From: Mariniphaga sp.
GTDB taxonomy: Bacteria > Bacteroidota > Bacteroidia > Bacteroidales > Prolixibacteraceae
DNA: 64,000 nucleotides
Assembly (NCBI GenBank): GCA_037133495.1
Contig: JBAXOA010000009.1
Location: 1,191 to 65,190 of the forward strand
Reading direction: 5' to 3'
Part shown: one piece after another, positions 1-64,000 of the stretch
Position numbering within the stretch: position 1 is the first letter of the stretch
How the letters are laid out: each line of letters starts with the position of its first letter
Position numbers and translations under genes: made by a program
The notes under the pieces: model-generated
Database searches by the model: none
What the model was told of the DNA's origin: nothing
Seen by the model: the letters and a program-made list of their open reading frames with translations, nothing else

Positions 1-1
1 T

Positions 2-151
2 GTGAAAGAACAGAAACTCGATGGAATTATTCATTGCTTTAATGCTGTTGGTAAAACAGTGACTATTTTCTTTCAAAGTGGTTTTGAAGATAGCAAAATT
101 AATGCAAAGGCGTTTGAATTAGTCAGGCAAACGTTTAATTGCCGAGAGTAA
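2..151 (+). CDS. 3' end of an unidentified CDS that starts upstream of the window
   Basis: Frame 2 is open from the window edge to TAA at 149-151 (…FELVRQTFNCRE*). Too short to assign a family. Confidence 0.3.
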   Translation: MKEQKLDGIIHCFNAVGKTVTIFFQSGFEDSKINAKAFELVRQTFNCRE

Positions 152-195
152 ATAAACCTTATATTTGTTAGAATTATTAAAATTACCGCAATATA

Positions 196-1521
196 ATGAA
201 GGTTGTAATCGTTGGAAGTGGATATGTGGGTCTGGTAACCGGAACTTGCTTTGCGGAAGTGGGCATTGAAGTCGTGTGCCTGGATGTTGATGCAAAGAAA
301 ATTGAAAATTTAAAAAATGGCATAATTCCGATTTATGAGCCGGGTCTGGAAGAAATGGTTCACCGAAACATGAAAAAAGGAAGATTGCAGTTTACGACAA
401 ATATCTCGGAGGCTCTCGTTGATTGTGAAGTACTGTTTACGGCTGTTGGTACTCCGCCGGATAAAGATGGAAGTGCAGATCTTCAGTTTGTGTTAAGCGT
501 TGCGCGCGATTGCGGAAAAAACATGACGGATTACATTTTGATCGTAACCAAGAGCACTGTTCCGGTTGGCACTGCTCAGAAAGTACGCCAGGCTTTGCAG
601 GAAGAATTGGACAAAAGGGGTGTAAATATCCCATTTGATGTAGCTTCTAATCCCGAGTTTTTAAAGGAAGGAGCTGCTATCGACGATTTTCTGAAACCTG
701 ACCGCATTGTGGTAGGGCTCGACTCAACAAGAGCCGAAGATCTGATGAAAAGCCTCTATAAACCTTTTACCCTGAATGGTCATCCGATCATTTTCATGGA
801 TATCACCTCGGCTGAGATGACTAAATATGCAGCGAATGCAATGCTTGCGACTAAGATCAGCTTCATGAATGATATCGCCAATTTGTGTGAGATCGTTGGC
901 GCCGATATCAATATGGTTCGAAAAGGGATTGGCTCCGATTCCAGAATTGGCAATAAATTCATCTACCCGGGCATTGGTTATGGTGGATCGTGCTTCCCAA
1001 AAGATGTAAAAGCGCTGATTCATACAGCCGAAGATTTCAATTACGAACTACGTGTGCTTAAGGCTGTTGAAGCAGTAAATCAGGATCAAAAATCTGTACT
1101 CTGCCAGAAAATCCTCAAATATTTTAAAGGAGAAATCAGGGGCAGAACTATCGCCATTTGGGGATTATCGTTCAAACCACAAACAGACGATATGCGTGAG
1201 GCACCATCGTTGGTTATCATTAAAGAATTACTCGAGGCGGGCGCAAAAGTAAAAGCCTACGATCCGGTCGCAATGAATGAAGCTAAACATACACTGGGAG
1301 TTAGCATCACTTATTCCGAAGATCAGTATGAAGCACTGATCGATGCAGACTGCCTTCTGCTTGTTACCGAATGGGCTGAATTTAAATTTCCCAATTTCAA
1401 TATTGTCAAAAAATTAATGAAAAATCCTGTCGTCTTCGATGGCAGGAATATTTATGAAAAATCGGAAATGAAGCGAAATGGATTTGAATATTTCTGCATT
1501 GGCATCGATACCTCAAAATAA
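196..1521 (+). CDS. ugd: UDP-glucose 6-dehydrogenase
   Basis: N-terminal Rossmann motif [11 protein letters not shown], catalytic-Cys region [10 protein letters not shown], and 441 aa typical of the UDP-glucose/GDP-mannose dehydrogenase family. Confidence 0.95.
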
Positions 1522-1532
1522 AGATCAAAATC

Positions 1533-2471
1533 ATGATTAAGAAAAAGGTTTTAGTGACCGGTGGTGCCGGTTTTGTTGGGTCGCATCTGTGTGACAGACT
1601 GCTTAAAGAGGGAAATGAAGTTGTTTGTCTTGACAATTATTTCACAGGCCAAAAGCAAAACATAGTACACCTGCTGGATAATCCATTTTTCGAGCTAGTC
1701 AGACACGACGTGACCATGCCATTTTTTATCGAAGTTGATGAAATATATAATCTGGCATGTCCTGCTTCGCCTGTTCACTATCAATACAATGCCATTAAAA
1801 CGATGAAAACTTCCGTGATGGGAGCCATCAATATGCTGGGACTGGCAAAACGGATAAAAGCAAAAATTCTTCAGGCTTCAACGAGTGAGGTTTATGGCGA
1901 TCCCCAGGTTCATCCTCAGGTAGAAAGTTACTGGGGTCATGTGAATCCAATCGGCGAACGCTCATGTTATGATGAAGGGAAACGATCGGCAGAGACACTT
2001 TTCGTGAATTACCACAAGCAAAATAATGTAAAGATCAAAATAATCAGAATTTTCAACACCTACGGCCCAAGGATGCATCCCCATGACGGAAGAGTTGTAT
2101 CAAATTTTATTGTGCAGGCGCTACAAGGCAATGATATTACAATCTATGGCGACGGACAGCAAACCCGCAGTTTTCAATATGTTGACGATCTCATTGAAGG
2201 AATGATACGGATGATGGCTTCCCGCGATGAGTTCACAGGACCTGTTAATATCGGAAATCCCAACGAATTTACGATACTTCAACTGGCCGAACTGGTCATT
2301 AAGCTTACCAATTCAAAATCAAACATCATCAGAATGCCTTTGCCTCCCGATGATCCAACTCAACGACAGCCAAATATTGATCTGGCTAAAAAAGAGCTGG
2401 ACTGGGAACCAAAAATTCAGCTTAATGAGGGACTGATAAAAACAATTGACTATTTTGCGACCATTATCTGA
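1533..2471 (+). CDS. UDP-glucuronate decarboxylase (UDP-xylose synthase), extended SDR
   Basis: [19 protein letters not shown], and the YDEGKR active-site Y-x3-K. Lies 11 nt downstream of ugd, the expected pathway order. Confidence 0.92.
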
Positions 2472-2499
2472 TGAATTTTAAATACCTCAATCAATACTT

Positions 2500-3360
2500 G
2501 TGAGAATACTTGTTACAGGAGCGAATGGTCAACTGGGAAACGAAATTCGGGAATTAGCCTGGGAATATCCGGGCTACGATTTTATTTACACCGATGTTGA
2601 AGAACTGGACATTACGAACCGGCTCAAGGTTAAAGCCTTTTTTGAGGTAAATCAGCCTCAAATAATTATCAATTGTGCAGCCTATACGGCAGTTGATAAA
2701 GCAGAATCTGACGAAGCAAATGCCTTTTTGATTAATGCAAAAGCAGTTGAAAATCTGGCAAGATCAGCTGCCGAAATTGATGCGTTAATCATTCACATAT
2801 CAACTGATTATGTCTTTGATGGCAAATCGTTTCTTCCGATTAAGGAGAATGAACCAACAAATCCATCCTCAGCTTATGGCCGGACTAAGCTAGCCGGCGA
2901 GGAAGCCGTTCGGCAGCACGCCAGTAAAGGATTGATTATCAGGACTTCGTGGTTGTATTCCGCTTTTGGAAATAACTTTGTCAAGACGATGATGAAGTAC
3001 GGAAAAGAACGGGACGAACTTAAGGTAGTTTTTGATCAGGTCGGGACGCCGACGTATGCCAGAGATCTTGCTAAAGTAATCCTCGATATCATTCCGATGT
3101 CACTGGAGTATTCCGGAACCGGACTTTTCCATTATTCCAATGAAGGAGTTGCCAGCTGGTATGATTTTGCCCAAACTATTATTGCTTTTTCAGGTCTTAC
3201 ATGCGAAATAAAACCAATTCTGACAAAAGATTATCCTTTGCCGGCACCAAGACCATTTTTCAGTGTCATGGATAAATCAAAAATTAAAGAGACCTTCAAA
3301 ATTAAGATACCCTACTGGAGCGACAGTGTAAAAGCGTGTATTCAAAGACTTAAAGAATAA
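2500..3360 (+). CDS. rfbD: dTDP-4-dehydrorhamnose reductase
   Basis: GTG start. VTGANGQLG, the STDYVFDG motif, and YGRTK (Y-x3-K). 286 aa, typical RmlD length. Confidence 0.9.
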   Translation: MRILVTGANGQLGNEIRELAWEYPGYDFIYTDVEELDITNRLKVKAFFEVNQPQIIINCAAYTAVDKAESDEANAFLINAKAVENLARSAAEIDALIIHISTDYVFDGKSFLPIKENEPTNPSSAYGRTKLAGEEAVRQHASKGLIIRTSWLYSAFGNNFVKTMMKYGKERDELKVVFDQVGTPTYARDLAKVILDIIPMSLEYSGTGLFHYSNEGVASWYDFAQTIIAFSGLTCEIKPILTKDYPLPAPRPFFSVMDKSKIKETFKIKIPYWSDSVKACIQRLKE

Positions 3361-5110
3361 TGGGATTGCCGACATTAGCTTTCTTTTTGATTTGCTTTTC
3401 TATCACTACAATTAATTCGTCCTTTTTTATTGGTTTCGCAATATAATCATTACAACCGGCTTCAATTGCCTTTTCACGGTCGCCTGAAAGACCAAAAGCA
3501 GTCTGCGCAATTATAATAACATCTTTATTAAATTTTCGTATTTGCCGGGTAGCATCATATCCATTTAAACCCGGCATTTGAATATCCATAAGGATTAAAT
3601 CAATGTCCGGGTTTTGGAGACAGATTTCGACGGTTGCAATGCCTGTTCTTGATTCTAGTATTTCCTTGCTGTAAGGTTTCATTGCTATTGACATCAAAAT
3701 TTCCGATGTTTCATCGTCCTCGGCAATTAATATTTTTAGTTTCCCTAAGCTATTTTTTGTTTCAGTGTCTTTAACAGGCTTCAGATCTGTAATTTTATCT
3801 TTCGGGAAAGGGGCATACGGAATAGAAAAAAGGAATTTTGACCCTTTTCCTTCTTCACTTTCCAGCCAGATCCGCCCTCCTAATAATTCGGCATACGCTT
3901 TAGCAATTGATAAACCCAGGCCGGCACCCTGAAACGCATGTATATCGGTAATATCGGCCTGTATAAAGCGTTCAAATACTGCTACCTGCCTGTTGACCGG
4001 AATTCCAATGCCTGTGTCCTTTACGTAAAATTCAAGCGTTTCACCCTTTTTATCACACCCGATTTCTATCACACCATCAATGGTAAATTTTATGGCATTT
4101 TTAACGAGGTTTGTCAGTATAGCAATAATTTTCTCCCGGTCGGTAGTGACGATGGCTTGAGCTCCGGATAAGTTTGCTTTAAGTAGCAACTGCAATTTCT
4201 TTTTTTCGGTCTCAGGTTTGAAAAAAGTATAAACATACTCTATTTGGTCGTTTATATTCGTTGATGTCCGGTTCACTTCCATCAGGCCCGATTCTATTTT
4301 CGAAATATCGACAATGTTATTGATGATATTCAACATTCGGGTACCGCTTTTCTCTATTATTTCAATGAATTCATGTTGCTCTTCGCCGGTGAGGTGAGGT
4401 TCTTTCAGTAAAGCTGCAAAACCAAGAATGCCGTTCATAGGAGTTCTTATTTCGTGCGACATATTGGCGAGAAATGCCGATTTCAGTTGGTTGCTCTCTT
4501 CCGCTTTTTCTTTGGCGATAATTAGTTCTGCTGTTCTTTCAATTACTTGTTGTTCCAATGTTTCGTGAGAACGACGCAGTTCTTCTTCTTTTTGCTTTAA
4601 ATCAGATATGTCGGTGACCATAACACAAACATCGCCCAACAGTTCGGGAGGTAAGGAGCTAAATGAAAGATGTAAATGTACTGGCGGGGTATTTTCGTCC
4701 TTTATATAGGTTAACTCAACACTGGTTTTTCCTTTAAGACCAGCTTGCAGTAAATCGTTGCATTTTTGAATGTCGTTTTCCGGGAAAATCTGATTAAACC
4801 AGGAACCCACAATTTGTTCTGGCGCAACAGACAAAAGCTCGGCAAACCGGCGGTTGCAATACAGCACAACCCCATCGGCCGAAAGCACCACAGCTCCTTC
4901 ATTCATTTCTTCGATGATGACACGATATGGAGTTTCGGCAGAAGAAATTGAAAATATTTTTTCTCCACCTAAACCGGAAACAATTATTGCATCAACTTCG
5001 CCATTTCGAATTGCTTCAAGTGTTTCTTTAGCTTCGGCCAGGCTTGCCCGCAATTCTTCGTTTTCGAGTAAAAGCTGTTTTTCTGTTTTCGGAGCTAATT
5101 TCGCTGACAT
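3350..5110 (-). CDS. PAS-domain hybrid sensor histidine kinase with C-terminal receiver domain (last gene of the kai operon)
   Basis: N-terminal coiled coil, PAS region, H-box MSHEIRTPMNGI, G-box DTGIGI…GAGLGLSI, then REC with ILIAEDD…LILMDIQMPGLNG…KP. The start overlaps the kaiB stop by 16 nt. Confidence 0.9.
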   Translation of the reverse strand: MSAKLAPKTEKQLLLENEELRASLAEAKETLEAIRNGEVDAIIVSGLGGEKIFSISSAETPYRVIIEEMNEGAVVLSADGVVLYCNRRFAELLSVAPEQIVGSWFNQIFPENDIQKCNDLLQAGLKGKTSVELTYIKDENTPPVHLHLSFSSLPPELLGDVCVMVTDISDLKQKEEELRRSHETLEQQVIERTAELIIAKEKAEESNQLKSAFLANMSHEIRTPMNGILGFAALLKEPHLTGEEQHEFIEIIEKSGTRMLNIINNIVDISKIESGLMEVNRTSTNINDQIEYVYTFFKPETEKKKLQLLLKANLSGAQAIVTTDREKIIAILTNLVKNAIKFTIDGVIEIGCDKKGETLEFYVKDTGIGIPVNRQVAVFERFIQADITDIHAFQGAGLGLSIAKAYAELLGGRIWLESEEGKGSKFLFSIPYAPFPKDKITDLKPVKDTETKNSLGKLKILIAEDDETSEILMSIAMKPYSKEILESRTGIATVEICLQNPDIDLILMDIQMPGLNGYDATRQIRKFNKDVIIIAQTAFGLSGDREKAIEAGCNDYIAKPIKKDELIVVIEKQIKKKANVGNPIIL

Positions 5111-5487
5111 ATACTGCTTTTGAACAGATGATTTTTTTTATCTTTTACTTTTCGCAAATCGAGCCCAACAAGCACGCGGTCAACAACCGACAAATCGCCA
5201 ATAATTCGGTGCAAAGGTAAGGGTAGTCTTTTGATAAGGGTTGGTGCAGCAATAATCTGTTCTCCTTTGGCTAAGGTTGGGTTTAAGTAAAGATCTATCA
5301 CTTCCAGCTCGTAACGGCCTTTAAGGTATTCCTCGCAAATTTTTTTAATATTGGCAATTGCACTTACCGAATAAGACGTTGTACCGGCTACGTATAATCG
5401 TAACTGGTAAAAGGTATTTTCTGTTTTTTCGATTGCCTGTTCAAATGCCAGAGCTTCATCAGACAATACGTTTTTTTGCTTTTTCAT
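5095..5487 (-). CDS. kaiB: KaiB family protein (copy 2, with C-terminal extension)
   Basis: LRLYVAG…, APTLIKRLPLPLHRIIGDLS…VLVGLDL closely matches the cyanobacterial KaiB core. The 3' end overlaps the histidine kinase start. Confidence 0.85.
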   Translation of the reverse strand: MKKQKNVLSDEALAFEQAIEKTENTFYQLRLYVAGTTSYSVSAIANIKKICEEYLKGRYELEVIDLYLNPTLAKGEQIIAAPTLIKRLPLPLHRIIGDLSVVDRVLVGLDLRKVKDKKNHLFKSSICQRN

Positions 5488-5597
5488 CAGAAGATAATTT
5501 GTTTTTTAATTACCTGATAGCCTGTCCCGATTTATCGGGAGAACACTTGAGTCATCTTCATTCGTGTTTGCGAAGCGCAGATTCATAGGTGTTTCAT
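5482..5597. repeat. Diverged single copy of the 89-bp repeat unit seen at 61784-62056, filling the kaiB-kaiB spacer
   Basis: tttcatcagaagataatttgttttttaatt…gagtcatcttcattcgtgtttgcgaagcgcagattcat.ggtgtttcat aligns with the tandem units. 'gg' is replaced by 23 nt (net +21) that contain the palindrome tcccga-ttta-tcggga (5525-5540). Confidence 0.8.
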
Positions 5598-5615
5598 AAA
5601 ATTCGTTTTTAATGA

Positions 5616-5960
5616 TTATGAAGAAAGCCCTTTAAGGTCTAATCCAACCAGTACCCTGTCGATGTTTGACAAATCGCCGATTATTTTCCTCACCGGCACG
5701 GGTAGTTTCCTCACTAATGTAGGTACAGCAAGAATTTGGTCTTCGCGGCACAGTTGTGGGTTCTTTATAAGGTCAATTACTTCAATCCGGTATTTGCCTT
5801 TTAATTGCTCTTCGCAAATTGCCTTGAGATTTTTGAAAGCTGTGATTGATTTAGGCGTTTGTCCGGCAACATACAACCGCAATATCCATGCATCCTTCGC
5901 TTTTTTATCAGGCTTTTGTTTTGGAAGACTTGTTTCCGAAATATCTTTTTTTGGCGTCAT
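5616..5960 (-). CDS. kaiB: KaiB family protein (copy 1, with Lys-rich N-terminal extension)
   Basis: [13 protein letters not shown]…, [21 protein letters not shown]…VLVGLDL. The start codon lies 2 nt after the kaiC stop. Confidence 0.87.
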
Positions 5961-5962
5961 GT

Positions 5963-7717
5963 CTATTTCGTTTTAGCGTCGGTGGTCCCTTTCGGTTTAT
6001 TTGTGTTGCTTGTTTTTATGACAATATCTCCCTTCCGGTTTTTTGACATATCGACCCTGTCCTGCAAAAGGAGATTTTCGCGAAGCATATTTAGTTCTAT
6101 ATCTTTTAACGTTTCAATTTCTTCTGCTTCAAATTCGGCCTTCAGAAAATCAATCTGGGCATTAATTGCCTTGCGCTTCCGATCTAAGGCAAGTTTCTTA
6201 TTTTCAATCTCCTGGTTACGCAATAATTGTTCGGCTTTTTCTTTTGCTTCTTTTGTAATTCGCGATGAGCCGGTAAGTACACCCTCAGGTCCAACATACA
6301 CATCGAGCAGTTCCACGCCATGATCGGTCAGTTTAAATTCCCGGATTTGGTTCGAGTGTGCCATTCCGCGTGATTTAAGTATATACATTCCGCGGTTACG
6401 CTCTCCGCCTAATTCAATATCGCGCAAGAGTAACCATGTGTCGATCAATGAAGAAATATCGATTCCGGTATAATCGTTTGCTCCTGTGGTCAAATGTGTC
6501 ATGAATACAGAGATATGATTGATTTTTAAAAAGTCAACCATACGCATGATCATCGCCTTGGCTTCAAATTGGTTAGTGCCTATGATAAAACTGCTCAGCG
6601 GGTCTATAACCACAACCTTTGGTTTAAAATCATTCACAGCTTTGTGCATGGCAGTCAGGTAGGATTCTAAACCGTAAAAAGTAGGGCGTTTGGCATGAAA
6701 CACCAACAATCCCTTTTTTTCCCATTGTTCCAGATCGATGCCGATAGAACGCATGTTGCGCATAATCTGCCGGGGCGATTCTTCCAAGGCAAAATAGAGT
6801 ACTTTTTCTCCACGAGCGCAGGCTGCATCGGAAAAACATGCGGATAAACTGCTTTTCCCCACTCCGGCTGTACCGGAGACAAGAACAATGCTTCCGCGGT
6901 AATATCCTTTATTGCCCAGCATCGTATCAAGGCGTGGGATCCCGCTGGATATGCGTTCGGACGATACTGTGCGCTCCTGACCAATGGACGTGATGGGCAA
7001 AACAGAAAACCCGGTTTCTTCGATGATGAAAGGATACTCGTTTGTGCCATGGGTTGAACCGCGATATTTTACAATCCGCAACCTTCGGGTAGAGGATTGT
7101 TCCGTAACCCGGTGGTCAAGCACAATGACGCAATCACTAACGTATTCTTCCAATCCCTGACGCGTGAGTGTGCCCTCACCCCGCTCGCCGGTAACTATGG
7201 CTGTCACCCCCTTTTCTTTCAGCCAGTGAAATAACCGGCGGAGCTCAGAACGCAATATAAGCGGATTTGGTAAACCTGAAAAGAGCGTTTCGATCGTATC
7301 TAATACTACCCGCTTAGCGCCTATGCTATCAATGGCATGATTGAGCCGGATAAATAAACCTTCCAAATCATATTCGCCCGTTTCTTCAATTTCTTTGCGC
7401 TCGACATGCACATGGTCAAGAATAATTTTTTTGTCTGCAACTAATTTGTCTAAATCATAACCGAGAGAAACTACGTTTATGGCAAGGTCTTTTTCCGTTT
7501 CCTCGAATGCCAGAAAAACTCCGGGCTCGTTGTATAATATTGCTCCATGAACCAGAAACTCCATTGCAAAGAGAGTTTTTCCGCATCCTGCGCTGCCGCA
7601 AACCAGCGTAGGCCTCCCTTTTGGTATTCCGCCTCCGGTTATTTCGTCTAAGCCCTGAATCCCTGTAAGAGTCTTGGGAAGTGTTTGGATTGGTGATGGA
7701 ATTTTCTTTTTTTCCAT
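5963..7717 (-). CDS. kaiC: KaiC family circadian-clock-type double-RecA ATPase/autokinase with long C-terminal coiled-coil tail
   Basis: Two RecA-like halves: Walker A GSAGCGKT and [10 protein letters not shown] pairs in FEETEKD and LEESPRQ, and [12 protein letters not shown] matching the T426/S431/T432 region. I prefer ATG at 7717, preceded by AGGAGG (7727-7732, 9-nt spacer), over the TTG at 7762 that opens the ORF in the track. Confidence 0.92.
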
Positions 7718-7748
7718 GAGATATGCCCTCCTTTCTTGGTTTTTCTTG

Positions 7749-7756
7749 CAAATATA
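7749..7756 (-). promoter_or_regulatory. Candidate Bacteroidota -7 promoter box (TATATTTG) for the kai operon
   Basis: The minus strand reads TATATTTG, a perfect TAnnTTTG, about 32 nt upstream of the kaiC ATG. The nearest upstream TTTG is only 13 nt away, so spacing to a -33 element is non-ideal. Confidence 0.4.
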
Positions 7757-8082
7757 AATCAAATTAGTTCAAAATTAATCTTAGTACCAGACAAAAAAAT
7801 ACGTATTTATTTGATATACAGTAATATATGTTAAATACTCAATAATAACAACTATCTTTTATAGCGAATAAAGGACTGATATTCTGTGCTTTATCAGAAA
7901 TAAACCACACATGATTCAATGACCCATCAACACCAGGATTGAGCGTAAAAATTGCATTATCTTTATAATATTATCGCAAATATTCGGGGATTAAAAGACT
8001 TTGTTTATCAGGAAGATTAATCGTCTTGGACCAAAAGGTGCAAAGCACCGAAATATTTATTTAATATTTCTGTAATTATCAG

Positions 8083-8143
8083 AGATCATATTCAAATGAA
8101 GATGAAAGTCAAAAATGCGACAACAAATCTTTCCTGTTACTTA
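8083..8143 (+). repeat. Conserved intergenic motif, copy A (family of three)
   Basis: agatcatattcaaatgaagatgaaagtcaaaaatgcgacaacaaatctttcctgttactta. About 85-90% identical by eye to 13183-13243 and 42397-42457. The core starts 130 nt upstream of the 8220 start codon. Confidence 0.7.
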
Positions 8144-8219
8144 AATAAAAAAATTGCTAAATTTATACTTGCAATAAAGGCCCTGTCCGGAATCTTCAAA
8201 CGTTGAAACACCAAATGCG

Positions 8220-8846
8220 ATGAATCAATTCTTGAATATTATCTCCATACTATTGCTGGCAACTTTAACCGGATGCAGTAATCCGTTCGAAAAATCTGAA
8301 GAACCCGGGCCATCGGTAAATATGAAGACCACCCGATTAAAAGCACAAGAAGCATTTGACTTTTGCAAGAACCAGAACTTCAATACAGATTTTTGTATTT
8401 TGGTCGATATGAGCTTACACTCCGGTGTAAAAAGGTTTTTTGTTTGGGATTTTAAAAGAGATACTATTTCGTTCAGTTTTTTAGTCAGCCACGGGTGCTG
8501 CAACAATACCTGGAATGATGATTTGTCAAAAGAAAATCCTGGATTTAGCAATATTGAAGGAAGCCATTGTTCTTCCTCCGGAAAATATAAAATCGGAGAA
8601 AGAGATTACAGCGACTGGGGAGTTCATATAAAATATGTTTTATACGGTCTGGATGATTCTAACAGCAATGCACTTTCACGGGTAATTGTATTTCACTCGT
8701 GGGAAGTTGTTGCTGACAAAGAAATTTATCCGGACGGTACACCCGAAGGCTGGGGCTGTCCTGCCATATCAAATAATAGTTTCAAAATAGTCGATCCTTT
8801 ATTAAAGGGTTCAATACCACCTGTTCTGATGTGGATTTACATTTAG
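8220..8846 (+). CDS. Lipoprotein, probable L,D-transpeptidase catalytic-domain (YkuD_2-like) family
   Basis: Lipoprotein signal LLATLTGCS. The FLVSHG…GSHCSSSGKYKIG…VFHSW pattern resembles the Bacteroidota YkuD_2 family. Assigned from memory of the family. Confidence 0.6.
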   Translation: MNQFLNIISILLLATLTGCSNPFEKSEEPGPSVNMKTTRLKAQEAFDFCKNQNFNTDFCILVDMSLHSGVKRFFVWDFKRDTISFSFLVSHGCCNNTWNDDLSKENPGFSNIEGSHCSSSGKYKIGERDYSDWGVHIKYVLYGLDDSNSNALSRVIVFHSWEVVADKEIYPDGTPEGWGCPAISNNSFKIVDPLLKGSIPPVLMWIYI

Positions 8847-9015
8847 CAAGAACTAACAGAACCAGTTGACTGCGGGATTGTTGTTCTTAATTACGATAAT
8901 TCAAAGAACTTAAGTAAATTTACCATCCAAGGTACCTACCACAGGCAGCAAGCCTTTAAATGTGGTTTTGAATAACGTTTGTTTAGAAATTGAACTTATT
9001 TTTTAATCCGATAAA

Positions 9016-9729
9016 ATGAAAAAAACTCTGTTTATTATCAGCTTGATTTTCAGTATTAATAACTATTTGATTGCTCAGAAATACGAATCTGTAACAGTAA
9101 AGGCAGGTAAAAGCATCAAAGATTACTTCACTCCCGCTGAACGATATCTTTATCCAAATTTCACACAAGGGAAAGGTTATTTCAAAAACGGGAGAGTTAT
9201 TCCATGCAAATTTAATTTTAATCTACTGACCGATGAAATAGAGTTTATTCAATCAAATGACACGCTGCTAATTTCTAAAAAAGAGGAAATCAATTCAATT
9301 GTCGTTGCGAAGGACACATTTTACTATCATGATGCTTATCTGCAAATGATACGAAGCGGTCTGCTTAGCGTCTATTTAAAACGGAGTATTGTAGTTAAGA
9401 ATGTTCTTAAGCAAGGTGCTATGGGCACAATAAACAGAAGTGCAGCCTCCGATTCATATAACTTTGTGATTACGGGTCAACGCTCAGTTGATTTGAAACA
9501 AACTGAAGACCTTGTACTTCAGAGAAAAGATGAGTATTACTATTCAACTTCCGGAGACGATTTCTTTCAATTCAACAGAAAAAATATCATTAAAATCAGG
9601 CAGGGAAAAGAAGATCGCATCAAAAACTACCTGAAGTCAAACAAGGTCGATTTTGAAGCCAAAGAAGATATTCTGCGCCTGGCGGACTTTGTGAGCAGCC
9701 TTTTATCCGAAAATTCAAAAAAAAGATAA
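9016..9729 (+). CDS. Hypothetical secreted protein
   Basis: Clean 237-aa ORF with an N-terminal signal peptide (LFIISLIFSINNYLIAQ). No recognisable family motif. Confidence 0.6.
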   Translation: MKKTLFIISLIFSINNYLIAQKYESVTVKAGKSIKDYFTPAERYLYPNFTQGKGYFKNGRVIPCKFNFNLLTDEIEFIQSNDTLLISKKEEINSIVVAKDTFYYHDAYLQMIRSGLLSVYLKRSIVVKNVLKQGAMGTINRSAASDSYNFVITGQRSVDLKQTEDLVLQRKDEYYYSTSGDDFFQFNRKNIIKIRQGKEDRIKNYLKSNKVDFEAKEDILRLADFVSSLLSENSKKR

Positions 9730-9806
9730 TTCCTTCTTGTCGCAATATAAAGGGTATTAGACAAAAACAAATCAGTTATTTTTTCACTATTTTAATAATT
9801 GACAGG

Positions 9807-10313
9807 ATGAATTCAGAAGAACTAAAAAAATTACAAGCTCCTATAAAAGAAAAATATCGTATCCAACCTGATTCCGCAATAATTACCTTAAGGGCTCAAG
9901 GGAAAATTGGCGAAGGTATTTCCTGCAAAGTTGAAACCGGAGGAGCATTGGTAGAGGCTGGCCTTCATCCGGCGACAGGAGGTGACGGCATGCTGGCATG
10001 TTCGGGCGATTTACTTCTTGAGGCTCTGGTTGCCTGCGCCGGTGTCACTCTTCGGGCAGTCTCAACTGCGATTGGAGTTGAAATTAAAGATGGAGTCGTT
10101 AAGGCAGAAGGCGATATAGATTTTCGTGGCACTTTAGGCATTTCGAAGGAAATACCAGTAGGTTTTACATCAATTCGTCTTTCATTTATACTTAAATGCG
10201 ACGCAACAGAAGAACAAATACAGAGTATCGCAAAACTAACGGAAAGATATTGTGTGGTATACCAAACATTGATGAAAGGAGTACCGATTGATGCCGTTTT
10301 TACAAAATATTAA
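9807..10313 (+). CDS. OsmC family peroxiredoxin-like protein
   Basis: 168 aa. The pattern …GLHPATGGDG…SGDLLLEALVACAG…ERYCVVY, with two conserved Cys regions, is typical of OsmC/Ohr. Confidence 0.82.
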   Translation: MNSEELKKLQAPIKEKYRIQPDSAIITLRAQGKIGEGISCKVETGGALVEAGLHPATGGDGMLACSGDLLLEALVACAGVTLRAVSTAIGVEIKDGVVKAEGDIDFRGTLGISKEIPVGFTSIRLSFILKCDATEEQIQSIAKLTERYCVVYQTLMKGVPIDAVFTKY

Positions 10314-10384
10314 GCACAAAACCGGGCAGCAAAAGTTCATCTCATTTTCATTCAGACAACCGGCAAATTGTTATTTTTGCAACT

Positions 10385-11434
10385 ATGGATGAACAATCGC
10401 ATAAACAACCCCGTCGCATACGATATAAAGGCACGCACCCTAAATCCTTTGGCGAAAAATACAAAGAACTGCAACCCGAACAATATGCTGAGGATATCGC
10501 CAAAGTAATCCTGCAGGGGCGCACACCCGCCGGGATGCATCGTTCAATTTGCATTCGCGAAATAATGGAGTTCCTTCAGATTGTACCAGGTCAGATTGGT
10601 CTGGATGCTACCCTTGGATATGGCGGTCATTCATTGGAAATGCTGAAATATCTGGTTCCGGGAGGCAAACTTTATGCTACCGATGTGGATCCTCTGGAGT
10701 TACCGCGAACCAGGGATCGGCTGGCCTCGTTTGGATATGGACCCGATGTGCTTGTTATAAAGAAAATGAATTTTTCCCAAATCGATCAAATTTCTGCAGA
10801 AGCAGGTCCGCTGAATTTTGTATTGGCAGATTTGGGCGTATCATCAATGCAAATAGATAATCCGGAACGAGGGTTTTCTTTTAAAGTTGAAGGACCTTTA
10901 GACCTAAGGCTCAATCCTAAAACCGGGAAATCTGCCGCAGCCCTTTTAAAATCTTTAACACAGGATGAACTGGAAGAGCTATTGCTTGAAAATGCCGATG
11001 AACCTTATCACAAAAAGATTGCAAATGCCATTTTTTCAGAAATGACGAAAGGGATAAACATAACAACGACTACACAATTAAAGGCAATAATTGCAGAAGC
11101 ACTTGAATTTCTGGCACCAATTGATCGTAAGGAAGAGATCAGAAAATCATGTCAACGATGTTTTCAGGCATTGCGAATTGAAGTGAATGATGAGTTTGGA
11201 GCATTGGAAAAATTTCTTGAAAAACTTCCTGACGCACTTGCTGCGGGAGGCAGGGTGGCAATACTTTCATTTCATTCGGGAGAAGACCGGCGCGTTAAAA
11301 AGTCCTTTCAAAGACTATACCGCGAAGGTATTTACAGTGAAGTAGCGCCCGATCCGGTCAGACCTTCGGCAGAAGAGTGCAATACAAACCCTCGCGCCCG
11401 TTCCGCAAAGCTACGCTGGGCAATAAAAGCGTGA
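10385..11434 (+). CDS. RsmH/MraW-family SAM-dependent (rRNA cytosine-N4) methyltransferase paralog with N-terminal extension
   Basis: DATLGYGGHS, LADLGVSSMQID, ERGFSF, GPLDLRLNP, SFHSGEDRRVK and NPRARSAKLR are all RsmH signatures. It is not in a dcw/mraZ context. Confidence 0.85.
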   Translation: MDEQSHKQPRRIRYKGTHPKSFGEKYKELQPEQYAEDIAKVILQGRTPAGMHRSICIREIMEFLQIVPGQIGLDATLGYGGHSLEMLKYLVPGGKLYATDVDPLELPRTRDRLASFGYGPDVLVIKKMNFSQIDQISAEAGPLNFVLADLGVSSMQIDNPERGFSFKVEGPLDLRLNPKTGKSAAALLKSLTQDELEELLLENADEPYHKKIANAIFSEMTKGINITTTTQLKAIIAEALEFLAPIDRKEEIRKSCQRCFQALRIEVNDEFGALEKFLEKLPDALAAGGRVAILSFHSGEDRRVKKSFQRLYREGIYSEVAPDPVRPSAEECNTNPRARSAKLRWAIKA

Positions 11435-11558
11435 ATTAGCAAAACTTATGAGGATATTAACCGTGTATTATCCATAGCCAAAACTGCAACTCGTAAATAA
11501 CTCATTTACAAATCCGAAACATACTTATCTTTGTGGCTTAAGAAAGAAGAAATAATTA

Positions 11559-13112
11559 ATGGATAATAGGACAGAACAAAAAGTTAAATTAACTGATTTA
11601 GAAATAAATAGCTGCATAGCTGTTTTAGAGTATTTACTTCAAAACGGCGATCAATTGATTCAGTTGTCAGAGGAGCAGATTCTTAAACTGATGAAAGCGG
11701 CGGGACAAATTACCAGACCTGACAAGGCAGAAATATATAAGCGGAACAAAAGTGTTAAAGTTGCAAGGAAACAAGCAGAAATTACACATAATCGCAACGC
11801 GCGTGCTGCAACGAGTATCCGAAGTGCCAGGATATCAAGTGTGTTTGAAGCACCAATTCAAATTGCCTTGCCAAATCCTTCGTTAGGAACTGAAAAAGGC
11901 TTTCTTATTTCCGAACAAAATTGTTATGTCTGCAAAAAGTTATACACAGGAATTCACCATTTCTATGATTCGATGTGTAAAGAGTGTGGCGATTTGAATT
12001 ATACCAAACGGTTTCAGACGTGCGACATGACAGGTCAGGTTGCACTCATCACCGGATCCAGACTTAAAATTGGATATCATGCCACATTGATGATGTTACG
12101 CTCGGGTGCAACTGTTATCGCAACTACCCGTTTCCCTGCCGATTCTGCAATTCGGTTTGCGAAAGAAAAAGATTATTTGGAGTGGAGTCACCGTCTACAT
12201 ATTTACGGGCTGGATTTAAGGCATATTCCTAGTGTAGAGCTATTTGCCTCGTATGTTGAGCAAAAATATGAAAGGCTTGATATTCTCATTAATAATGCAG
12301 CGCAAACCGTACGAAGGCCTTCCGGTTTTTATTCCCATTTAATGGCAAATGAGCTGCTTCCGTTTCATCAGCAAACTAAAGATGTTCAGGTGCTGCTCTC
12401 ACATCATCAGCAATGCCTTAAAGAGATTGAAAGTTTTAATGACCAGCAGTCCGAATCACAAAAAGTTTTGCCGGTAACCTGGAACGGTCAAGCACCGGGT
12501 ATAGGAATCAGGGCTTCAGCCCAATTATCACAAGTGCCCTATAAATTTGATAATTCCATCGAAGCGCGGGAGGTTTTTCCGGAAGGGGAATTAGATGCAG
12601 ATCTTCAGCAGGTAGATTTGAGAAAAACCAACAGCTGGCGATTAAAGCTCGGACAAATAGAAACGCTGGAGATGGTAGAAGTCCAGCTGGTAAATTCGAT
12701 TGCACCATTCGTCCTTTGTAACTGCCTTACCGCTATGATGAGAAAAGATTATACCGGCAAGAAACATGTTGTAAATGTTTCAGCCATGGAAGGAAAGTTT
12801 CATAGTTTTACCAAAGCAGACAGGCATCCGCATACAAACATGGCAAAAGCATCCCTGAATATGCTGACGCATACTTCAGCCAGCGATCTTGCAAAAGACG
12901 GCATTTTTATGAATGCGGTAGACACAGGTTGGGTTACAGATGAGGATCCGGCTGAATTGGCAAAGCACAAACAACAAGTTCATGATTTTCAACCGCCATT
13001 GGATATTGTTGATGGAGCAGCCCGCGTTTGTGATCCATTTATCGATGGAGCAAATACCGGCAAACATTGGAGCGGAAAATTTCTGAAGGACTATTTTCCA
13101 ATAAGCTGGTAA
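11559..13112 (+). CDS. SDR-family oxidoreductase with about 150-aa N-terminal extension containing a CxxC…CxxC zinc-ribbon-like motif
   Basis: [13 protein letters not shown] (TGxxxxG-type), NNAAQ, and a downstream catalytic region. CYVCKK…CKECGD precedes the Rossmann fold. Confidence 0.78.
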
Positions 13113-13182
13113 TGAATGCTTTTCCTTACAGACCTGTGAACAGGCAAAAAGTAATTGCCAATTACAAACATTCAATTTATTT

Positions 13183-13243
13183 AGATCCTATTCAAATAAA
13201 AATGAAAGTCAAAATTGCGGCAATAAATCTTTCCGATTACTTA
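13183..13243 (+). repeat. Conserved intergenic motif, copy B
   Basis: agatcctattcaaataaaaatgaaagtcaaaattgcggcaataaatctttccgattactta. The core starts 133 nt upstream of the pirin start codon. Confidence 0.7.
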
Positions 13244-13322
13244 AGCAATCTGCTTTCAAGGCAATTAATGTGATATATTTACAGTTCATCAGATATTTGC
13301 CATTCAAAACCAAGAACAGCAT

Positions 13323-14339
13323 ATGCAAAACAAACCCATAATCAGTGTAGAACCCCTGGGGTTTATGTGGCCGGTAACAAATCCATTTCTTTTTTGTGCT
13401 CATCACCTTGACTACTATCCAAAAGGAAATGAAGAAATGGGACCAGCAGCGTCACTTAAAGGACGCGAAATCGGACATGATTTTACCCTTAAAGATGGTT
13501 GGCGTATGTATCACGGGAATTCAATTCCAGGATTTCCGGTACACCCCCACCGCGGCTTCGAAACGATTACCATCGTAATTACCGGACTGGTAGATCATTC
13601 CGACTCTCATGGTCAGGCTGGCAGATATGGCAGTGGCGATGTGCAATGGATGACTGCCGGTGCAGGACTTCAGCACAGCGAAATGTTCCCATTGTTGAAC
13701 CAGGAAGCTGAAAATCCGGCAGAATTATTTCAGGTTTGGCTGAACCTTCCAAAAGCGAAAAAATTCGCGGAACCTTATTTTAAAATGCTTTGGGCCGAAA
13801 ATATCCCTGTCCATAAAATAACAGACGAAAAAGGTAATTCTATCGAAATAAATGTAATTGCGGGAGGCATCAACGGAACTACAGCTCTCCTTCCAGCCCC
13901 GGACTCATGGGCTGCTGATCCCGAAAATGAGGTGGCAGTTTGGACGATTAAAATGGATGCCAATACGAAATGGATTTTGCCTGCAACAAACAAATCCATC
14001 AATCGGACAATCTATTTCTACATCGGTTCTTCAATGAAAATTAATGACCTGTCAATCAGTGCTGATCAATCGGTTAAACTGGAATCAGACTGTGAACTGG
14101 CGATAGAAAACGGGGATGCAGAGGGTTATCTGCTTCTTCTGCAGGGAAAGCCGATTGACGAACCGGTAGTACAATATGGACCATTTGTAATGAATACACA
14201 AGAAGAAATTCAACAGGCAATATCCGACTTCCGAACCACTGAATTTGGAGGCTGGCCATGGCCACGGCGCGACCAGGTTCATCCTCGTTCAAGAGGTCGT
14301 TTTGCCAGGTATAAAGATGGTGCCGAGGAGATCCGATAA
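13323..14339 (+). CDS. Pirin family protein (bicupin)
   Basis: HPHRGFETITIV…, GDVQWMTAGAGLQHSE, and a C-terminal cupin with QYGPFVMNT. Confidence 0.92.
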   Translation: MQNKPIISVEPLGFMWPVTNPFLFCAHHLDYYPKGNEEMGPAASLKGREIGHDFTLKDGWRMYHGNSIPGFPVHPHRGFETITIVITGLVDHSDSHGQAGRYGSGDVQWMTAGAGLQHSEMFPLLNQEAENPAELFQVWLNLPKAKKFAEPYFKMLWAENIPVHKITDEKGNSIEINVIAGGINGTTALLPAPDSWAADPENEVAVWTIKMDANTKWILPATNKSINRTIYFYIGSSMKINDLSISADQSVKLESDCELAIENGDAEGYLLLLQGKPIDEPVVQYGPFVMNTQEEIQQAISDFRTTEFGGWPWPRRDQVHPRSRGRFARYKDGAEEIR

Positions 14340-14384
14340 GTCAAAAGTTCTAAATAATAATCGGAAATTTCAAATACTTATTAA

Positions 14385-14419
14385 ATTTACTTGGCAGTAG
14401 CCAAGTAAATCTTATTTTT
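14385..14419 (+). terminator. Rho-independent terminator after the pirin gene
   Basis: Perfect 11-bp stem atttacttggc / gccaagtaaat with loop agta, followed by cttattttt. Confidence 0.72.
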
Positions 14420-14461
14420 GCTCTGCAATACTAGAATTACCAAACAAATCAATCAAATAAT

Positions 14462-15733
14462 ATGGACATGAAATCCCCGAATCGCAGAACTTTCCTTAAA
14501 GCATCGGTGGCTGCAGCAGCCGGAATGATGATTATCCCGCGGCATGTATTAGGAGGCCCGGGCTTTGTTGCTCCAAGTGATCAACTGACAAAAGCTATTA
14601 TCGGGACCGGCGGCATGGGTCGCGGTCATATCCCTTATGAAGGGACTAAGGTAATAGCGATTTGCGATGTTGACCGCAAACATCTGGAATTGGCTCAGTC
14701 ACTGATTCCTAATTCAGTTCAGACTTTCCACGATTACCGTGAGTTGTTGCTCCGCCCCGACATCGACATTGTACATATTGCTACTCCGCCGCATTGGCAC
14801 GGATTAATGGCAATTGAAGCAGCACGCGCCGGAAAAGATATCTGGTGCGAAAAACCAATGACCCGAACTATTGGTGAAGGCATGAAGGTAGTTGAAGAGG
14901 TCAATAAACATGGCCGGATGTTTCGTTTGAATACGTGGTTCAGATTTAAGGATAATTTTTATGGTCTTGGAACAGAAGTTAAACCGCTAAAAAAAGTAAT
15001 TGAAAGTGGTATCCTTGGATGGCCATTGAAAGTTACGGTAAGTGGAATTACAGGATTCGACTGGAAATTTTACTGGCGTGGAGAGACCAATCTCGCATCG
15101 CAACCGGTTCCTGAAGAACTGGATTACGATTTTTGGTTAGGTCCTGCACCTTATCGCCCGTATAATGTAGAACGCGTTCATTCCAAATTCCGTGGTTACT
15201 GGGATTACGATGGTGGTGGTCTTGGAGATATGGGACAACATTACCTCGATCCTGTTCAATACCTTTTGGGAAAAGACCACACGAGTCCAATAAAAGTCGA
15301 GGTAGATGCTCCGCAGCAACACGAAGATGCCGTTGGAACATGGCGCAGAGTAGAATACACCTATGCTGACGGCTGTAAAATCATCCTTGACGGAGAAAAT
15401 AAAGATAAAAATGCGGCTTATATCGAAGGGCCAAACGGTAAGATATTCAAAGGTTTTGAATCCGATATTCCGAATCTTAAACAATTCATCGAAACGCTGC
15501 CTGATCCTGAGCCACGAGTTACTACCTTCTCGGAATCGGTAAGAACACGTCAGAAATTTGCATTGAACGAAATGAACGGCCACCGTTCGTGTACCTTGGT
15601 AAACATGGGGATTCTAGCCGTAAGATTGGGAAGAACGCTTAATTTCGATCCTGACAAACAAGAGTTTATCAACGATGAAGCAGCTAACCGGTTAATCCAT
15701 CAACCCATGCGGGCTCCCTGGACAACTATTTAA
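14462..15733 (+). CDS. Gfo/Idh/MocA family oxidoreductase with twin-arginine (TAT) signal
   Basis: NRRTFLKASVAAAAG TAT motif. IGTGGMG Rossmann start and EKP motif (WCEKPM). Confidence 0.9.
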   Translation: MDMKSPNRRTFLKASVAAAAGMMIIPRHVLGGPGFVAPSDQLTKAIIGTGGMGRGHIPYEGTKVIAICDVDRKHLELAQSLIPNSVQTFHDYRELLLRPDIDIVHIATPPHWHGLMAIEAARAGKDIWCEKPMTRTIGEGMKVVEEVNKHGRMFRLNTWFRFKDNFYGLGTEVKPLKKVIESGILGWPLKVTVSGITGFDWKFYWRGETNLASQPVPEELDYDFWLGPAPYRPYNVERVHSKFRGYWDYDGGGLGDMGQHYLDPVQYLLGKDHTSPIKVEVDAPQQHEDAVGTWRRVEYTYADGCKIILDGENKDKNAAYIEGPNGKIFKGFESDIPNLKQFIETLPDPEPRVTTFSESVRTRQKFALNEMNGHRSCTLVNMGILAVRLGRTLNFDPDKQEFINDEAANRLIHQPMRAPWTTI

Positions 15734-15758
15734 TTTTCAATTTAAAAACATTAGTCTG

Positions 15759-18700
15759 ATGAATAAGATATTTAATTTACTTTTTATTGCACTGGTTCTT
15801 TTGCTGATTGCTCCTACCCTGCCGGCTCAGGAAAACAGGACGCTTACCACAAAAATTGCTGATTTACTAGCACAGATGCCGGCTAATAACCTTCAGCAAA
15901 GGGATAAACTGGCAGAGGAACTCATCTCCATGGGAGATGATGGATTTCAAAAAATAGCTGAAAAGATGGTTCCAAGCGGAAAAGGTGACAACACTGCTGT
16001 CGTATTCGCCATCAATGGATTAACCCGCTATGTGAGTCAGCCTGGCAAAGAAGAAAAACGGGCATTCGCTGAAAATTGCTATATTCATGCCTTGGCTAAC
16101 GCGCCGGGTGCTGAAATCAAAAGCTTTTTCATGCGCCAATTGAAATTAGCAGGTAAAGATAAAGCCGCAACTGCCGTTGCTCCATATTTAAAAGACAGTG
16201 AATTATGCGAACCGGCAACTTTTGTACTTATTTCAGTTAAGAGTGAAGCCGCTCAGAATGAACTGTTAAAAGCTTTGCCAAGCGCAGATAGTAAGGCTTT
16301 GGTTACAATTACACGCGCTCTTGGACAACTTCGGGTCAAGGCAGCCAATGGTGCTATTTTGAAAAATCTGAATTCCAAAGATCAAAATCTCAAAAAGGTA
16401 TCCCTTGCAGCAGTAGCAGCTATTGGGGCAGCAGAATCCTACCAGCCTTTATTTGATGAAGCACAAAAAGCAGGATTCGTTTATGAACCATCAAATGCGA
16501 CCTCGGCTTTCGTGAGTTATTCTCAACAGCTTGGCGAGAATGGTGATCTTGCTCTCTGTGCAAAAGCTTGCGACCAGATTATTGCGATTTGCAAATCACC
16601 GGCTCAATTGCATAACCAATCATCCGCACTTGCCATATACAACCGTTTTTTCGAAAAAGAAGCACAACCCAAACTGGAGAAAGCTTTTGATAACAGCGAT
16701 AAAGCATTCAGATTTTCCGTATTAAATCTAGTCGAAAAAAGTCAGACAGCCTCTGTTAAACAATGGGTTGCCAAAGCTAAAAAGGCACAACCGGAAGAAA
16801 AAGCAGAGATTATTACGATGTTAGGGAAAAAAGGTGACCTCTCGGCTGCCGATTTTATTCAGAAACAATTTGAAAATAAGTCATCTGCAGTGAGTGAAGC
16901 GGCAATTTGTGCTTATGCAAAACTCAAAGAGAAAGCTGCCATCCCGGAACTTACATCACTGTTAAAAAAAGGAATTCAACCTGCAACTACTGCAAAATGT
17001 TTAATGTCTCTTGTCGACGAAAAAGATTTGGATCCCATAGCTTCAATACTTGAAAGCGCACCTGAAAGCATTAAAAATGAAATAATTGCTATTATTGGAG
17101 CTAAGGCAGGCAGACGTTATTTTGATCAGGTTTATAGTTATACAGGCAGCGCGAATCCGGCTGTCAGGAGTGCTGCTTTTTCAGCTATGAAAAATATTGG
17201 TGCACCAAAAGATATCGACAAGTTACTGAAACTGCTGTTCGCAGCAGATGACGATGTTAAAATTAAGAATATTCAAGACGCTCTTGTGAATGCTGCAGCT
17301 ACCATTAAAGGAGAATCAGAACAAGTAGCACCTTTGCTGGCACAATTGGGAAAAGCACCTAAAAAGGGACGAATACTTGAAGTATTACCGCGTTTAGGTG
17401 GTAAGGAAGCATTGAAAGCCGTTACAGGATTTATTAATTCTTCAGACCAGGCAGAAAAAGAAGCTGCCTTTAATGCATTGATCACCTGGAAAGACCACAC
17501 TGCCGCACCTTACCTTTATGAAATCAGTAAAACAGTTACCGGCGACAAAAAATCAAGTGCGATTAAAGGATTTGTTCGTCAGATCAAGGGTTCATCCTTG
17601 CCTGATGATCAAAAATTACTGCAGTACCGGAAAATACTTGGCAATACAACTGACAAAAAGGATAAAGTACTCATTATTGAATCGATAGGACAGGTCAAAA
17701 CATTTTTGGCTCTGGTTACAACTGTCTCTTTTCTTGATGACGCCGACTTAAAGGCTGATGCAGCTCAATCAATTATGGGAATTGTACTCCCTTCCCAGGG
17801 ACAAAAAGGTTTGTCGGGAATTGTAGTTCGTGATGCATTAAACAAAGCTATTGAGAATCTTTCCGGCAGCGAAAGTGACTATGATAAAGCCAGAATCCGG
17901 AAGTACCTGGATGAGATGTCCTACGAAGACGGTCTCATTCCGATGTTCAACGGAAAGGATCTAACAGGATGGCAGGCATTAGTGGGCAATCCTGTCATAC
18001 GGCAAAAAATGGATCCCAAAGAACTCGCAAAAAAACAAACAGAAGCAAACCTTAAATTAGCCAACAACTGGGTAGCAAAAGATGGCTGTATCGTTTTTAA
18101 CGGAGCCGGAGATAATCTTTGCTCTGTAAAACAGTATGGCGATTTTGAGATGGTTGTTGACTGGAGAATTACGAAAAAAGGAGACAGCGGTATTTATCTC
18201 AGAGGATCTCCACAGATTCAGATATGGGATACATCGCGTGTTGAAGTAGGTGCACAAGTAGGTTCAGGTGGCTTATACAACAATCAGAAAAATCAAAAAA
18301 ACCCTCTGAAAGTGGCTGATAATCCTGTAGGGGAATGGAATACTTTCCGTGTGAAAATGATTGGTGAATTCGTCACAGTCTATTTAAACGGTGTCCTGGT
18401 TGTTGATAATGTGAAACTTGAAAATTACTGGGACCGCAGCATTCCTATATTCCCAAAGGAATCGATTGAATTACAAGCACATGGCACCGATCTTGCGTTT
18501 CGTAACATCTATGTTCAGGAATTGAATAACAACGCCTACACTGTTCCTGCGGACGAGGCTAAAGAGGGTTTTAAACCTTTATTCAACGGCCTTAACTTTG
18601 AAGGCTGGACGGGTAACCTGATCGATTATCATGCTGAAAACGGAGAGATTGTTCTCCATCTCGATAACGGACCGTCTCATGGCAATATCTTTACTGCAGA

Positions 18701-19157
18701 TGAGTACAGCGATTTTATCTATCGTTTTGAATTCCAGCTAACGCCTGCCGCAAACAACGGTCTGGGCATTCGTGCCCCACTCGAAGGAGATGCAGCATAC
18801 CAAGGCATGGAGCTACAGATTCTGGACAATGAAGATCCTGTTTATGCACAATTGGCACCATATCAGTACCACGGCTCAGTTTATGGTATCATTCCCGCCA
18901 AACGGGGTTATCTTAAACCTTTGGGACAGTGGAACTATCAGGAAGTAATTGCCAAAGGTTCTCATATCAAAGTAACCTTGAACGGAACTGTAATTCTTGA
19001 CGGTGACCTGAAAGAAGCTCTTAAAAATGGCAACGGTCCTTTAGACCATAAAGAACATCCTGGTGTATTGCGCCAGAAAGGTCATATCGGATTTCTTGGC
19101 CATGGCTCTGTTGTAAAGTTCAGAAATATCAGATTAAAAGATATCAGTAAAAAATAG
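15759..19157 (+). CDS. Secreted 1132-aa protein: HEAT/ARM-like repeat region followed by two DUF1080 (3-keto-disaccharide hydrolase-like) domains
   Basis: Signal peptide, then about 700 aa of Ala/Leu/Lys-rich helical repeats. Two segments begin MFNGKDLTGWQ and LFNGLNFEGWTG and end …LQAHG…FRNIYV / …GFLGHGSVVKFRNIRL, which are DUF1080 hallmarks. Confidence 0.85.
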   Translation: MNKIFNLLFIALVLLLIAPTLPAQENRTLTTKIADLLAQMPANNLQQRDKLAEELISMGDDGFQKIAEKMVPSGKGDNTAVVFAINGLTRYVSQPGKEEKRAFAENCYIHALANAPGAEIKSFFMRQLKLAGKDKAATAVAPYLKDSELCEPATFVLISVKSEAAQNELLKALPSADSKALVTITRALGQLRVKAANGAILKNLNSKDQNLKKVSLAAVAAIGAAESYQPLFDEAQKAGFVYEPSNATSAFVSYSQQLGENGDLALCAKACDQIIAICKSPAQLHNQSSALAIYNRFFEKEAQPKLEKAFDNSDKAFRFSVLNLVEKSQTASVKQWVAKAKKAQPEEKAEIITMLGKKGDLSAADFIQKQFENKSSAVSEAAICAYAKLKEKAAIPELTSLLKKGIQPATTAKCLMSLVDEKDLDPIASILESAPESIKNEIIAIIGAKAGRRYFDQVYSYTGSANPAVRSAAFSAMKNIGAPKDIDKLLKLLFAADDDVKIKNIQDALVNAAATIKGESEQVAPLLAQLGKAPKKGRILEVLPRLGGKEALKAVTGFINSSDQAEKEAAFNALITWKDHTAAPYLYEISKTVTGDKKSSAIKGFVRQIKGSSLPDDQKLLQYRKILGNTTDKKDKVLIIESIGQVKTFLALVTTVSFLDDADLKADAAQSIMGIVLPSQGQKGLSGIVVRDALNKAIENLSGSESDYDKARIRKYLDEMSYEDGLIPMFNGKDLTGWQALVGNPVIRQKMDPKELAKKQTEANLKLANNWVAKDGCIVFNGAGDNLCSVKQYGDFEMVVDWRITKKGDSGIYLRGSPQIQIWDTSRVEVGAQVGSGGLYNNQKNQKNPLKVADNPVGEWNTFRVKMIGEFVTVYLNGVLVVDNVKLENYWDRSIPIFPKESIELQAHGTDLAFRNIYVQELNNNAYTVPADEAKEGFKPLFNGLNFEGWTGNLIDYHAENGEIVLHLDNGPSHGNIFTADEYSDFIYRFEFQLTPAANNGLGIRAPLEGDAAYQGMELQILDNEDPVYAQLAPYQYHGSVYGIIPAKRGYLKPLGQWNYQEVIAKGSHIKVTLNGTVILDGDLKEALKNGNGPLDHKEHPGVLRQKGHIGFLGHGSVVKFRNIRLKDISKK

Positions 19158-19215
19158 TTTTGTATATTTGTGATGCCTTGTCTGACAACAAATTAACAAT
19201 AAGGCACTTATCATC

Positions 19216-19258
19216 TAAGCCACTATTTTCAGTTCACGCTACTGAAAGAGTGGCTTAG
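19216..19258 (+). terminator. Hairpin, probable terminator after the HEAT/DUF1080 gene
   Basis: taagccactattttcagt / actgaaagagtggctta form a roughly 17-bp stem with one bulge. The trailing T-tract is weak (gtttgatt). Confidence 0.5.
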
Positions 19259-19304
19259 TTTGATTGAATAAATAATGATTTTAAACTCACAATAAATTAG
19301 AAAG

Positions 19305-20414
19305 ATGAGTAATAGCAACATTTCCGGGCAGGATCAGGGCAGAATGCTCTCTATCGACTTTTTCAGAGGATTTACCATGTTTATGCTGATCGGTGAGTTT
19401 TCAGGCTTTTTCGGCTCACTGACTCAGCCTTCGATGGAAGGCACATTCATTGGTGCAATCGGAAATCAACTGGATCACGCCGAATGGATTGGACTTCATT
19501 TTTGGGATCTGATTCAGCCGTTTTTTATGTTTATTGTAGGGGTTGCAATGCCATTTTCGATGACCAAAAGATGGAATCGGGGAGATAGCTGGAGCACTAC
19601 GCTTCGTCATGCAGCGATACGTTCATTTTTACTGCTATTTCTGGGATGGGCACTTTATTGTATTGGTCCGGGAAAGATCACTTTTCGTTTCACAAATGTT
19701 CTGGCGCAACTTTCAGTAACGTATTTTATTGCCTTTCTGATCATGCGAAAAGCTGTTAAATGGCAGTTGCTGGTTTCCTTTCTGGTAATACTTATTTCTG
19801 ATTTGCTTTACAGGTTTTGGAATATCGAAGGTTTTAATCAACCGTTTACTCCTGATCATAATTTTGGATCCTGGTTCGATTTAGCGCTGACCGGCATGCC
19901 CGGAGGTGGTCATTGGGTTGCATTCAATGCCCTTTCAACAACAGCTCACACGATCTGGGGAGTTATTGCGGGGATGATCCTGATGAACGACTGGACACCA
20001 CGTAAAAAAATCCAGACAATGGTAATTTCAGGAGTGATTGGATTGGCAATTGGCTATTCATTAAGTCTTTTTATCCCGATTATCAAACATATTTGTACCA
20101 GTTCTTTTGTTATTGTCAGCGGTGGGTGGTCAATTATTGCTCTGGCACTCTCCTACTGGCTTATTGATGTGCTTAACTTTAAAAAATTCACCTTGTTCTT
20201 TGCAATTGTTGGGATGAACCCTTTGTTTATCTATCTTTTTGCCCACACAAACGGGACAAATTGGCTCCGGTCAATCGCCAAGCCTTTTATTGGATTACTT
20301 TTCGGAGGATTTGGCGAATCAACCGTTCAAACGATGCTGTCGCTAACCGTATGGGCTGGATTATGGGGAATCTGTTACTTCCTGTATAAGCGTAAAGTAT
20401 TCATTAAGTTGTAG
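19305..20414 (+). CDS. DUF5009 / HGSNAT-like integral membrane acyltransferase family protein
   Basis: RMLSIDFFRGFTMFMLI N-terminal motif plus about 10 predicted TM helices. 369 aa. Confidence 0.78.
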   Translation: MSNSNISGQDQGRMLSIDFFRGFTMFMLIGEFSGFFGSLTQPSMEGTFIGAIGNQLDHAEWIGLHFWDLIQPFFMFIVGVAMPFSMTKRWNRGDSWSTTLRHAAIRSFLLLFLGWALYCIGPGKITFRFTNVLAQLSVTYFIAFLIMRKAVKWQLLVSFLVILISDLLYRFWNIEGFNQPFTPDHNFGSWFDLALTGMPGGGHWVAFNALSTTAHTIWGVIAGMILMNDWTPRKKIQTMVISGVIGLAIGYSLSLFIPIIKHICTSSFVIVSGGWSIIALALSYWLIDVLNFKKFTLFFAIVGMNPLFIYLFAHTNGTNWLRSIAKPFIGLLFGGFGESTVQTMLSLTVWAGLWGICYFLYKRKVFIKL

Positions 20415-20429
20415 CAAATAAGTTATAAG

Positions 20430-21329
20430 GTGAAACAAAAGATTAAGAAAATTGGCATAAACTTTTTAAAATTATGCTTTTCCGTTACTGCAATTTGGTG
20501 GGTAATGTCCAAAATATCGTTTAAAGAAGTTTTGAGCGTCTTTTCAGCAGCCAATGGTTATTACCTTTTATCTGCATTTTTATTTCTAATACTTTCGTTT
20601 ATCTTCTCTGCTTTCCGGCAGAATCTCTCTTTTCGGAATACAGGGGCAAATCTATCGCAAAGATTGAATATCAAGCTATTCTGGCTTGGAATGTTCTATA
20701 ATTTGTTTTTGCCCGGAGGAATTGGCGGAGATGGCTATAAAGTCTATCTGGTAAACAAATACCGAAAAAACGGACTCAGGAAAAATATCGGAACGATGCT
20801 CGTCAACCGCATTTCGGGACTTGTCGCCGTTGGAATGATTACTGTTGTGCTTTATTATCTTTCAGGCCTGCATCTCCAGTATGGGAACGCGGCATGGATT
20901 GGCATACCGCTGGTTTATGTTCTTTATTATTTTGTACTTAAATATTTTTTCAAAAGTTTTTTGAAAATTCATGCAGGATTATTCTGGTGGTCATTAGGGT
21001 TGCAGATGATGCAATTTATTTCAGCTCTACTGATCCTCTGCGCCTTTCATCAAAGCGCCGATCTGTTCGACTACCTTTTTCTCTTTTTTGTTTCATCTAT
21101 TGCAACTGCACTCCCGATTACCATCGGTGGAATTGGGGCACGTGAAATGGTTTTTCTCATTGGTGCCAAAACGCTGGAACTCAATAATGAATTGTGCATT
21201 GCACTGAGCATCATGTTTTTTCTAATTTCCGCGATCATTTCTCTGGGTGGCTTGTACTGGGTATTCTTCCCTCCTTTCAGGCGCGAACAAGTACCTGATC
21301 AATCTCCAACGGATGATAATCAACTTTAA
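20430..21329 (+). CDS. Flippase-like (lysyl-phosphatidylglycerol synthase TM-region, UPF0104) membrane protein
   Basis: GTG start. Polytopic, with LPGGIGGDGYKVY and ITIGGIGAREM motifs typical of the family. Confidence 0.78.
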   Translation: MKQKIKKIGINFLKLCFSVTAIWWVMSKISFKEVLSVFSAANGYYLLSAFLFLILSFIFSAFRQNLSFRNTGANLSQRLNIKLFWLGMFYNLFLPGGIGGDGYKVYLVNKYRKNGLRKNIGTMLVNRISGLVAVGMITVVLYYLSGLHLQYGNAAWIGIPLVYVLYYFVLKYFFKSFLKIHAGLFWWSLGLQMMQFISALLILCAFHQSADLFDYLFLFFVSSIATALPITIGGIGAREMVFLIGAKTLELNNELCIALSIMFFLISAIISLGGLYWVFFPPFRREQVPDQSPTDDNQL

Positions 21330-21331
21330 CG

Positions 21332-22699
21332 ATGTTAAAGTATTTTATTATCATTCTCTATGTCTTTTCGATGATACTCATAGGGATTTTTTCTTCCGGA
21401 AAAATCAGGACAGAGGGTGATTATTATGTTGCCGGTAAACGCGGAAACATATGGCAGATTACAGGGTCGCTTCTGGCAACGATTTTAGGGAGTTCTGCAA
21501 TACTGGGTACAGCCGATCTTGCACTTACCCAAGGCTGGGCTGCTTCGTGGCTCCTCTTAAGCGCTGCAGCAGGACTTTTACTGCTTGTCCCTGTTTCAAA
21601 GCTGGTACGGCGTCAGGGAAAATATACGCTTCCACAGATGATAGGCGATTTCTATGGGAAGGAAGCTAAAATGATCTCATCTTTTATCATCTCATTTGCC
21701 TGGATCGGAATTATCGCCGCCCAAATTATCGGAGCAGCCAAAATTATGACAGGCTTTACAGGACTAGACTATTCATTAGCTGTTTGGGGCTCCGGGGCGG
21801 TTTTTATTTTTTATACTGTGATTGGCGGACAAATCTCAGTATTAAAAACAGATCTTTATCAATCATTCATCATCATCGGAGGAATCCTGGTAACAGCACT
21901 CTTTATCTTATTTTCCGAACCTGTCTCCCCGATGAAGATGACCGTGCTTAATTTTCCATTTAATGAAGGATTTCACGCTTTCGATCTGATTATCCTATTA
22001 TTGACCTATTCCACCACTTTCGTTGTAGGTCCGGATATTTATTCGCGAATATTTTGTGCTGAGAATGAACAGATTGCTCAAAAAAGTGTCCTGTTAAGTG
22101 CAATTATTTTAATTCCATTCTCATTGTGCATAACCTTTCTTGGCGTTTTTGCAGCCTACAAATTTCCTGAAATTCATCAGCAAAAAGGTTCGGCACTAAT
22201 TCCGGTAATGCTTAATACTTTGCCCGAATGGGGCGTTGGATTGCTGATTGCAGCGTTACTTTCGGCCGTAATGTCTTCCGGCTCAACTGCCTTACTCACT
22301 TCAGCAACAATTATCAGCGATCCGGTTTCAAAAGGGTTCAGCCAGAAGCATTCGTTACGAAACACAAAAGTAATCATGCTGATTATAGGACTTTTAAGTA
22401 TTTTTCTTTCCCTGACAGTACATTCGATCATTCAATCGCTGCTTATTGCCCTGACGATTTTCTCAGGCGCATTTATTGTACCCACACTAGCAGGACTTTT
22501 GGGCTACAGGGCAAGTAGAATCAGAAGCAGCTTAGCTATGATTACCGGAGGTGTAATTGCATTAGCAGGGAAAATTATCACTTTATATGGTCAAAACAAA
22601 ACCGGCAATCTGATCATTATCACAGGATTTGTATTAAATGCCTTGATCCTTTTTCTTCGTAACAGGAAGTATAACGCAACCGAACGAAAAAAAATTTAA
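21332..22699 (+). CDS. Sodium:solute symporter (SSS) family transporter
   Basis: Polytopic 455-aa protein with GDYYVAGKR near the N-terminus and an SSS-like helix pattern. Lies 2 nt after the upstream gene. Confidence 0.85.
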   Translation: MLKYFIIILYVFSMILIGIFSSGKIRTEGDYYVAGKRGNIWQITGSLLATILGSSAILGTADLALTQGWAASWLLLSAAAGLLLLVPVSKLVRRQGKYTLPQMIGDFYGKEAKMISSFIISFAWIGIIAAQIIGAAKIMTGFTGLDYSLAVWGSGAVFIFYTVIGGQISVLKTDLYQSFIIIGGILVTALFILFSEPVSPMKMTVLNFPFNEGFHAFDLIILLLTYSTTFVVGPDIYSRIFCAENEQIAQKSVLLSAIILIPFSLCITFLGVFAAYKFPEIHQQKGSALIPVMLNTLPEWGVGLLIAALLSAVMSSGSTALLTSATIISDPVSKGFSQKHSLRNTKVIMLIIGLLSIFLSLTVHSIIQSLLIALTIFSGAFIVPTLAGLLGYRASRIRSSLAMITGGVIALAGKIITLYGQNKTGNLIIITGFVLNALILFLRNRKYNATERKKI

Positions 22700-22742
22700 T
22701 TTTCGTATTTTTGATGTCCGGAATACATAAATCAACAAAAAG

Positions 22743-24374
22743 ATGAATTTTCGCAAAACGCTGATAACCATAGGAATAATTTCGCTGCTGTTTGCCTGTA
22801 AGGAACCTGTACCCAGGCCAGTAGTACGAATTATTCCATTGCCCGCTGAAGTTATTGATCAGGATGGTATTTTTACTTTAACTACTGCAACAAAGATCGA
22901 AATTGGAGCCGAAAACGAGCAATTGAGATCAATTGCGGGGTTCTTGAATAGTCACACCGAAAAATACTACGGAATAACGAATCCGATCATCGCATCAGAT
23001 GCTCCCGGAAAAGGATCAATATTTCTTAAACTTAATGAAAATCTCAAAATTGGAAAGGAAGATTATCATTTGTCGGTTGGACAGAACGGGGTTGTGGTTG
23101 AAGCAGCTTCCCCGGGCGGTATTTTCTATGGAATCCAGACTTTAATTCAGTTGATGCCTTCAACACCCAAACAACTTGCAGAGATTATCTTGCCGGCTGT
23201 TGAGATAAAAGATACACCCCGTTTTTCGTGGAGAGGACTTCAGCTGGATGTGAGCCGGCACTTTATGCCAAAAGAATTCATCCTTAAGTACCTCGATTAT
23301 ATGGCAATGCATAAATTCAATGCATTTCTCTGGCATTTAAGTGACGACCAGGGGTGGCGGATTGAAATAAAAAAATATCCCAAGCTGACTGAAATTGGAG
23401 CTTTACGCAAGAAGACAATAATAGGGCATGTCAACAATCCTGCCGGAATGGACACCATTTCTCAGGGTGGATTTTATTCTCAGAATGATGTTCGCGAGAT
23501 TGTTGCATATGCCTCAAAACGATTCATAACCATAGTTCCAGGGATCGAAATGCCAGGGCATGCTCTCGCGGCATTAGCCTCTTACCCTGAGTTAGGTTGT
23601 ACTGGAGTACCCTACGAGGTAGCCACCAGATGGGGTATTTTCAGCGACGTTTATTGCCCTGGTAAAGAAGGGACATTTTTATTCATGAGAAATGTACTGA
23701 CTGAAATGGCTGCACTTTTCCCGGGTAAAAATTTCCAAATAGGCGGAGCTGAATTTCCTGAATTGCAATGGGAAAAATGTTCAATGTGCCAGTTAAGGAT
23801 GAAAACAGACAGTTTAAATTCGACTACTGACCTGTATAACTATTTTGTGAACAGAATCAGCAGTACACTTGATTCGCTTGGCAAAGACCGGATGGGATGG
23901 GATGAAATATTAAAAGACTCGCTGATTACAAAAGGGATTGTAGTGTCATGGCATGGCGATGCGAGCGCTATTTCTGATGTGAAAAGAAAAATCCGGACGA
24001 TAATATCACCGGCAAAATATTACAATTTCGACCAGTATCAGGCGGATCCGAAGGGCGAACCTTTAGCCGTAGGGGGACTTTTAACTCTTGAGCAGGTATA
24101 TAATTATGAGCCTGTTCCTAAAGATCTTTCCCGCCAGGAAGCTAAATATATTATTGGAGTGCAGGCAAACATTTGGACGCCATATATGAAAACACCTGAA
24201 TTCGTGGAGTATATGACTTTCCCTCGTGCTGCAGCCTTGGCCGAGGTGGCCTGGTCTCCTAAAGCAAGCCGCAACTATACCTGGTTTAGAAAAAGATTGA
24301 CAGAACAGGTAAAACGATATGAAGCTGAAGGCGTCAGGTACTGTAAAAGTGAATTCAAAACGGTTACAAATTAA
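22743..24374 (+). CDS. GH20 family beta-N-acetylhexosaminidase (catalytic motif variant)
   Basis: Lipoprotein signal. DTPRFSWRGLQLDVSRHF, FLWHLSDDQGWR, EMPGH and GWDEIL motifs. The expected H-x-GGDE reads FQIGGAEF. Confidence 0.9.
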   Translation: MNFRKTLITIGIISLLFACKEPVPRPVVRIIPLPAEVIDQDGIFTLTTATKIEIGAENEQLRSIAGFLNSHTEKYYGITNPIIASDAPGKGSIFLKLNENLKIGKEDYHLSVGQNGVVVEAASPGGIFYGIQTLIQLMPSTPKQLAEIILPAVEIKDTPRFSWRGLQLDVSRHFMPKEFILKYLDYMAMHKFNAFLWHLSDDQGWRIEIKKYPKLTEIGALRKKTIIGHVNNPAGMDTISQGGFYSQNDVREIVAYASKRFITIVPGIEMPGHALAALASYPELGCTGVPYEVATRWGIFSDVYCPGKEGTFLFMRNVLTEMAALFPGKNFQIGGAEFPELQWEKCSMCQLRMKTDSLNSTTDLYNYFVNRISSTLDSLGKDRMGWDEILKDSLITKGIVVSWHGDASAISDVKRKIRTIISPAKYYNFDQYQADPKGEPLAVGGLLTLEQVYNYEPVPKDLSRQEAKYIIGVQANIWTPYMKTPEFVEYMTFPRAAALAEVAWSPKASRNYTWFRKRLTEQVKRYEAEGVRYCKSEFKTVTN

Positions 24375-24377
24375 AAC

Positions 24378-24403
24378 GGCAGGTCTTTGAGACCCGCCTT
24401 TTT
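24378..24403. terminator. Terminator hairpin between convergent genes
   Basis: ggcaggtc-tttga-gacccgcc (7 of 8 pairs) followed by ttttt. Sits between the stops at 24374 (+) and 24430 (-). Confidence 0.65.
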
Positions 24404-24429
24404 AATTATTGACTACTTAGTTGAGCTGA

Positions 24430-25311
24430 CTACTTCGCAGAAACAACGAGAACTTTAGATAGACTCCAAAAAGCTTTCGCATCCAGAATCACTAATTTGT
24501 CTGCTGAATTATTGCCGTCAATTCTATAAGAGCTTTTAGGATGAGAAGTTATGATGTTAACTTTCTTTTTCATGATCGTAATCTCATTTACTTTTGTGAT
24601 ATCCACTTTGGTGAAATCACTCATATTCAGATCAGCCATAATATTTTTTGTGCGGCCAATTCCGATAAAGCCACCTTCACCCGTAATAATTTTCTTGTCT
24701 TTCAGTTCACGGTTGGTTCCAATCACATAATAGGCAGTGTTTAAGGCTTCTGTCTTGGCATCAATATCTGCCTGTTTCTTTTGGTTATCAGCGCTTAATT
24801 TATCCACATTTGTATTCAGATCTGAAACTTTAACATTGAGATCTTTAACCTGAATATTCAACTTACCCAATTCATCAGTTAACTGGGCAATTTGTGCATC
24901 CTTCTCTTCAATCGATTTATTGAGATTATCGATCATTTTTTGAAGTTGAGCAGCGTGCTTGTTTGATTTATTAAGCTTAGCCGTAAGTTCAGCAACAAGT
25001 TTTCTGTTTTTTTGAAGCAAATTATAAATATAGCTGATATCACTTTTAATTTGCTCCTTACGTGAACCTTTTACCTCGCCTGCTTTCGCACTCTTATCAA
25101 TGACGCGCTCAATTTGTTTGATTGAATCCAAATTAGCCTCAACCTCGTTGAAAGTAGTTACAAACTCAGAAATATTGGAGTCTTTATCAGTTCCAACAGC
25201 TCTAAGGCTATCATTTTGTGCCTGTAAGCGGGCAATTTCAGCTTTTCTTTGATTACAACCGGTAGCAAAAAGGAGTACCGGAATTAATAAAACATAAATA
25301 AACTTTTTCAT
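24430..25311 (-). CDS. Coiled-coil lipoprotein of unknown function
   Basis: Lipobox LLFATGCN, then about 170 aa of heptad-like Q/K/L/N-rich sequence and a globular C-terminal domain. Confidence 0.65.
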   Translation of the reverse strand: MKKFIYVLLIPVLLFATGCNQRKAEIARLQAQNDSLRAVGTDKDSNISEFVTTFNEVEANLDSIKQIERVIDKSAKAGEVKGSRKEQIKSDISYIYNLLQKNRKLVAELTAKLNKSNKHAAQLQKMIDNLNKSIEEKDAQIAQLTDELGKLNIQVKDLNVKVSDLNTNVDKLSADNQKKQADIDAKTEALNTAYYVIGTNRELKDKKIITGEGGFIGIGRTKNIMADLNMSDFTKVDITKVNEITIMKKKVNIITSHPKSSYRIDGNNSADKLVILDAKAFWSLSKVLVVSAK

Positions 25312-25386
25312 GATACTAAGAATTAGAATTTAAATTAAAACTAAAGTTAAGGTAAAAATTAAAACTTTTTGAGAATTTAGCAATTA

Positions 25387-27069
<1,683 letters not shown>

Positions 27070-27130
27070 TTAAACCTCATATTCTGAATGTCAGGTTAGT
27101 AGAATGTTAACTAAAATATAATCTGAAAAA

Positions 27131-27925
27131 TCAAACCAACGCAAAACTATCAGCGTCGTTGGCAACAGGGAATTTTTCTCTGAATTCTGTAAGTGATTGC
27201 TTTGAAATTTCAAAGCAATACAGTCCGCCTGGGGTAACTTCAGTCTGTTGCAGCACCTCTCCTTTTGGATTAACAATCTGGCTGTCACCACTATATACAA
27301 TACCACTTTCGTCAGTTCCAATTCTGTTAACCCCCGCGACATAAACCTGATTTTCAATAGCCCGCGCTTTTAAAAGTGTATTCCAAACTTCGCTTCGGGA
27401 TGCAGGCCAGTTTGCTGTAACAATCATCAAATCAGTATCATTTCTGTTTCTGCACCAAACCGGAAAACGAATATCATAACACACATAAAGTGCGATATTC
27501 CAGCCAAGATAATTAACAATCAGACGCTTGGCTCCTGACGAAAGTCCATTTGATTCACCTCCGATTGAAAAAATATGGCGTTTGTCGTAAAAAGAAGTCT
27601 CACCTTGGGGAGTTACAAAAACGAATCGATTGTAGTACAAGCCATTATCACTAATCACCAAACTACCGGCTATCGCCAATCGGGTTGATTTCGATAGATT
27701 TAGAAGCCAGTCAATTGTTGGCCCGTTCATCGGTTCAGCAAAATCGCATGCCTGCTCAGAAAATCCGGATGTGAATGTTTCCGGAAGAATTACAAGATCA
27801 CTTTTTCCTGCCAGATGCCTGATTTGTACCCCAAGATCGAAACGATTTTGTTCCGGATTTTCCCAGGTCAGATCAACTTGTGCAAGTGTAACACGCAAAA
27901 CATCTTTTATAGCCATCAGAGCCAA
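27131..27925 (-). CDS. yafV: Carbon-nitrogen hydrolase family omega-amidase (YafV-like)
   Basis: Collinear with E. coli YafV: LPETFTSGF, YDKRH.F, CYD.RFPVW.RN, ANWPA.R, ARAIENQ.YVAG.NR.G, REKFP…DAD.F. Confidence 0.86.
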   Translation of the reverse strand: MALMAIKDVLRVTLAQVDLTWENPEQNRFDLGVQIRHLAGKSDLVILPETFTSGFSEQACDFAEPMNGPTIDWLLNLSKSTRLAIAGSLVISDNGLYYNRFVFVTPQGETSFYDKRHIFSIGGESNGLSSGAKRLIVNYLGWNIALYVCYDIRFPVWCRNRNDTDLMIVTANWPASRSEVWNTLLKARAIENQVYVAGVNRIGTDESGIVYSGDSQIVNPKGEVLQQTEVTPGGLYCFEISKQSLTEFREKFPVANDADSFALV

Positions 27926-27988
27926 TTAAGTAATTGTCAATTAATAAAGTTCTCCGTCAGATGACGGATCAATGATCTTTATTATTAA

Positions 27989-28549
27989 TTAATCAAGACC
28001 TTCACCCATTATAAATTTTTCAGGGTGTTTTCCCGTAACTCCCTTGTCCTTATACCATTGTTTGATCCGGAGAATATCACCATTCACATCATCTGTAAGC
28101 TCGATACTTCCAGCTATTCCTATCTCTTTCCTGCCCCAGTCAAATACAGCAAAATATACCGGAACATTTGCGGCTCTGGCAATCAGATGAAAACCAGCTT
28201 TCCATTTTGCAGTAGGTTTACGTGTCCCTTCCGGCGCAATGGCTAAATGAAGCAGTTCGCGTTTTTTAAATTCAGCAAGTATTTGCTTAACCAAACTTCC
28301 TCCTTTAGATGTATCTACCGGTATGGCTCCCATATAATTAAGCAGATAACAGGCGGGCCAAAAGAAAAATTTCTTATTCACCACTATATTTGATTTTCCT
28401 CCAATTGAATTATAAAATAACCAGGAAAATACAAAATCCCACAACGAAGTATGTGGAACACCTAAAACAACACATTTTGGAACCGGAGCAACACCGCTGA
28501 TAACCTTCCATCCTGCGATCCACAATATAAATTTAGAAATATATTTCAT
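27989..28549 (-). CDS. 1-acyl-sn-glycerol-3-phosphate acyltransferase family protein
   Basis: H-x4-D motif HTSLWD, PEGTR motif (IAPEGTRK), and an N-terminal membrane anchor. Confidence 0.84.
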   Translation of the reverse strand: MKYISKFILWIAGWKVISGVAPVPKCVVLGVPHTSLWDFVFSWLFYNSIGGKSNIVVNKKFFFWPACYLLNYMGAIPVDTSKGGSLVKQILAEFKKRELLHLAIAPEGTRKPTAKWKAGFHLIARAANVPVYFAVFDWGRKEIGIAGSIELTDDVNGDILRIKQWYKDKGVTGKHPEKFIMGEGLD

Positions 28550-28602
28550 TTCATTGTCGTTAAAAACCGTTAAAATAATTCTTCCGCAAGAATATGGATG
28601 GT

Positions 28603-29265
28603 TTATCCTACAAAGATAGTTTCAAAATTATCAGCATCAGCATATTTTTTTAGTAAAACGATCGATTGTTCAACGGTCTGCCTCGTATCTGCCTCTCCTG
28701 AAAAGCCAACAACAATCATTAAAAATCTTTTGGTGCTGCAAGTGACAGAAGTCCGCAATGAATCACTGGTCGGCGATCCAAATGCAGAGATTATGTCGCG
28801 AAAAACAGGCAGAAATTCAATATTCATTTCACCCCTTCCTATCGCTTCGTAAGCTTCGTCTTTTCGTCCAATATCAAAAAATACATTACCCGAAATCTTT
28901 TCTGCATCGTATCCTCCAATTGACATTCCCGATTCCAAAGAGATCAGATTAACCAGATCGACAACATTATTGATATGATACAGCGGATATCCTTTTACGG
29001 CCCGACGTATTAAAGCCTCGGAAGAGAGACGATAACGGGCCGGATCCTTACCGCAAAGCCTGTAGGCCATCCTCGATGCTTTAATTGCCGGATGGGTTCC
29101 AATTACAGCAAACTCATACGATTCCTTGAAAGCTGAACAGACCGTTTCAATCTGACTCCACAGTTCTATTATCTCTTCTGCAATTACCACATTGCATTCA
29201 ATGCATCCAAGAACAAGCTCCGGTAATACACTCTTAACAGCCTGACTAATAATTATATTCTGCAT
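28603..29265 (-). CDS. B3/B4 domain-containing protein (PheT-beta B3/4-like)
   Basis: About 220 aa with …HPAIKASRMAYR…GKDP.RYR.S.EAL.RR…NNVVDLVN.ISL…GGYD…, typical of stand-alone B3_4 proteins. Confidence 0.75.
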   Translation of the reverse strand: MQNIIISQAVKSVLPELVLGCIECNVVIAEEIIELWSQIETVCSAFKESYEFAVIGTHPAIKASRMAYRLCGKDPARYRLSSEALIRRAVKGYPLYHINNVVDLVNLISLESGMSIGGYDAEKISGNVFFDIGRKDEAYEAIGRGEMNIEFLPVFRDIISAFGSPTSDSLRTSVTCSTKRFLMIVVGFSGEADTRQTVEQSIVLLKKYADADNFETIFVG

Positions 29266-29340
29266 TTAAACCGAAGTAAAGTTTTGCATCTGTTTCATTT
29301 CTAAAATTATAATTACTTTTGGTAAGAATCAGAACTAAAA

Positions 29341-30009
29341 GTGAACATTCCATTTATCGATATTCATACTCACAATCCTGTTGATTCAGCAGAAATCAAA
29401 TCTGTGCCGGCTTTGTTCCTTCAGGATATTCAATTAAACAATAATCCTGACACACTTTTTTCTGCCGCTGTGCATCCATGGCACGCCACAAAATTCAATA
29501 CGGATCAGGTTCTGCAAATGCTTGAAAATGGAATAAAACAGCCAGGTTTCATTGCTGTGGGAGAAACAGGTCTTGATAAAAAATGTAAAGCAGATTTTCA
29601 TCAACAGAAATCAGTCTTTAAATTACACATTGAATTTGCAGAAAAATACCATAAACCGCTGATAATTCATGCAGTAAGATCATGGAACGACCTGACCGGG
29701 ATTATAAAACCTCTAAAAGTTCCGGTTATTTTGCATGGCTATTCCGAGGGCATTGAACTGACAAAACAACTGATTGATATGGGCTGCTATTTTTCATTGG
29801 GAAAGTCGGTGCTGAAAATTTCATTACGGCTGCGCGAAGCAATTAAAATCATCCCATATTCCGCTCTTTTTCTTGAAACCGACGATTCTTTGGTTGACAT
29901 CAAAGAAATCTACCATGAAGTGTCGTCTATTTTAGAGCTTTCAACCGATGAACTTAAAGTTCAAATCTATCGGAATTTTAATTCGCTGTTTCCCGGAAAT
30001 AAATTTTAA
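29341..30009 (+). CDS. TatD-family metal-dependent hydrolase
   Basis: GTG start. Metal ligands in IDIHTH, GETGLD, IIHAV, ILHGYS and LETD. Confidence 0.86.
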   Translation: MNIPFIDIHTHNPVDSAEIKSVPALFLQDIQLNNNPDTLFSAAVHPWHATKFNTDQVLQMLENGIKQPGFIAVGETGLDKKCKADFHQQKSVFKLHIEFAEKYHKPLIIHAVRSWNDLTGIIKPLKVPVILHGYSEGIELTKQLIDMGCYFSLGKSVLKISLRLREAIKIIPYSALFLETDDSLVDIKEIYHEVSSILELSTDELKVQIYRNFNSLFPGNKF

Positions 30010-30024
30010 ATTCATCTCAAAAAA

Positions 30025-30049
30025 ATGGCTGCAAATTGAATGCAGCCAT
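30025..30049. terminator. Bidirectional terminator hairpin
   Basis: Perfect 9-bp stem atggctgca / tgcagccat, flanked by aaaaaaa on the left (T-run for the minus strand) and tttaat on the right. Lies between convergent stops. Confidence 0.72.
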
Positions 30050-30071
30050 TTAATAAATATTCGCATAGGGA

Positions 30072-30548
30072 TCAGAACTGATATCTTATACTAAAAGCAA
30101 TATTATTATTCGATACCCCATGATTTGTGAGCTCTAATTCTGGTCTGGCATCAAGACTAATCTGAATTCCAACGGGGAAAACGTACTCGATTCCTACTGT
30201 CCCGGCTGCAGAAACAATAAGACCACCATCATGGGTTGAGCTGTAATTTTCATCCCAGCTCCATGAACCAATTTTGCCACCGGCTCCGGCATACCAGTTA
30301 AATCCGCCGTCAATCTTCCAAACCCACTGGTAAATACCGGCCAATCCCCATGCATTATAATGATTTCCATTATGCAATCCAAGATCCAACTCCAGACGAT
30401 TAGCCCCGGTGAGCCCATGCTGATAAGAAATTTCAGTTCCAAAACCACTGCCTCCGCCTAATCTCAGACCAATTGCATGATCGGAAATTTGAGCGTTCAC
30501 AATATTTGAAGCAAAAATGAACATAAAAGCAAAAATTATTCTTCTCAT
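30072..30548 (-). CDS. Small outer-membrane beta-barrel (porin-family/OmpW-like) protein
   Basis: Signal peptide, alternating Gly/aromatic beta-strand pattern, and C-terminal …IRYQF. Confidence 0.75.
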   Translation of the reverse strand: MRRIIFAFMFIFASNIVNAQISDHAIGLRLGGGSGFGTEISYQHGLTGANRLELDLGLHNGNHYNAWGLAGIYQWVWKIDGGFNWYAGAGGKIGSWSWDENYSSTHDGGLIVSAAGTVGIEYVFPVGIQISLDARPELELTNHGVSNNNIAFSIRYQF

Positions 30549-30636
30549 TACTTTAATTTTTAATTAATAATCAACTTCACTAATTTAGTCAATTATTATG
30601 ACAAAAGAGGGTTAAAAAACAATAATAATACAACAA

Positions 30637-32118
30637 CTAATTGTTACTTCTTATTAAACGTTTAAATTTTTCGTATTCGAAATTCCACAAATCAGCATCC
30701 TGAGGGTTGAAGATTTTTGTTTCGAACGAATTAAAAACCATGCTTCGGATCTCCTCAAGTGAAGAAACAGCTCCAAGTGCCTTGGCTTGCATCATAATAT
30801 TTCCAATTGCGGTTGCCTCTACCGGTCCGGCATATATAGGAAGATTAGTCGCATTTGCCGCATATTGGCATAATAATTCGTTATTCGCCCCACCTCCTAT
30901 AATATGGATCTTCCCGATTTCGACTGTGCTTACTTTTCTGATCGATTCAAGTGTTGCGCGATATTTCAAGGCAAGACTTTCGAATATTGTGCGGATTATT
31001 TCCCCATGTGTCTCAGGCTCAGGCTGCGACGTTTTTCGGCAATATGCTGAAATTGCAGCAGGCATATCACCAGGATTTAGAAATTCATGAGCATCCGGAT
31101 CAATCAGGCATTTAAATGGTTGAGCTTTAAGACTCATTTCAACCATTTCAGGCCAGGAATAATTGTATTTGGCGGCCCAAATTCTCCGGCACTCCTGTAG
31201 CAACCACAATCCCATGATATTTTTCAAAAACCGCGTTGTTCCTTCAACACCTCCCTCATTCGTAAAGTTCAGCTCTTGAATCTCTTCCGAAATCAGCGGC
31301 TGATCAATTTCAATACCCATCAACGACCAGGTGCCGGAACTGATGTAGGCCCAGTTTCGGCCGGTAGCCGGTACCGAAGCAATCGCCGAAGCCGTATCAT
31401 GAGCAGCAACCGCAACAACAGGAATCGGAGTACTCCCGGTCTCTTTTTGAATTTCAAGCTTTATATCTCCTAATACAGTACCCGGTAATACCAGTTCTTG
31501 CATAAGGTTAAAATCGAAATCCATGGCATCAAAAAGTTTTTGCTCGTATTCAAGTTTCCCCGGTTTTAAAAACTGAGAAGTTGACGCTACTGAAAACTCA
31601 TTTTTCTTTATGCCACTTAAAAGATAACACAAAGCATCAGGCATAAAAAGAATATCGTTTGCGATTTCAAGCTGTGGAGAATGATCGCGTTTATAGGCAT
31701 ATAACTGGAAAAGGGTATTAAACTGCATCAGCTGAATCCCTGTCATCAGGTACAATTCCTTTCTTGGTATAATTTTAAAAAACTCATCCATAATCGTATC
31801 AGTCCGGGGATCACGATAGGCATAAGGCAATCCGACAATCATTCCGTTACGGTCGAGCAGTGCAATATCAACGCCCCAGGTATCCACCCCTACCGATTCA
31901 GGCTGAATTCCAAAGTCACGAATGCATTTTTTCAAACCGGTTTTTAATTCACCAAAAAGGTTAAATATATTCCAATAATAAGATCCGTCAATCTCAACCA
32001 TTTGATTATCGAACCTGTGAACTTCTTTTAGACTCAGTTTGTTTTCCGAAATTGTACCCAAAATTGCACGTCCGCTTGATGCACCCAGGTCAAAAGCCAG
32101 AAAGTTTCTTGTTGCCAT
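30637..32118 (-). CDS. rhaB: Rhamnulokinase (FGGY carbohydrate kinase family)
   Basis: Collinear with E. coli RhaB: DLGASSGR, HRF.N, DTWGVD, YRD.RT, FNTL.QL, VAVA.HDTASA, SSGTWSLMG, TNEGG.EG, LKNIMGLWLLQ, GGG.QN.LL.Q, GP.EA…GN. Confidence 0.9.
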   Translation of the reverse strand: MATRNFLAFDLGASSGRAILGTISENKLSLKEVHRFDNQMVEIDGSYYWNIFNLFGELKTGLKKCIRDFGIQPESVGVDTWGVDIALLDRNGMIVGLPYAYRDPRTDTIMDEFFKIIPRKELYLMTGIQLMQFNTLFQLYAYKRDHSPQLEIANDILFMPDALCYLLSGIKKNEFSVASTSQFLKPGKLEYEQKLFDAMDFDFNLMQELVLPGTVLGDIKLEIQKETGSTPIPVVAVAAHDTASAIASVPATGRNWAYISSGTWSLMGIEIDQPLISEEIQELNFTNEGGVEGTTRFLKNIMGLWLLQECRRIWAAKYNYSWPEMVEMSLKAQPFKCLIDPDAHEFLNPGDMPAAISAYCRKTSQPEPETHGEIIRTIFESLALKYRATLESIRKVSTVEIGKIHIIGGGANNELLCQYAANATNLPIYAGPVEATAIGNIMMQAKALGAVSSLEEIRSMVFNSFETKIFNPQDADLWNFEYEKFKRLIRSNN

Positions 32119-32152
32119 GTTGTATTATTTAACGGTTAATTTAATTGTGTTT

Positions 32153-33109
32153 TCACATTACTTTCCATACAGCCATCCATATTGGTATCGCAGCAATGCA
32201 AGCGATATAGGAAATCAACATCATACTTCCGCTCTTCTGTGCATCGCCGCCATAGTTTTTTATTTGTATTAATATGGCTATTGCAGGTGGTGAAACTGCC
32301 TGTATCAAAATAACGTCGCTCAATAATGGGTTGGTTTCTTTAATCTGGAAAAACATCATTGCAAAAATCGTCACCAAGGGAATAATCAGAAATTTTACGC
32401 CCACAACGCGAAGAGTATCCATAAAAGATGGCCATTTTTTCAAGGAAATTCCACCCAAAACTGCGCCCAATATAAAATTTGCAATTGGAATAGTCGCGGT
32501 ACCCGTTAATTCGATCGCGTTGTATACAATTTTTGGTATATAATGATGCAATCCTGAGATCACAAAGGTAATTCCTGCCAAATTAGCGATAAATGGCGGG
32601 GTGATAAATTGTTTCCATGAAAATTGCATTTCATGTCCTCCGGTATTAAGGAACTTACCAACGCTCCAAAGAATCGGATTAAGACCCATAATAATTAAAA
32701 AGGTGTAAAGTGCATAATGATCAAACTGTTCCGGGTAAATAGCCTGGCCAAGTGGCAGAGCAAGATAACCTGCGTTTTGCATGCTGGCAAGTGGAATTAA
32801 ACTTCTTTTGGCTGAAAGGTCTCGTGCAAATAAGAGCATTGCAAATATTACTCCGATCAGGATCAATCCGATTCCGACCAATGGCAGTACCCACCAGAGC
32901 GGAAAAGTGACCGGATCGAGCGTTGCCACGATCTTCGAAAAAATCATAGCCGGCAGTAAAACATTCACAACAATCAAAGTAAGTCCTTTGATATCGCCTG
33001 ACTTAAAAATATGAGTACGTACAAGGATTGCTCCGGTTAAGGCGATCAGCAAAACCTGAACCAAAGCCATCGCATTGCTGGTAAGAGTAGTAAAAAATAC
33101 TTCAGTCAT
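32153..33109 (-). CDS. AEC (auxin efflux carrier) family transporter
   Basis: 318-aa polytopic protein with AEC-like helix organisation. The start overlaps the upstream stop (TAATG). Confidence 0.85.
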   Translation of the reverse strand: MTEVFFTTLTSNAMALVQVLLIALTGAILVRTHIFKSGDIKGLTLIVVNVLLPAMIFSKIVATLDPVTFPLWWVLPLVGIGLILIGVIFAMLLFARDLSAKRSLIPLASMQNAGYLALPLGQAIYPEQFDHYALYTFLIIMGLNPILWSVGKFLNTGGHEMQFSWKQFITPPFIANLAGITFVISGLHHYIPKIVYNAIELTGTATIPIANFILGAVLGGISLKKWPSFMDTLRVVGVKFLIIPLVTIFAMMFFQIKETNPLLSDVILIQAVSPPAIAILIQIKNYGGDAQKSGSMMLISYIACIAAIPIWMAVWKVM

Positions 33110-34158
33110 TATCGTTTTGGATAGAATAACCGACCCGTAAATAACAATCCGGCAAAAACAAAAATGGCAAAGATCAGGCTGCTTACTGCTAGTTGTATTC
33201 CACCTGAGATGACATGACCGCTAGTACATCCACCAGCCATTCTGGCCCCGAAAATAAGAATAAATCCCCCGAACATCGCCCAAAAAACACGATTTCCTGC
33301 GTTTTTTCCTTTGTATCGCTCCCAGTTAATGTGAATTAACCTAATCTTGAAATCTTTCCTCAGGAGGGAAATCACCAGTCCTGCCAAAAATGTTCCACCC
33401 AAAAAAATCATTTCCCAATTTCCTGATTTAATACTCTTTACGAAGTAATCATTATCAGTATTACCGGCAATCAAATTTGCCAGATAGGGATAGGCAGTTG
33501 AAGCTCCCAATTGCCGGTCCATTCCAATCTTTAAAAAGATAATGCAATTGAGAACAGCCAGTGACACACCGGCATAAATCCAGCTGCGATCGGCAACTTT
33601 TTCAAATTTGTGCAAAATGAAAGCAGAGAAAATAAATACGGCACCGAAAATAAATACAAGCAAATAGAACAATACAGGCATCGATCCGACAAATGTAAAC
33701 AAAGAGAATGTTCCCAGATCAGGACCCAATAATCCACCAATCGAAGGCAAAACTATGGTGTAAACCAATCCGCCAAGTAATCCGCCAATCAGACCCGCGC
33801 CGGCATCTAATGAACCTTCTCCGAGTGAAACAATCATTGTGCCGGGACAATAACCCAAAATCGCCATTCCTGCACCAAAAATTAATCCTCCAAGCACAAC
33901 ACCTCCTAAAATAAGGGGTTTAGTATGATATGAGGCGAATCCTAGTCCTATTTCTATATTAAGTAAAATTACACCGACTCCGATAGCAAGAGCAATTGCT
34001 TTGGCAACTTTAAAATTCTCAAGCGTTGCCATTCCGCTTATGGTATCGTACCGGTTTAGTTTTGCACTTTGTAAAATAGCACCAAAAAGAAAACCGTAAA
34101 TTAAAATCATGATCGTCATAGCGCTCCTCCTGGTTGTTAAATTAGTAAATCGGCTCAA
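33109..34158 (-). CDS. YeeE/YedE family (sulfur-compound transport) membrane protein
   Basis: Polytopic, with repeated G-rich helices and two conserved Cys motifs (GYCPG, GGCTSGH) characteristic of YeeE/YedE. Confidence 0.84.
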   Translation of the reverse strand: MSRFTNLTTRRSAMTIMILIYGFLFGAILQSAKLNRYDTISGMATLENFKVAKAIALAIGVGVILLNIEIGLGFASYHTKPLILGGVVLGGLIFGAGMAILGYCPGTMIVSLGEGSLDAGAGLIGGLLGGLVYTIVLPSIGGLLGPDLGTFSLFTFVGSMPVLFYLLVFIFGAVFIFSAFILHKFEKVADRSWIYAGVSLAVLNCIIFLKIGMDRQLGASTAYPYLANLIAGNTDNDYFVKSIKSGNWEMIFLGGTFLAGLVISLLRKDFKIRLIHINWERYKGKNAGNRVFWAMFGGFILIFGARMAGGCTSGHVISGGIQLAVSSLIFAIFVFAGLLFTGRLFYPKR

Positions 34159-34275
34159 ATTTAGATAAAAACAGCAGGTTTACCTGATAAATCAACAGAA
34201 TTTAAAACAAAAATGAATTCGATTTGTTAAACAGATAATTAAAAATGTAACAGTTGTAACAGGATTCAATAAAAC

Positions 34276-35814
34276 ATGATTAAAATGTCGCAAGAACAAA
34301 CAAACGAGAACCAAAACGCTGATTCACAGACCAATGAAACACTATTTCGGCAAATGCTGGAAGATTTCAAGGCAAGTATGAAACGTGCTTATCATGAAGA
34401 TTATAAGATTGATCAGTTTTGTAGTACACGTGGACTTCCACCTGCCGTTCTAACTGAGCTAATGTCCGGAAATCCGCTTTCACTCTGTATTCCAACGAAA
34501 TATGGTGGATTTGGTGGAAATGTCAGGGAAAATATTGCATTTGTTTCGGCTGCTTCTTACGAATCTCTCGCGTTGTCACTAACATTGGGAATTAATAATG
34601 CCTTGTTCATCCAGCCCTTTTCCAAATACGGACAGGATAGCGCGAAAGCGAAAGTTTTTGATCAATTCCTGAATAATAGTTGCATGGGTGGTCTGATGAT
34701 TACCGAGCCCGATTTCGGCAGCGACGCCCTTAATATGAATACTTCATTCACTGAAAAAGATGGTATTTTCCATCTTCAGGGAAAAAAACATTGGGCAGGC
34801 TTAACAGGAATGGCTGATTTCTGGTTACTTACGGCACGAAAAAGAACTGAATCCGGCAGTTTAATGCGTGATATCGATATGTTTGTTTGTGATGTGCACG
34901 CCCCTCAGCAAAATATCGTCGTTGAAGAGTATTTCGAAAACCTCGGACTCTATCAGATTCCTTACGGCAGAAATCATATTGATGTGTATATACCGGAAGA
35001 GAAAAAACTAATTCCTAAAACCAACGGAATCCAGATGATGCTAGACTTGCTTCACCGAAGCCGGTTTCAGTTTCCGGGAATGGCACTGGGATTTATCCAA
35101 CGGATCCTGGACGAAGCGATAAACCACACAAAAGCACGACTGGTAAGCAACAAAAGGCTGATTGACTATGATCAGGTTCAGCACAGACTTTCGAGGTTAC
35201 AAGCTAATTTCACAATCTGTTCAGCTTTTTGTATGAAATCAGGCGAGATTGCGGGAGTCGAAAACGACCTTTCCGCGTTAGGTCTTGAAGCTAATATCGT
35301 TAAAAGTGTCACTTCCGACCTGATGCAGGAATCTGCACAATCGCTTCTTCAGCTTGTTGGTGCAAAGGGATATAAACTAAATCATATTGCCGGCCGGTCG
35401 GTAGTGGATAGCCGGCCTTTTCAGATATTCGAAGGATCGAACGATATCCTTTATAATCAGATTGCGGAGTCAGTGCTCAAATTAATGAAAACAGCCAAGG
35501 AGAAAAGCCTGTATCAGTTTCTGAAAGGGTATTCCACCCGTGCCGCTGACCGTATTCAGGAGATGGTCAATTTTGAATTGAATACACCTTATGCACAACG
35601 AAAACTTGTTGAGTTTGGTCAGGTAATCAGCAGAATTGTTTCAATGGATACCGTTCTGTATCTGGAAGAAAAAGGATTCAATAAAGACCTTATAGACAAT
35701 GCAGTAATCGTATTAAAGCAAGAAATCTCCACCCTTCTGAATGCCTTTCACTTTGCAAATAACGCTCAGGTAGTTGTTGAATATGAAGAAAATAGTTTCT
35801 GGCTCAATTTCTAA
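34276..35814 (+). CDS. Acyl-CoA dehydrogenase family protein
   Basis: ACAD-like middle domain (…LMITEPDFGSD…) and C-terminal …FQIFEGSNDI… motif. 512 aa. Confidence 0.85.
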   Translation: MIKMSQEQTNENQNADSQTNETLFRQMLEDFKASMKRAYHEDYKIDQFCSTRGLPPAVLTELMSGNPLSLCIPTKYGGFGGNVRENIAFVSAASYESLALSLTLGINNALFIQPFSKYGQDSAKAKVFDQFLNNSCMGGLMITEPDFGSDALNMNTSFTEKDGIFHLQGKKHWAGLTGMADFWLLTARKRTESGSLMRDIDMFVCDVHAPQQNIVVEEYFENLGLYQIPYGRNHIDVYIPEEKKLIPKTNGIQMMLDLLHRSRFQFPGMALGFIQRILDEAINHTKARLVSNKRLIDYDQVQHRLSRLQANFTICSAFCMKSGEIAGVENDLSALGLEANIVKSVTSDLMQESAQSLLQLVGAKGYKLNHIAGRSVVDSRPFQIFEGSNDILYNQIAESVLKLMKTAKEKSLYQFLKGYSTRAADRIQEMVNFELNTPYAQRKLVEFGQVISRIVSMDTVLYLEEKGFNKDLIDNAVIVLKQEISTLLNAFHFANNAQVVVEYEENSFWLNF

Positions 35815-35933
35815 TACTACAGGTTATCTCAAAAGCAAGAGTGAATCAGAAGGCAGAATATTATTGCAATTGTTCATCTGAGAGATAATTAAATAACCAG
35901 AAGTCCGCGAATATCATATTTCCGGATCCCAAG

Positions 35934-35977
35934 ACTTACAACAAAAGGTAAATTACTTTCTGTTGTAAGCCTTTTTT
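35934..35977 (+). terminator. Rho-independent terminator
   Basis: cttacaacaaaag…ctttctgttgtaag stem followed by cc-ttttttt. Confidence 0.65.
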
Positions 35978-36086
35978 TATTCCTTCTTTGCATTTTTCCG
36001 GCGTTTTATAGGATAATTATTACGAAATTGCGGTGTCTTCAGGAACTCATATTTACGTTTTAAGTTAATATAAAATTCACGGCAAG

Positions 36087-37841
36087 ATGAATAAATACCG
36101 TTATATAGGAGTTGCCGCGCTTACATTCGCCGGCATTAATTTAAGCTTTGGAAAGATAAAGCAACAACCAAATGTAATTATAATCCTGACTGATGATCAG
36201 GGTTACGGAGATTTGGGGATTACCGGTAATCCACATGTTAAAACGCCGGTAATCGATAAATTTGCACGAGAAGGCATCAGATTCAATAATTTTTATGTAT
36301 CGCCGGTATGTGCGCCAACCCGTTCAAGCTTAATGACCGGCAGATATTCATTGCGTACCGGTATTAGGGATACCTATAATGGAGGTGCAATAATGGCCGC
36401 AAATGAGGTAACGATGGCCGAAATGCTAAAACAGTCCAATTATAAAACAGGGATATTTGGCAAATGGCATCTGGGCGACAATTATCCGGGCAGACCTGGC
36501 GATCAAGGTTTCGACGAGTCGGTCATCCACCTTTCCGGCGGAATGGGTCAGCCAGGCGATTTTACCACCTATTTTAAAAAAGACAGCAGCTATTTTAATC
36601 CTGTTCTTTGGCATAACGGCAAGAAAGAGGATTATAAAGGATATTGCTCTGATATTTTTTCGGAACAAGCTATTGATTTCATCGTCAAAAACCAACATAC
36701 ACCATTTTTCTGCTATCTTACATTCAATGCACCCCATACTCCCCTGCAGGTGCCTGACCATTATTATCAAAAATATAAAGATATAGATCCCGGATCCGGA
36801 TTTTCGGAAGACAGCAGACCTTTCACAATAATGAATGAGATTGAGAAAGAAGCTGCAAGGAAAGTGTATGCAATGGTCAGCAATATCGATGATAATATAG
36901 GCAAACTACTGCAAAAGCTGGATGAATTAAAGATTGCAGAAAATACAATTGTGATTTTTATGACTGATAACGGACCTCAGCAAACCAGGTATAACGCCGG
37001 GATGCGCGGGCTGAAAGCGAGTGTTTACAGAGGTGGCGTAAGAGTTCCGTTTTATATGAGATATCCTGCTCTTTTTAAAGGGAATAAGGATATTGAAATC
37101 ACGGCTGCTCATATTGACGTATTGCCTACTATAGCCGATTTATGCCATGTGCAGTTGCCCGCGGACAGAATAATTGACGGTCGAGACCTTCTGCCGGTTA
37201 TTGAAGACAAGCATGTTGACTGGGGAAACAGAAGTTTATTTTTTTACTGGACCAGACGATATCCGGAACTTTATAATAATATCGCACTGCAAAAGGGAAA
37301 ATACAAGCTGATTGGCCATACGGACTATTCGTCAGATATAACTCATTTTGAAATGTTTGACATAGCACAAGATCCATATGAACAGCGTAACCTGGTCAAT
37401 TCAAAAACCAATGTTGCCATTGAATTAAAGACCGAACTTGAACGGCTTACAAAGGAGTTGGTTAACTCAGACAATCTAATAAATCCTCCGCGTATCATTA
37501 TTGGAAGCGAAAAGGAGAATCCACTTTTTCTAAACAGAAACGATGCGGATGGCCAACAGGGAATATGGGTGCAAGACGAAGTTTACGGCTTCTGGAAAGT
37601 GAGTATTACTGAAGGAAATTACAATATCCGGTTTAAATTTTCGAACCCGGTAAAAGGAAACGGACGAATGTGTCTTGAAACAAAATCGTTCATTAATCAG
37701 ATGAAAAATGAACAAACAGATGCTGACATTATTGAAATGAAAAATGTTTACCTACCAAAAATGGATTGTGATTTCATCCCCTTTTATTCAATAGGTTCGA
37801 GAAAAATATTTCCCTTTTGGGTTGAAATTGAAAAAATCTGA
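36087..37841 (+). CDS. Arylsulfatase (formylglycine-dependent sulfatase family)
   Basis: LTDDQGYGDLG, sulfatase signature CAPTRSSLMTGR, GKWHLG, and DNGP. Confidence 0.92.
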   Translation: MNKYRYIGVAALTFAGINLSFGKIKQQPNVIIILTDDQGYGDLGITGNPHVKTPVIDKFAREGIRFNNFYVSPVCAPTRSSLMTGRYSLRTGIRDTYNGGAIMAANEVTMAEMLKQSNYKTGIFGKWHLGDNYPGRPGDQGFDESVIHLSGGMGQPGDFTTYFKKDSSYFNPVLWHNGKKEDYKGYCSDIFSEQAIDFIVKNQHTPFFCYLTFNAPHTPLQVPDHYYQKYKDIDPGSGFSEDSRPFTIMNEIEKEAARKVYAMVSNIDDNIGKLLQKLDELKIAENTIVIFMTDNGPQQTRYNAGMRGLKASVYRGGVRVPFYMRYPALFKGNKDIEITAAHIDVLPTIADLCHVQLPADRIIDGRDLLPVIEDKHVDWGNRSLFFYWTRRYPELYNNIALQKGKYKLIGHTDYSSDITHFEMFDIAQDPYEQRNLVNSKTNVAIELKTELERLTKELVNSDNLINPPRIIIGSEKENPLFLNRNDADGQQGIWVQDEVYGFWKVSITEGNYNIRFKFSNPVKGNGRMCLETKSFINQMKNEQTDADIIEMKNVYLPKMDCDFIPFYSIGSRKIFPFWVEIEKI

Positions 37842-37953
37842 TATGTTTTATAACATCTTCATCGGATACTGTTTTTAATTATCTTCGTCACGTTATCGCA
37901 CACGATAAAAAATTACAATAAGAATTCAATGATAAACATTTAAGTTATAAATT

Positions 37954-39303
37954 ATGTCAAACAGAAGAGAATTTATTCAGAAATCGGCAGTTGGTGCTGC
38001 CGGTTTGACCTTAGGTGGTATGACCATGAGTGCAAAAAGTTATGGCAGAATAATTGGCGCAAACGATCGGGTTCAGGTTGGAATCCTTGGCTTTTCGGGC
38101 CGGTTTGAAGGTGCCTTGGGGCTGGCATTTCAAAAATACGCGAAGGAGATGAATTTTGAATTTTCTGCCGTTTGCGATCTTTGGAACAAGCGACGTCAGG
38201 ATGGTATCAACTGGGTCAAAAAACACAATGATACAACTCCCCTTGAGGCCCGGAATACTGATGAGTTGTTTGATAAAAAACTTGATGCGGTCATTATTTC
38301 AACTGCAGATTTTCAGCATGCCGTTTTATGTGGCGAATCTGTTCGTGCAGGTCTAAATGTGTATTGCGAAAAACCTTTTGCGGAGACTATGGATGATGCT
38401 ATTTTTGCTAAAAAAGCGGTTATTGAGTCTGGTAAGGTTGTTCAGATTGGCTCGCAGCGCCGTTCCGGTGCTAATTATCAGGCGGCTCATAATTTTATTC
38501 AGGAAGGAAAATTTGGGAAGATTTGCGCCGTTGAAATGACATGGAATGTAAACCAGCCCGGGAGATGGCGTCGTCCTGCAGAGGTTGCCTCCATTAAAGA
38601 ATCGGATACTGATTGGAAACGTTTTCTGCTGAACCGCCCGTTTGAGAAATGGGATCCTCGCAAATATTTGGAATTCAGATTATTCTGGCCTTTTTCGTCG
38701 GGAATTCCCGGACAATGGATGGCTCACCAAATCGATACTGTGCACTGGTTTTCTCACCTGCCCCATCCAAGATCGGTTGCTGCTAATGGCGGAATTTATG
38801 TTTGGAAAGATGGTCGCAGAAATTTTGATACGATGACGGCTGTTTTCGACTACGGCCCGCTGGATAATTTGGATGAAGGTTTTCAGGTAATCTATTCTTC
38901 CCGTCAGACCAATGAATCCGGAGGTACCAAAGAGTGGTATTTCTCAAATGGCGGGAAGCTCGATCTCGACACAAACAAAGTAACGTCCGAAGGTGGGCTT
39001 AAAGAAAAGTATGCTAAAGATATGGGAATGAAAGCCAATTTACTGGCCGATTATGAACTGCCGCAATCAAAAGTAGAAACGGATTCAAATACAGGAGCTG
39101 ATGCTTTGACAAATGCGCATATGAAGAATTGGATGGATTGTGTTCGTGCCAATAATCCGAAGACCAATGCACCTGTTGATGCCGGCTACAGCCATTCAAT
39201 TGCAAATATTATGACTACTGCAGCACTTCGGACAGGTCAAAAGGCTACGTTCGACGAAAAAACTCAACAAGTAATGGCCGGAGGAAAAGTTTTTAAATAT
39301 TAA
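37954..39303 (+). CDS. Gfo/Idh/MocA family oxidoreductase with TAT signal
   Basis: NRREFIQKSAVGAAG TAT motif, Rossmann start VGILGFSGR, and EKP motif (YCEKPF). Confidence 0.9.
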   Translation: MSNRREFIQKSAVGAAGLTLGGMTMSAKSYGRIIGANDRVQVGILGFSGRFEGALGLAFQKYAKEMNFEFSAVCDLWNKRRQDGINWVKKHNDTTPLEARNTDELFDKKLDAVIISTADFQHAVLCGESVRAGLNVYCEKPFAETMDDAIFAKKAVIESGKVVQIGSQRRSGANYQAAHNFIQEGKFGKICAVEMTWNVNQPGRWRRPAEVASIKESDTDWKRFLLNRPFEKWDPRKYLEFRLFWPFSSGIPGQWMAHQIDTVHWFSHLPHPRSVAANGGIYVWKDGRRNFDTMTAVFDYGPLDNLDEGFQVIYSSRQTNESGGTKEWYFSNGGKLDLDTNKVTSEGGLKEKYAKDMGMKANLLADYELPQSKVETDSNTGADALTNAHMKNWMDCVRANNPKTNAPVDAGYSHSIANIMTTAALRTGQKATFDEKTQQVMAGGKVFKY

Positions 39304-39330
39304 ACCGTAAGGCAATTCCAAATTAAAAAG

Positions 39331-39376
39331 AACCAACAGACACATTACCGGTATAGTGTCTGTTGGTTCTTTTTTA
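39331..39376. terminator. Bidirectional rho-independent terminator
   Basis: Perfect 13-bp stem aaccaacagacac / gtgtctgttggtt followed by cttttttat. The left flank is A-rich, giving a T-run on the minus strand. Lies between convergent stops at 39303 and 39539. Confidence 0.82.
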
Positions 39377-39538
39377 TGAATCATATTTTTCGCGAAACTC
39401 CCCTTCTTTGCGATTATGTTTTAAAATTCAAGAGGATCATTTTCTGCTAAATAATTAAGGAATAGCAAAATCAATGAAAATTGAACATTTTGAAGGCTAA
39501 GTGCAGACAATGAATCAAGCCTGAGTAGTCCGGAACCT

Positions 39539-40786
39539 TTAAGAATTTGTAAAAAGCGGTATTACAAGCAGCACCAATGACAAGGCAATTAAAACAACAA
39601 CAGCGCTCCAGCCGATGATATTATTTACCGGCTTGTTGACATATTTACCCATAATTTTTTTGTTGTTTACCAACAACATCATGCAAACCAAAATTACAGG
39701 TAAATAGATACCATTAAGAACCTGAGACCCCAATGAAATTTTGATCAGGGGTGCGTCTGGAATTAATATAATTGCCGCACCAATAATCAGAATACTTGTA
39801 TAAAGTATAAAAAATTCTTTGGCTTCGTTCCATTTTTTATCAATACCAGCCTCAAATCCAAAGGCTTCGCTAACGTAAAAGGCAGTTGCAAGAGGTAAAA
39901 TAGTAGCCGAAAAAATTGACGCTATGAAAAGTCCGAATGCAAAAACCTGAGACGAAAATTCCCCGGCAAGTGGGCTCAAAGCTAAGGCTGCATCTTTAGC
40001 TTCGTTTATCTGAATCCCATTTACGTGCAGCGTGGAAGCACAGGCTACCATAATAAAGAAAGCAACAACAACAGTTGCCGTACAACCCACAACAATATCA
40101 ATAATCGAATATTTGAAATTTTTCATTTTCAAACCTTTTTCAATTACTGAAGACTGCATATAAAATAGCATCCATGGAGCAATTGTTGTGCCGATCAGAC
40201 CAATAATCATAGAAATACTGCGGGAATTAATTTCCAGCTGAGGATGTATGATGGAACGACCTATCTCGCCCCAATGAGGCTTGCCCATTATGGCAGAAAC
40301 AACATACATCAGCAATGAGACGCTGAACAGAAGAAAGATCCGCTCTGCAATTTTATAGGTCCCTTTAACAACCAAAAACCAAACCAAAAAACCAACGACC
40401 GGCACTGAGATATATTTACTGACTCCAAAAACCTCCATACTACCGGCAACACCAGCGAATTCTGTGGTAGTATTGCCAATATCAGCAATTAGCAATCCGA
40501 CAAATATGAAAAAAGTAACCTTTACGCCGGCATTTTCACGAATAAGGTCGGCAAGTCCTTTGCCAGTGACAATTCCCATCCGGGCATTCATTTCCTGGAT
40601 GACAACAAGAACGATGAAGGAAGGGATTAGCGTCCAGATCAAATTATAACCATACACAGCAGCTGCAACCGAATAGGTTGTAATTCCACCCGCATCGTTA
40701 TCAACACTTCCGGTAATAATTCCGGGACCTAAAATAGCGGCAAACAGTGCAAGCTTTTGGAAAAATGATTTTCTATTCTTTAACAT
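39539..40786 (-). CDS. NRAMP/SLC11-family transporter with non-canonical metal-site residues (NRMT-like, possibly Mg2+)
   Basis: Polytopic 415 aa. TM1 reads GSVDNDAGGITT where DPGN is expected. TM6 reads GTTIAPWML where GA..MPH is expected. Confidence 0.86.
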   Translation of the reverse strand: MLKNRKSFFQKLALFAAILGPGIITGSVDNDAGGITTYSVAAAVYGYNLIWTLIPSFIVLVVIQEMNARMGIVTGKGLADLIRENAGVKVTFFIFVGLLIADIGNTTTEFAGVAGSMEVFGVSKYISVPVVGFLVWFLVVKGTYKIAERIFLLFSVSLLMYVVSAIMGKPHWGEIGRSIIHPQLEINSRSISMIIGLIGTTIAPWMLFYMQSSVIEKGLKMKNFKYSIIDIVVGCTATVVVAFFIMVACASTLHVNGIQINEAKDAALALSPLAGEFSSQVFAFGLFIASIFSATILPLATAFYVSEAFGFEAGIDKKWNEAKEFFILYTSILIIGAAIILIPDAPLIKISLGSQVLNGIYLPVILVCMMLLVNNKKIMGKYVNKPVNNIIGWSAVVVLIALSLVLLVIPLFTNS

Positions 40787-40798
40787 TACCCAATGCCT

Positions 40799-42067
40799 CT
40801 ATTTATTAGTTCTTCGTTTTTTAATCAAATCTTCGATAACGTCGTCAATTACAACCATACCTTTAAGAACATTCATCTTATCGACAACCGGTATCGCGAG
40901 CAGATTATACTTGGAGACAATTTCAGCAACTTCATTAATCTTCTGATAATCACGCAAATGAACCGGCGAAGGTTTCATAATCTGCTTAATCCGAACATCA
41001 GGAGGCGAAATAACAACATCACGTATCGAAAAAGTGGCTAATAAAATCTCGCTTTCATCGGTAACAAAAAGATTGTAGAGCGTTTCGAATTCCGGCTTTT
41101 TATTTCGCAATTCAGTCAGCACTTCCTCAATGGTAGTGTTCTGATTGAAAGACAATACTTCAGATGACATAATACTTCCTACAGTATGATCCGGATAAAC
41201 AAGCAATTCCCTTACCTCCTGCGAGGTATCTTTTTCCATTTCATTAAGCAGCAGTTCTGCTTTTTCGTCTTCCAACGCATCAAGAATATCGGCAACTTCA
41301 TCGGCCGGCATTTTGTCAAGTACATCAGCTGCTTTTTCGATCGAAAGACTTTCGAGGATGTGAACCTGTGTTTCAGTGTCCAGTTCCTCCATTACATCGG
41401 CTGCCTTTTCATCATCGAGGGCCGAAAATACTTCCGCACTTGCTTTTCGCCCTAAATCTTCAATAATATCCGCAAGGTCGGAAGGATGCAGCGTCTGAAG
41501 TTTTGCATAACTTTTTGAAAGTTTAATATTCAGACTAGAGGTATCTATCGTTTCAACATCTTCCCAAAGAATAAATTTTGATGGAATAGTTGCATTAAAG
41601 AGCGATAAAGTAAATTTCAAAGGCTTGACGATTCCAATCCGGCGAAGCAACCCTTCAATACCAATATCAACAGCTACTGCAAAAGTATCGTTAACAATAG
41701 TAACCAGCCGGACATCGTTGACCCGCACAAGTTTGCGGCCGTTGATATCGACGATTTGATTATCAAGAACTGCCATAACCAGATAAAGACTGCTATTAAT
41801 CTGATCATCAGACAATTCAATTAGCTGATCGCAAATAACCTTTACTTTGCCATTAACCTTGTCGACATGGAAATTTTGGAAGGAATAAAATGCGATTTGA
41901 TTTTTATTTTTAATCTTGATGCCATGAACAACCGGATGCCCTGAAGCATGATTTGAAGAATCGGGATCAACCAATAAATCCTTAACGGTACCAACGCATT
42001 TGCCATTGGTATCGAATGCCTTTTCTCCAATTATACGGCTTAAATAAAATGTGGTTATTGATGTCAT
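40799..42067 (-). CDS. Soluble MgtE-N domain + CBS-pair protein with N-terminal PRC-barrel-like repeats (no MgtE membrane domain)
   Basis: The acidic helical MgtE_N region (LADIIEDL…AADVMEELD…AADVLDKMPADEVADILDAL) is followed by a CBS pair (VGSIMSSEV…, LAIPVVD…). The protein ends without TM helices. I prefer ATG at 42067, preceded by AAGGAGGTG, over the M at 42106. Confidence 0.84.
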   Translation of the reverse strand: MTSITTFYLSRIIGEKAFDTNGKCVGTVKDLLVDPDSSNHASGHPVVHGIKIKNKNQIAFYSFQNFHVDKVNGKVKVICDQLIELSDDQINSSLYLVMAVLDNQIVDINGRKLVRVNDVRLVTIVNDTFAVAVDIGIEGLLRRIGIVKPLKFTLSLFNATIPSKFILWEDVETIDTSSLNIKLSKSYAKLQTLHPSDLADIIEDLGRKASAEVFSALDDEKAADVMEELDTETQVHILESLSIEKAADVLDKMPADEVADILDALEDEKAELLLNEMEKDTSQEVRELLVYPDHTVGSIMSSEVLSFNQNTTIEEVLTELRNKKPEFETLYNLFVTDESEILLATFSIRDVVISPPDVRIKQIMKPSPVHLRDYQKINEVAEIVSKYNLLAIPVVDKMNVLKGMVVIDDVIEDLIKKRRTNK

Positions 42068-42201
42068 GAGCACCTCCTTGCTTTTGGGATATAACAAGGA
42101 GCACATACCGAAGGCTTCTCTGCTATATCAGGTTAATAATTAATGTACTCGCAGGCCCCTCGTCCATTGGTTTAAATAATATTAATTGTACCGCAAAAGT
42201 A
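42068..42201 (-). promoter_or_regulatory. Candidate promoter (-7 box TACTTTTG at 42194-42201) and about 120-nt structured 5' leader with an SD-sequestering hairpin
   Basis: On the minus strand CUCCUUG (42095-42101) can pair with CAAGGAG (42074-42080), which overlaps the SD. An alternative 9-bp stem AUAUAGCAG/UUGUUAUAU competes for the UUG. The class is not recognised. Confidence 0.35.
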
Positions 42202-42396
42202 GGTTTTTTGTTCAAAGAAAAAAATCATTCTGAAATTAAAATAAATTAAATTAGCGTTAAATAAAATTGTCCTGATTTCAGGATTTGTATTGCAGTTAAA
42301 AAGTCTGAATTCAAGAGTTGATTCTGGAAATTAAGTTGTAGAAACAAAATAATGTCGTTTTATTTCTCGGTCCATTTATTTAAATCCTATTCATTA

Positions 42397-42457
42397 GTGA
42401 TCATTTTCAAATAAAAATGAAAGTCAAAAATGAGACATTAAATCTTTCCGATTACTT
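42397..42457 (+). repeat. Conserved intergenic motif, copy C
   Basis: tgatcattttcaaataaaaatgaaagtcaaaaatgagacattaaatctttccgattactt. Same orientation as copies A and B, but no plus-strand gene follows it. It lies upstream of the minus-strand MgtE-N/NRAMP operon. Confidence 0.7.
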
Positions 42458-42480
42458 GTTTTCATGCATTTATGAGATAT

Positions 42481-42765
42481 TTAGGGATTGTAGAAATCTT
42501 TGTGAAAAAATCCCAGAATATTCTGAATCATCAGACAGTACGATTCAGCCTTTTTATCTGATGGAAATAGCTCTAAAAATAAGGTAAATTGGTTGAGAGC
42601 ATCACCCCATCGCTGTAGTTTATAATATATTTCTCCCTTTAGGAATATTACTTCCGCATGGTTGGCAACTGACAATTGGCATAGGATGGCCAATGCCTCT
42701 TCAGTTTTGTTCAGCTCTAGTGCTTCCCTGGCATTTAAAATAATAAGTTCCAACTCGCTCATCAC
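42481..42765 (-). CDS. Small TPR-like repeat protein
   Basis: 94 aa with helical TPR-like pairs (…AEVIFLKGEIYYKLQRWGDALNQF…). The start (GTG 42765 or ATG 42762) overlaps the glycerate kinase stop. Confidence 0.55.
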   Translation of the reverse strand: MMSELELIILNAREALELNKTEEALAILCQLSVANHAEVIFLKGEIYYKLQRWGDALNQFTLFLELFPSDKKAESYCLMIQNILGFFHKDFYNP

Positions 42766-43883
42766 TTAAAGGGTTTAAGAAGTTTACCTAACTCGTAAGC
42801 GAGTGATCTGGTCAGATCAAACGCATTTCCCATCGCTTCCGTGAGTGGTAACGGACCGTTTGTGATTGAGAAAATACCGTCAAAAAGGAAGGAAGCTTCC
42901 TGCTTGACGGTACCGCCAATGGCTATGACCGGAATTTTGGCCTGTCGCGCGGCAGCAGCAATGGCAGCCGGCCCCTTCCCCTGACAAGTCTGCAAGTCGA
43001 TACAACCTTCACCGGTGATCACTAAATCACAATTCTTCAAATCATTAAACACTCCAAGAAGATCCATAATGAGTGCTGCACCACTTTCTATCCGGGCATT
43101 AAACAGAGCAATTAATGGTATTGCAATTCCACCTGCCGCTCCGCCACCTACAGTTTCAACCAAATTTTTTCCGGAAAATTGTTCTAATATGGTGATATAA
43201 TTATTAAAGCCCAAATTCAGATCATTGACCATTTGAGGAGTTGCCCCTTTTTGCGGTCCATAAATTGCAGCAGCGCCATTTTCACCCAGCAACGGGTTGG
43301 TAACGTCAGAAGCGATTAAAATTTCACAGGCTAACAGTTCCGTTTTCACATTTTCGGAATGAATTTTAGTGATCTGAATCAAGCCTCCACCTCCTTCCAT
43401 TACTTCATCACCAATATTATCGTCAAGTTTAAATCCCAAAGCTTTTAACATTCCAATCCCACCATCGACCGTTGCGCTACCTCCAACTCCTAAAATTATC
43501 TTCTTTGCGCCAAGATTAATCGCTGCCTCAATTAGTTCACCTGTGCCCCTGGAAGAGGCAATAATCGGATTTAACTCATTATCTACCAATAATTTAATGC
43601 CAGAGGCTTCGGCCATTTCAATGATCGCCAAGTTTATTCCGGCGATCCATCCAAACCGGGAGTCAATGATCCGGCCTAAAGGATCATGAACCTTGACCGG
43701 TACAAAAATTCCACCCAAAGCAGTCACCAGAATTTCGGCGGTCCCGTCTCCCCCATCAGCTAACGGGTGCTTAATCAGCTCCAGCGTTTTATTAGCCATT
43801 ATCAGTCCTTCTGCGATTGCATTCGCAAAATCAGAAGCTGAAAGCGATCCTTTCATGGCATTCGGGGCAATCAAAATTCGCAT
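42762..43883 (-). CDS. glxK: Glycerate kinase
   Basis: MRILIAPNAMKGSLSA, ADGGDGT, GVGGSATVDGG and VITGEG…D.QT..GK motifs of the GlxK/GarK family. Confidence 0.92.
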   Translation of the reverse strand: MRILIAPNAMKGSLSASDFANAIAEGLIMANKTLELIKHPLADGGDGTAEILVTALGGIFVPVKVHDPLGRIIDSRFGWIAGINLAIIEMAEASGIKLLVDNELNPIIASSRGTGELIEAAINLGAKKIILGVGGSATVDGGIGMLKALGFKLDDNIGDEVMEGGGGLIQITKIHSENVKTELLACEILIASDVTNPLLGENGAAAIYGPQKGATPQMVNDLNLGFNNYITILEQFSGKNLVETVGGGAAGGIAIPLIALFNARIESGAALIMDLLGVFNDLKNCDLVITGEGCIDLQTCQGKGPAAIAAAARQAKIPVIAIGGTVKQEASFLFDGIFSITNGPLPLTEAMGNAFDLTRSLAYELGKLLKPFK

Positions 43884-43975
43884 AGTTGGGTAAAGTAATT
43901 GTCAATGATTAATGTTCAATATATAATTTATAAAATATCAGCTCCACAAATTTTCAGGTTTAAAACACTCATAAA

Positions 43976-46168
43976 TCAGGCATCTGCACGGCTGACAATG
44001 TGAACTCCTTTAATATTTTTCAATTTTTGCATCAGAAAATCAAGATGTTCCAGATCATTTACAAAAACCCGAAGGGTGCCGTCGAATGCTTTTTCTTCTG
44101 AATTAATGGCAATTGAACGCATCTGTATTCCAACCTCTTTCGAGATTATTCTTGAGATATCCGTAACAATGCCCACCCTATCGGATCCGGAAATATGAAT
44201 GGAAGCCTGAAAGGCATTTCTTTTTCCCGTCGCACGCCATTTTACTCGAATAATTCTGTACGGATAACGTTCAATCAGCTGTTTGGCATTCGGGCAGGTG
44301 ACGCGGTGAATTTTAATTCCTTCAAGAATGGTTACAAATCCAAATATTTCATCCCCAAAAATTGGGTTACAACAAACCGCCAATTTATAATTTACATCTT
44401 TCAGGTTATTATCAATTACCAGAAAATCATCGTTATTATCAAACGACAACTCTTTAACATCCTGTACCGGAAGAAGTTCTGCTAGTTTTTCCTGCTGTGA
44501 TTCTTCACGTCTTCCAATAATCACCTCTTTTATTTCAAGCGTATCGAGTTTTCCGACAGAAATATTGTAATAGAGATCCGCAGCAAGTTTCAGTTTATAA
44601 TGTTTTAGCAGGTTCCGAATTAGCAAATCAGTTAAGTCAATTTTCCAATTTTTAAACTTTCGCCGCAAGATCTCTTTGCCATTTTCCGCTTCCCGCTTGT
44701 GATCTTCGTTTAAGCTTGCCTTAATCCTTGTTTTGGCTTTTGAAGTAACTACAATATCGAGCCAGTCAAGTTTGGGTTTCTGACTATTTGAAGTCTCAAC
44801 AGCAATCTGATCGCCATTTTTAAGCTGGTACTTTAAAGTTACCAGCTTTCCGTTGACCTTTCCTCCAACACACTTATCCCCTACTTTGGAATGAATTTCA
44901 TAAGCAAAATCAAGAAGAGTCGCTCCCGACCGGAGTTTGATCAAATCACCTTTGGGCGTGAAGACAAAAATTTCGTCTGAAAATATGTTGACTTTAAAGT
45001 CGTCGATAATATCAACCGGATTAAGCTGAGGATTTTCAAGGCTTTCGCGCACATTTTTGAGCCATTTATCAATTTCATCTCCACCTTTTCCCCCTTTATA
45101 TCTCCAATGAGCAGCCAGTCCATTTTCGGCAATATCATCCATGCGATGAGTTCTGATTTGCACTTCAACCCATCTCTGCCCAGACCCCAGCACTGTGGTA
45201 TGTAATGATTCATAGCCATTTGACTTAGGATAAGTGATCCAGTCTCTGAGCCGGTCAGGATTTGATATATACTCCTCGGTGACCACCGAAAAGACCTGCC
45301 AACAGGCTGCTTTCTCATTTTCCGGTTCCGAATTGAGGATGATGCGAATAGCAAATAGATCATATACTTCATGGAAATCAACCTTTTGACTTTGCATCTT
45401 ATTCCAGATGGAGTAGATTGATTTTGTTCTGGCCTTCATCTCAAAATCGAATCCTCTGCTTTGAAGTTTTTTTTCAATTGGCGATACAAATGCTGACACA
45501 AAACCTGCACGTTCTACAGCTGTCTCTTTAAGTTTTTCTACAATTGACTCATAATCATTGGGATGAAGAAATCTAAGTGCCAGATCCAATAGTTCGGAGT
45601 TCACTTTATAGAGTCCTAAACGGTGTGCGAGCGGCGCATACAAATGCCATGTATCTACAGATAATCTCTCCCTGATTCCTGCAGGTTGCAGGTTCAGTGT
45701 CCGCATGTCCTGTAATTGATCGGCAATTTTTATTAAAATCACTTTAACATCACCCGAAAGAGTAAGCAAAAGACGTCTGAAATTCTCACTCTGAAAAGCA
45801 ATATTTCCGGTATTTAGTGAATTGATTTTTATAATGCCATTTAGAATTACGGCAACATTGTTTCCAAACAGTTTCTTAACGTCTTCAAAAGAAAAATTTA
45901 ATCCTTTTGGACCATAAACGTTATGCAATAACGATGATATAAGCGCATCGGTTGATAATCCGAGCTCCATAACCGCAATTCTCGCCACTGAAATGGAGTG
46001 ATTAAGAATAAATTCGCCCTCGTTCCATATAGTATTGCCAATGGCTTCGCCTGCAAAGTTGAAAGCCTTGTCGATGAGCTGCAAGTCATTGGCCGACAAA
46101 TTCTTGGAATATTGGAAAATCAGTGCATTATAAGCGTTCTGTATTTTTTCGTTTAGCAATTGATCCAC
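43976..46168 (-). CDS. Long RelA/SpoT-homolog (p)ppGpp synthetase with degenerate hydrolase HD motif
   Basis: Synthetase motifs are present: RTKSIYSIWNKM, DLFAIRII, YESLHTTV, EVQIRT. TGS (FTPKGD) and C-terminal ACT-like domains are present. The hydrolase motif reads LLHNV rather than LLHDV.ED. Confidence 0.92.
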   Translation of the reverse strand: MDQLLNEKIQNAYNALIFQYSKNLSANDLQLIDKAFNFAGEAIGNTIWNEGEFILNHSISVARIAVMELGLSTDALISSLLHNVYGPKGLNFSFEDVKKLFGNNVAVILNGIIKINSLNTGNIAFQSENFRRLLLTLSGDVKVILIKIADQLQDMRTLNLQPAGIRERLSVDTWHLYAPLAHRLGLYKVNSELLDLALRFLHPNDYESIVEKLKETAVERAGFVSAFVSPIEKKLQSRGFDFEMKARTKSIYSIWNKMQSQKVDFHEVYDLFAIRIILNSEPENEKAACWQVFSVVTEEYISNPDRLRDWITYPKSNGYESLHTTVLGSGQRWVEVQIRTHRMDDIAENGLAAHWRYKGGKGGDEIDKWLKNVRESLENPQLNPVDIIDDFKVNIFSDEIFVFTPKGDLIKLRSGATLLDFAYEIHSKVGDKCVGGKVNGKLVTLKYQLKNGDQIAVETSNSQKPKLDWLDIVVTSKAKTRIKASLNEDHKREAENGKEILRRKFKNWKIDLTDLLIRNLLKHYKLKLAADLYYNISVGKLDTLEIKEVIIGRREESQQEKLAELLPVQDVKELSFDNNDDFLVIDNNLKDVNYKLAVCCNPIFGDEIFGFVTILEGIKIHRVTCPNAKQLIERYPYRIIRVKWRATGKRNAFQASIHISGSDRVGIVTDISRIISKEVGIQMRSIAINSEEKAFDGTLRVFVNDLEHLDFLMQKLKNIKGVHIVSRADA

Positions 46169-46244
46169 GGCAGATAAACTTTTGTCAGAATAAAAATATT
46201 TAAATACAAAATAATTGATAATTACCTATATTCGATAATGCCTG

Positions 46245-47708
46245 CTAATCTTTTTTATTTTTTAAGGGCCAGTATTCTTTTGCCGGCCATAATTTTGAAT
46301 CAGAGCGGGCATTTTTAAGAAAACGTTCCATTTTTGCAATAATTTCGGGATTTTGGGCAGCAATATTTTTGTCTTCATGAATATCTTTACTTAAATCGTA
46401 TAATTCAAGTGGCTCTTTGGTCCCAAACCGAACAGCTTTCCAGTTATCCATCCGCACTGCCTGCTTCGTTCCACCTTCATGAAATTCCCAATATAAAAAA
46501 TCGTGTTTCTTTTGAATGCCTTTACCTGTCAAAACCGGAACCATTGATATCCCATCGGTTGGCAATAAGTACCTGATTCCGGCCAATTCTGCCGCAGTTG
46601 GAAGAAAATCCCAAAATGCTGCAGGATAATCAGACAATTGTTTCGGAGGAATTACTCCCGGCCAGTTGGCAATGAAAGGAACGCGGATACCTCCTTCATA
46701 AAGCGACCTTTTAAACCCCCTTAACGGTCCGGCACTTTGGAAAAAATCAGGTGTTGCTCCCCCTTCAATATGAGGTCCATTATCGGATGTAAAAATTATG
46801 AGTGTATTTTTTTCTATGCCAAGTTGTTTCAATTTGGCTATAATCTCCCCTACCGAACGATCAAGCCGGCTTACCATGGCCGCAAAGGTTGCTCTGGGTT
46901 TTGCCTGCGAACCATAGCCTCCTTTGCGGTAAAGAGGTCCATTATCTGCACCTGCATACGGAATTTCAGGAAATAATCCTGCAAATTTTTGATATAAGCT
47001 GTCGTCCGGAGCGCTTAATTCAGCATGCGGAATAATATACGGACAGAACAGAAAAAAAGGTTCATCTTTATGATTTTCAATAAATTGAAGCGCCATTTTA
47101 TGATATTCATCATGGGCATACTGTGCTTTGCCGCCATTTTTATTTCCTTCAAGGAAAATTTTTTCAGAATTATGCCATAGGTATTCCGGGTAATAATTAT
47201 GTGCAAGAGACTGGCTGTTAAAACCAAAAAACTCGTCGAACCCTTGTTTTTCAGGTACACCCTCTGATCCGGGGCCACCAAGTCCCCACTTACCAAACGC
47301 TCCTGTTGCGTAATGAGCCTCCTTAAATAACTCAGCAACTGTAAATACACCTGAAGGGAGTGGCTCCTCTCCCTCTGGCTGCATCGCCTTATTTCCCCGG
47401 ATGTAGGTGTGGCCGGTGTGAAACCCTGTCATTAAAGCAGAGCGTGAAGGTGCGCAAACAGTACAGCCGGAGTAGAAATTTGTAAATCGAATTCCGGAAG
47501 CCGCTAATTGATCAATATTTGGAGTTTTGAACTTGGATTGTCCGTAGCAGCTAAGATCGCCATAGCCAAGATCATCTGCCAGAATAAAAATGACATTGGG
47601 CTTTTGAAAATCCTTCTTTATGATCAGGTTTACCGCACTCACATTTTGGGTCAGCAATAAACCTGAACTAATTCCAAACGAGATCAAACCTGATTTAAAA
47701 TTGCGCAT
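46245..47708 (-). CDS. Arylsulfatase (formylglycine-dependent sulfatase family)
   Basis: LADDLGYGDL, CAPSRSALMTG, GKWGLG and SDNGP. Signal peptide present. Confidence 0.92.
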   Translation of the reverse strand: MRNFKSGLISFGISSGLLLTQNVSAVNLIIKKDFQKPNVIFILADDLGYGDLSCYGQSKFKTPNIDQLAASGIRFTNFYSGCTVCAPSRSALMTGFHTGHTYIRGNKAMQPEGEEPLPSGVFTVAELFKEAHYATGAFGKWGLGGPGSEGVPEKQGFDEFFGFNSQSLAHNYYPEYLWHNSEKIFLEGNKNGGKAQYAHDEYHKMALQFIENHKDEPFFLFCPYIIPHAELSAPDDSLYQKFAGLFPEIPYAGADNGPLYRKGGYGSQAKPRATFAAMVSRLDRSVGEIIAKLKQLGIEKNTLIIFTSDNGPHIEGGATPDFFQSAGPLRGFKRSLYEGGIRVPFIANWPGVIPPKQLSDYPAAFWDFLPTAAELAGIRYLLPTDGISMVPVLTGKGIQKKHDFLYWEFHEGGTKQAVRMDNWKAVRFGTKEPLELYDLSKDIHEDKNIAAQNPEIIAKMERFLKNARSDSKLWPAKEYWPLKNKKD

Positions 47709-47717
47709 AAGAAGAAG

Positions 47718-47795
47718 AGGAATTAGGAAATAGGAATTATGAATTATGAATTAGGTCCGCCAGCTGGCGGAAGGAATTATCAATTGGGAATTAGA
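47718..47795. repeat. REP-like intergenic element: perfect 16-bp palindrome flanked by (a)ggaatta-type short repeats
   Basis: Palindrome tccgcc-agct-ggcgga at 47756-47771. Left flank aggaattaggaaataggaattatgaattatgaattagg; right flank aggaattatcaattgggaattaga. Confidence 0.6.
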
Positions 47796-47811
47796 ACTCT
47801 AAGAATGACGG

Positions 47812-48444
47812 TCATTTTACCAATTCAGCCAGGCCAAAGTATGCAGGTTGGTGAAAATCGGGTGAAGGCGTTTCTATAGCTGACCAACTCACATAATGAG
47901 GGGCAATAGTGTTATCACCACATTTGTAAAAATTCGCCGAAAACTGACTTCCGGCTTTTAATCCGATCATTTTTAGCGGGATTGCCACTGTTAATGACCA
48001 ATCAGCCGGAGTATTTTGATGTGGCAGACTATCAACTGTAAGGGAAGGAAACCGAAGAATCTGAACCATATTTTCCATTTCAAGGCTTTCACGGGCTTTA
48101 CGATCGGGACCACAAGCAGATAAACAGATTCCAAGACTGTTAAATTCAAAGTTGCGGTAATTATCGCCTTGTTTGACAAAAAACTCTACGCATGAATCCT
48201 GCCAAACAGGTTCCTGATCCTGACGACAGATTACCCTGACAAAATCGTTACCTACTGTATAATGGAGCCATAGATATTTATCGCAGTAACCAGTATAAAC
48301 TTTTACATCAGGGAGATGCGAGAAATCTTTCCAATTTAACCGGTCTATAATAAAAATTGTGCCTGAAGCCAATAATTGATCTGCAATGATTTTCGGGTTC
48401 TTTGGAACCATCCCTTTTAAATAGGGGATCTTTAATTCTGCCAT
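47812..48444 (-). CDS. CBM9-like / DOMON-like domain protein
   Basis: The pattern …DSCVEFF…YRNFEFNSLG…W….IP… resembles family 9 carbohydrate-binding-module-like proteins. Assignment is tentative. Confidence 0.55.
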   Translation of the reverse strand: MAELKIPYLKGMVPKNPKIIADQLLASGTIFIIDRLNWKDFSHLPDVKVYTGYCDKYLWLHYTVGNDFVRVICRQDQEPVWQDSCVEFFVKQGDNYRNFEFNSLGICLSACGPDRKARESLEMENMVQILRFPSLTVDSLPHQNTPADWSLTVAIPLKMIGLKAGSQFSANFYKCGDNTIAPHYVSWSAIETPSPDFHQPAYFGLAELVK

Positions 48445-48613
48445 AAGCTTTCTTTTTTTGCAAAATAGCAGATTTTACCTTAATAATAGTCAATTTGCAG
48501 GGAATAAATGTCACACATTCATTCAGGATAAATATTAAGTATATATTTATTTGATTTTCAATATGTTACTCAAACAAAATCTTTGTTAACATTGAATTTG
48601 CAGACATACCGGA

Positions 48614-49666
48614 TCAGAAGATAAGCCGATAACTTAAGCCATATCCATTTTGCCCGAAAAACAAAGGGGTTAAAGAAGAGTGATAGCCAGTTAATGTTGA
48701 TTTTTTGTGAATTATTTTCTGCCCACGGCTCAAGGCTATTTTTCCACAAGTATAACCGATTGCAATAGCCACCGGATAGTCTCCCATCCAATGAACGCCG
48801 TTATTCATCATTGCATAACCAAGAATTCCCATCAGAGAGTAACCCACCGGTTTAATAAACTTACTGGAGGGGTAATTACCTGCTAAAATGGTGACTGTTG
48901 CCATTATTGTAGCGAGATGCCCCGAAGGAAAAGCATCGTAATTGGAAACATCGCCCTGATAAACAGATGGTTTAGTGAAAGGATGCCACGCTCCGCCCGC
49001 CTGGGTTGAATTAAAAGGACTTTGACGACCGGTGATACGCTTTAAAGCCTGGGTTGTAACAGCCAGGGTAAAAAACATTTCGGCCAGTTGTGAGGATGTC
49101 TGCCGCGCCCGGTAATCATTTGAAAAAATGCCATAGCCATAAAAACTGCCTGCTACCAGAATACTAGGCCAGCCTTCGCCAATAAAATAAAATGCCGAGT
49201 TAAGGTTGCGCGGGATATCGAGTACCGGAACAGCAAAGTTCCCGATTTTAAAGGAGATAGCACGGGTAAATTTTCGCTGAGGATCAAGATGAATAAACCT
49301 CCCAAATTGCTGTGCAGCATCCAATAGCGGTTGGTCGAATGCCACGATAACACCTGTAGCTCCGAGTAATAATCCGAGCTTTGGAAGATTCTTTTTGGCA
49401 ACGGTAATCTTCGCAAACTTTCCAATATCGGAAGGAACATTAGTAATAAATTCGAAAGGACGAGGCTTGTAATAAATGATAGATTCTGAAGGACTAACCG
49501 GACCAATCTGAGCTTTAATTAACCTCTCTGTATCCTTGTAGGTTTTATAAACCAAAGTGTCCTTGCCTTTGAAATTTTCAACCGCAATTAAATGCTTTGA
49601 ACTAAAATGAATAACAACGAAAATTATCAGCCATCTTAATTTCACGAAATTAAACTTTATTCTCAT
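48614..49666 (-). CDS. PAP2 superfamily phosphatase (membrane-associated)
   Basis: PAP2 motifs: K…RP-like region (LKRITGRQSP), PSGH (FPSGHLAT), and distal H…D (VHWMGDY). The start overlaps the upstream gene stop by 4 nt. Confidence 0.8.
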   Translation of the reverse strand: MRIKFNFVKLRWLIIFVVIHFSSKHLIAVENFKGKDTLVYKTYKDTERLIKAQIGPVSPSESIIYYKPRPFEFITNVPSDIGKFAKITVAKKNLPKLGLLLGATGVIVAFDQPLLDAAQQFGRFIHLDPQRKFTRAISFKIGNFAVPVLDIPRNLNSAFYFIGEGWPSILVAGSFYGYGIFSNDYRARQTSSQLAEMFFTLAVTTQALKRITGRQSPFNSTQAGGAWHPFTKPSVYQGDVSNYDAFPSGHLATIMATVTILAGNYPSSKFIKPVGYSLMGILGYAMMNNGVHWMGDYPVAIAIGYTCGKIALSRGQKIIHKKSTLTGYHSSLTPLFFGQNGYGLSYRLIF

Positions 49667-51648
49667 TTATTATTCCATTTATTCAAGCGTTCTCTATGAA
49701 CATAACTAGCAGATTGATAATATGTTACTGCATCATTAAGCGATTCTTCATCTGCTGTCTGTCGTTCAATAGCCCCGCTATGGCGATCAATTTTATAGGA
49801 TGTAACTTTTTGTTGGGGACTGAGAATTGTCAACCGGTTATTTTTTATAAAACCTAACCTTTGATAATTGGCAATGAAAGCTCTTTCATCTTCGGGTTTC
49901 ATTTTCAGAATATCCTTACCAAAGAATTTACTTTCGTATTTCCAGTTTAACAGACCTAATAATGTTGGTGCCACATCAATCTGACCAGATAATTTGTCGA
50001 TTTTTTGTGGAGAAATAATAGCAGGATTATAGATGATCAGCGGAATCTGATATTCCATAAACGGCAGTTCGGTTTGTCCAGCGCTTCCGGCACAGTGATC
50101 GGCCATAATCACAACAAGTGTGTTTTTAAACCATGGTTTCGCACTTGCTTTGCGGATAAATTCAGCAATTGCAAAATCACAATACTTTACCGCTCCTTCG
50201 CGGTTTTTACCTGATTCGATGTCGATCATCCCTTCCGGGTAGGTGAATGGCCTGTGGTTCGAAGTAGTCATTGCCAGATTAAGAAAAGGTTTTCCCGCGG
50301 CGTAAGAGAGATCGGCTTCTTTGAGTGTTCTATTGAATAAATCCTGATCGCAGACGCCCCAGGCATTTGAAAAAGTCACTTCTTTATCTGACATAACTGC
50401 ATGGTCAACAATATTATATCCATTATTTCCAAAGAAATAATTCATATTATCGAAATAACCATATCCTCCGTAAATAAATTTAAGATCGTAACCGCGTGAT
50501 TTAAAAATTTGTCCCATGGAAAACATGTTTTCGCTGTTTGGACGTTTGATGACACTCTGGCCAGGTTTGGGAGGAGCTGATAGGGCAACGGCTTCGAGTC
50601 CCCAGATAGTACGCGTTCCTACGGCATAAAAATTAGTAAAAAACAGCGATTTATTTACCAGGGTATCGAGGTTTGGAGTAATTTTTCCCTTTTTACTTCC
50701 AAGATATTCCATATACTCGCCGCTAAGGCTCTCAACGGTGATAAACAAAACATTGTATTTTTTCTCTTCCCCGTCATTCGAGATCATGCGGGTGATATCA
50801 GTCAGCTCATTGGTTTTGTATTCTGAATTATCAGTCTTGAGAAGATCACGCAAGTGTTTAAAATTCTGATCGTTGTTATTCGATTTATAGAAAGTCCCGT
50901 AATCCAGCTCATTATTTAAAAAGGCAGCAAAAAGAGAATAAATCCCATTTTTTGAAAGTTCATTATTATACCGGTTTGGCGTCTTTTCAGCCCAACTGTA
51001 ATTGACGACAGAGTAAGAAAGAAGCGGCAATATCAATAATGCCAATCCGGTGGTCATTCTGGCCTTAATACTGCTTTTACTCATCATAGAGGCTTCCAGT
51101 AATTTCCTTTTAAGTATCAGGTAAATAATCATCAGATCAGCCAACAGAATGGAGCCTATCAGTAGTGGAATAGGATACGATTCCCAAAGGTTGGTAAGCA
51201 CTTCGGTAGTGTAAACCAGGTAATCGACAGCGATAAAATTGTAACGCACACCAAATTCCTCCCAGAAAAAATATTCTGAAACGCCATTGAAAAGGAGGAT
51301 ATAAAAAGTAACGAAGTAAAAGAAATAGGCCATCCATTTGTAAAAAGGTGAATGTAAAAACCTATCCGATACCATCATAAGAAAAATCACGAACGGAATT
51401 ATAAAGTAGGAATAGGCTACTGTATCAAAGAACAATCCGAGCAGGTAGAAATTAAGCAGACTGAAAATTCCGGTATTTACTTCCGTAAATGACATACCAA
51501 AAAGAACAGTACGACTCAGAAAAGAGATACTCACAAATAAAATGTAAACCAGCAGAATACCGCCAAAACGATTATTAAGTCCTTTTTTAATCATAGACAA
51601 ATATTTGAAAACAGGGAATACTGTAAATATATGAAACACCCTCGTCAT
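49663..51648 (-). CDS. LTA synthase / phosphoglycerol-phosphoethanolamine transferase family (sulfatase-fold) membrane protein
   Basis: Five N-terminal TM helices followed by an extracellular alkaline-phosphatase-fold domain (FITVESLS…, GTRT…, MTTSNHRPF, IMADH). An alternative start is MIKKGL at 51594. Confidence 0.85.
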   Translation of the reverse strand: MTRVFHIFTVFPVFKYLSMIKKGLNNRFGGILLVYILFVSISFLSRTVLFGMSFTEVNTGIFSLLNFYLLGLFFDTVAYSYFIIPFVIFLMMVSDRFLHSPFYKWMAYFFYFVTFYILLFNGVSEYFFWEEFGVRYNFIAVDYLVYTTEVLTNLWESYPIPLLIGSILLADLMIIYLILKRKLLEASMMSKSSIKARMTTGLALLILPLLSYSVVNYSWAEKTPNRYNNELSKNGIYSLFAAFLNNELDYGTFYKSNNNDQNFKHLRDLLKTDNSEYKTNELTDITRMISNDGEEKKYNVLFITVESLSGEYMEYLGSKKGKITPNLDTLVNKSLFFTNFYAVGTRTIWGLEAVALSAPPKPGQSVIKRPNSENMFSMGQIFKSRGYDLKFIYGGYGYFDNMNYFFGNNGYNIVDHAVMSDKEVTFSNAWGVCDQDLFNRTLKEADLSYAAGKPFLNLAMTTSNHRPFTYPEGMIDIESGKNREGAVKYCDFAIAEFIRKASAKPWFKNTLVVIMADHCAGSAGQTELPFMEYQIPLIIYNPAIISPQKIDKLSGQIDVAPTLLGLLNWKYESKFFGKDILKMKPEDERAFIANYQRLGFIKNNRLTILSPQQKVTSYKIDRHSGAIERQTADEESLNDAVTYYQSASYVHRERLNKWNNK

Positions 51649-51820
51649 TTGGGAAAACCATCATTAACAGGTTTCTAAAACACCAGTATTTGATGAACAT
51701 GCAAATATATAACCCTTTCACGATAATGACAAGCCATTTAATTCGAGAAAATCAGCTAATTATTTTTATAGTTCGGTTCATAGATGTATTTTTGCGATTA
51801 ATTACCGATCTGAAATTTCT

Positions 51821-52714
51821 ATGAATCAATCATTTGCAAGAGAAAAGATTTTATTCATCATCAATCCTGTTTCAGGAACCAAGTACAAAGGACATTTACC
51901 GGAATTAATTAAAAGGCTGATAGACACATCTATTTTTGATGCCGAAGTGATCTTCTCAAAGTATAAGGGGGAGGCGACTGAGATAGTTGTCCGGAAATCA
52001 GGTGAAGGATATCGGTATTTTGTTGCTGTCGGAGGCGATGGAACCGTCAATGAAATCGCAAAAGCGCTGATCAATACCGAGGCGATCCTGGGAATCCTCC
52101 CGATAGGATCAGGCAACGGGCTTGCGCGACATCTTTGCATTCCCTTGCAACCCGAAAATGCCATTCAGCTCATCAACAAACAGAAGATTCAGACAATCGA
52201 TTACGGAATGATTAATAATGTACCATTTTTTTGTACCTGCGGAGTTGGATTTGATGCTCTGATTGGTGAAAAATTTGCACAAAGCAAGGGAAGAGGACTG
52301 TATAACTATTTTAAAACTACAGTAATGGAGTTTTACAATTATAAACCGGAGAATTATAAAATCACGATAGATAACCAACCTTCAATACATCGTACTGCTT
52401 TCTTAATCACAGTTGCTAATGCCTCCCAATATGGGAATAATGCCTACATCGCTCCCGATGCTGATTTATGTGATAATCAGCTCGACATTTGCATCCTCTC
52501 TCCTTTCCGGTTATACCAGGCTCCTGTAATTGGAATAAGGTTATTCCTGAAAAACATCAACAAGAGTCCGCTCATGTATAACCAAAGAGCAAATAAAATA
52601 CGGTTGGAAAGAGCATCAGAAGGTGTCATTCATTTTGACGGTGAACCGGTCCGGATGGAAAGAACGTTGGATTTATCAGTGATCAATAAAGGTTTAAATG
52701 TCATTATCCCATAA
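51821..52714 (+). CDS. Diacylglycerol kinase-family lipid kinase (YegS/BmrU-like)
   Basis: INPVSG…, the GGDGTVNE motif, and LPIGSGNGLA. Confidence 0.9.
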   Translation: MNQSFAREKILFIINPVSGTKYKGHLPELIKRLIDTSIFDAEVIFSKYKGEATEIVVRKSGEGYRYFVAVGGDGTVNEIAKALINTEAILGILPIGSGNGLARHLCIPLQPENAIQLINKQKIQTIDYGMINNVPFFCTCGVGFDALIGEKFAQSKGRGLYNYFKTTVMEFYNYKPENYKITIDNQPSIHRTAFLITVANASQYGNNAYIAPDADLCDNQLDICILSPFRLYQAPVIGIRLFLKNINKSPLMYNQRANKIRLERASEGVIHFDGEPVRMERTLDLSVINKGLNVIIP

Positions 52715-52726
52715 AAAATAATTGTG

Positions 52727-55174
52727 CTAATCAAATCTGAGTGAGTCACTTGGATCTGAGTCAATGGTATGCCATAATTGCCTGTAAATCGTAAAAACAG
52801 CCACAACGAAGACGGCAATAAAAACAATGAGATAGTTCGTAAAACTCAGGGATACATGATAAGCAAACCGGTTAAGCCAATAATAAGAGAGCATGAATGC
52901 GATTGGCAAAGCAATTATCCCGGAGATCGTTATTAATCTAAGCACTTCTTTTGACAACAGCATCACCAGTTCTTTAGTTCCTGCTCCAAGAACTTTACGA
53001 ATTCCAATTTCCTTTGTCCGGTAAATGGTGGTCAATGCCAATAAGGAATATAGTCCCATACACGCAATAAATATGGCAAAGAATGAAAAAACGACCGCAA
53101 CCTGACCGGTAGATTTTTCTTCTTTATATAATTCGCTTAAACTTTCATTCAAAGAAAAATGAGAAAATGGAATATTTGGATATGCTTTATCCAAAGATTT
53201 TCTTACGACATTAATCATTTCATTTCCTACAGGTTTTGTGAACCTGATCGTTGCAAATTTAATATGCTCTGCTGCACCGGGGAATATAATAAGCGGCTGA
53301 ATTTTTGTGTGTAATGACTCAAAATTAAAATTTTCAACTACCCCTTTTATAATCAGGCAGTTTGTAGTTGCATCGGGATTGATCCTGTATATTGTTGAGC
53401 CTATTGGATCCTTCAGGCTAAGGTATTTCACAGCTTCTTCGTTAATAATAACATCAACCGTATCTTTTGATAAATATTTTTGTTTATTAAAATCTCCTTT
53501 GGAGAGCTTCATGCCATAAGTGCTGAAGAATAAAGAATCGGTGGCCATAACATACATCAGCAAATTACTTGACCGGTCATTACCGTTTTGAACACTTTGC
53601 ATTCCCATTACCTGACCGGGAACGGCACTTGAATAACTGACATTTTCAACATCTTTTAATGTCATTAATGTTTTTCGAAAATCGTTTTCATCTCCTTCTA
53701 ACCCTATTATATTTTGAATAACAAAAAGGCGTTCCTTCTGAAATCCGACCCCTTTTTGCTGAACAAACCGAAGCTGACGATATATTGTTGACGTAGAATA
53801 GATAATAACCAGAGAGAAAACAAATTGAATAATAACCAATAAGCCCCGAAGCCCCTTACCTCCAATACTAAATTGCCTTTGCTGACTTAAGATCGTTGCC
53901 GGACTAAAGCGCACGATATAAAATGCCGGATAAATTCCTGCAATCACTCCGGTGACGAATGTGACACAAAAAATAACCGGCGAGAGTTTAAACAAAAGCA
54001 GCTGAATATTCAAAACTGTATTTTTCTCAATCAGGTTGGTATTTGGATAAACCAATTCAACAATAACCAAGGCAAAAAAGAGTGAGATAAAACTGATCGT
54101 AACAGATTCTGCCAATAATTGCAAGGACAATTCCCGCCTTTGAGATCCCAGAATTTTGCGAATTCCAATTTCCCGCACCCTTCCGGCCAATCGCGCTGTT
54201 GATAAATTGGCATAATTAATACATGCTATCAGGATAATAAGAATTGATATACCCGCAATAATCAAGAGTGTCTGAATATTTACATTTTGGGAATTTTCAT
54301 ATTTAAGATGAGAAAACAAATGAATATCAGCAACTTTCTGAAGCCTAAGAACAAAATACTCATCCTTTTCCTTCATCTGCTTTATCGTTAATCCCATTGT
54401 TTTTTCCAGGTCGGCACCGGCCTCATGTAAAAAACCTTTAAGTAATTTATCTTCCATTGCCGACAAGCCGAGATAAGCAGAGTCAGCCGGCTCAGATAAA
54501 TCGGTACCTTCCTTAAACCGGTAATAAGTATAAAGGTAAAGCGAAGTCCACCCAAGATCGGGTAGAATAACAGATGAAAGCGAGACCAGCGATTTATAAC
54601 TCAGATGAGAATTAGCCGGACAATCTTCCACAATTCCGGTTACCGTCCATTTTTTGTCGTTTTCGACTGTCAGTATTTTGCCTAAAGCACCACCTGGAAA
54701 CAACTGATTTGCAACTGATTTCGAGAGGACAATTGAACGTGGCTTGTTAAGACAAGTCGTGGGATCTCCTTCAAGCAATTTAAACCCAAAAATATCGAAG
54801 AAAGTAGAATCGACATACAACAGCGTTCTGCGGTCAATCTGTGTTACAACTGGTGCTATAACCGGAATATCGCGGTCATTTTTAAAGATTCGGCACGCTT
54901 GCTCAATTTCCGGAACAAAAGGCTTTAAACCAAATGCGAACATTGGTGAGGAGACGGCAACTTTAGATTCCAATCCACCTAATTTTGAATCGAGATAAAC
55001 CCGGCATAAACGGTCTGATTCAGGATGAAAGGAATCAAATTTCGACTGCTCCCAAATGTAAACCATCACCATAATGGCACATGCCATCCCTACTGCAAGA
55101 CCAAAAACATTTATAATAAAATATTCTTTGTTTCGCAGCAGATTTCGAACAGCAGATAAAAGGTAATTTTTCAT
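52727..55174 (-). CDS. FtsX/MacB-type ABC transporter permease (duplicated FtsX module, 815 aa)
   Basis: Two MacB-like periplasmic domains, each followed by a 3-TM FtsX module (…EIGIRK.LG…). Confidence 0.9.
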   Translation of the reverse strand: MKNYLLSAVRNLLRNKEYFIINVFGLAVGMACAIMVMVYIWEQSKFDSFHPESDRLCRVYLDSKLGGLESKVAVSSPMFAFGLKPFVPEIEQACRIFKNDRDIPVIAPVVTQIDRRTLLYVDSTFFDIFGFKLLEGDPTTCLNKPRSIVLSKSVANQLFPGGALGKILTVENDKKWTVTGIVEDCPANSHLSYKSLVSLSSVILPDLGWTSLYLYTYYRFKEGTDLSEPADSAYLGLSAMEDKLLKGFLHEAGADLEKTMGLTIKQMKEKDEYFVLRLQKVADIHLFSHLKYENSQNVNIQTLLIIAGISILIILIACINYANLSTARLAGRVREIGIRKILGSQRRELSLQLLAESVTISFISLFFALVIVELVYPNTNLIEKNTVLNIQLLLFKLSPVIFCVTFVTGVIAGIYPAFYIVRFSPATILSQQRQFSIGGKGLRGLLVIIQFVFSLVIIYSTSTIYRQLRFVQQKGVGFQKERLFVIQNIIGLEGDENDFRKTLMTLKDVENVSYSSAVPGQVMGMQSVQNGNDRSSNLLMYVMATDSLFFSTYGMKLSKGDFNKQKYLSKDTVDVIINEEAVKYLSLKDPIGSTIYRINPDATTNCLIIKGVVENFNFESLHTKIQPLIIFPGAAEHIKFATIRFTKPVGNEMINVVRKSLDKAYPNIPFSHFSLNESLSELYKEEKSTGQVAVVFSFFAIFIACMGLYSLLALTTIYRTKEIGIRKVLGAGTKELVMLLSKEVLRLITISGIIALPIAFMLSYYWLNRFAYHVSLSFTNYLIVFIAVFVVAVFTIYRQLWHTIDSDPSDSLRFD

Positions 55175-55181
55175 GACGAAA

Positions 55182-55874
55182 TTACAAATTGGATGCAGTT
55201 CGTGAATAACTTTCTGTTACTACATGACCATCGAAGAGGTGAATAATCCTCTGCGAACGCTGAGCCTGCATCAATGAGTGCGTAACCATTATGATAGTAG
55301 TTCCTTCTTCGTTGAGCCTGATCAATAGCTGCATAATATCCTCCCCATGTGCTGAATCAAGATTTCCGGTAGGCTCATCAGCAAGAATTATTCGTGCTTT
55401 TGCAATTACAGCACGCGCCACTGCAACGCTCTGTTGCTGACCTCCTGAAAGTTCATTCGGGAAATAATCGGCACGATGTTTCAGGTTAAATTTTTCCAAT
55501 ATCTGATTAACGCTTTGATTCCGTTCAGCAGGAGTTATCTTTTTGTAGATAAGTGGCAATTCTATATTTTCACGCACTGTGAGGTCATCGATTAAATTAA
55601 ATCGCTGAAAAACAAATGCGAAATTGGATTTCCTAAGATCAGTCCGGTTTCTTTCGGAAATATCGGAAACCAAATTCCCATCCAGCAACAATTTTCCTGA
55701 ACTCGGTGTATCAATTAAACCAATGATATTTAGCAGAGATGTCTTTCCGCATCCCGAAGGGCCCATAATACTTACGAACTCGCCATCTGCCACAGATAAA
55801 TTGATATTACTAAGTGCCTTAGTCTCAACATCTTTATTACGGAAGACTTTCCCAATATCAATTAATTCTATCAT
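55182..55874 (-). CDS. ABC transporter ATP-binding protein (MacB/LolD-like)
   Basis: Walker A GPSGCGKTS, Q-loop, signature LSGGQQQ, Walker B ILADEPTGNLD, and H-loop VTHS. Confidence 0.94.
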   Translation of the reverse strand: MIELIDIGKVFRNKDVETKALSNINLSVADGEFVSIMGPSGCGKTSLLNIIGLIDTPSSGKLLLDGNLVSDISERNRTDLRKSNFAFVFQRFNLIDDLTVRENIELPLIYKKITPAERNQSVNQILEKFNLKHRADYFPNELSGGQQQSVAVARAVIAKARIILADEPTGNLDSAHGEDIMQLLIRLNEEGTTIIMVTHSLMQAQRSQRIIHLFDGHVVTESYSRTASNL

Positions 55875-56006
55875 ATCTGAGTAAAAAAGCAGTTCTAAAA
55901 TGACCTAATCAATGCAACTTTGTTTAAGTCATAAATCGTACCATTCATGCAATAACTTAATTTCGTGCCGTTTACGATACAACAGCAAAAATAAATTGTC
56001 CGTATC

Positions 56007-56037
56007 CGTACATTTAATGACCGATTTCGTACATTTA
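56007..56037. promoter_or_regulatory. Direct repeat cgtacattta x2 with 21-bp period in a divergent promoter region (candidate regulator binding site)
   Basis: Identical 10-mers at 56007-56016 and 56028-56037, between the divergent ABC operon and the sigma-54 activator gene. Confidence 0.3.
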
Positions 56038-56190
56038 CTTTTTATATAACAGGATATGCAAATTGTTTCAAAGATGAAATATACCAATCATTATTGTAGA
56101 TTGCAAGTTTATAAAAACAGGAATGATTTGCAATCGCAATTTTTCAATGATTGTGGCCTGGTGTTTGTGATTCAATTTTAAAAAAGTATT

Positions 56191-57564
56191 ATGGTTAAAA
56201 TGGGCAAAATTCTTGCAATTGATGACAATGAGGACATTCTTTTCTCACTTAGACTTCTTCTGAAGCCTCATGTTGAAAAAATAATAACCTCAAATATCGC
56301 CACCTCAATCCCTGAATTACTTAAAAATGAAGATTTTGACGTAATCCTGCTTGACATGAATTTCACTAAAGATGCTATCAGCGGACAGGAAGGGTTCTTT
56401 TGGCTCAAAAAAATTCTTGAAATTGATCCTTCGGCAGTGGTTCTGTTTATTACAGCTTACGGTGATATTGAAAAAAGCGTCCGTGCAATTAAAGAGGGTG
56501 CATCAGACTTTATTCTTAAGCCCTGGCAAAACGAGAAGCTATTGGCAACTTTAAATTCGGCAATGAATCTGCGAAAATCGAAAATGGAGATTGAGCAACT
56601 TAAAAGCCGGGCCAAAGCAATCAATAATATGATGAACCGGACGTTCAAAGATTTTATTGGAAATTCGGTTGAGATGCAAAAAGTTTACAACTCAATTTCG
56701 AAAGTAGCTACTACTGATGCGAGCGTTTTGATATTAGGAGAGAATGGCACAGGCAAAGAATTGGTTGCAAGGGCATTACACCAAAATTCAAGCCGATCAG
56801 ATGAAACTTTTATCAGTGTGGATTTAACGTCGATTAGTGAATCTCTTTTCGAAAGCGAGCTTTTTGGTCATACAAAAGGCTCATTTACGGATGCCAAAGC
56901 CGACAGACCCGGTCGTTTCGAAATTGCAGCAGGCGGAACGCTGTTTCTAGACGAGATCGGTAATCTGCCAATGCCACTCCAGGCCAAAATACTAACGGTA
57001 CTCGAACGACGGGAAGTGATCAGAGTTGGATCAAATAAACCCATTCCTATTGATATCCGTCTGATCTGCGCTACGAATATGCCACTTCATCAAATGATTG
57101 AAGAGGGAAAATTCAGGCAGGATTTGTTATATCGGATCAACACTGTTGAAATAGATCTGCCTCCTCTTCGCGAACGATATGGCGATGTTCCATTGCTTGC
57201 TGTTCACTTTTTCCAGATTTACGCAAAAAAATACAAGAAACAGCTGCGTGGATTTACCAAAGAAGCAATGAAGCGACTCGAAGAATCAGGATGGCCGGGT
57301 AATGTCAGAGAATTACAACATGTAATTGAACGGGCAGTAATTATGACAGAATCCGAATGGGTTAATCCCAATGACTTACAAATGAGAATATTAAACAAAA
57401 CGAGTGATGATTTGGAATTAGATAATTATGACCTTGAAAAAGTTGAAAAAACAATTATAATAAAAGTAATGAAAATGCATCAGGGAAATATTTCCAAAGC
57501 GGCAAGCGAACTTGGGCTAACCCGCACTTCACTTTATCGAAGAATGGAAAAATATGGGCTCTAA
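56191..57564 (+). CDS. Sigma-54-dependent response regulator (NtrC family: REC + AAA+ + Fis-type HTH)
   Basis: REC with DVILLDMNF; AAA+ with GENGTGKE, ESELFGH, GSFTDA (GAFTGA variant) and LFLDEIG; C-terminal HTH. An alternative start is MGKIL at 56200. Confidence 0.93.
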   Translation: MVKMGKILAIDDNEDILFSLRLLLKPHVEKIITSNIATSIPELLKNEDFDVILLDMNFTKDAISGQEGFFWLKKILEIDPSAVVLFITAYGDIEKSVRAIKEGASDFILKPWQNEKLLATLNSAMNLRKSKMEIEQLKSRAKAINNMMNRTFKDFIGNSVEMQKVYNSISKVATTDASVLILGENGTGKELVARALHQNSSRSDETFISVDLTSISESLFESELFGHTKGSFTDAKADRPGRFEIAAGGTLFLDEIGNLPMPLQAKILTVLERREVIRVGSNKPIPIDIRLICATNMPLHQMIEEGKFRQDLLYRINTVEIDLPPLRERYGDVPLLAVHFFQIYAKKYKKQLRGFTKEAMKRLEESGWPGNVRELQHVIERAVIMTESEWVNPNDLQMRILNKTSDDLELDNYDLEKVEKTIIIKVMKMHQGNISKAASELGLTRTSLYRRMEKYGL

Positions 57565-58915
57565 AAATTTTAGAATATCACTTTTTATCAGAGTACTGGC
57601 AATAGTTTTCAATGCCTTTGTGATCATGTGGCTGCTTTTTTCAACCAGCTATTATTTCACAATGTCTTTGGCTGTTGGAATTGCCATCTATCAGGTTGTA
57701 ATACTGATACAATTTGTTGAAACGACCAATACGCTGTTAACCAACTTTTTGGAATCTCTGAGATATTCTGATTTTTCACGAACATTCGAGATTAAGGGTC
57801 TTGGGCATTCATTCGACCGTTTGACAGAATCTTTTAATGTAGTGATCAACGACTTTAGAAAAGTCAGAGAAGAACGCGAACAAAACTTCTTTTACCTGGA
57901 AACTGTAGTTGAACATATCGGCATCGCACTGATTAGCTATCGCGAAAATGGTGCTGTTGAACTAATTAATAATTCTACAAAAAAACTCTTCAAAATAACA
58001 AATCTTAAAAATTTAAGCGAACTCGAAGGCTTTTCTTCTGAACTTGTCTCTAAATTAATGACCATCACCAACGGGGAAAGTATTATGGTGAAAATCCAGA
58101 AACAAGACACACTCCTTCAGCTGGCAATTTTTGTGACTGAATTTAAAGTCGCCGACCGGCTAATCCGAATGGCTTCTATTAAAGATATCCAGAATGAGCT
58201 GGAAGAGAATGAAATGGAAAGCTGGCAAAAACTTATCCGGGTACTAACTCATGAAATAATGAATTCAATTACGCCTATTGCGTCAATTACTCAAACACTA
58301 AATTACATGATCAAGGATGTAAGATCAACTTACACCAATGCATTTCAGGATGAAGGAGAGCATCAGGCTATCGAAGAAATTGCGCTTGCAATTGAGACCA
58401 TCCATAAAAGAAGTATCGGGCTACTCCATTTTGTGGAATCGTACCGGGATCTCACACGCATCCCTACGCCTAAATTTACCATCTTTTCAGTGCAAACACT
58501 ATTCGAAAATCTGATGGGATTAATGAAAAAAGAAATGCATAACCTTAACATTCAATGTACTACAATTATAATTCCAGAAAATCTTGAACTTTCAGCCGAT
58601 GAACAATTAATAGAGCAAGTATTAATCAACCTTCTGAAAAATGCAATTCAGGCACTCGGGAAAACAGAAAATCCACAAATCGAACTGAAAGCTTTTACAG
58701 ATATTAACGGGAAAATAAATATTCAGGTTTCTGATAATGGACAAGGAATTATTCCGGAAGTGCTGGATAAGGTATTTGTTCCATTTTTCACAACTAAACC
58801 AAAAGGTTCCGGAATAGGACTTAGCCTGTCACGCCAAATCCTTCGGCTTCATGGAGGAACTTTAACCGCACACTCCGAACCGGATAAACATACCGCATTC
58901 ATTTTAAAATTCTGA
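57554..58915 (+). CDS. Membrane sensor histidine kinase (cognate partner of the NtrC-type regulator)
   Basis: Two N-terminal TM helices, H-box LTHEIMNSITPI, N-box LINLLKNA, and G-boxes DNGQGI / GSGIGLSLS. Overlaps the upstream gene by 11 nt. Confidence 0.9.
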   Translation: MGSKNFRISLFIRVLAIVFNAFVIMWLLFSTSYYFTMSLAVGIAIYQVVILIQFVETTNTLLTNFLESLRYSDFSRTFEIKGLGHSFDRLTESFNVVINDFRKVREEREQNFFYLETVVEHIGIALISYRENGAVELINNSTKKLFKITNLKNLSELEGFSSELVSKLMTITNGESIMVKIQKQDTLLQLAIFVTEFKVADRLIRMASIKDIQNELEENEMESWQKLIRVLTHEIMNSITPIASITQTLNYMIKDVRSTYTNAFQDEGEHQAIEEIALAIETIHKRSIGLLHFVESYRDLTRIPTPKFTIFSVQTLFENLMGLMKKEMHNLNIQCTTIIIPENLELSADEQLIEQVLINLLKNAIQALGKTENPQIELKAFTDINGKINIQVSDNGQGIIPEVLDKVFVPFFTTKPKGSGIGLSLSRQILRLHGGTLTAHSEPDKHTAFILKF

Positions 58916-58931
58916 TCTTCATATAAATACA

Positions 58932-59579
58932 TTGAAAAGATTTAAAACATACATACTGGTTATTTTACTTATCTGCACTTTTTTTGTGGTTGCAATTATT
59001 TATGTAAATAATACAATCACAAAAAAGGGTAACGCCTATTGTTTTTACTCGATAGATTCGATTCCACATAACCATTGCGGACTCGTATTAGGAACCAGCA
59101 AATACCTTTGGAACGGAAAACGAAATCTCTATTATACCAACAGGATTAAAGCGGCTGTAGAGCTCTATAACTGCTATAAAATTGACTTTATTATTGTAAG
59201 CGGGGATAACCGGAAACGAAATTATAATGAACCTATTACGATGTACAACGACCTAATTGCTGCCGGAATTCCCAATAAAAAAATTATCCTTGATTATGCA
59301 GGATTCAGGACACTTGATTCAGTAGTAAGAGGCAAAGAAGTTTTTGGCCAGGATCAATTCACTATTATTTCCCAATCATTTCATAATCAGCGTGCGATAT
59401 ACCTTGCACGAAAAAAGGGAATCGAAGCCATCGCCTTTAATGCCGATGCCGTAAGCGGAAGAATGACACTTAAGGTTCAACTGCGCGAAATAGCAGCCAG
59501 AATGCTGGTGGTCTTCGACATGATGACTGCAAAACAACCGCATTTTTTAGGCGAAAAGGTGGTGGTTCCGGCGAATTAA
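58932..59579 (+). CDS. SanA/YdcF (DUF218) family protein
   Basis: TTG start. N-terminal TM anchor and a DUF218 core (…VLGTSKY…, IIVSGDN…, EP. .M…, DYAGFRTLDS). Confidence 0.78.
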   Translation: MKRFKTYILVILLICTFFVVAIIYVNNTITKKGNAYCFYSIDSIPHNHCGLVLGTSKYLWNGKRNLYYTNRIKAAVELYNCYKIDFIIVSGDNRKRNYNEPITMYNDLIAAGIPNKKIILDYAGFRTLDSVVRGKEVFGQDQFTIISQSFHNQRAIYLARKKGIEAIAFNADAVSGRMTLKVQLREIAARMLVVFDMMTAKQPHFLGEKVVVPAN

Positions 59580-59592
59580 AGGCTGAACATTT

Positions 59593-61740
59593 TTAGAACC
59601 GGATATTATATTTGAGTTTAAAACGCAAGGCGCTTTCATTAATTACATACCGTTCAAGTGGCTGAGAAATATTAGATGTCCACACAATAAATATCTCGTT
59701 TCCAGGCTTTACAATCCACTGAAATCTTGTTTGTACTCCAACAGTTTTTGAATTATTATCGTATTGAAAATAATTATTTAACGTAATATCCGGACTAAAA
59801 AGAATATTTGCATTCACCTGATAAATTTGTGCCGTAAACTGGCCCGCAGGAAGTGTCACCTCATTCTGTTTGTATTTTATCCCTATGAACAAAGGTACTG
59901 CTACCTTATAATTAATACCGGCGGTGTAGTCCCGGCGCGATCCATTGTAAAAATCACCCCAGACATAAGAACCGGTCACTGCAAAATTACGGCTTCCCGC
60001 AGTAGTGAGATTCAACGACTGCCGAAAAAATTGATATTTTCCAACAGGAATTACAAAATTTGAAAAGATATTAAAGTTTTTTTCAAGATTTTCATAACTT
60101 TGATTAATAGACCAGGAAAACTCTTCTCCGGATTTAAAGCGCAGAGAAAATGGTGAGTAACTGATCGTCCTTGTTTCGAGAACATTTGAGAAGTTGACGA
60201 TATGATCGAAGCCAATTCCTGTATTGACTTGCAGCAAGCCCCATTTATTCGGTCTGGGGCCAATTTTAATGTTTCCGTATGACTCTTTGATGTTGGTTCG
60301 GGGAACAAATCCCATACCTGCAACGAAGTGCTCGCCTATCTCGTGATGGCCCAACGTGAAGGAAAGGAAATCGTTCGGATAAGTAAACGTTCCGCCCCAG
60401 GATAAATCGTTGTTTGACAAACCTTTAGTGTTGGATTTCAATCCAAATAAGATTAATGAAAGATTTTTATTCCCCCTGAATTTCGAGGTGGCCAATTTCA
60501 TATCAATTCCTCCGACAAAGTTTTCTGCCTGAGAAACAGTATTGCCAAAGGTGCCAATCATACCAATGGAAGAGGCGCCGTTGATATTGCGGGAAATGCG
60601 GGCGACCGAAAAATTGGAATTTCCCAAGGAATGGTCATCGTTGACTTGCATCACGCCGATATTCCATCGGCCAATCGTTCCCGTCAGCTTCCCTGCATAA
60701 TTGATCTTTATCGGCAATCCATTGCTGTCCAATCCCATACGACGCGAAAGAAAGGGAATAATAGCCTTCCCATATGGGTTCCCATCATCACCCTGAATCC
60801 CAAATGAAAAATGACTTGAACCATCAAGAAAAAAATCTCTTCTCTCAGGAAACAAAACATCGAAGCGTGTAAGGTTAATCTGCCGATCATCAACAGCAGT
60901 TTCAGCGAAATCAGTATTAAAAGACAATACGGATTTCAGGCTTGGGGTAATCTGATAAAACAGATCAAGGCCACCATCGGCACGGTATTTATTTTTATTA
61001 TCACGTTTAGTATCCATTCCGCCGACAACATAAGGAGAAAGATCAAGTCCGATTCCCTGTGAGATATTTTGAATTCCTTCAATCAATCCGGCATCCGAGA
61101 CTTGAAATTTATAGTTGTTGATATTAGCGGCAGGCCAATAGGAAGATTCCAGCTTTCGCTTGATATGTCGTATAAATTTTATCCCCCACGTTGACAAGTT
61201 CTTATCGAAACCTATTGTTTTAAATGGGATGGCCATTTCGGCTTCCCATCCATCAGCCACAATTCTGGCCTTTGAATCCCATACTCCATTCCAGTTTTTA
61301 TTGAAAACTGCGCCATTTTCGCTGATTGTGGCATCCCCAAACGAACCTCTCGGACCAATCTGAAACCAGTAACCATTACGGTGATCGAGAAAAGTATCCA
61401 GAATCACCTGAACCCTGTCGTCATTTCCCAAATCAGCATCCCGTGCCATCTCCCTGGAAGTTATCTTGCCGGGATCATCGAAACACTTAACCCCGATATA
61501 AAGATGCGCCGCATCATAACAAGTATAAATGATGGTTTTTTCAGATACAGGCTGACCAGGATTCGGCTCACGCTGAAATAGTTCGTTTACGGTGGCTGCA
61601 TTTTTCCATGCCTCATCGTTCAAATGGCCATCAATTACGGGCGATTTGGATACGTAAACCGCTTTTAACGCCGGCTGGGCAAAACCTGCTATTGGAATTA
61701 AAATTAAGAACAATAAAAACCGCAGGAAAAAATTTATCAT
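59593..61740 (-). CDS. CBM9-like N-terminal domain + DUF5916 outer-membrane beta-barrel-like protein
   Basis: Signal peptide, PVIDGHLNDEAWKNA and HLYIGVKCFD (CBM9-like), then a long beta-rich region ending …LKYNIRF. Confidence 0.78.
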   Translation of the reverse strand: MINFFLRFLLFLILIPIAGFAQPALKAVYVSKSPVIDGHLNDEAWKNAATVNELFQREPNPGQPVSEKTIIYTCYDAAHLYIGVKCFDDPGKITSREMARDADLGNDDRVQVILDTFLDHRNGYWFQIGPRGSFGDATISENGAVFNKNWNGVWDSKARIVADGWEAEMAIPFKTIGFDKNLSTWGIKFIRHIKRKLESSYWPAANINNYKFQVSDAGLIEGIQNISQGIGLDLSPYVVGGMDTKRDNKNKYRADGGLDLFYQITPSLKSVLSFNTDFAETAVDDRQINLTRFDVLFPERRDFFLDGSSHFSFGIQGDDGNPYGKAIIPFLSRRMGLDSNGLPIKINYAGKLTGTIGRWNIGVMQVNDDHSLGNSNFSVARISRNINGASSIGMIGTFGNTVSQAENFVGGIDMKLATSKFRGNKNLSLILFGLKSNTKGLSNNDLSWGGTFTYPNDFLSFTLGHHEIGEHFVAGMGFVPRTNIKESYGNIKIGPRPNKWGLLQVNTGIGFDHIVNFSNVLETRTISYSPFSLRFKSGEEFSWSINQSYENLEKNFNIFSNFVIPVGKYQFFRQSLNLTTAGSRNFAVTGSYVWGDFYNGSRRDYTAGINYKVAVPLFIGIKYKQNEVTLPAGQFTAQIYQVNANILFSPDITLNNYFQYDNNSKTVGVQTRFQWIVKPGNEIFIVWTSNISQPLERYVINESALRFKLKYNIRF

Positions 61741-61783
61741 AAGAGCAACTATTTCAGGCGCTGAAAATAAGAATAAATATTGA

Positions 61784-62056
61784 TTTCATCAGAAGATAAT
61801 TTGTTTTTTAATTGCCTGATGGAACACCTGAGTCATCTTCATTCGTGTTTGCGAAGCGCAGATTCATGGGTGTTTCATCAGAAGATAATTTGTTTTTTAA
61901 TTGCCTGATGGAACACCTGAGTCATCTTCATTCGTGTTTGCGAAGCGCAGATTCATGGGTGTTTCATCAGAAGATAATTTGTTTTTTAATTGCCTGATGG
62001 AACACCTGTGTTATCTTCATTCATGTTTGCGAAGCGCAGATTCATGGGTGTTTCAT
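61784..62056. repeat. Tandem repeat: three contiguous 89-bp units plus a 6-nt partial unit
   Basis: The unit start tttcat recurs at 61784, 61873, 61962 and 62051, an exact 89-bp period. Units 1 and 2 are identical by eye. Unit 3 has 3 substitutions. Each unit can form a 13-bp (12 paired) stem: CUGAUGAAACACC / GGUGUUCCAUCAG on the minus strand. Confidence 0.92.
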
Positions 62057-62070
62057 AAGCCTTAAACAGA

Positions 62071-62478
62071 TTAGGATTCAATAACTTTCCGATTGGCTTT
62101 TGTGGTTGCCTGGACCCGTTTTGATTCAAGTCGCCTTTCGACCGATGCTTTGGTAGGTTTAGTTCCAAGTCGTTTTTTTCGGGGTGTAAGCACCTTTATC
62201 AGAAGTATATAAAACTTATTGATTACTTTATCTTTGTTTTTAAGTTGTGAACGCTCCGACTGTGAGACAAGGATTAATTCACCTTCCTTATTGATTTTAT
62301 TAATCAGTTTTTGGAATACGAGGACCTTTTCATCATCATTCAGCAAAACAGAAGCCCCGACATTAAATCGTAGTTCTACTTTAGTACTTACTTTATTGAC
62401 ATTTTGTCCTCCCGGTCCCCCACTGCGGGAGGCCTGAAAAACAAATTCATCCTTAAAGTCTCTGTCGCGAATGTCCAT
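62071..62478 (-). CDS. arfB: Alternative ribosome-rescue factor ArfB (peptidyl-tRNA hydrolase, GGQ domain + basic tail)
   Basis: SGGPGGQNVNKVSTKVELRF GGQ motif, about 135 aa, and a Lys/Arg-rich C-terminal tail. Confidence 0.9.
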   Translation of the reverse strand: MDIRDRDFKDEFVFQASRSGGPGGQNVNKVSTKVELRFNVGASVLLNDDEKVLVFQKLINKINKEGELILVSQSERSQLKNKDKVINKFYILLIKVLTPRKKRLGTKPTKASVERRLESKRVQATTKANRKVIES

Positions 62479-62603
62479 CAGTATATATTTTCACAATTCT
62501 AATCAAAAAATCGTTTGCTGATCTTTAGATTTCAATAAAACTATTTTGACGCTTCAAAAAGTAGTGTAAATTTGGAAAAAAACAGATAATTATTTTTTGC
62601 AAG

Positions 62604-63266
62604 ATGGAAATTAAAATTGAACCGGGCTGGAAAGAGCAGCTAAAAGAGGAGTTTAACAAACCCTATTTCACCCTATTAACCGATTTTGTGAGATCGGAAT
62701 ATGCTGCACAAAAAATATATCCACCCGGAAATTTGATTTTCAATGCATTCGAAAAATGTCCGTTTGACAAAGTAAAGGTTGTTATTCTTGGACAGGATCC
62801 GTATCACGAAGCAGGTCAGGCACATGGACTTTGCTTCTCTGTCCCGGACGGTGTAAGTTTTCCACCATCTCTCCGCAACATCTTTAAAGAGATACAAAAC
62901 GATCTTAGTATTCCAATTCCTGATTCAGGTAATCTTCTGCGTTGGGCAGATCAAGGGGTATTTTTGCTCAATGCAACGCTGACAGTCAGGGCTCAACAGG
63001 CTGGTTCGCATCAAAAAAAGGGATGGGAAACATTCACCGATAAGGTGATTTATTCACTTTCCGAATCCCGGGAGCATATTGTTTTTCTGCTCTGGGGGGC
63101 CTATGCACAGCGCAAAGGAGAGATGATCAATTCAAGTAAACATCTAATTCTAAACGCAGTGCATCCATCGCCACTGTCTGCGCACCGGGGTTTTTTCGGA
63201 AACCATCAGTTCAGTAAAACCAATGAATACCTTTTATTTCACGGAAAGAAACCCATCACGTGGTAA
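62604..63266 (+). CDS. ung: Uracil-DNA glycosylase (family 1)
   Basis: GQDPYH, GLCFSV, LLLN and HPSPLSA motifs. 220 aa. Confidence 0.95.
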
Positions 63267-63285
63267 ATACCATACCAATTTAAAT

Positions 63286-64000
63286 TCATTTAGCCTTAGT
63301 GAAAAGATCTTCCGCTTGTGTAATCTGATCAGGTTTTCCAAGATCCATCCACAAGGAGGAGGGATCGTGGTAGCCAATAACAGGATGGTTGGCTGCCAGC
63401 CGAAGGTAGAGTGGAATCAATGGGAAGTTCCCGGTTTCTGTAATCAGGCTAAAGATTTTTGGATCGATTAACTGAATGCCGCTAAATGCCAATAAACGGG
63501 TATTTTCCACATTGCGCGAATTGATCGCTTCACCGGTTTTGATATTTTGCCATCCTGCCAGCTGCATTGTATTGTCAAAAGCGAGGTAACGCGACGTAGA
63601 ACGATCACGGACTGCAAGCGTAGCCAACCCTCCCCTCGCCTGATGATATTCCCGGAAAAGCGTTAAATCAATATTACTTAACACATCGACGTTATAAACC
63701 AAAAAGGGTTCATTTCCTTCTAAAAATGGCAGTGCCTTTAAAATTCCGCCACCTGTATCCAGCAATTGATCCTGTTCATCAGAAATTGTGATCGATAGCC
63801 CAAAATCATTATTAACCTCTAAAAATCGGATGATCTGATCTCCAAAATGGTGTACATTGATTACCAATTCATTATAACCGGCGCTGCTAACTTTTTCTAT
63901 TGCTCTCTGCAGCAATGTTTTGCCTGCCACTTCAACAAGCGCTTTGGGTTTTCCGGCAGTAAGCGGATAGAGCCTGGTGCCAAGACCCGCGGCAAAAATC
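63286..64000 (-). CDS. Nucleotidyltransferase family protein (sugar-1-phosphate nucleotidylyltransferase-like), 5' end beyond the window
   Basis: The reading frame stays open to the window edge. The edge translates to IFAAGLGTRLYPLTAGKPKALVEVAGK, the G-x-G-T-R-L nucleotide-binding signature, so the true start lies beyond 64000. Confidence 0.85.
   Translation of the reverse strand, partial: IFAAGLGTRLYPLTAGKPKALVEVAGKTLLQRAIEKVSSAGYNELVINVHHFGDQIIRFLEVNNDFGLSITISDEQDQLLDTGGGILKALPFLEGNEPFLVYNVDVLSNIDLTLFREYHQARGGLATLAVRDRSTSRYLAFDNTMQLAGWQNIKTGEAINSRNVENTRLLAFSGIQLIDPKIFSLITETGNFPLIPLYLRLAANHPVIGYHDPSSLWMDLGKPDQITQAEDLFTKAK

Follow-up and report, generated by a model that had tools for sequence, protein, structure and literature searches.

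A KaiA-less kaiC-kaiB-kaiB'-PAS kinase cluster in a Bacteroidota genome: a copy of a widespread KaiC2-type operon

Four co-directional genes for a KaiC, two KaiB proteins and a histidine kinase lie together in the stretch of DNA analysed here (64,000 nucleotides, referred to as the window), and raise the question of what kind of Kai system they encode and how much of it is new. A preliminary description of the DNA had presented them as a KaiA-less kaiC-kaiB-kaiB-PAS hybrid kinase cluster of a Bacteroidota genome. The open reading frames are found where they had been placed (Table 1), and the closest KaiC proteins (95% identity) come from lake MAGs labelled Bacteroidales or Bacteroidota. The cluster is real but unremarkable, one more example of a KaiC/KaiB hourglass-type operon that is widespread in bacteria, and its closest counterpart is the one characterized in Rhodobacter sphaeroides.

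Table 1. Positions of the genes, domains and sequence signals of the cluster in the window
Feature	Position	Strand	Description
kaiC	5963..7717	-	584 aa from ATG 7717; KaiC2 / R. sphaeroides type
kaiB (position 1)	5616..5960	-	114 aa; canonical KaiB_RS-like paralogue
kaiB' (position 2)	5095..5487	-	130 aa; diverged, faster-evolving KaiB paralogue
PAS-HisKA-HATPase-REC hybrid kinase (fourth gene)	3350-5110	-	Pfam domains
Putative kaiC upstream signals	7727..7756	-	-7-like TATATTTG and AGGAGG; read from sequence
S422 and S423 codons	6449..6454	-	predicted autophosphorylation sites; T417 five residues upstream
KaiC C-terminal extension (residues ~485-565)	6023..6265	-	predicted long helix
N-terminal Kai-linked module of fourth gene (residues 1-205)	4496..5110	-	helix, beta-hairpin, PAS fold, linker helix
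HisKA (H219) and HATPase_c core	3812..4483	-	Pfam 77.5 and 86.2 bits
Receiver (REC) domain	3401..3733	-	Pfam Response_reg 74.4 bits; lineage-specific addition
~89-nt repeat element and 22-nt hairpin	5488..5600	-	insertion between kaiB and kaiB'

The tight packing ascribed to the cluster applies to two of its three junctions. Only 2 nt separate the kaiC stop (5963) from the first kaiB start (5960), and kaiB' overlaps the kinase start by 16 nt (5095-5110), both as originally claimed, but the gap between kaiB and kaiB' measures 128 nt (5488-5615). A repeat-element insertion makes up about 105 nt of it and is missing at the corresponding site in the close relatives L001, L002, L003 and L007, and 96% identical copies form a three-copy tandem array at 61784-62056 of the window. 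The insert has an RNA fold z-score of -2.97 and no match in Rfam. Because the element interrupts the operon, equal co-expression of the four genes is not assured. Terminator-like sites are absent from all intergenic spaces of the cluster, and a scan for sigma-70 promoters gave matches no more frequent than chance. Bacteroides promoters have the -7 consensus TAnnTTTG, which is fitted, by reading, by the putative element TATATTTG at 7749-7756 upstream of kaiC. The start of kaiC is most likely ATG 7717 rather than the alternative upstream TTG 7762, given the AGGAGG at 7727-7732 (9 nt ahead of the ATG) and the agreement with the starts of homologues. Purifying selection acts on each of the four genes (dN/dS 0.05-0.32), with values of 0.05-0.08 for kaiC against close relatives, 0.08-0.11 for kaiB and 0.10-0.18 for kaiB'.

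The KaiC protein contains two Pfam KaiC domains (PF06745, 365 bits) and passes the NCBIfam model NF006799 (724 bits, cut-off 408), while it stays below the cyanobacterial equivalog model TIGR02655 (352.8 bits, cut-off 546.25). It scores 654 bits over residues 14-561 against R. sphaeroides KaiC (KaiC_RS, PDB 8DBA), ∼340 bits against the KaiC of S. elongatus or T. elongatus, and 67 bits against the RadA model TIGR00416 (cut-off 403). Identity is 52% to KaiC_RS (65.5% in the CI domain alone) and 37% to S. elongatus KaiC. Judged by these scores and identities, with KaiC_RS, cyanobacterial KaiC and RadA as references, the protein belongs to the KaiC2 or R. sphaeroides type, and does not group with RadA and the single-domain KaiC-like ATPases (654 vs 67 bits).

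The motifs of an active autokinase and ATPase that had been reported for KaiC are all present, and activity is predicted. The CI domain has the Walker A motif GSAGCGKT (residues 41-48) and FEETEKD (at residue 71, with the EE pair at 72-73), and the CII domain has GTAGVGKS (residues 282-289) and LEESPRQ (at residue 311, with EE at 312-313). The phosphosite-region motif begins at residue 416. Its alignment with T426/S431/T432 of S. elongatus KaiC, previously made by eye as T-x4-S-S, is reproduced by BLASTP against the S. elongatus sequence (checked against PDB), in which T417/S422/S423 align with these three residues. The same serines align with S413/S414 of KaiC_RS, forming a Ser-Ser pair where KaiC1 and KaiC3 have Ser-Thr. 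The pair is kept in 74 of 81 related KaiCs, at a median distance of ∼150 residues from the C-terminus.

KaiC2-clade proteins that have a tail of ∼50 aa form a dodecamer and autophosphorylate independently of KaiA (Pitsawong 2023, PMC10076222). The tail of the present KaiC, roughly 100 residues, aligns gap-free with the coiled coil of 8DBA (residues 476-554), contains no Pro or Gly between residues 490 and 560, and carries an AQI..L.AE..AEE motif common to KaiC_RS and the Pararhizobium KaiC. It is thus predicted to be the counterpart of the coiled-coil stalk that joins two KaiC_RS hexamers. The tail shares just 25% identity with KaiC_RS, however, and in the best heptad register no more than 12 of the 25 a/d positions are hydrophobic, so that a dodecamer is only tentatively predicted for this KaiC.

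Both KaiB proteins are recognized by Pfam KaiB (PF07689, 92 bits for kaiB and 81 bits for kaiB', cut-off 27), and both find KaiB_RS from the KaiBC_RS complex 8FWJ as best PDB match (8FWJ_M for kaiB). With the stricter NCBIfam model NF006798 (cut-off 110), kaiB passes at 118 bits, while kaiB' falls short at 91 bits. The two are 52% identical. The first clusters with all 69 position-1 KaiBs and with KaiB_RS, and the position-2 KaiBs fall outside this clade; kaiB and kaiB' are old paralogues. By sequence reading, both keep the G and D that in S. elongatus KaiB correspond to G88 and D90, which are fold-switch residues. No paper discussing the second paralogue was found in the literature. A conserved, old and faster-evolving KaiB' in most Bacteroidota cassettes and in several other phyla is the one angle that is modestly new.

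The output partner had been described as a PAS-HisKA-HATPase-REC hybrid kinase rather than a SasA homolog, and the Pfam domains bear this out. The protein has no KaiB-like domain of the SasA type, its N-terminus consisting of a helix and a PAS domain. In the N-terminal module, a helix (residues 10-35) with the motif ETLEAIRNGEVDAIIV is followed by a beta-hairpin (41-54), a PAS fold (61-167) and a linker helix, modelled by AF2 with a mean pLDDT of 82. This module is the sole part of the fourth gene that is conserved across related loci, being present in 71 of 80, and homologues hardly differ at residues 9-91. The motif ETLEAIRNGEVDAIIV is confined to the gene after kaiB, in 65 loci, and the module matches the HWE kinase of R. 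sphaeroides KD131 (39% over 79 aa, E 3e-11). The kinase core carries the H-box SHEIRTP (at residue 218), an N-box (334) and G-boxes (365 and 395). The receiver was also rightly called genuine, with D465/D466, D509, T537 and K559 all present. Neither an Hpt protein nor a cognate response regulator is encoded nearby.

The absence of kaiA from the 64-kb window, also noted earlier, stands. Searches by tblastn and phmmer with a PDB-validated KaiA query gave no KaiA-like sequence, either for the window or among the ORFs of 80 related loci, the best tblastn match in the window having E = 1.3 over 16 aa. Of the 76 related loci that still have a kaiB, 68 show the same order kaiC-kaiB-kaiB'-PAS gene as the window. 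Most of them are from Bacteroidota, and the order is seen too in Burkholderiales, in other phyla and in three of three independent context look-ups. The preliminary statement that no Bacteroidota Kai system has been characterized experimentally agrees with our literature search, which found no such study. The novelty that it implied is not supported, since Bacteroidetes had been singled out as having only KaiB2 and KaiC2 (Schmelling 2017), kaiC-kaiB-PAS/HK operons had been described (Ma 2016; De Luca 2011), and a kaiC-kaiB-kaiB-hybrid kinase layout is annotated in RefSeq on Pararhizobium qamdonense plasmid p3. The KaiA-independent hourglass mechanism is likewise already published.

Family memberships, motif conservation, gene order, purifying selection and a conserved module are what the functional assignment is based on. 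The locus probably encodes a phospho-timer or energy-state switch that is of the KaiC2 type and independent of KaiA. It would be orthologous to the R. sphaeroides KaiBC hourglass and furnished with a two-component output. By homology, KaiC hexamers would pair through their long C-terminal helices and leave the A-loop exposed, allowing KaiA-free autophosphorylation on S422/S423 while ATP is plentiful. Fold-switched KaiB on the ADP-bound CI ring would then speed ATP hydrolysis, and a falling ATP:ADP ratio would return KaiC to the unphosphorylated state. In KaiBC_RS, KaiB binds ADP-bound CI and the ATP:ADP ratio resets the system (Pitsawong 2023, PMC10076222). Since the KaiB-driven reset depends on this ratio, an external metabolic cue would be needed; if the host is non-phototrophic, a daily ATP:ADP swing is no obvious one. 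More speculatively, KaiB' might be a further KaiC-binding regulator that tunes the KaiB/ATP-hydrolysis step.

On the output side, synteny suggests that the helix-hairpin-PAS module reads the state of KaiC or KaiBC and governs the HisKA/HATPase core, from which phosphate would pass to the protein's own REC and on to an Hpt protein and a response regulator. A kinase encoded beside kaiC in P. putida has an N-terminal PAS domain that by itself pulls down KaiC (bioRxiv 10.1101/2022.01.26.477890), which supports PAS-mediated coupling.

It is also conceivable, though rather unlikely, that signalling runs the other way through the same components. The helix-hairpin-PAS protein would then not read KaiC out but serve as an input or core regulator, sensing redox state, O2 or a metabolite and adjusting KaiC phosphorylation as a stand-in for KaiA or the CikA input, with the fused kinase and REC as optional extras. 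Such a role is suggested by PAS proteins without a kinase domain in about a dozen lineages, sometimes as stand-alone proteins of ∼237 aa encoded directly after kaiC-kaiB-kaiB, and the PAS fold resembles those of sensors that use heme or flavin (DosP, FixL and LOV). Oxygen or redox sensing by the Kai-linked PAS kinase has moreover been suggested in the purple-bacteria literature. However, no cofactor-binding signature was identified in the PAS fold, which matches generic PAS domains at 13-22% identity, and conservation is strongest in the N-terminal helix and hairpin rather than in the PAS pocket. The kinase core, present in 54 of 67 complete fourth-gene homologues (a set chosen by presence of the helix-hairpin-PAS module), fits an output role.

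There is a small chance that KaiC2, KaiB, KaiB' and the helix-hairpin-PAS protein together make up a conserved machine of four components, with the latter two as core timer parts, instead of a KaiBC pair to which some arbitrary kinase has been added. KaiB' might, for instance, compete with KaiB for the CI ring or pass the ring on to it, and the KaiC stalk might be a docking site for the PAS protein's N-terminal helix. If true, this arrangement would give a delay, bistability or even free-running cycles, beyond the two-component R. sphaeroides hourglass, in Bacteroidota not known as phototrophs.

The preliminary description proposed that the receiver could act as a KaiB-binding module, which would dock on fold-switched KaiB and couple the kinase to the timer. 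The CikA pseudo-receiver binds fsKaiB in this way in cyanobacteria, and the REC here is present and intact. We nevertheless consider this very improbable, since REC occurs in only nine of the 67 complete homologues and is missing from some close relatives (L001, L004 and L006), the N-terminal module being the constant part instead. The operon kinases of R. sphaeroides and R. palustris also lack REC, and the full set of phospho-acceptor residues gives the domain the appearance of an ordinary phosphorelay receiver, not of a pseudo-receiver. Least probable of all is a self-sustained KaiA-free circadian oscillator in which KaiB' supplies the missing delayed feedback: there is one conserved component more than in the R. 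sphaeroides hourglass and both KaiBs keep the fold-switch residues, but free-running has been shown for no KaiC2-type system, KaiBC_RS needs its ATP:ADP cue, some lineages have only one KaiB type, of either kind (L018, L077, L023 and L024), and no sequence feature predicts oscillation.

With the KaiC2-type timer or switch as the preferred reading, the locus alone adds little, and the comparative picture of KaiB' together with a constant PAS module is more useful. These two components provide a cheap experimental handle on how a KaiA-less Kai system is read out, and an entry to the role of Kai timers in bacteria not known as phototrophs.

Among known systems, Synechococcus elongatus KaiABC is alike in its double-domain KaiC, which has identical catalytic residues and an equivalent T/S/S(T) triad, in the KaiB fold family and in a histidine-kinase output. 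The present locus differs in having no KaiA and in a KaiC with a long tail and with SS sites instead of ST. Unlike SasA and CikA, its kinase lacks a KaiB-like N-terminal domain and a pseudo-receiver. The Pseudomonas KaiC-HK-RR stress modules (Terrettaz et al., bioRxiv 2022) are, by description, alike in that kaiC adjoins a PAS-fronted histidine kinase, but they have no KaiB and their KaiCs belong to other groups. Rhodopseudomonas palustris has, by published description, a kaiC-kaiB-PAS/HK operon without kaiA, predicted to have a single promoter (Ma et al. 2016); it has one kaiB and a phenotype linked to phototrophy, namely LD-dependent nitrogen fixation and growth.

Pararhizobium qamdonense p3 has the same four-gene order, and its kinase likewise combines the N-terminal helix with PAS, HisKA, HATPase_c and REC. 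Its KaiC is 57% identical to the present one, and the kinases are 29% identical over 555 columns, most of their length. The cluster there resides on an alphaproteobacterial conjugative plasmid, has no repeat insertion between the kaiB genes, and is known by RefSeq annotation only. R. (Cereibacter) sphaeroides KD131 (8DBA, 8FWI and 8FWJ) is alike in its KaiC2-type protein with SS sites and a long tail, the lack of KaiA, the KaiB subfamily, and the gene order kaiC-kaiB-PAS kinase, its kinase having in common with the present one the first PAS domain and an N-terminal helix with ELR..L.EAEETL.AIR.GEVDA. It differs in having no KaiB' and an HWE kinase in place of HisKA/HATPase_c and REC, and it is a purple phototroph, whereas the present host is labelled Bacteroidota. 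The constant partner of KaiC2 and KaiB is the helix-hairpin-PAS module, carrying varied outputs or none, and this module is common to the experimentally tractable R. sphaeroides system.

The kai operon comprises four co-directional ORFs on the minus strand (see the table), encoding a double-domain KaiC, two KaiB paralogues (KaiB and KaiB') and a PAS-containing hybrid histidine kinase. The gene content, the 2-nt spacing of the first kaiB start from the kaiC stop, and the 16-nt overlap of the second kaiB with the kinase gene are all found in the sequence as given in the preliminary description, which had also called the operon tightly packed; however, 128 nt separate the two kaiB genes. The first ORF in the ORF listing (5963-7762) contains an internal ATG at 7717, taken as the KaiC start because AGGAGG lies 9 nt upstream of it and homologues begin at the same ATG. 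Comparison with close relatives indicates purifying selection on all four genes, with dN/dS of 0.05-0.08 for kaiC, 0.08-0.11 for kaiB, 0.10-0.18 for kaiB' and 0.17-0.32 for the kinase gene.

Features of the kai operon and other elements discussed in the text
Feature	Coordinates	Strand	Basis or remark
KaiC, double-domain	5963-7717	-	PF06745, 365 bits; NF006799, 724 bits (cut-off 408)
KaiB	5616-5960	-	PF07689, 92 bits (cut-off 27)
KaiB'	5095-5487	-	PF07689, 81 bits (cut-off 27)
PAS-HisKA-HATPase_c-Response_reg hybrid histidine kinase	3350-5110	-	Pfam
rmlD-like gene	2500-3360	+	convergent with kinase gene
TATATTTG	7749-7756		fits TAnnTTTG
89-nt repeat, tandem array	61784-62056		unit (minus strand) ATGAAACACCCATGAATCTGCGCTTCGCAAACACGAATGAAGATGACTCAGGTGTTCCATCAGGCAATTAAAAAACAAATTATCTTCTG; 3.1 copies, 98% matches
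89-nt repeat, extra copy	5488-5600		kaiB-kaiB' gap
Sigma-54-dependent response regulator	56191-57564		REC-AAA+-HTH_8
Histidine kinase	57554-58915		follows the response regulator

The 3' ends of the kinase gene and the rmlD-like gene share 11 nt (3350-3360), leaving no space for a terminator between them. Scans of 3000-8400 for sigma-70 promoters and intrinsic terminators gave sites no commoner than in shuffled sequences, with the intergenic spaces empty, and an Rfam scan of the entire 64-kb window gave zero matches. The 500-nt region between kaiC and a divergent YkuD-like gene (8220) is otherwise unannotated. An octamer located 33-40 nt before the kaiC ATG, TATATTTG, fits the Bacteroidetes -7 promoter consensus TAnnTTTG; no -33 TTTG is seen at a good spacing from it.

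The motifs cited in the preliminary description for KaiC and the kinase are all present, and its alignment of the KaiC phosphosites by eye is borne out by BLASTP, in which T417, S422 and S423 pair with T426, S431 and T432 of S. elongatus KaiC (reference sequence checked against PDB 1U9I, 1148 bits over 519/519 residues). The two proteins are 37% identical. Cyanobacterial KaiC structures are matched with ~340 bits, and the structure of R. sphaeroides KaiC (KaiC_RS, PDB 8DBA) with 654 bits, in a match that spans residues 14-561 and takes in the C-terminal coiled-coil region. Identity to KaiC_RS is 52% overall (65.5% in CI, 50% in CII and 25% in the tail); the two tails are equal in length, and residues 490-560 of the window protein contain no Pro or Gly. 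A Ser-Ser pair and a long tail are features of the KaiC2 subgroup (Pitsawong et al. 2023; Schmelling et al. 2017). With the cyanobacterial equivalog TIGR02655, KaiC scores 353 bits and stays below the cut-off of 546, and it scores 67 bits with the RadA model (cut-off 403); by these scores, the Ser-Ser pair and the tail, it does not group with the non-clock KaiC-like or RadA ATPases. This class assignment is based on bit scores, curated HMM cut-offs, the Ser-Ser sites and the tail, with KaiC_RS, cyanobacterial KaiC and the RadA model as references. With a PDB-validated KaiA query, the window gives no match, as had been stated for the 64 kb, and neither do the ORFs of 80 related loci.

These loci (KaiC identity 55-95%) were obtained by scanning one genome per GTDB species, and gene order was counted from phmmer matches of the four window proteins to six-frame ORFs. 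Of the 76 loci retaining any kaiB, 68 have the same order as the window, kaiC, kaiB, kaiB, fourth gene; the remaining eight have a single kaiB, two of them being truncated by a contig end. The closest KaiCs (95%) are from lake Bacteroidales/Bacteroidota MAGs, and further carriers include Prolixibacteraceae, Paludibacter, Mucilaginibacter, Flavobacterium, Dyadobacter, Segetibacter and Chitinophagaceae. Outside the Bacteroidota, such loci occur in Ramlibacter and other Burkholderiales, a deltaproteobacterium, Planctomycetota, Ignavibacteriaceae, Syntrophomonadaceae, Armatimonadota and two cyanobacteria.

The best solved relative of both KaiB and KaiB' is the R. sphaeroides KaiB (KaiB_RS) in the KaiBC_RS complex (PDB 8FWJ), and the two window proteins are 52% identical to each other. 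In a neighbor-joining tree of KaiB cores, all 69 KaiBs encoded first after kaiC (position 1) form one clade with KaiB_RS, and the KaiBs encoded second (position 2) all fall outside. Mean identities are 69% within position 1 and 61% to KaiB_RS, 49% within position 2 and 47% to KaiB_RS, and 44% between the two groups. By these sequence comparisons, KaiB and KaiB' are therefore two orthologous groups from an old duplication; a recent lineage-specific duplication of kaiB was rejected, as the clade of 69/69 position-1 KaiBs contains no position-2 member. No specific account of a tandem or duplicated kaiB beside a single kaiC was found in the literature searched.

Some lineages have only one of the paralogues, either the KaiB type (loci L023 and L024 of our comparison, and R. 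sphaeroides) or the KaiB' type (L018, L077 and L028). KaiB' as a dedicated adaptor for the PAS module of the fourth gene was rejected, as this module is kept both in the KaiB-only lineages and in the KaiB'-only L018 and L077, which makes neither paralogue a specific requirement for it. Since some lineages manage with one or the other, we favour the view that KaiB' may be a further regulator that binds KaiC, its kinetics differing from those of KaiB.

In the fourth gene, the N-terminal ~190 residues are the sole part of the window kinase consistently matched across the loci. An AlphaFold2 model (mean pLDDT 82) predicts a helix (10-35), a beta-hairpin (41-54), a PAS domain (61-167) and a long exit helix, and residues 9-91 are nearly invariant in an alignment of module homologues from a protein search. 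In 65 loci, the gene that follows kaiB encodes the signature (A/S)(I/V/L)xxGx(V/I/A)D(A/G), which reads AIRNGEVDA in the window kinase; elsewhere across ~1.2 Mb of flanks the signature is essentially missing. Residues 1-200 give 607 matches among 5.8 billion proteins, the best being mostly stand-alone PAS proteins of ~237 residues, which are encoded directly 3' of kaiC-kaiB-kaiB in all three cases looked up. A PDB sequence search with the module returns just a weak match to the ThkA PAS domain (E = 0.005), and a Foldseek search of the PDB with the model returns generic PAS folds only (DosP, FixL, PYP and LOV, 13-22% identity), so they indicate no ligand for the module.

The C-terminal part is variable, being either absent, HisKA/HATPase, an extra PAS with a kinase core, or a kinase core with a receiver (REC). 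Among 67 complete fourth-gene products, Pfam finds PAS in 63, HisKA in 54, HATPase_c in 53, Response_reg in 9 and HD in 1. Products of ~237 residues with nothing C-terminal of the module were counted in nine loci, and the kinase-less form is listed for L014, L015, L017, L019, L026, L036, L048, L068, L071, L081 and L083; in this form, found in many Bacteroidales/Prolixibacteraceae, the helix-hairpin-PAS module is followed by a Lys/Glu-rich C-terminal helix. In locus L084, the PAS protein and a 300-residue HisKA/HATPase protein have genes of their own, which overlap. Thus the Kai-linked module can be separated from any output domain. In the window kinase, H219 is present and the receiver is complete (D465/D466, D509, T537 and K559). 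The suggestion that this receiver docks KaiB is disfavoured, because a receiver is present in only 9/67 orthologues and this one resembles an ordinary receiver. A similarity search with the Kai-linked kinase detects no two-component genes elsewhere in the window except the response regulator and histidine kinase at 56191-58915, and nothing ties these two to the kai operon.

Nucleotide similarity to the closest relatives (L001-L007), at 80-90%, is limited to 3374-7783, the borders of the four-gene cassette; the flanks are unrelated, and neighbouring genes vary by genome. One MAG, Loclat_bin-01022, has two complete cassettes (L002, KaiC 95%; L009, KaiC 73%), and KaiC2 cassettes are also carried by alphaproteobacterial plasmids, two of them conjugative. 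The cassette-limited similarity, the double cassette and the plasmid copies suggest that the kai cassette moves horizontally, and the first two fit its patchy phylogenetic distribution.

The gap between kaiB and kaiB' contains, directly 5' of the kaiB' start codon, an extra copy of an 89-nt intergenic repeat; this copy is split by a 22-nt hairpin and has ATGAAA on either side of it. The tandem array of this repeat lies between ORFs at ~62100-62470 and 59593-61740. The repeat has no Rfam match and is absent from related loci, and an exact search of metagenome contigs for its core gave 0 matches. Possibly, it is a small mobile element similar to REPs or MITEs.

A mechanism can be proposed by homology with KaiBC_RS (Pitsawong et al. 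2023, PMC10076222). KaiC hexamers would pair via their C-terminal helices, keeping the A-loop exposed, and at high ATP KaiC would autophosphorylate at S422/S423 without KaiA. Binding of KaiB to ADP-bound CI would open a water tunnel, giving faster hydrolysis, and at low ATP:ADP KaiC would dephosphorylate, as an hourglass needing metabolic reset. Output, or possibly input, would pass through the helix-hairpin-PAS module, as suggested by the strict synteny and by P. putida, in which the N-terminal PAS of a kaiC-adjacent kinase is sufficient for KaiC binding (bioRxiv 10.1101/2022.01.26.477890). In the window, the module would control a HisKA/HATPase core bearing its own receiver, for which a phosphorelay to an Hpt protein and a response regulator would be expected; neither was found near the kai operon.

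The observation in the preliminary description is thus largely confirmed: its identification of the system stands, the likely docking module does not, and its novelty was overstated. The locus belongs to an already known kind, since a group of Bacteroidetes encoding KaiB2/KaiC2 only (Schmelling et al. 2017), the kaiC-B-PAS/HK operon of R. palustris and R. sphaeroides (Ma et al. 2016) and the mechanism of the tail-bearing KaiC2 clade (Pitsawong et al. 2023) have been described. For Kai experiments in Bacteroidota, our literature search returned solely a taxonomic note on Dyadobacter and no experimental study of such a system, and no paper discussing the conserved tandem KaiB' was found. Two features alone are under-described, namely KaiB' and the modular PAS partner, both being traits of the whole family and not of the window. 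The C. sphaeroides KD131 plasmid has the order kaiC-kaiB-HWE kinase, the N-terminus of this kinase being 39% identical to that of the window kinase over 79 residues (E = 3e-11), and plasmids of Sinorhizobium, Rhizobium and Falsirhodobacter carry kaiC-kaiB-PAS/HK. Plasmid p3 of Pararhizobium qamdonense carries kaiC-kaiB-kaiB-hybrid kinase, with a kinase architecture exactly as in the window.

Follow-up and report, generated by a model that had tools for sequence, protein, structure and literature searches.

In a Prolixibacteraceae (Mariniphaga-like) bacterium, a transporter of the NRMT clade of the SLC11 family is encoded directly downstream of a soluble protein that corresponds to the cytoplasmic sensor region of an MgtE channel and in which acidic MgtE ligand residues are conserved. 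The two genes are adjacent across phyla, and in other lineages the same sensor module is fused to an MgtE pore. The pair would form a two-gene operon for divalent-cation uptake, headed by a leader with a conserved upstream open reading frame (uORF) and an RNA hairpin that may together form a new Mg2+-responsive switch, judging from sequence comparison. The pairing is already published, the operon being of the NrmT plus MgtE-like-fragment type (see below); the leader is the most novel lead of the analysis. The window, i.e., the whole stretch of 64,000 nucleotides that was analysed, contains the following features of the operon:

39326..39375 (no strand): hairpin, probably a bidirectional terminator closing the operon
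39539..40786 (-): NRMT-clade SLC11 transporter gene, 415 aa, assigned by Pfam, structure-sequence match and motif residues
40799..42067 (-): soluble sensor gene, 422 aa; two PRC barrels, MgtE_N, CBS pair and basic C-terminal helix, no membrane domain
40802..41191 (-): CBS pair and basic C-terminal helix, sensor residues 293-422
41192..41509 (-): acidic MgtE_N helical domain, sensor residues 187-292, pI 4.05
41510..42067 (-): tandem PRC-barrel module, sensor residues 1-186
42070..42104 (-): hairpin sequestering the Shine-Dalgarno (SD) sequence
42123..42167 (-): conserved uORF, 14 codons plus stop, MDEGPASTLIINLI
42194..42201 (-): candidate -7 promoter element TACTTTTG, by consensus match

Both protein-coding genes are found on the (-) strand at the positions given by an earlier, sequence-only reading of this DNA, which also noted the 422-aa length of the sensor and the 12-nt gap that separates its gene from the NRMT gene. 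A longer, 435-aa version of the sensor ORF, starting at 42106, was rejected because the homologues are 422 aa long and an SD sequence precedes the ATG at 42067. At the other end of the operon, the terminator hairpin, a perfect 19-bp stem with an A-run and a U-run on its flanks, sits between the convergent NRMT and oxidoreductase genes. Low-scoring Rfam matches to miRNA- or sRNA-like families at 39315-39459 fall on this hairpin and are spurious.

An NRMT transporter and a pore-less MgtE sensor

The transporter matches the Pfam Nramp family (PF01566, E=3.4e-93) over profile positions 1-356 of 357. Its best match in the PDB is EleNRMT of Eggerthella lenta (7qia; E=3.6e-106, 358.7 bits), to which it is 44% identical without gaps over 401 residues, while MntH proteins come next (5e-25, best 91 bits) and the NCBIfam MntH models place it far under their cut-offs (141.6 vs 430). 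The DxxG motif of the unwound helix 1 (D31-A-G-G34) aligns with D55..G58 of EleNRMT, where NRAMPs have DxxN, and the TxxA motif of helix 6 (T200-T-I-A203) aligns with T224..A227, where NRAMPs have A/CxxM. W205 replaces the proton-path His of helix 6b, at the position of EleNRMT W229, and Q355 and E109 are conserved as the equivalents of Q379 and E133. The DxxG, TxxA, W205 and Q355 positions are invariant in all 72 NRMTs found beside sensors. The sequence-only reading had assigned the protein to the NRMT type rather than to the Mn/Fe NRAMPs on the strength of the stretches VDNDAGG (residues 28-34) and GTTIAPW (residues 199-205); both are present, and the alignment to characterised members of the two groups agrees with that assignment, so that by similarity score and motif residues the transporter belongs to the NRMT clade.

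DxxG together with TxxA/T is the published signature of NRMTs, and T224 and G58 of EleNRMT, whose structures are available (PDB 7QIA/7QIC/7QJI/7QJJ), have been linked to Mg2+ selection (Ramanadane et al., eLife 2022). Ca2+ is not transported by EleNRMT, which moves Mg2+ and Mn2+ without coupling to H+ (Ramanadane et al., 2022). By homology, the transporter of the window would thus be an uncoupled SLC11 uniporter, not driven by H+, for hydrated Mg2+ and probably Mn2+ too; Mg2+ as its substrate is suggested both by this homology and by the M-box control of orthologous operons.

In the soluble protein, Pfam recognizes a CBS pair, MgtE_N (residues 193-293, 1.8e-24) and, weakly, PRC (residues 5-36); an alignment to the cytosolic domain of MgtE (2yvy, 3e-32) covers residues 190-414. 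Cytosolic domains of MgtE also fit the AF2 model of the protein (pLDDT 91.6), with target TM values of 0.85-0.92, in agreement with the MgtE_N plus CBS composition that had been read from the sequence. For the N-terminal 188 residues (pLDDT 88.3), the best fold match is the two-PRC-barrel protein CdpB1/B2 (8qzo, E=5e-4, ~145 columns), with single PRC barrels ranking after it, and a sequence-profile search of the PDB gave weak PRC matches (E of at least 0.024). Fold comparison thus supports, at moderate scores, the PRC-barrel-like repeats noted earlier. Conservation in the family peaks in the second barrel (residues ~98-146), where D102, D107, D118 and R142 are invariant in 60 sequences.

The earlier statement that this protein has no transmembrane domain also stands: its maximum 19-residue Kyte-Doolittle window is 1.59, there is no Pfam match to the MgtE pore domain PF01769, and the chain stops 16 residues after CBS2. 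The protein is thus not an MgtE channel, just its sensor part. The MgtE_N domain is acidic, as had been described, with 30 Asp and Glu among 106 residues and a pI of 4.05. New in detail, and visible in the alignment, is the conservation of the acidic ligands of Mg4, Mg6 and Mg7: sensor D224, D256 and D260 correspond to E59 (Mg7), D91 (Mg4) and D95 (Mg6) of Thermus thermophilus (Tt) MgtE, D409 corresponds to Tt D247 (Mg4), and the ligand positions of these sites are D in 57-58 of the 60 sequences, or D/E in 54. The Mg5 site is half kept (N388 and E412, the latter corresponding to Tt D250). A basic C-terminal helix (IKKRRTNK) replaces the acidic plug helix of MgtE, and the Mg2 and Mg3 sites of the plug helix are absent.

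Among the closest relatives of the sensor are proteins of ~600-655 aa in which the PRC, MgtE_N and CBS region is fused to the MgtE pore (PF01769). These 'long' PRC-MgtE channels (e.g. P0188, P0282, P0324) are 31-36% identical to the window sensor, and one such channel is 58-67% identical to soluble sensors. The same sensor thus occurs in two settings, joined to an MgtE pore in one protein or encoded beside an NRMT. An Nramp neighbour was found in none of the five pore-fused genes examined.

Conservation and possible working of the pair

A survey of related loci, seeded with a 10-sequence sensor alignment, found an NRMT gene directly downstream of the sensor gene, on the same strand and with gaps of ~12-180 nt, in 74 of 78 informative genome loci. 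The adjacency that the sequence-only reading had proposed to look for is thus conserved, in Bacteroidota, Ignavibacteriota, Bacillota and Spirochaetota as well as at one Chloroflexota locus; the remaining four sensors have no adjacent NRMT, and one of them has a CDF transporter nearby, downstream. Sensor-NRMT fusions were absent from the 150 best family representatives, where MgtE-pore fusions alone were seen. An M-box riboswitch precedes 11 of the 13 Bacillota loci (Clostridium, Desulfosporosinus, Alicyclobacillus and others), whose NRMTs are 58-73% identical to that of the window. In the window itself, no Rfam family reaches its gathering score, and a search of 39000-43000 to E=10 gave neither an M-box nor any other family in the leader.

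The novelty implied by the earlier reading does not hold for the pair as such, since most NrmT genes had been reported to adjoin an 'MgtE-like fragment', a homologue of the MgtE N-terminal cytoplasmic domain, for which cytoplasmic feedback regulation or metal chaperone activity was proposed (Shin et al., PLoS Genet 2014, PMC4072509). In the same study, Mg2+ uptake was restored by NrmT genes in the absence of the fragment, a B. subtilis strain deficient in Mg2+ transport was rescued no better when Acidobacterium capsulatum ACP2976 and ACP2977 were co-expressed in it, and the A. capsulatum transporter rescued a Mn2+ uptake mutant; transport thus does not depend on the fragment, and members of the NRMT clade can differ in substrate. 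The co-expression test misses an inhibitor, because an inhibitory regulator is not expected to improve rescue. A literature search for PRC barrels with MgtE, or for follow-up on the MgtE-like fragment, returned nothing.

On balance, we consider it slightly more likely than not that the operon is a divalent-cation uptake pair in which the sensor binds Mg2+, docks on the NRMT and restrains transport as negative feedback. The sensor would be all of the cytoplasmic sensing region of a 'long' PRC-MgtE channel, separated from the pore; cytoplasmic Mg2+ would most likely be bound by the conserved acidic sites that lie where its N and CBS domains face each other, and the closed, Mg2+-bound form would dock on the NRMT, so that a potential-driven uniporter would gain the negative feedback that MgtE and CorA carry within their own polypeptides. 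Trans-regulation of the NRMT by the sensor is plausible given the adjacency, the conserved Mg2+ ligands and the existence of the pore-fused module elsewhere; the identity of the two proteins and these three findings are shown by the comparison, and Mg2+ binding by the sensor, physical docking and the inhibitory direction are inferred. Weighing against this reading are the four sensors with no NRMT beside them, the missing Mg2 and Mg3 sites, the half-kept Mg5 site and the lack of sensor-NRMT fusions among the 150 representatives.

Other readings of the pair have to be weighed against this one. A role of the module in the homeostasis of Mn2+, or of Mn2+ and Mg2+ together, rather than of Mg2+, with a sensor responding to Mn2+ or another ligand, would fit the transport of Mn2+ as well as Mg2+ by EleNRMT, the lack of an M-box in the window and the rescue of a Mn2+-uptake mutant by the A. 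capsulatum NrmT-group protein, whose locus has an adjacent fragment and no M-box (PMC4072509). We nonetheless regard it as unlikely, as the Bacillota orthologues mostly lie behind Mg2+ riboswitches, all the residues linked to Mg2+ selection in the eLife 2022 study (the T224 and G58 equivalents) are present and the acidic MgtE Mg2+ ligands are kept in the sensor. Less probable still is a role other than gating for the soluble protein, be it chaperoning or buffering metal or helping the NRMT to assemble or stay stable: the very acidic MgtE_N domain would suit such a role, chaperone activity was among the suggestions of Shin et al. and the fragment is not required for transport in heterologous hosts (PMC4072509), but what is conserved is precisely the set of regulatory ligands that lie between domains in MgtE, not an acidic surface in general, and the module also occurs fused to MgtE pores, which it is known to gate.

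We give slightly less credit again to the view that the sensor acts on other targets, such as the ribosome or gene expression via its PRC barrels, or other transporters, its adjacency to the NRMT reflecting mere co-regulation in a Mg2+ regulon. PRC barrels do occur in RimM and other protein-binding adaptors, the most conserved block lies outside the MgtE part, and orphan sensors exist, including the one near a CDF transporter. Against this stand the very short gaps and the frequency of the adjacency across phyla, and the occurrence of PRC barrels in the pore-fused channels too, which makes them part of the channel-type sensor.

The structural work on EleNRMT showed an uncoupled uniporter that lacks a built-in regulatory domain, which makes it more pressing to ask what keeps Mg2+ influx in bounds; D224, D256, D260 and D409 are ligand residues offered for mutation by the comparative results, the highly conserved second PRC barrel is a candidate docking surface and the cis-fused relatives are natural controls.

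A leader with a conserved uORF and an SD hairpin

A regulatory leader lies just upstream of the region covered by the sequence-only reading and was overlooked there. The sensor gene has a strong SD sequence, in a phylum, the Bacteroidota, that largely dispenses with them. The anti-SD stretch GTGCTCCTTG (42104-42095) pairs with the SD region CAAGGAGGTGC (42080-42070; SD core 42079-42073) in a hairpin that is well supported by duplex energies computed without alignment and by an ungapped alignment subset with a hand-given structure, the two ways in which its conservation was judged. When the last 47 nt were aligned with MAFFT, RNAalifold returned zero pairs because the 5' arm of the hairpin shifts by one register between clades. 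The SD is paired in the minimum-energy fold of -75..+6 in 33 of 69 sequences, a count that does not test the hairpin cleanly, since many sequences adopt an alternative antisequestor in that context. In this alternative structure, the anti-SD and the loop can pair instead with the 3' end of the uORF, CCTGATATAGCAG (42132-42120); roughly half of the loci support this pairing, as does RNAalifold. For the whole leader of the window, fold stability is not above that of shuffled sequences (z=+0.64), and the local hairpin alone is notable.

The uORF has 14 codons and starts with MDEGP. Across phyla, an M-D-x-x-P motif is found in the uORFs of 62 of 79 loci, and 47 of these 62 have D or E as the third residue; the uORFs are 9-32 codons long. 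In Clostridial loci the motif lies between the M-box and the operon, and it is also present ahead of some full-length PRC-MgtE channel genes. Further upstream in the window, TACTTTTG ends 26 nt before the uORF ATG and matches TAnnTTTG, the established Bacteroidota -7 promoter element, and is a candidate promoter element of the operon. A sigma-70 promoter and terminator scan of the Bacteroidota leader gave nothing informative.

We judge it rather unlikely that the uORF is not translated and that its conservation reflects an RNA structure or a protein-binding site in the leader. In favour of that view, codons 1-6 of the uORF can pair with the region past its stop codon in minimum-energy folds, and ORFs of 9-32 codons are expected by chance in AT-rich sequence. 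Translation is favoured by a three-periodic variation of the codons (CCN in all four codons; codon 3 entropies 0.67/1.04/1.69), by the survival of the M-D-x-x-P peptide motif as the sole part kept between phyla whose leaders are otherwise unalignable, and by the SD sequence that precedes all 15 non-Bacteroidota copies by 6-14 nt, with a start codon that varies between ATG, TTG and GTG.

Expression of the window operon is probably controlled by the uORF and SD-hairpin leader rather than by an M-box, translation of the short MDEGP... uORF being coupled to that of the operon through the SD-sequestering hairpin. A more specific model, which we put forward tentatively, is that of a previously undescribed cross-phylum leader-peptide switch: a Mg2+-dependent pause or abort on the M-D-[D/E/S/G]-[G/D]-P uORF, as on MgtL, would free the antisequestor, open the SD hairpin and turn on translation of the sensor and NRMT, thereby providing a general translational Mg2+ sensor outside enterobacteria that acts in Bacteroidota, where no M-box was found at this operon. 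If true, the range of MgtL-type sensing, in which the translating ribosome responds to Mg2+, would widen to Bacteroidota, Bacillota and Spirochaetota, and the unusually strong SD of this operon would be accounted for.

Comparison with known systems

EleNRMT, the closest characterised relative of the transporter, has Gly in place of D29 of the window protein, and the published work on it leaves the neighbouring sensor gene out of account (Ramanadane et al., 2022). With MgtE of T. thermophilus (2YVY/2YVX; Hattori 2007/2009; Maruyama et al. 2018), the window sensor shares the fold of the N domain and CBS pair (TM 0.85) and the acidic ligands of Mg4, Mg6 and Mg7. It has neither the plug helix nor the five-helix pore, and therefore no Mg1-Mg3 sites; it has in addition an N-terminal tandem PRC-barrel module (~186 residues) and the basic C-terminal helix. 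The 'long' PRC-MgtE channels share its PRC, MgtE_N and CBS architecture across all 422 residues, but carry the pore in cis, whereas the window sensor has no pore and an adjacent NRMT.

The NrmT operons of Shin et al. (2014), C. acetobutylicum CA_C0685/CA_C3329 and A. capsulatum ACP2976-ACP2977, have the same pair in the same order, and the feedback-regulation hypothesis is common to both studies. The PRC barrels of the fragment were not mentioned there, and the sensor is split in two genes in C. acetobutylicum, while it is a single gene here. The window locus, from the Bacteroidota, has no M-box and has a leader with a uORF and an SD hairpin instead.

For this leader, a close parallel is MgtL of the Salmonella and E. 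coli mgtA gene (Park 2010; Gall 2016; Chadani 2017/2021), the type of a short uORF placed before a Mg2+ importer with a D/E/P-rich motif right after the start codon. The acidic/proline motif straight after fMet reads MEPDP in MgtL and MDEGP or MDDDP in window-type uORFs, and mutually exclusive RNA structures follow the uORF in MgtL and are predicted to do so in the window. No homology is detectable between the two peptides, MEPDPTPLP and MDEGPAST, which are too short for a homology test and alike in composition alone. MgtL acts by Rho-dependent transcription attenuation in enterobacteria; the output of the window leader appears to be translational, through SD sequestration, and elements of its type are found in Bacteroidota, Bacillota and Spirochaetota. 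The mycobacterial M-box with the uORF Rv1805A is another such case (D'Halluin et al. 2026, RNA): this small conserved uORF, likewise with a conserved N-terminus and an invariant proline, lies between a Mg2+ riboswitch and Mg2+-related genes, within an anti-SD/anti-anti-SD platform, and the order of M-box then uORF is also that of the Clostridial loci of this survey. Rv1805A differs in belonging to another peptide family, mycobacteria-specific by description, in its downstream genes, pe20-mgtC, and in its Rho-dependent termination.

The sensor-NRMT operon and its relatives

The two ORFs picked out by the sequence-only reading were both confirmed on the minus strand, 12 nt apart, together with a hairpin beyond the second:

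40799-42067, minus strand: sensor gene (422 aa), first ORF of the pair
39539-40786, minus strand: NRAMP/NRMT gene (415 aa), second ORF
39326-39375: perfect hairpin of 19 bp, flanked by A- and U-runs, separating the NRMT gene from a convergent oxidoreductase gene

Given this short same-strand gap, the 413-nt leader region upstream (the same-strand upstream neighbour ends at 42481) and the hairpin before the convergent oxidoreductase gene, the pair is a two-gene operon. The hairpin, from which spurious miRNA/sRNA Rfam matches originate, is probably a bidirectional terminator. GC content is ~40%; the nearest genome locus belongs to an uncultured Mariniphaga sp. MAG (98% protein identity), and further near relatives are Prolixibacteraceae/Bacteroidales MAGs.

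The transporter matches Pfam Nramp (3.4e-93), and falls far under the cut-offs of the NCBIfam MntH and Nramp models. Its top match among all PDB sequences is EleNRMT (7qia; E=3.6e-106, 44% identity over 401 residues, gapless), with Deinococcus MntH variants as runners-up (~5e-25). NRMTs are defined by a DxxG-TxxA/T signature replacing DxxN-A/CxxM, and T224 and G58 of EleNRMT are important for Mg2+ selection (Ramanadane et al.). EleNRMT residues D55, G58, E133, T224, A227, W229, and Q379 correspond, at a constant offset of 24, to D31, G34, E109, T200, A203, W205, and Q355 of the window protein. The NRMT motifs and clade proposed from the sequence were thus upheld, the alignment to characterised NRAMP and NRMT proteins placing the transporter with EleNRMT and away from MntH. 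EleNRMT works as an uncoupled uniporter, lacks a regulatory domain, and transports Mg2+ and Mn2+, not Ca2+, without H+ coupling (Ramanadane et al.). The NrmT-group transporter of A. capsulatum behaved as an Mn2+ importer (Shin et al., 2014, PMC4072509). The window NRMT may prefer either Mg2+ or Mn2+.

In a sensor family search of 1.84 billion representatives, 4779 matches passed E<=1e-10; among the top 150, full-length proteins of 405-450 aa are in the majority. A genome scan with the sensor gave 79 loci, of which 78 were informative when neighbours were checked by tblastn; NRMT lies directly downstream on the same strand in 74 of them, bearing out the proposed co-occurrence. The pair was seen in Bacteroidota, Ignavibacteriota, Bacillota (Clostridium, Desulfosporosinus, Alicyclobacillus), one spirochaete, and others, and the NRMT signature residues do not vary in any of the 72 long NRMT matches. 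A Chloroflexota pair likewise has a gap of 12 nt. Of 13 Bacillota loci, 11 have an M-box riboswitch ahead of the sensor gene; none was found in the window with Rfam. Four loci have a sensor without adjacent NRMT: three are orphans (L021, L059, L064), and the fourth, L067 (6705-8171), carries a CDF transporter gene (Cation_efflux + ZT_dimer) ~450 nt downstream of the sensor gene.

The pairing is therefore real, but as a class it had been published before: the survey results repeat those of Shin et al. (2014), who described for "most group members" of NrmT a homologue of the MgtE N-terminal cytoplasmic domain, frequently transcribed together with NrmT behind an M-box. The identities given by the sequence-only reading stand, but the novelty that it implied for the pairing does not. 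The eLife structural paper on EleNRMT does not discuss the sensor neighbour, and no later paper on the fragment next to NrmT was found in the literature searched.

Of the two proteins, the sensor is consistently the less conserved across loci (window versus Bacillota loci, for example: NRMT 58-73%, sensor 41-50% identity). In L008, a MAG labelled Verrucomicrobiota, sensor and NRMT are 73% and 83% identical to the window proteins, and the upstream region is GC-rich, without the uORF and -7 box described below; horizontal transfer or misbinning might explain this.

The sensor module in cis and in trans

Pfam recognises in the sensor a weak PRC match (5-36), MgtE_N (193-293, 1.8e-24), and a CBS pair, and the NCBIfam mgtE model matches over its positions 19-253 of 450 only. 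The cytosolic domain of T. thermophilus MgtE aligns with residues 190-414 (3e-32), and no hydrophobic segment was found in the protein, in agreement with an MgtE sensor portion devoid of transmembrane domain. In an AlphaFold2 model (60-sequence input alignment, pLDDT 91.6), the MgtE cytosolic domains 8gpv, 2yvy, and 8gps superpose on the C-terminal 236-241 residues with target-normalised TM scores of 0.85-0.92. Residues 1-188, modelled separately (pLDDT 88.3), best fit the archaeal two-PRC-barrel proteins CdpB1/B2 (~145 columns, E=5e-4), followed by the single PRC barrels of MTH1859, the reaction-centre H subunit, and RimM, which agrees with the PRC-barrel-like repeats noticed earlier. No paper joining PRC barrels with MgtE was found in the literature searched.

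Several regulatory ligands of MgtE, as assigned by Maruyama et al. (2018), are conserved. The Mg4 ligands D91 and D247 correspond to sensor D256 and D409, the Mg6 ligand D95 to D260, and the Mg7 ligand E59 to D224. Among 60 diverse soluble homologues, Asp occupies the D256, D409, and D260 positions in 57, 57, and 58, respectively, and Asp or Glu the D224 position in 54. The Mg5 site is half kept, and the plug-helix sites Mg2/Mg3 are absent.

Unexpectedly, conservation in the family peaks in a block of the second PRC barrel (residues ~98-146; 41630-41776, minus strand) and not in the MgtE-derived part. This block, LDKQIVD..G.K.VRVND...VAVD.G..GLLRRLG, with D102, D107, D118, and R142 unchanged across 60 sequences, may be a binding or docking surface. 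The last residues of the window sensor form a short basic helix, IKKRRTNK. In alignment A1, short basic tails of this sort (KKRRTNK, LPRWKKILKR, AWKKRLPR...) close the soluble sensors at the place of the acidic plug helix of MgtE; such tails may contact the membrane or the transporter.

About 20 of the best 150 of the 4779 representatives are longer (585-607 aa) and carry, according to Pfam, the MgtE pore domain behind PRC, MgtE_N, and CBS. This PRC-barrel MgtE channel subfamily (about 600-655 aa) includes representative proteins P0152, P0175, P0188, and P0203 and loci L081, L082, and L085-L087; the L081 gene has an M-box upstream. The cytoplasmic part of P0188 is 58-67% identical to 418-aa soluble Chloroflexota sensors, pointing to recent fission or fusion. 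An Nramp neighbour is missing from all five fused genes examined and present beside the one Chloroflexota soluble sensor examined. The sequences thus point to one sensor module, either joined to the MgtE pore or encoded beside NRMT. As PRC barrels also occur in the pore-fused channels, they belong to the ancestral channel-type sensor rather than being an NRMT-specific adaptor.

The MgtE cytosolic domain closes upon Mg2+ binding and shuts the pore, its role being Mg2+-dependent gating. By analogy, the soluble sensor would bind Mg2+ in the mM range and, once closed, could dock on the cytoplasmic face of NRMT and limit influx. The use of the module in cis and in trans, together with its conserved ligands, is the best available argument for such restraint, and regulation of NRMT in trans is plausible but unproven. 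Cytoplasmic feedback regulation or chaperone activity had been proposed for the MgtE-like fragment, and rescue was no better when the two A. capsulatum genes were co-expressed (Shin et al., 2014); this negative result is not a test of inhibition, since an inhibitor is not expected to better rescue.

The leader of the sensor gene

The 5' leader of the window operon, outside the interval covered by the sequence-only reading, is strikingly conserved. Its elements are:

42194-42201, minus strand: Bacteroidota -7 box TACTTTTG, 26 nt before the uORF
42123-42167, minus strand: uORF of 14 codons, MDEGPASTLIINLI then stop, with conserved N-terminal M-D-x-x-P
42070-42104, minus strand: predicted hairpin, GTGCTCCTTG paired with the sensor-gene SD region CAAGGAGGTGC

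The uORF pattern ATGGAY-N6-CC, sought in the 330 nt ahead of the sensor start, occurs in 62/79 loci, for a chance expectation of ~0.01 per locus (L024:4897-4929 being a sample position), and a looser scan gave three more copies. The peptides are 9-32 aa long, except for one longer, overlapping reading in L064, and conservation is limited to M-D-[D/E/S/G/A/T]-[G/D/Y/V]-P. Variation is three-periodic, with Pro codons CCT/CCG/CCC/CCA in 33/22/6/1 loci and codon 3 entropies of 0.67/1.04/1.69 at positions 1-3, which points to a probably translated uORF. The motif is kept in phyla (Bacteroidota, Bacillota, a spirochaete) whose leaders cannot otherwise be aligned with one another, sits between M-box and sensor gene in Clostridia, and is preceded by its own SD, 6-14 nt upstream, in all 15 non-Bacteroidota copies. 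About 390-410 nt upstream of three related genes for full-length PRC-MgtE channels (652-655 aa), there is also an SD-preceded TTG/GTG uORF encoding MDAGPSPSS... (L082:2615-2761, L085:1112-1258, L086:1093-1266), so that the motif is not restricted to NRMT operons. The orphan-sensor locus L021 retains an MDDGP uORF, and L041, a Bacteroidales contig, bears two complete, convergent uORF-sensor-NRMT units (5001-7546, plus strand; about 10907-8248, minus strand).

An SD-sequestering hairpin, differing in sequence between Bacteroidota, Bacillota, and spirochaete, is predicted by minimum-energy folding for nearly all leaders examined from these groups. The anti-SD:SD duplex has a mean energy of -17.0 kcal/mol versus -8.8 in shuffles (z<-2 in 39/44 loci). 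In an ungapped 24-sequence alignment, the fraction of hairpin cells that pair is 75%, against 45-59% for slid controls, 10/15 pairs have changed on both sides, and the covariation score (0.305 versus 0.226) is reached by 0/500 shuffles. A competing pairing of the uORF 3' end, stop codon included, with the anti-SD/loop is picked by RNAalifold, with double changes in 8/11 pairs, and is significant in 19/44 loci; in the window (uORF 3' end, 42120-42132) it reaches -11.6 kcal/mol (z=-2.0). Folded on its own, the window leader adopts the SD-closed state, and masking its first 30 nt, like a ribosome held on codons 1-6, gives the antisequestor with the SD free. This alternative pairing suggests a translational switch.

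Bacteroidota rarely use Shine-Dalgarno sites, and the unusually strong AAGGAGG of the sensor gene in such a phylum fits regulated, SD-dependent initiation. By analogy with the leaders compared below, we propose that ribosome pausing or abortion at MDxxP would report low Mg2+, opening the SD. In one Clostridium group the uORF extends through the anti-SD, and the switch logic may therefore differ there. The window operon thus has a candidate MgtL-like leader-peptide switch, of a kind for which no description was found in the literature searched.

Comparison with known systems

Set against the NrmT + MgtE-like-fragment operons (Shin et al., 2014), the window pair is a Bacteroidota member of the same kind, to which the present work adds the tandem PRC barrels, the conservation of regulatory ligands with the cis/trans distribution of the sensor module, and the candidate leader switch. 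For the latter, the closest analogue is MgtL, the enterobacterial mgtA leader peptide, in which the EPDP right behind fMet makes the ribosome less stable, the more so when Mg2+ is low, and switches the leader RNA; both carry a D/E/P-type motif near fMet, M-D-x-x-P versus EPDP. Also comparable are the mycobacterial M-boxes, which are followed by a conserved, proline-containing uORF with an anti-SD/anti-anti-SD platform (D'Halluin et al., 2026).
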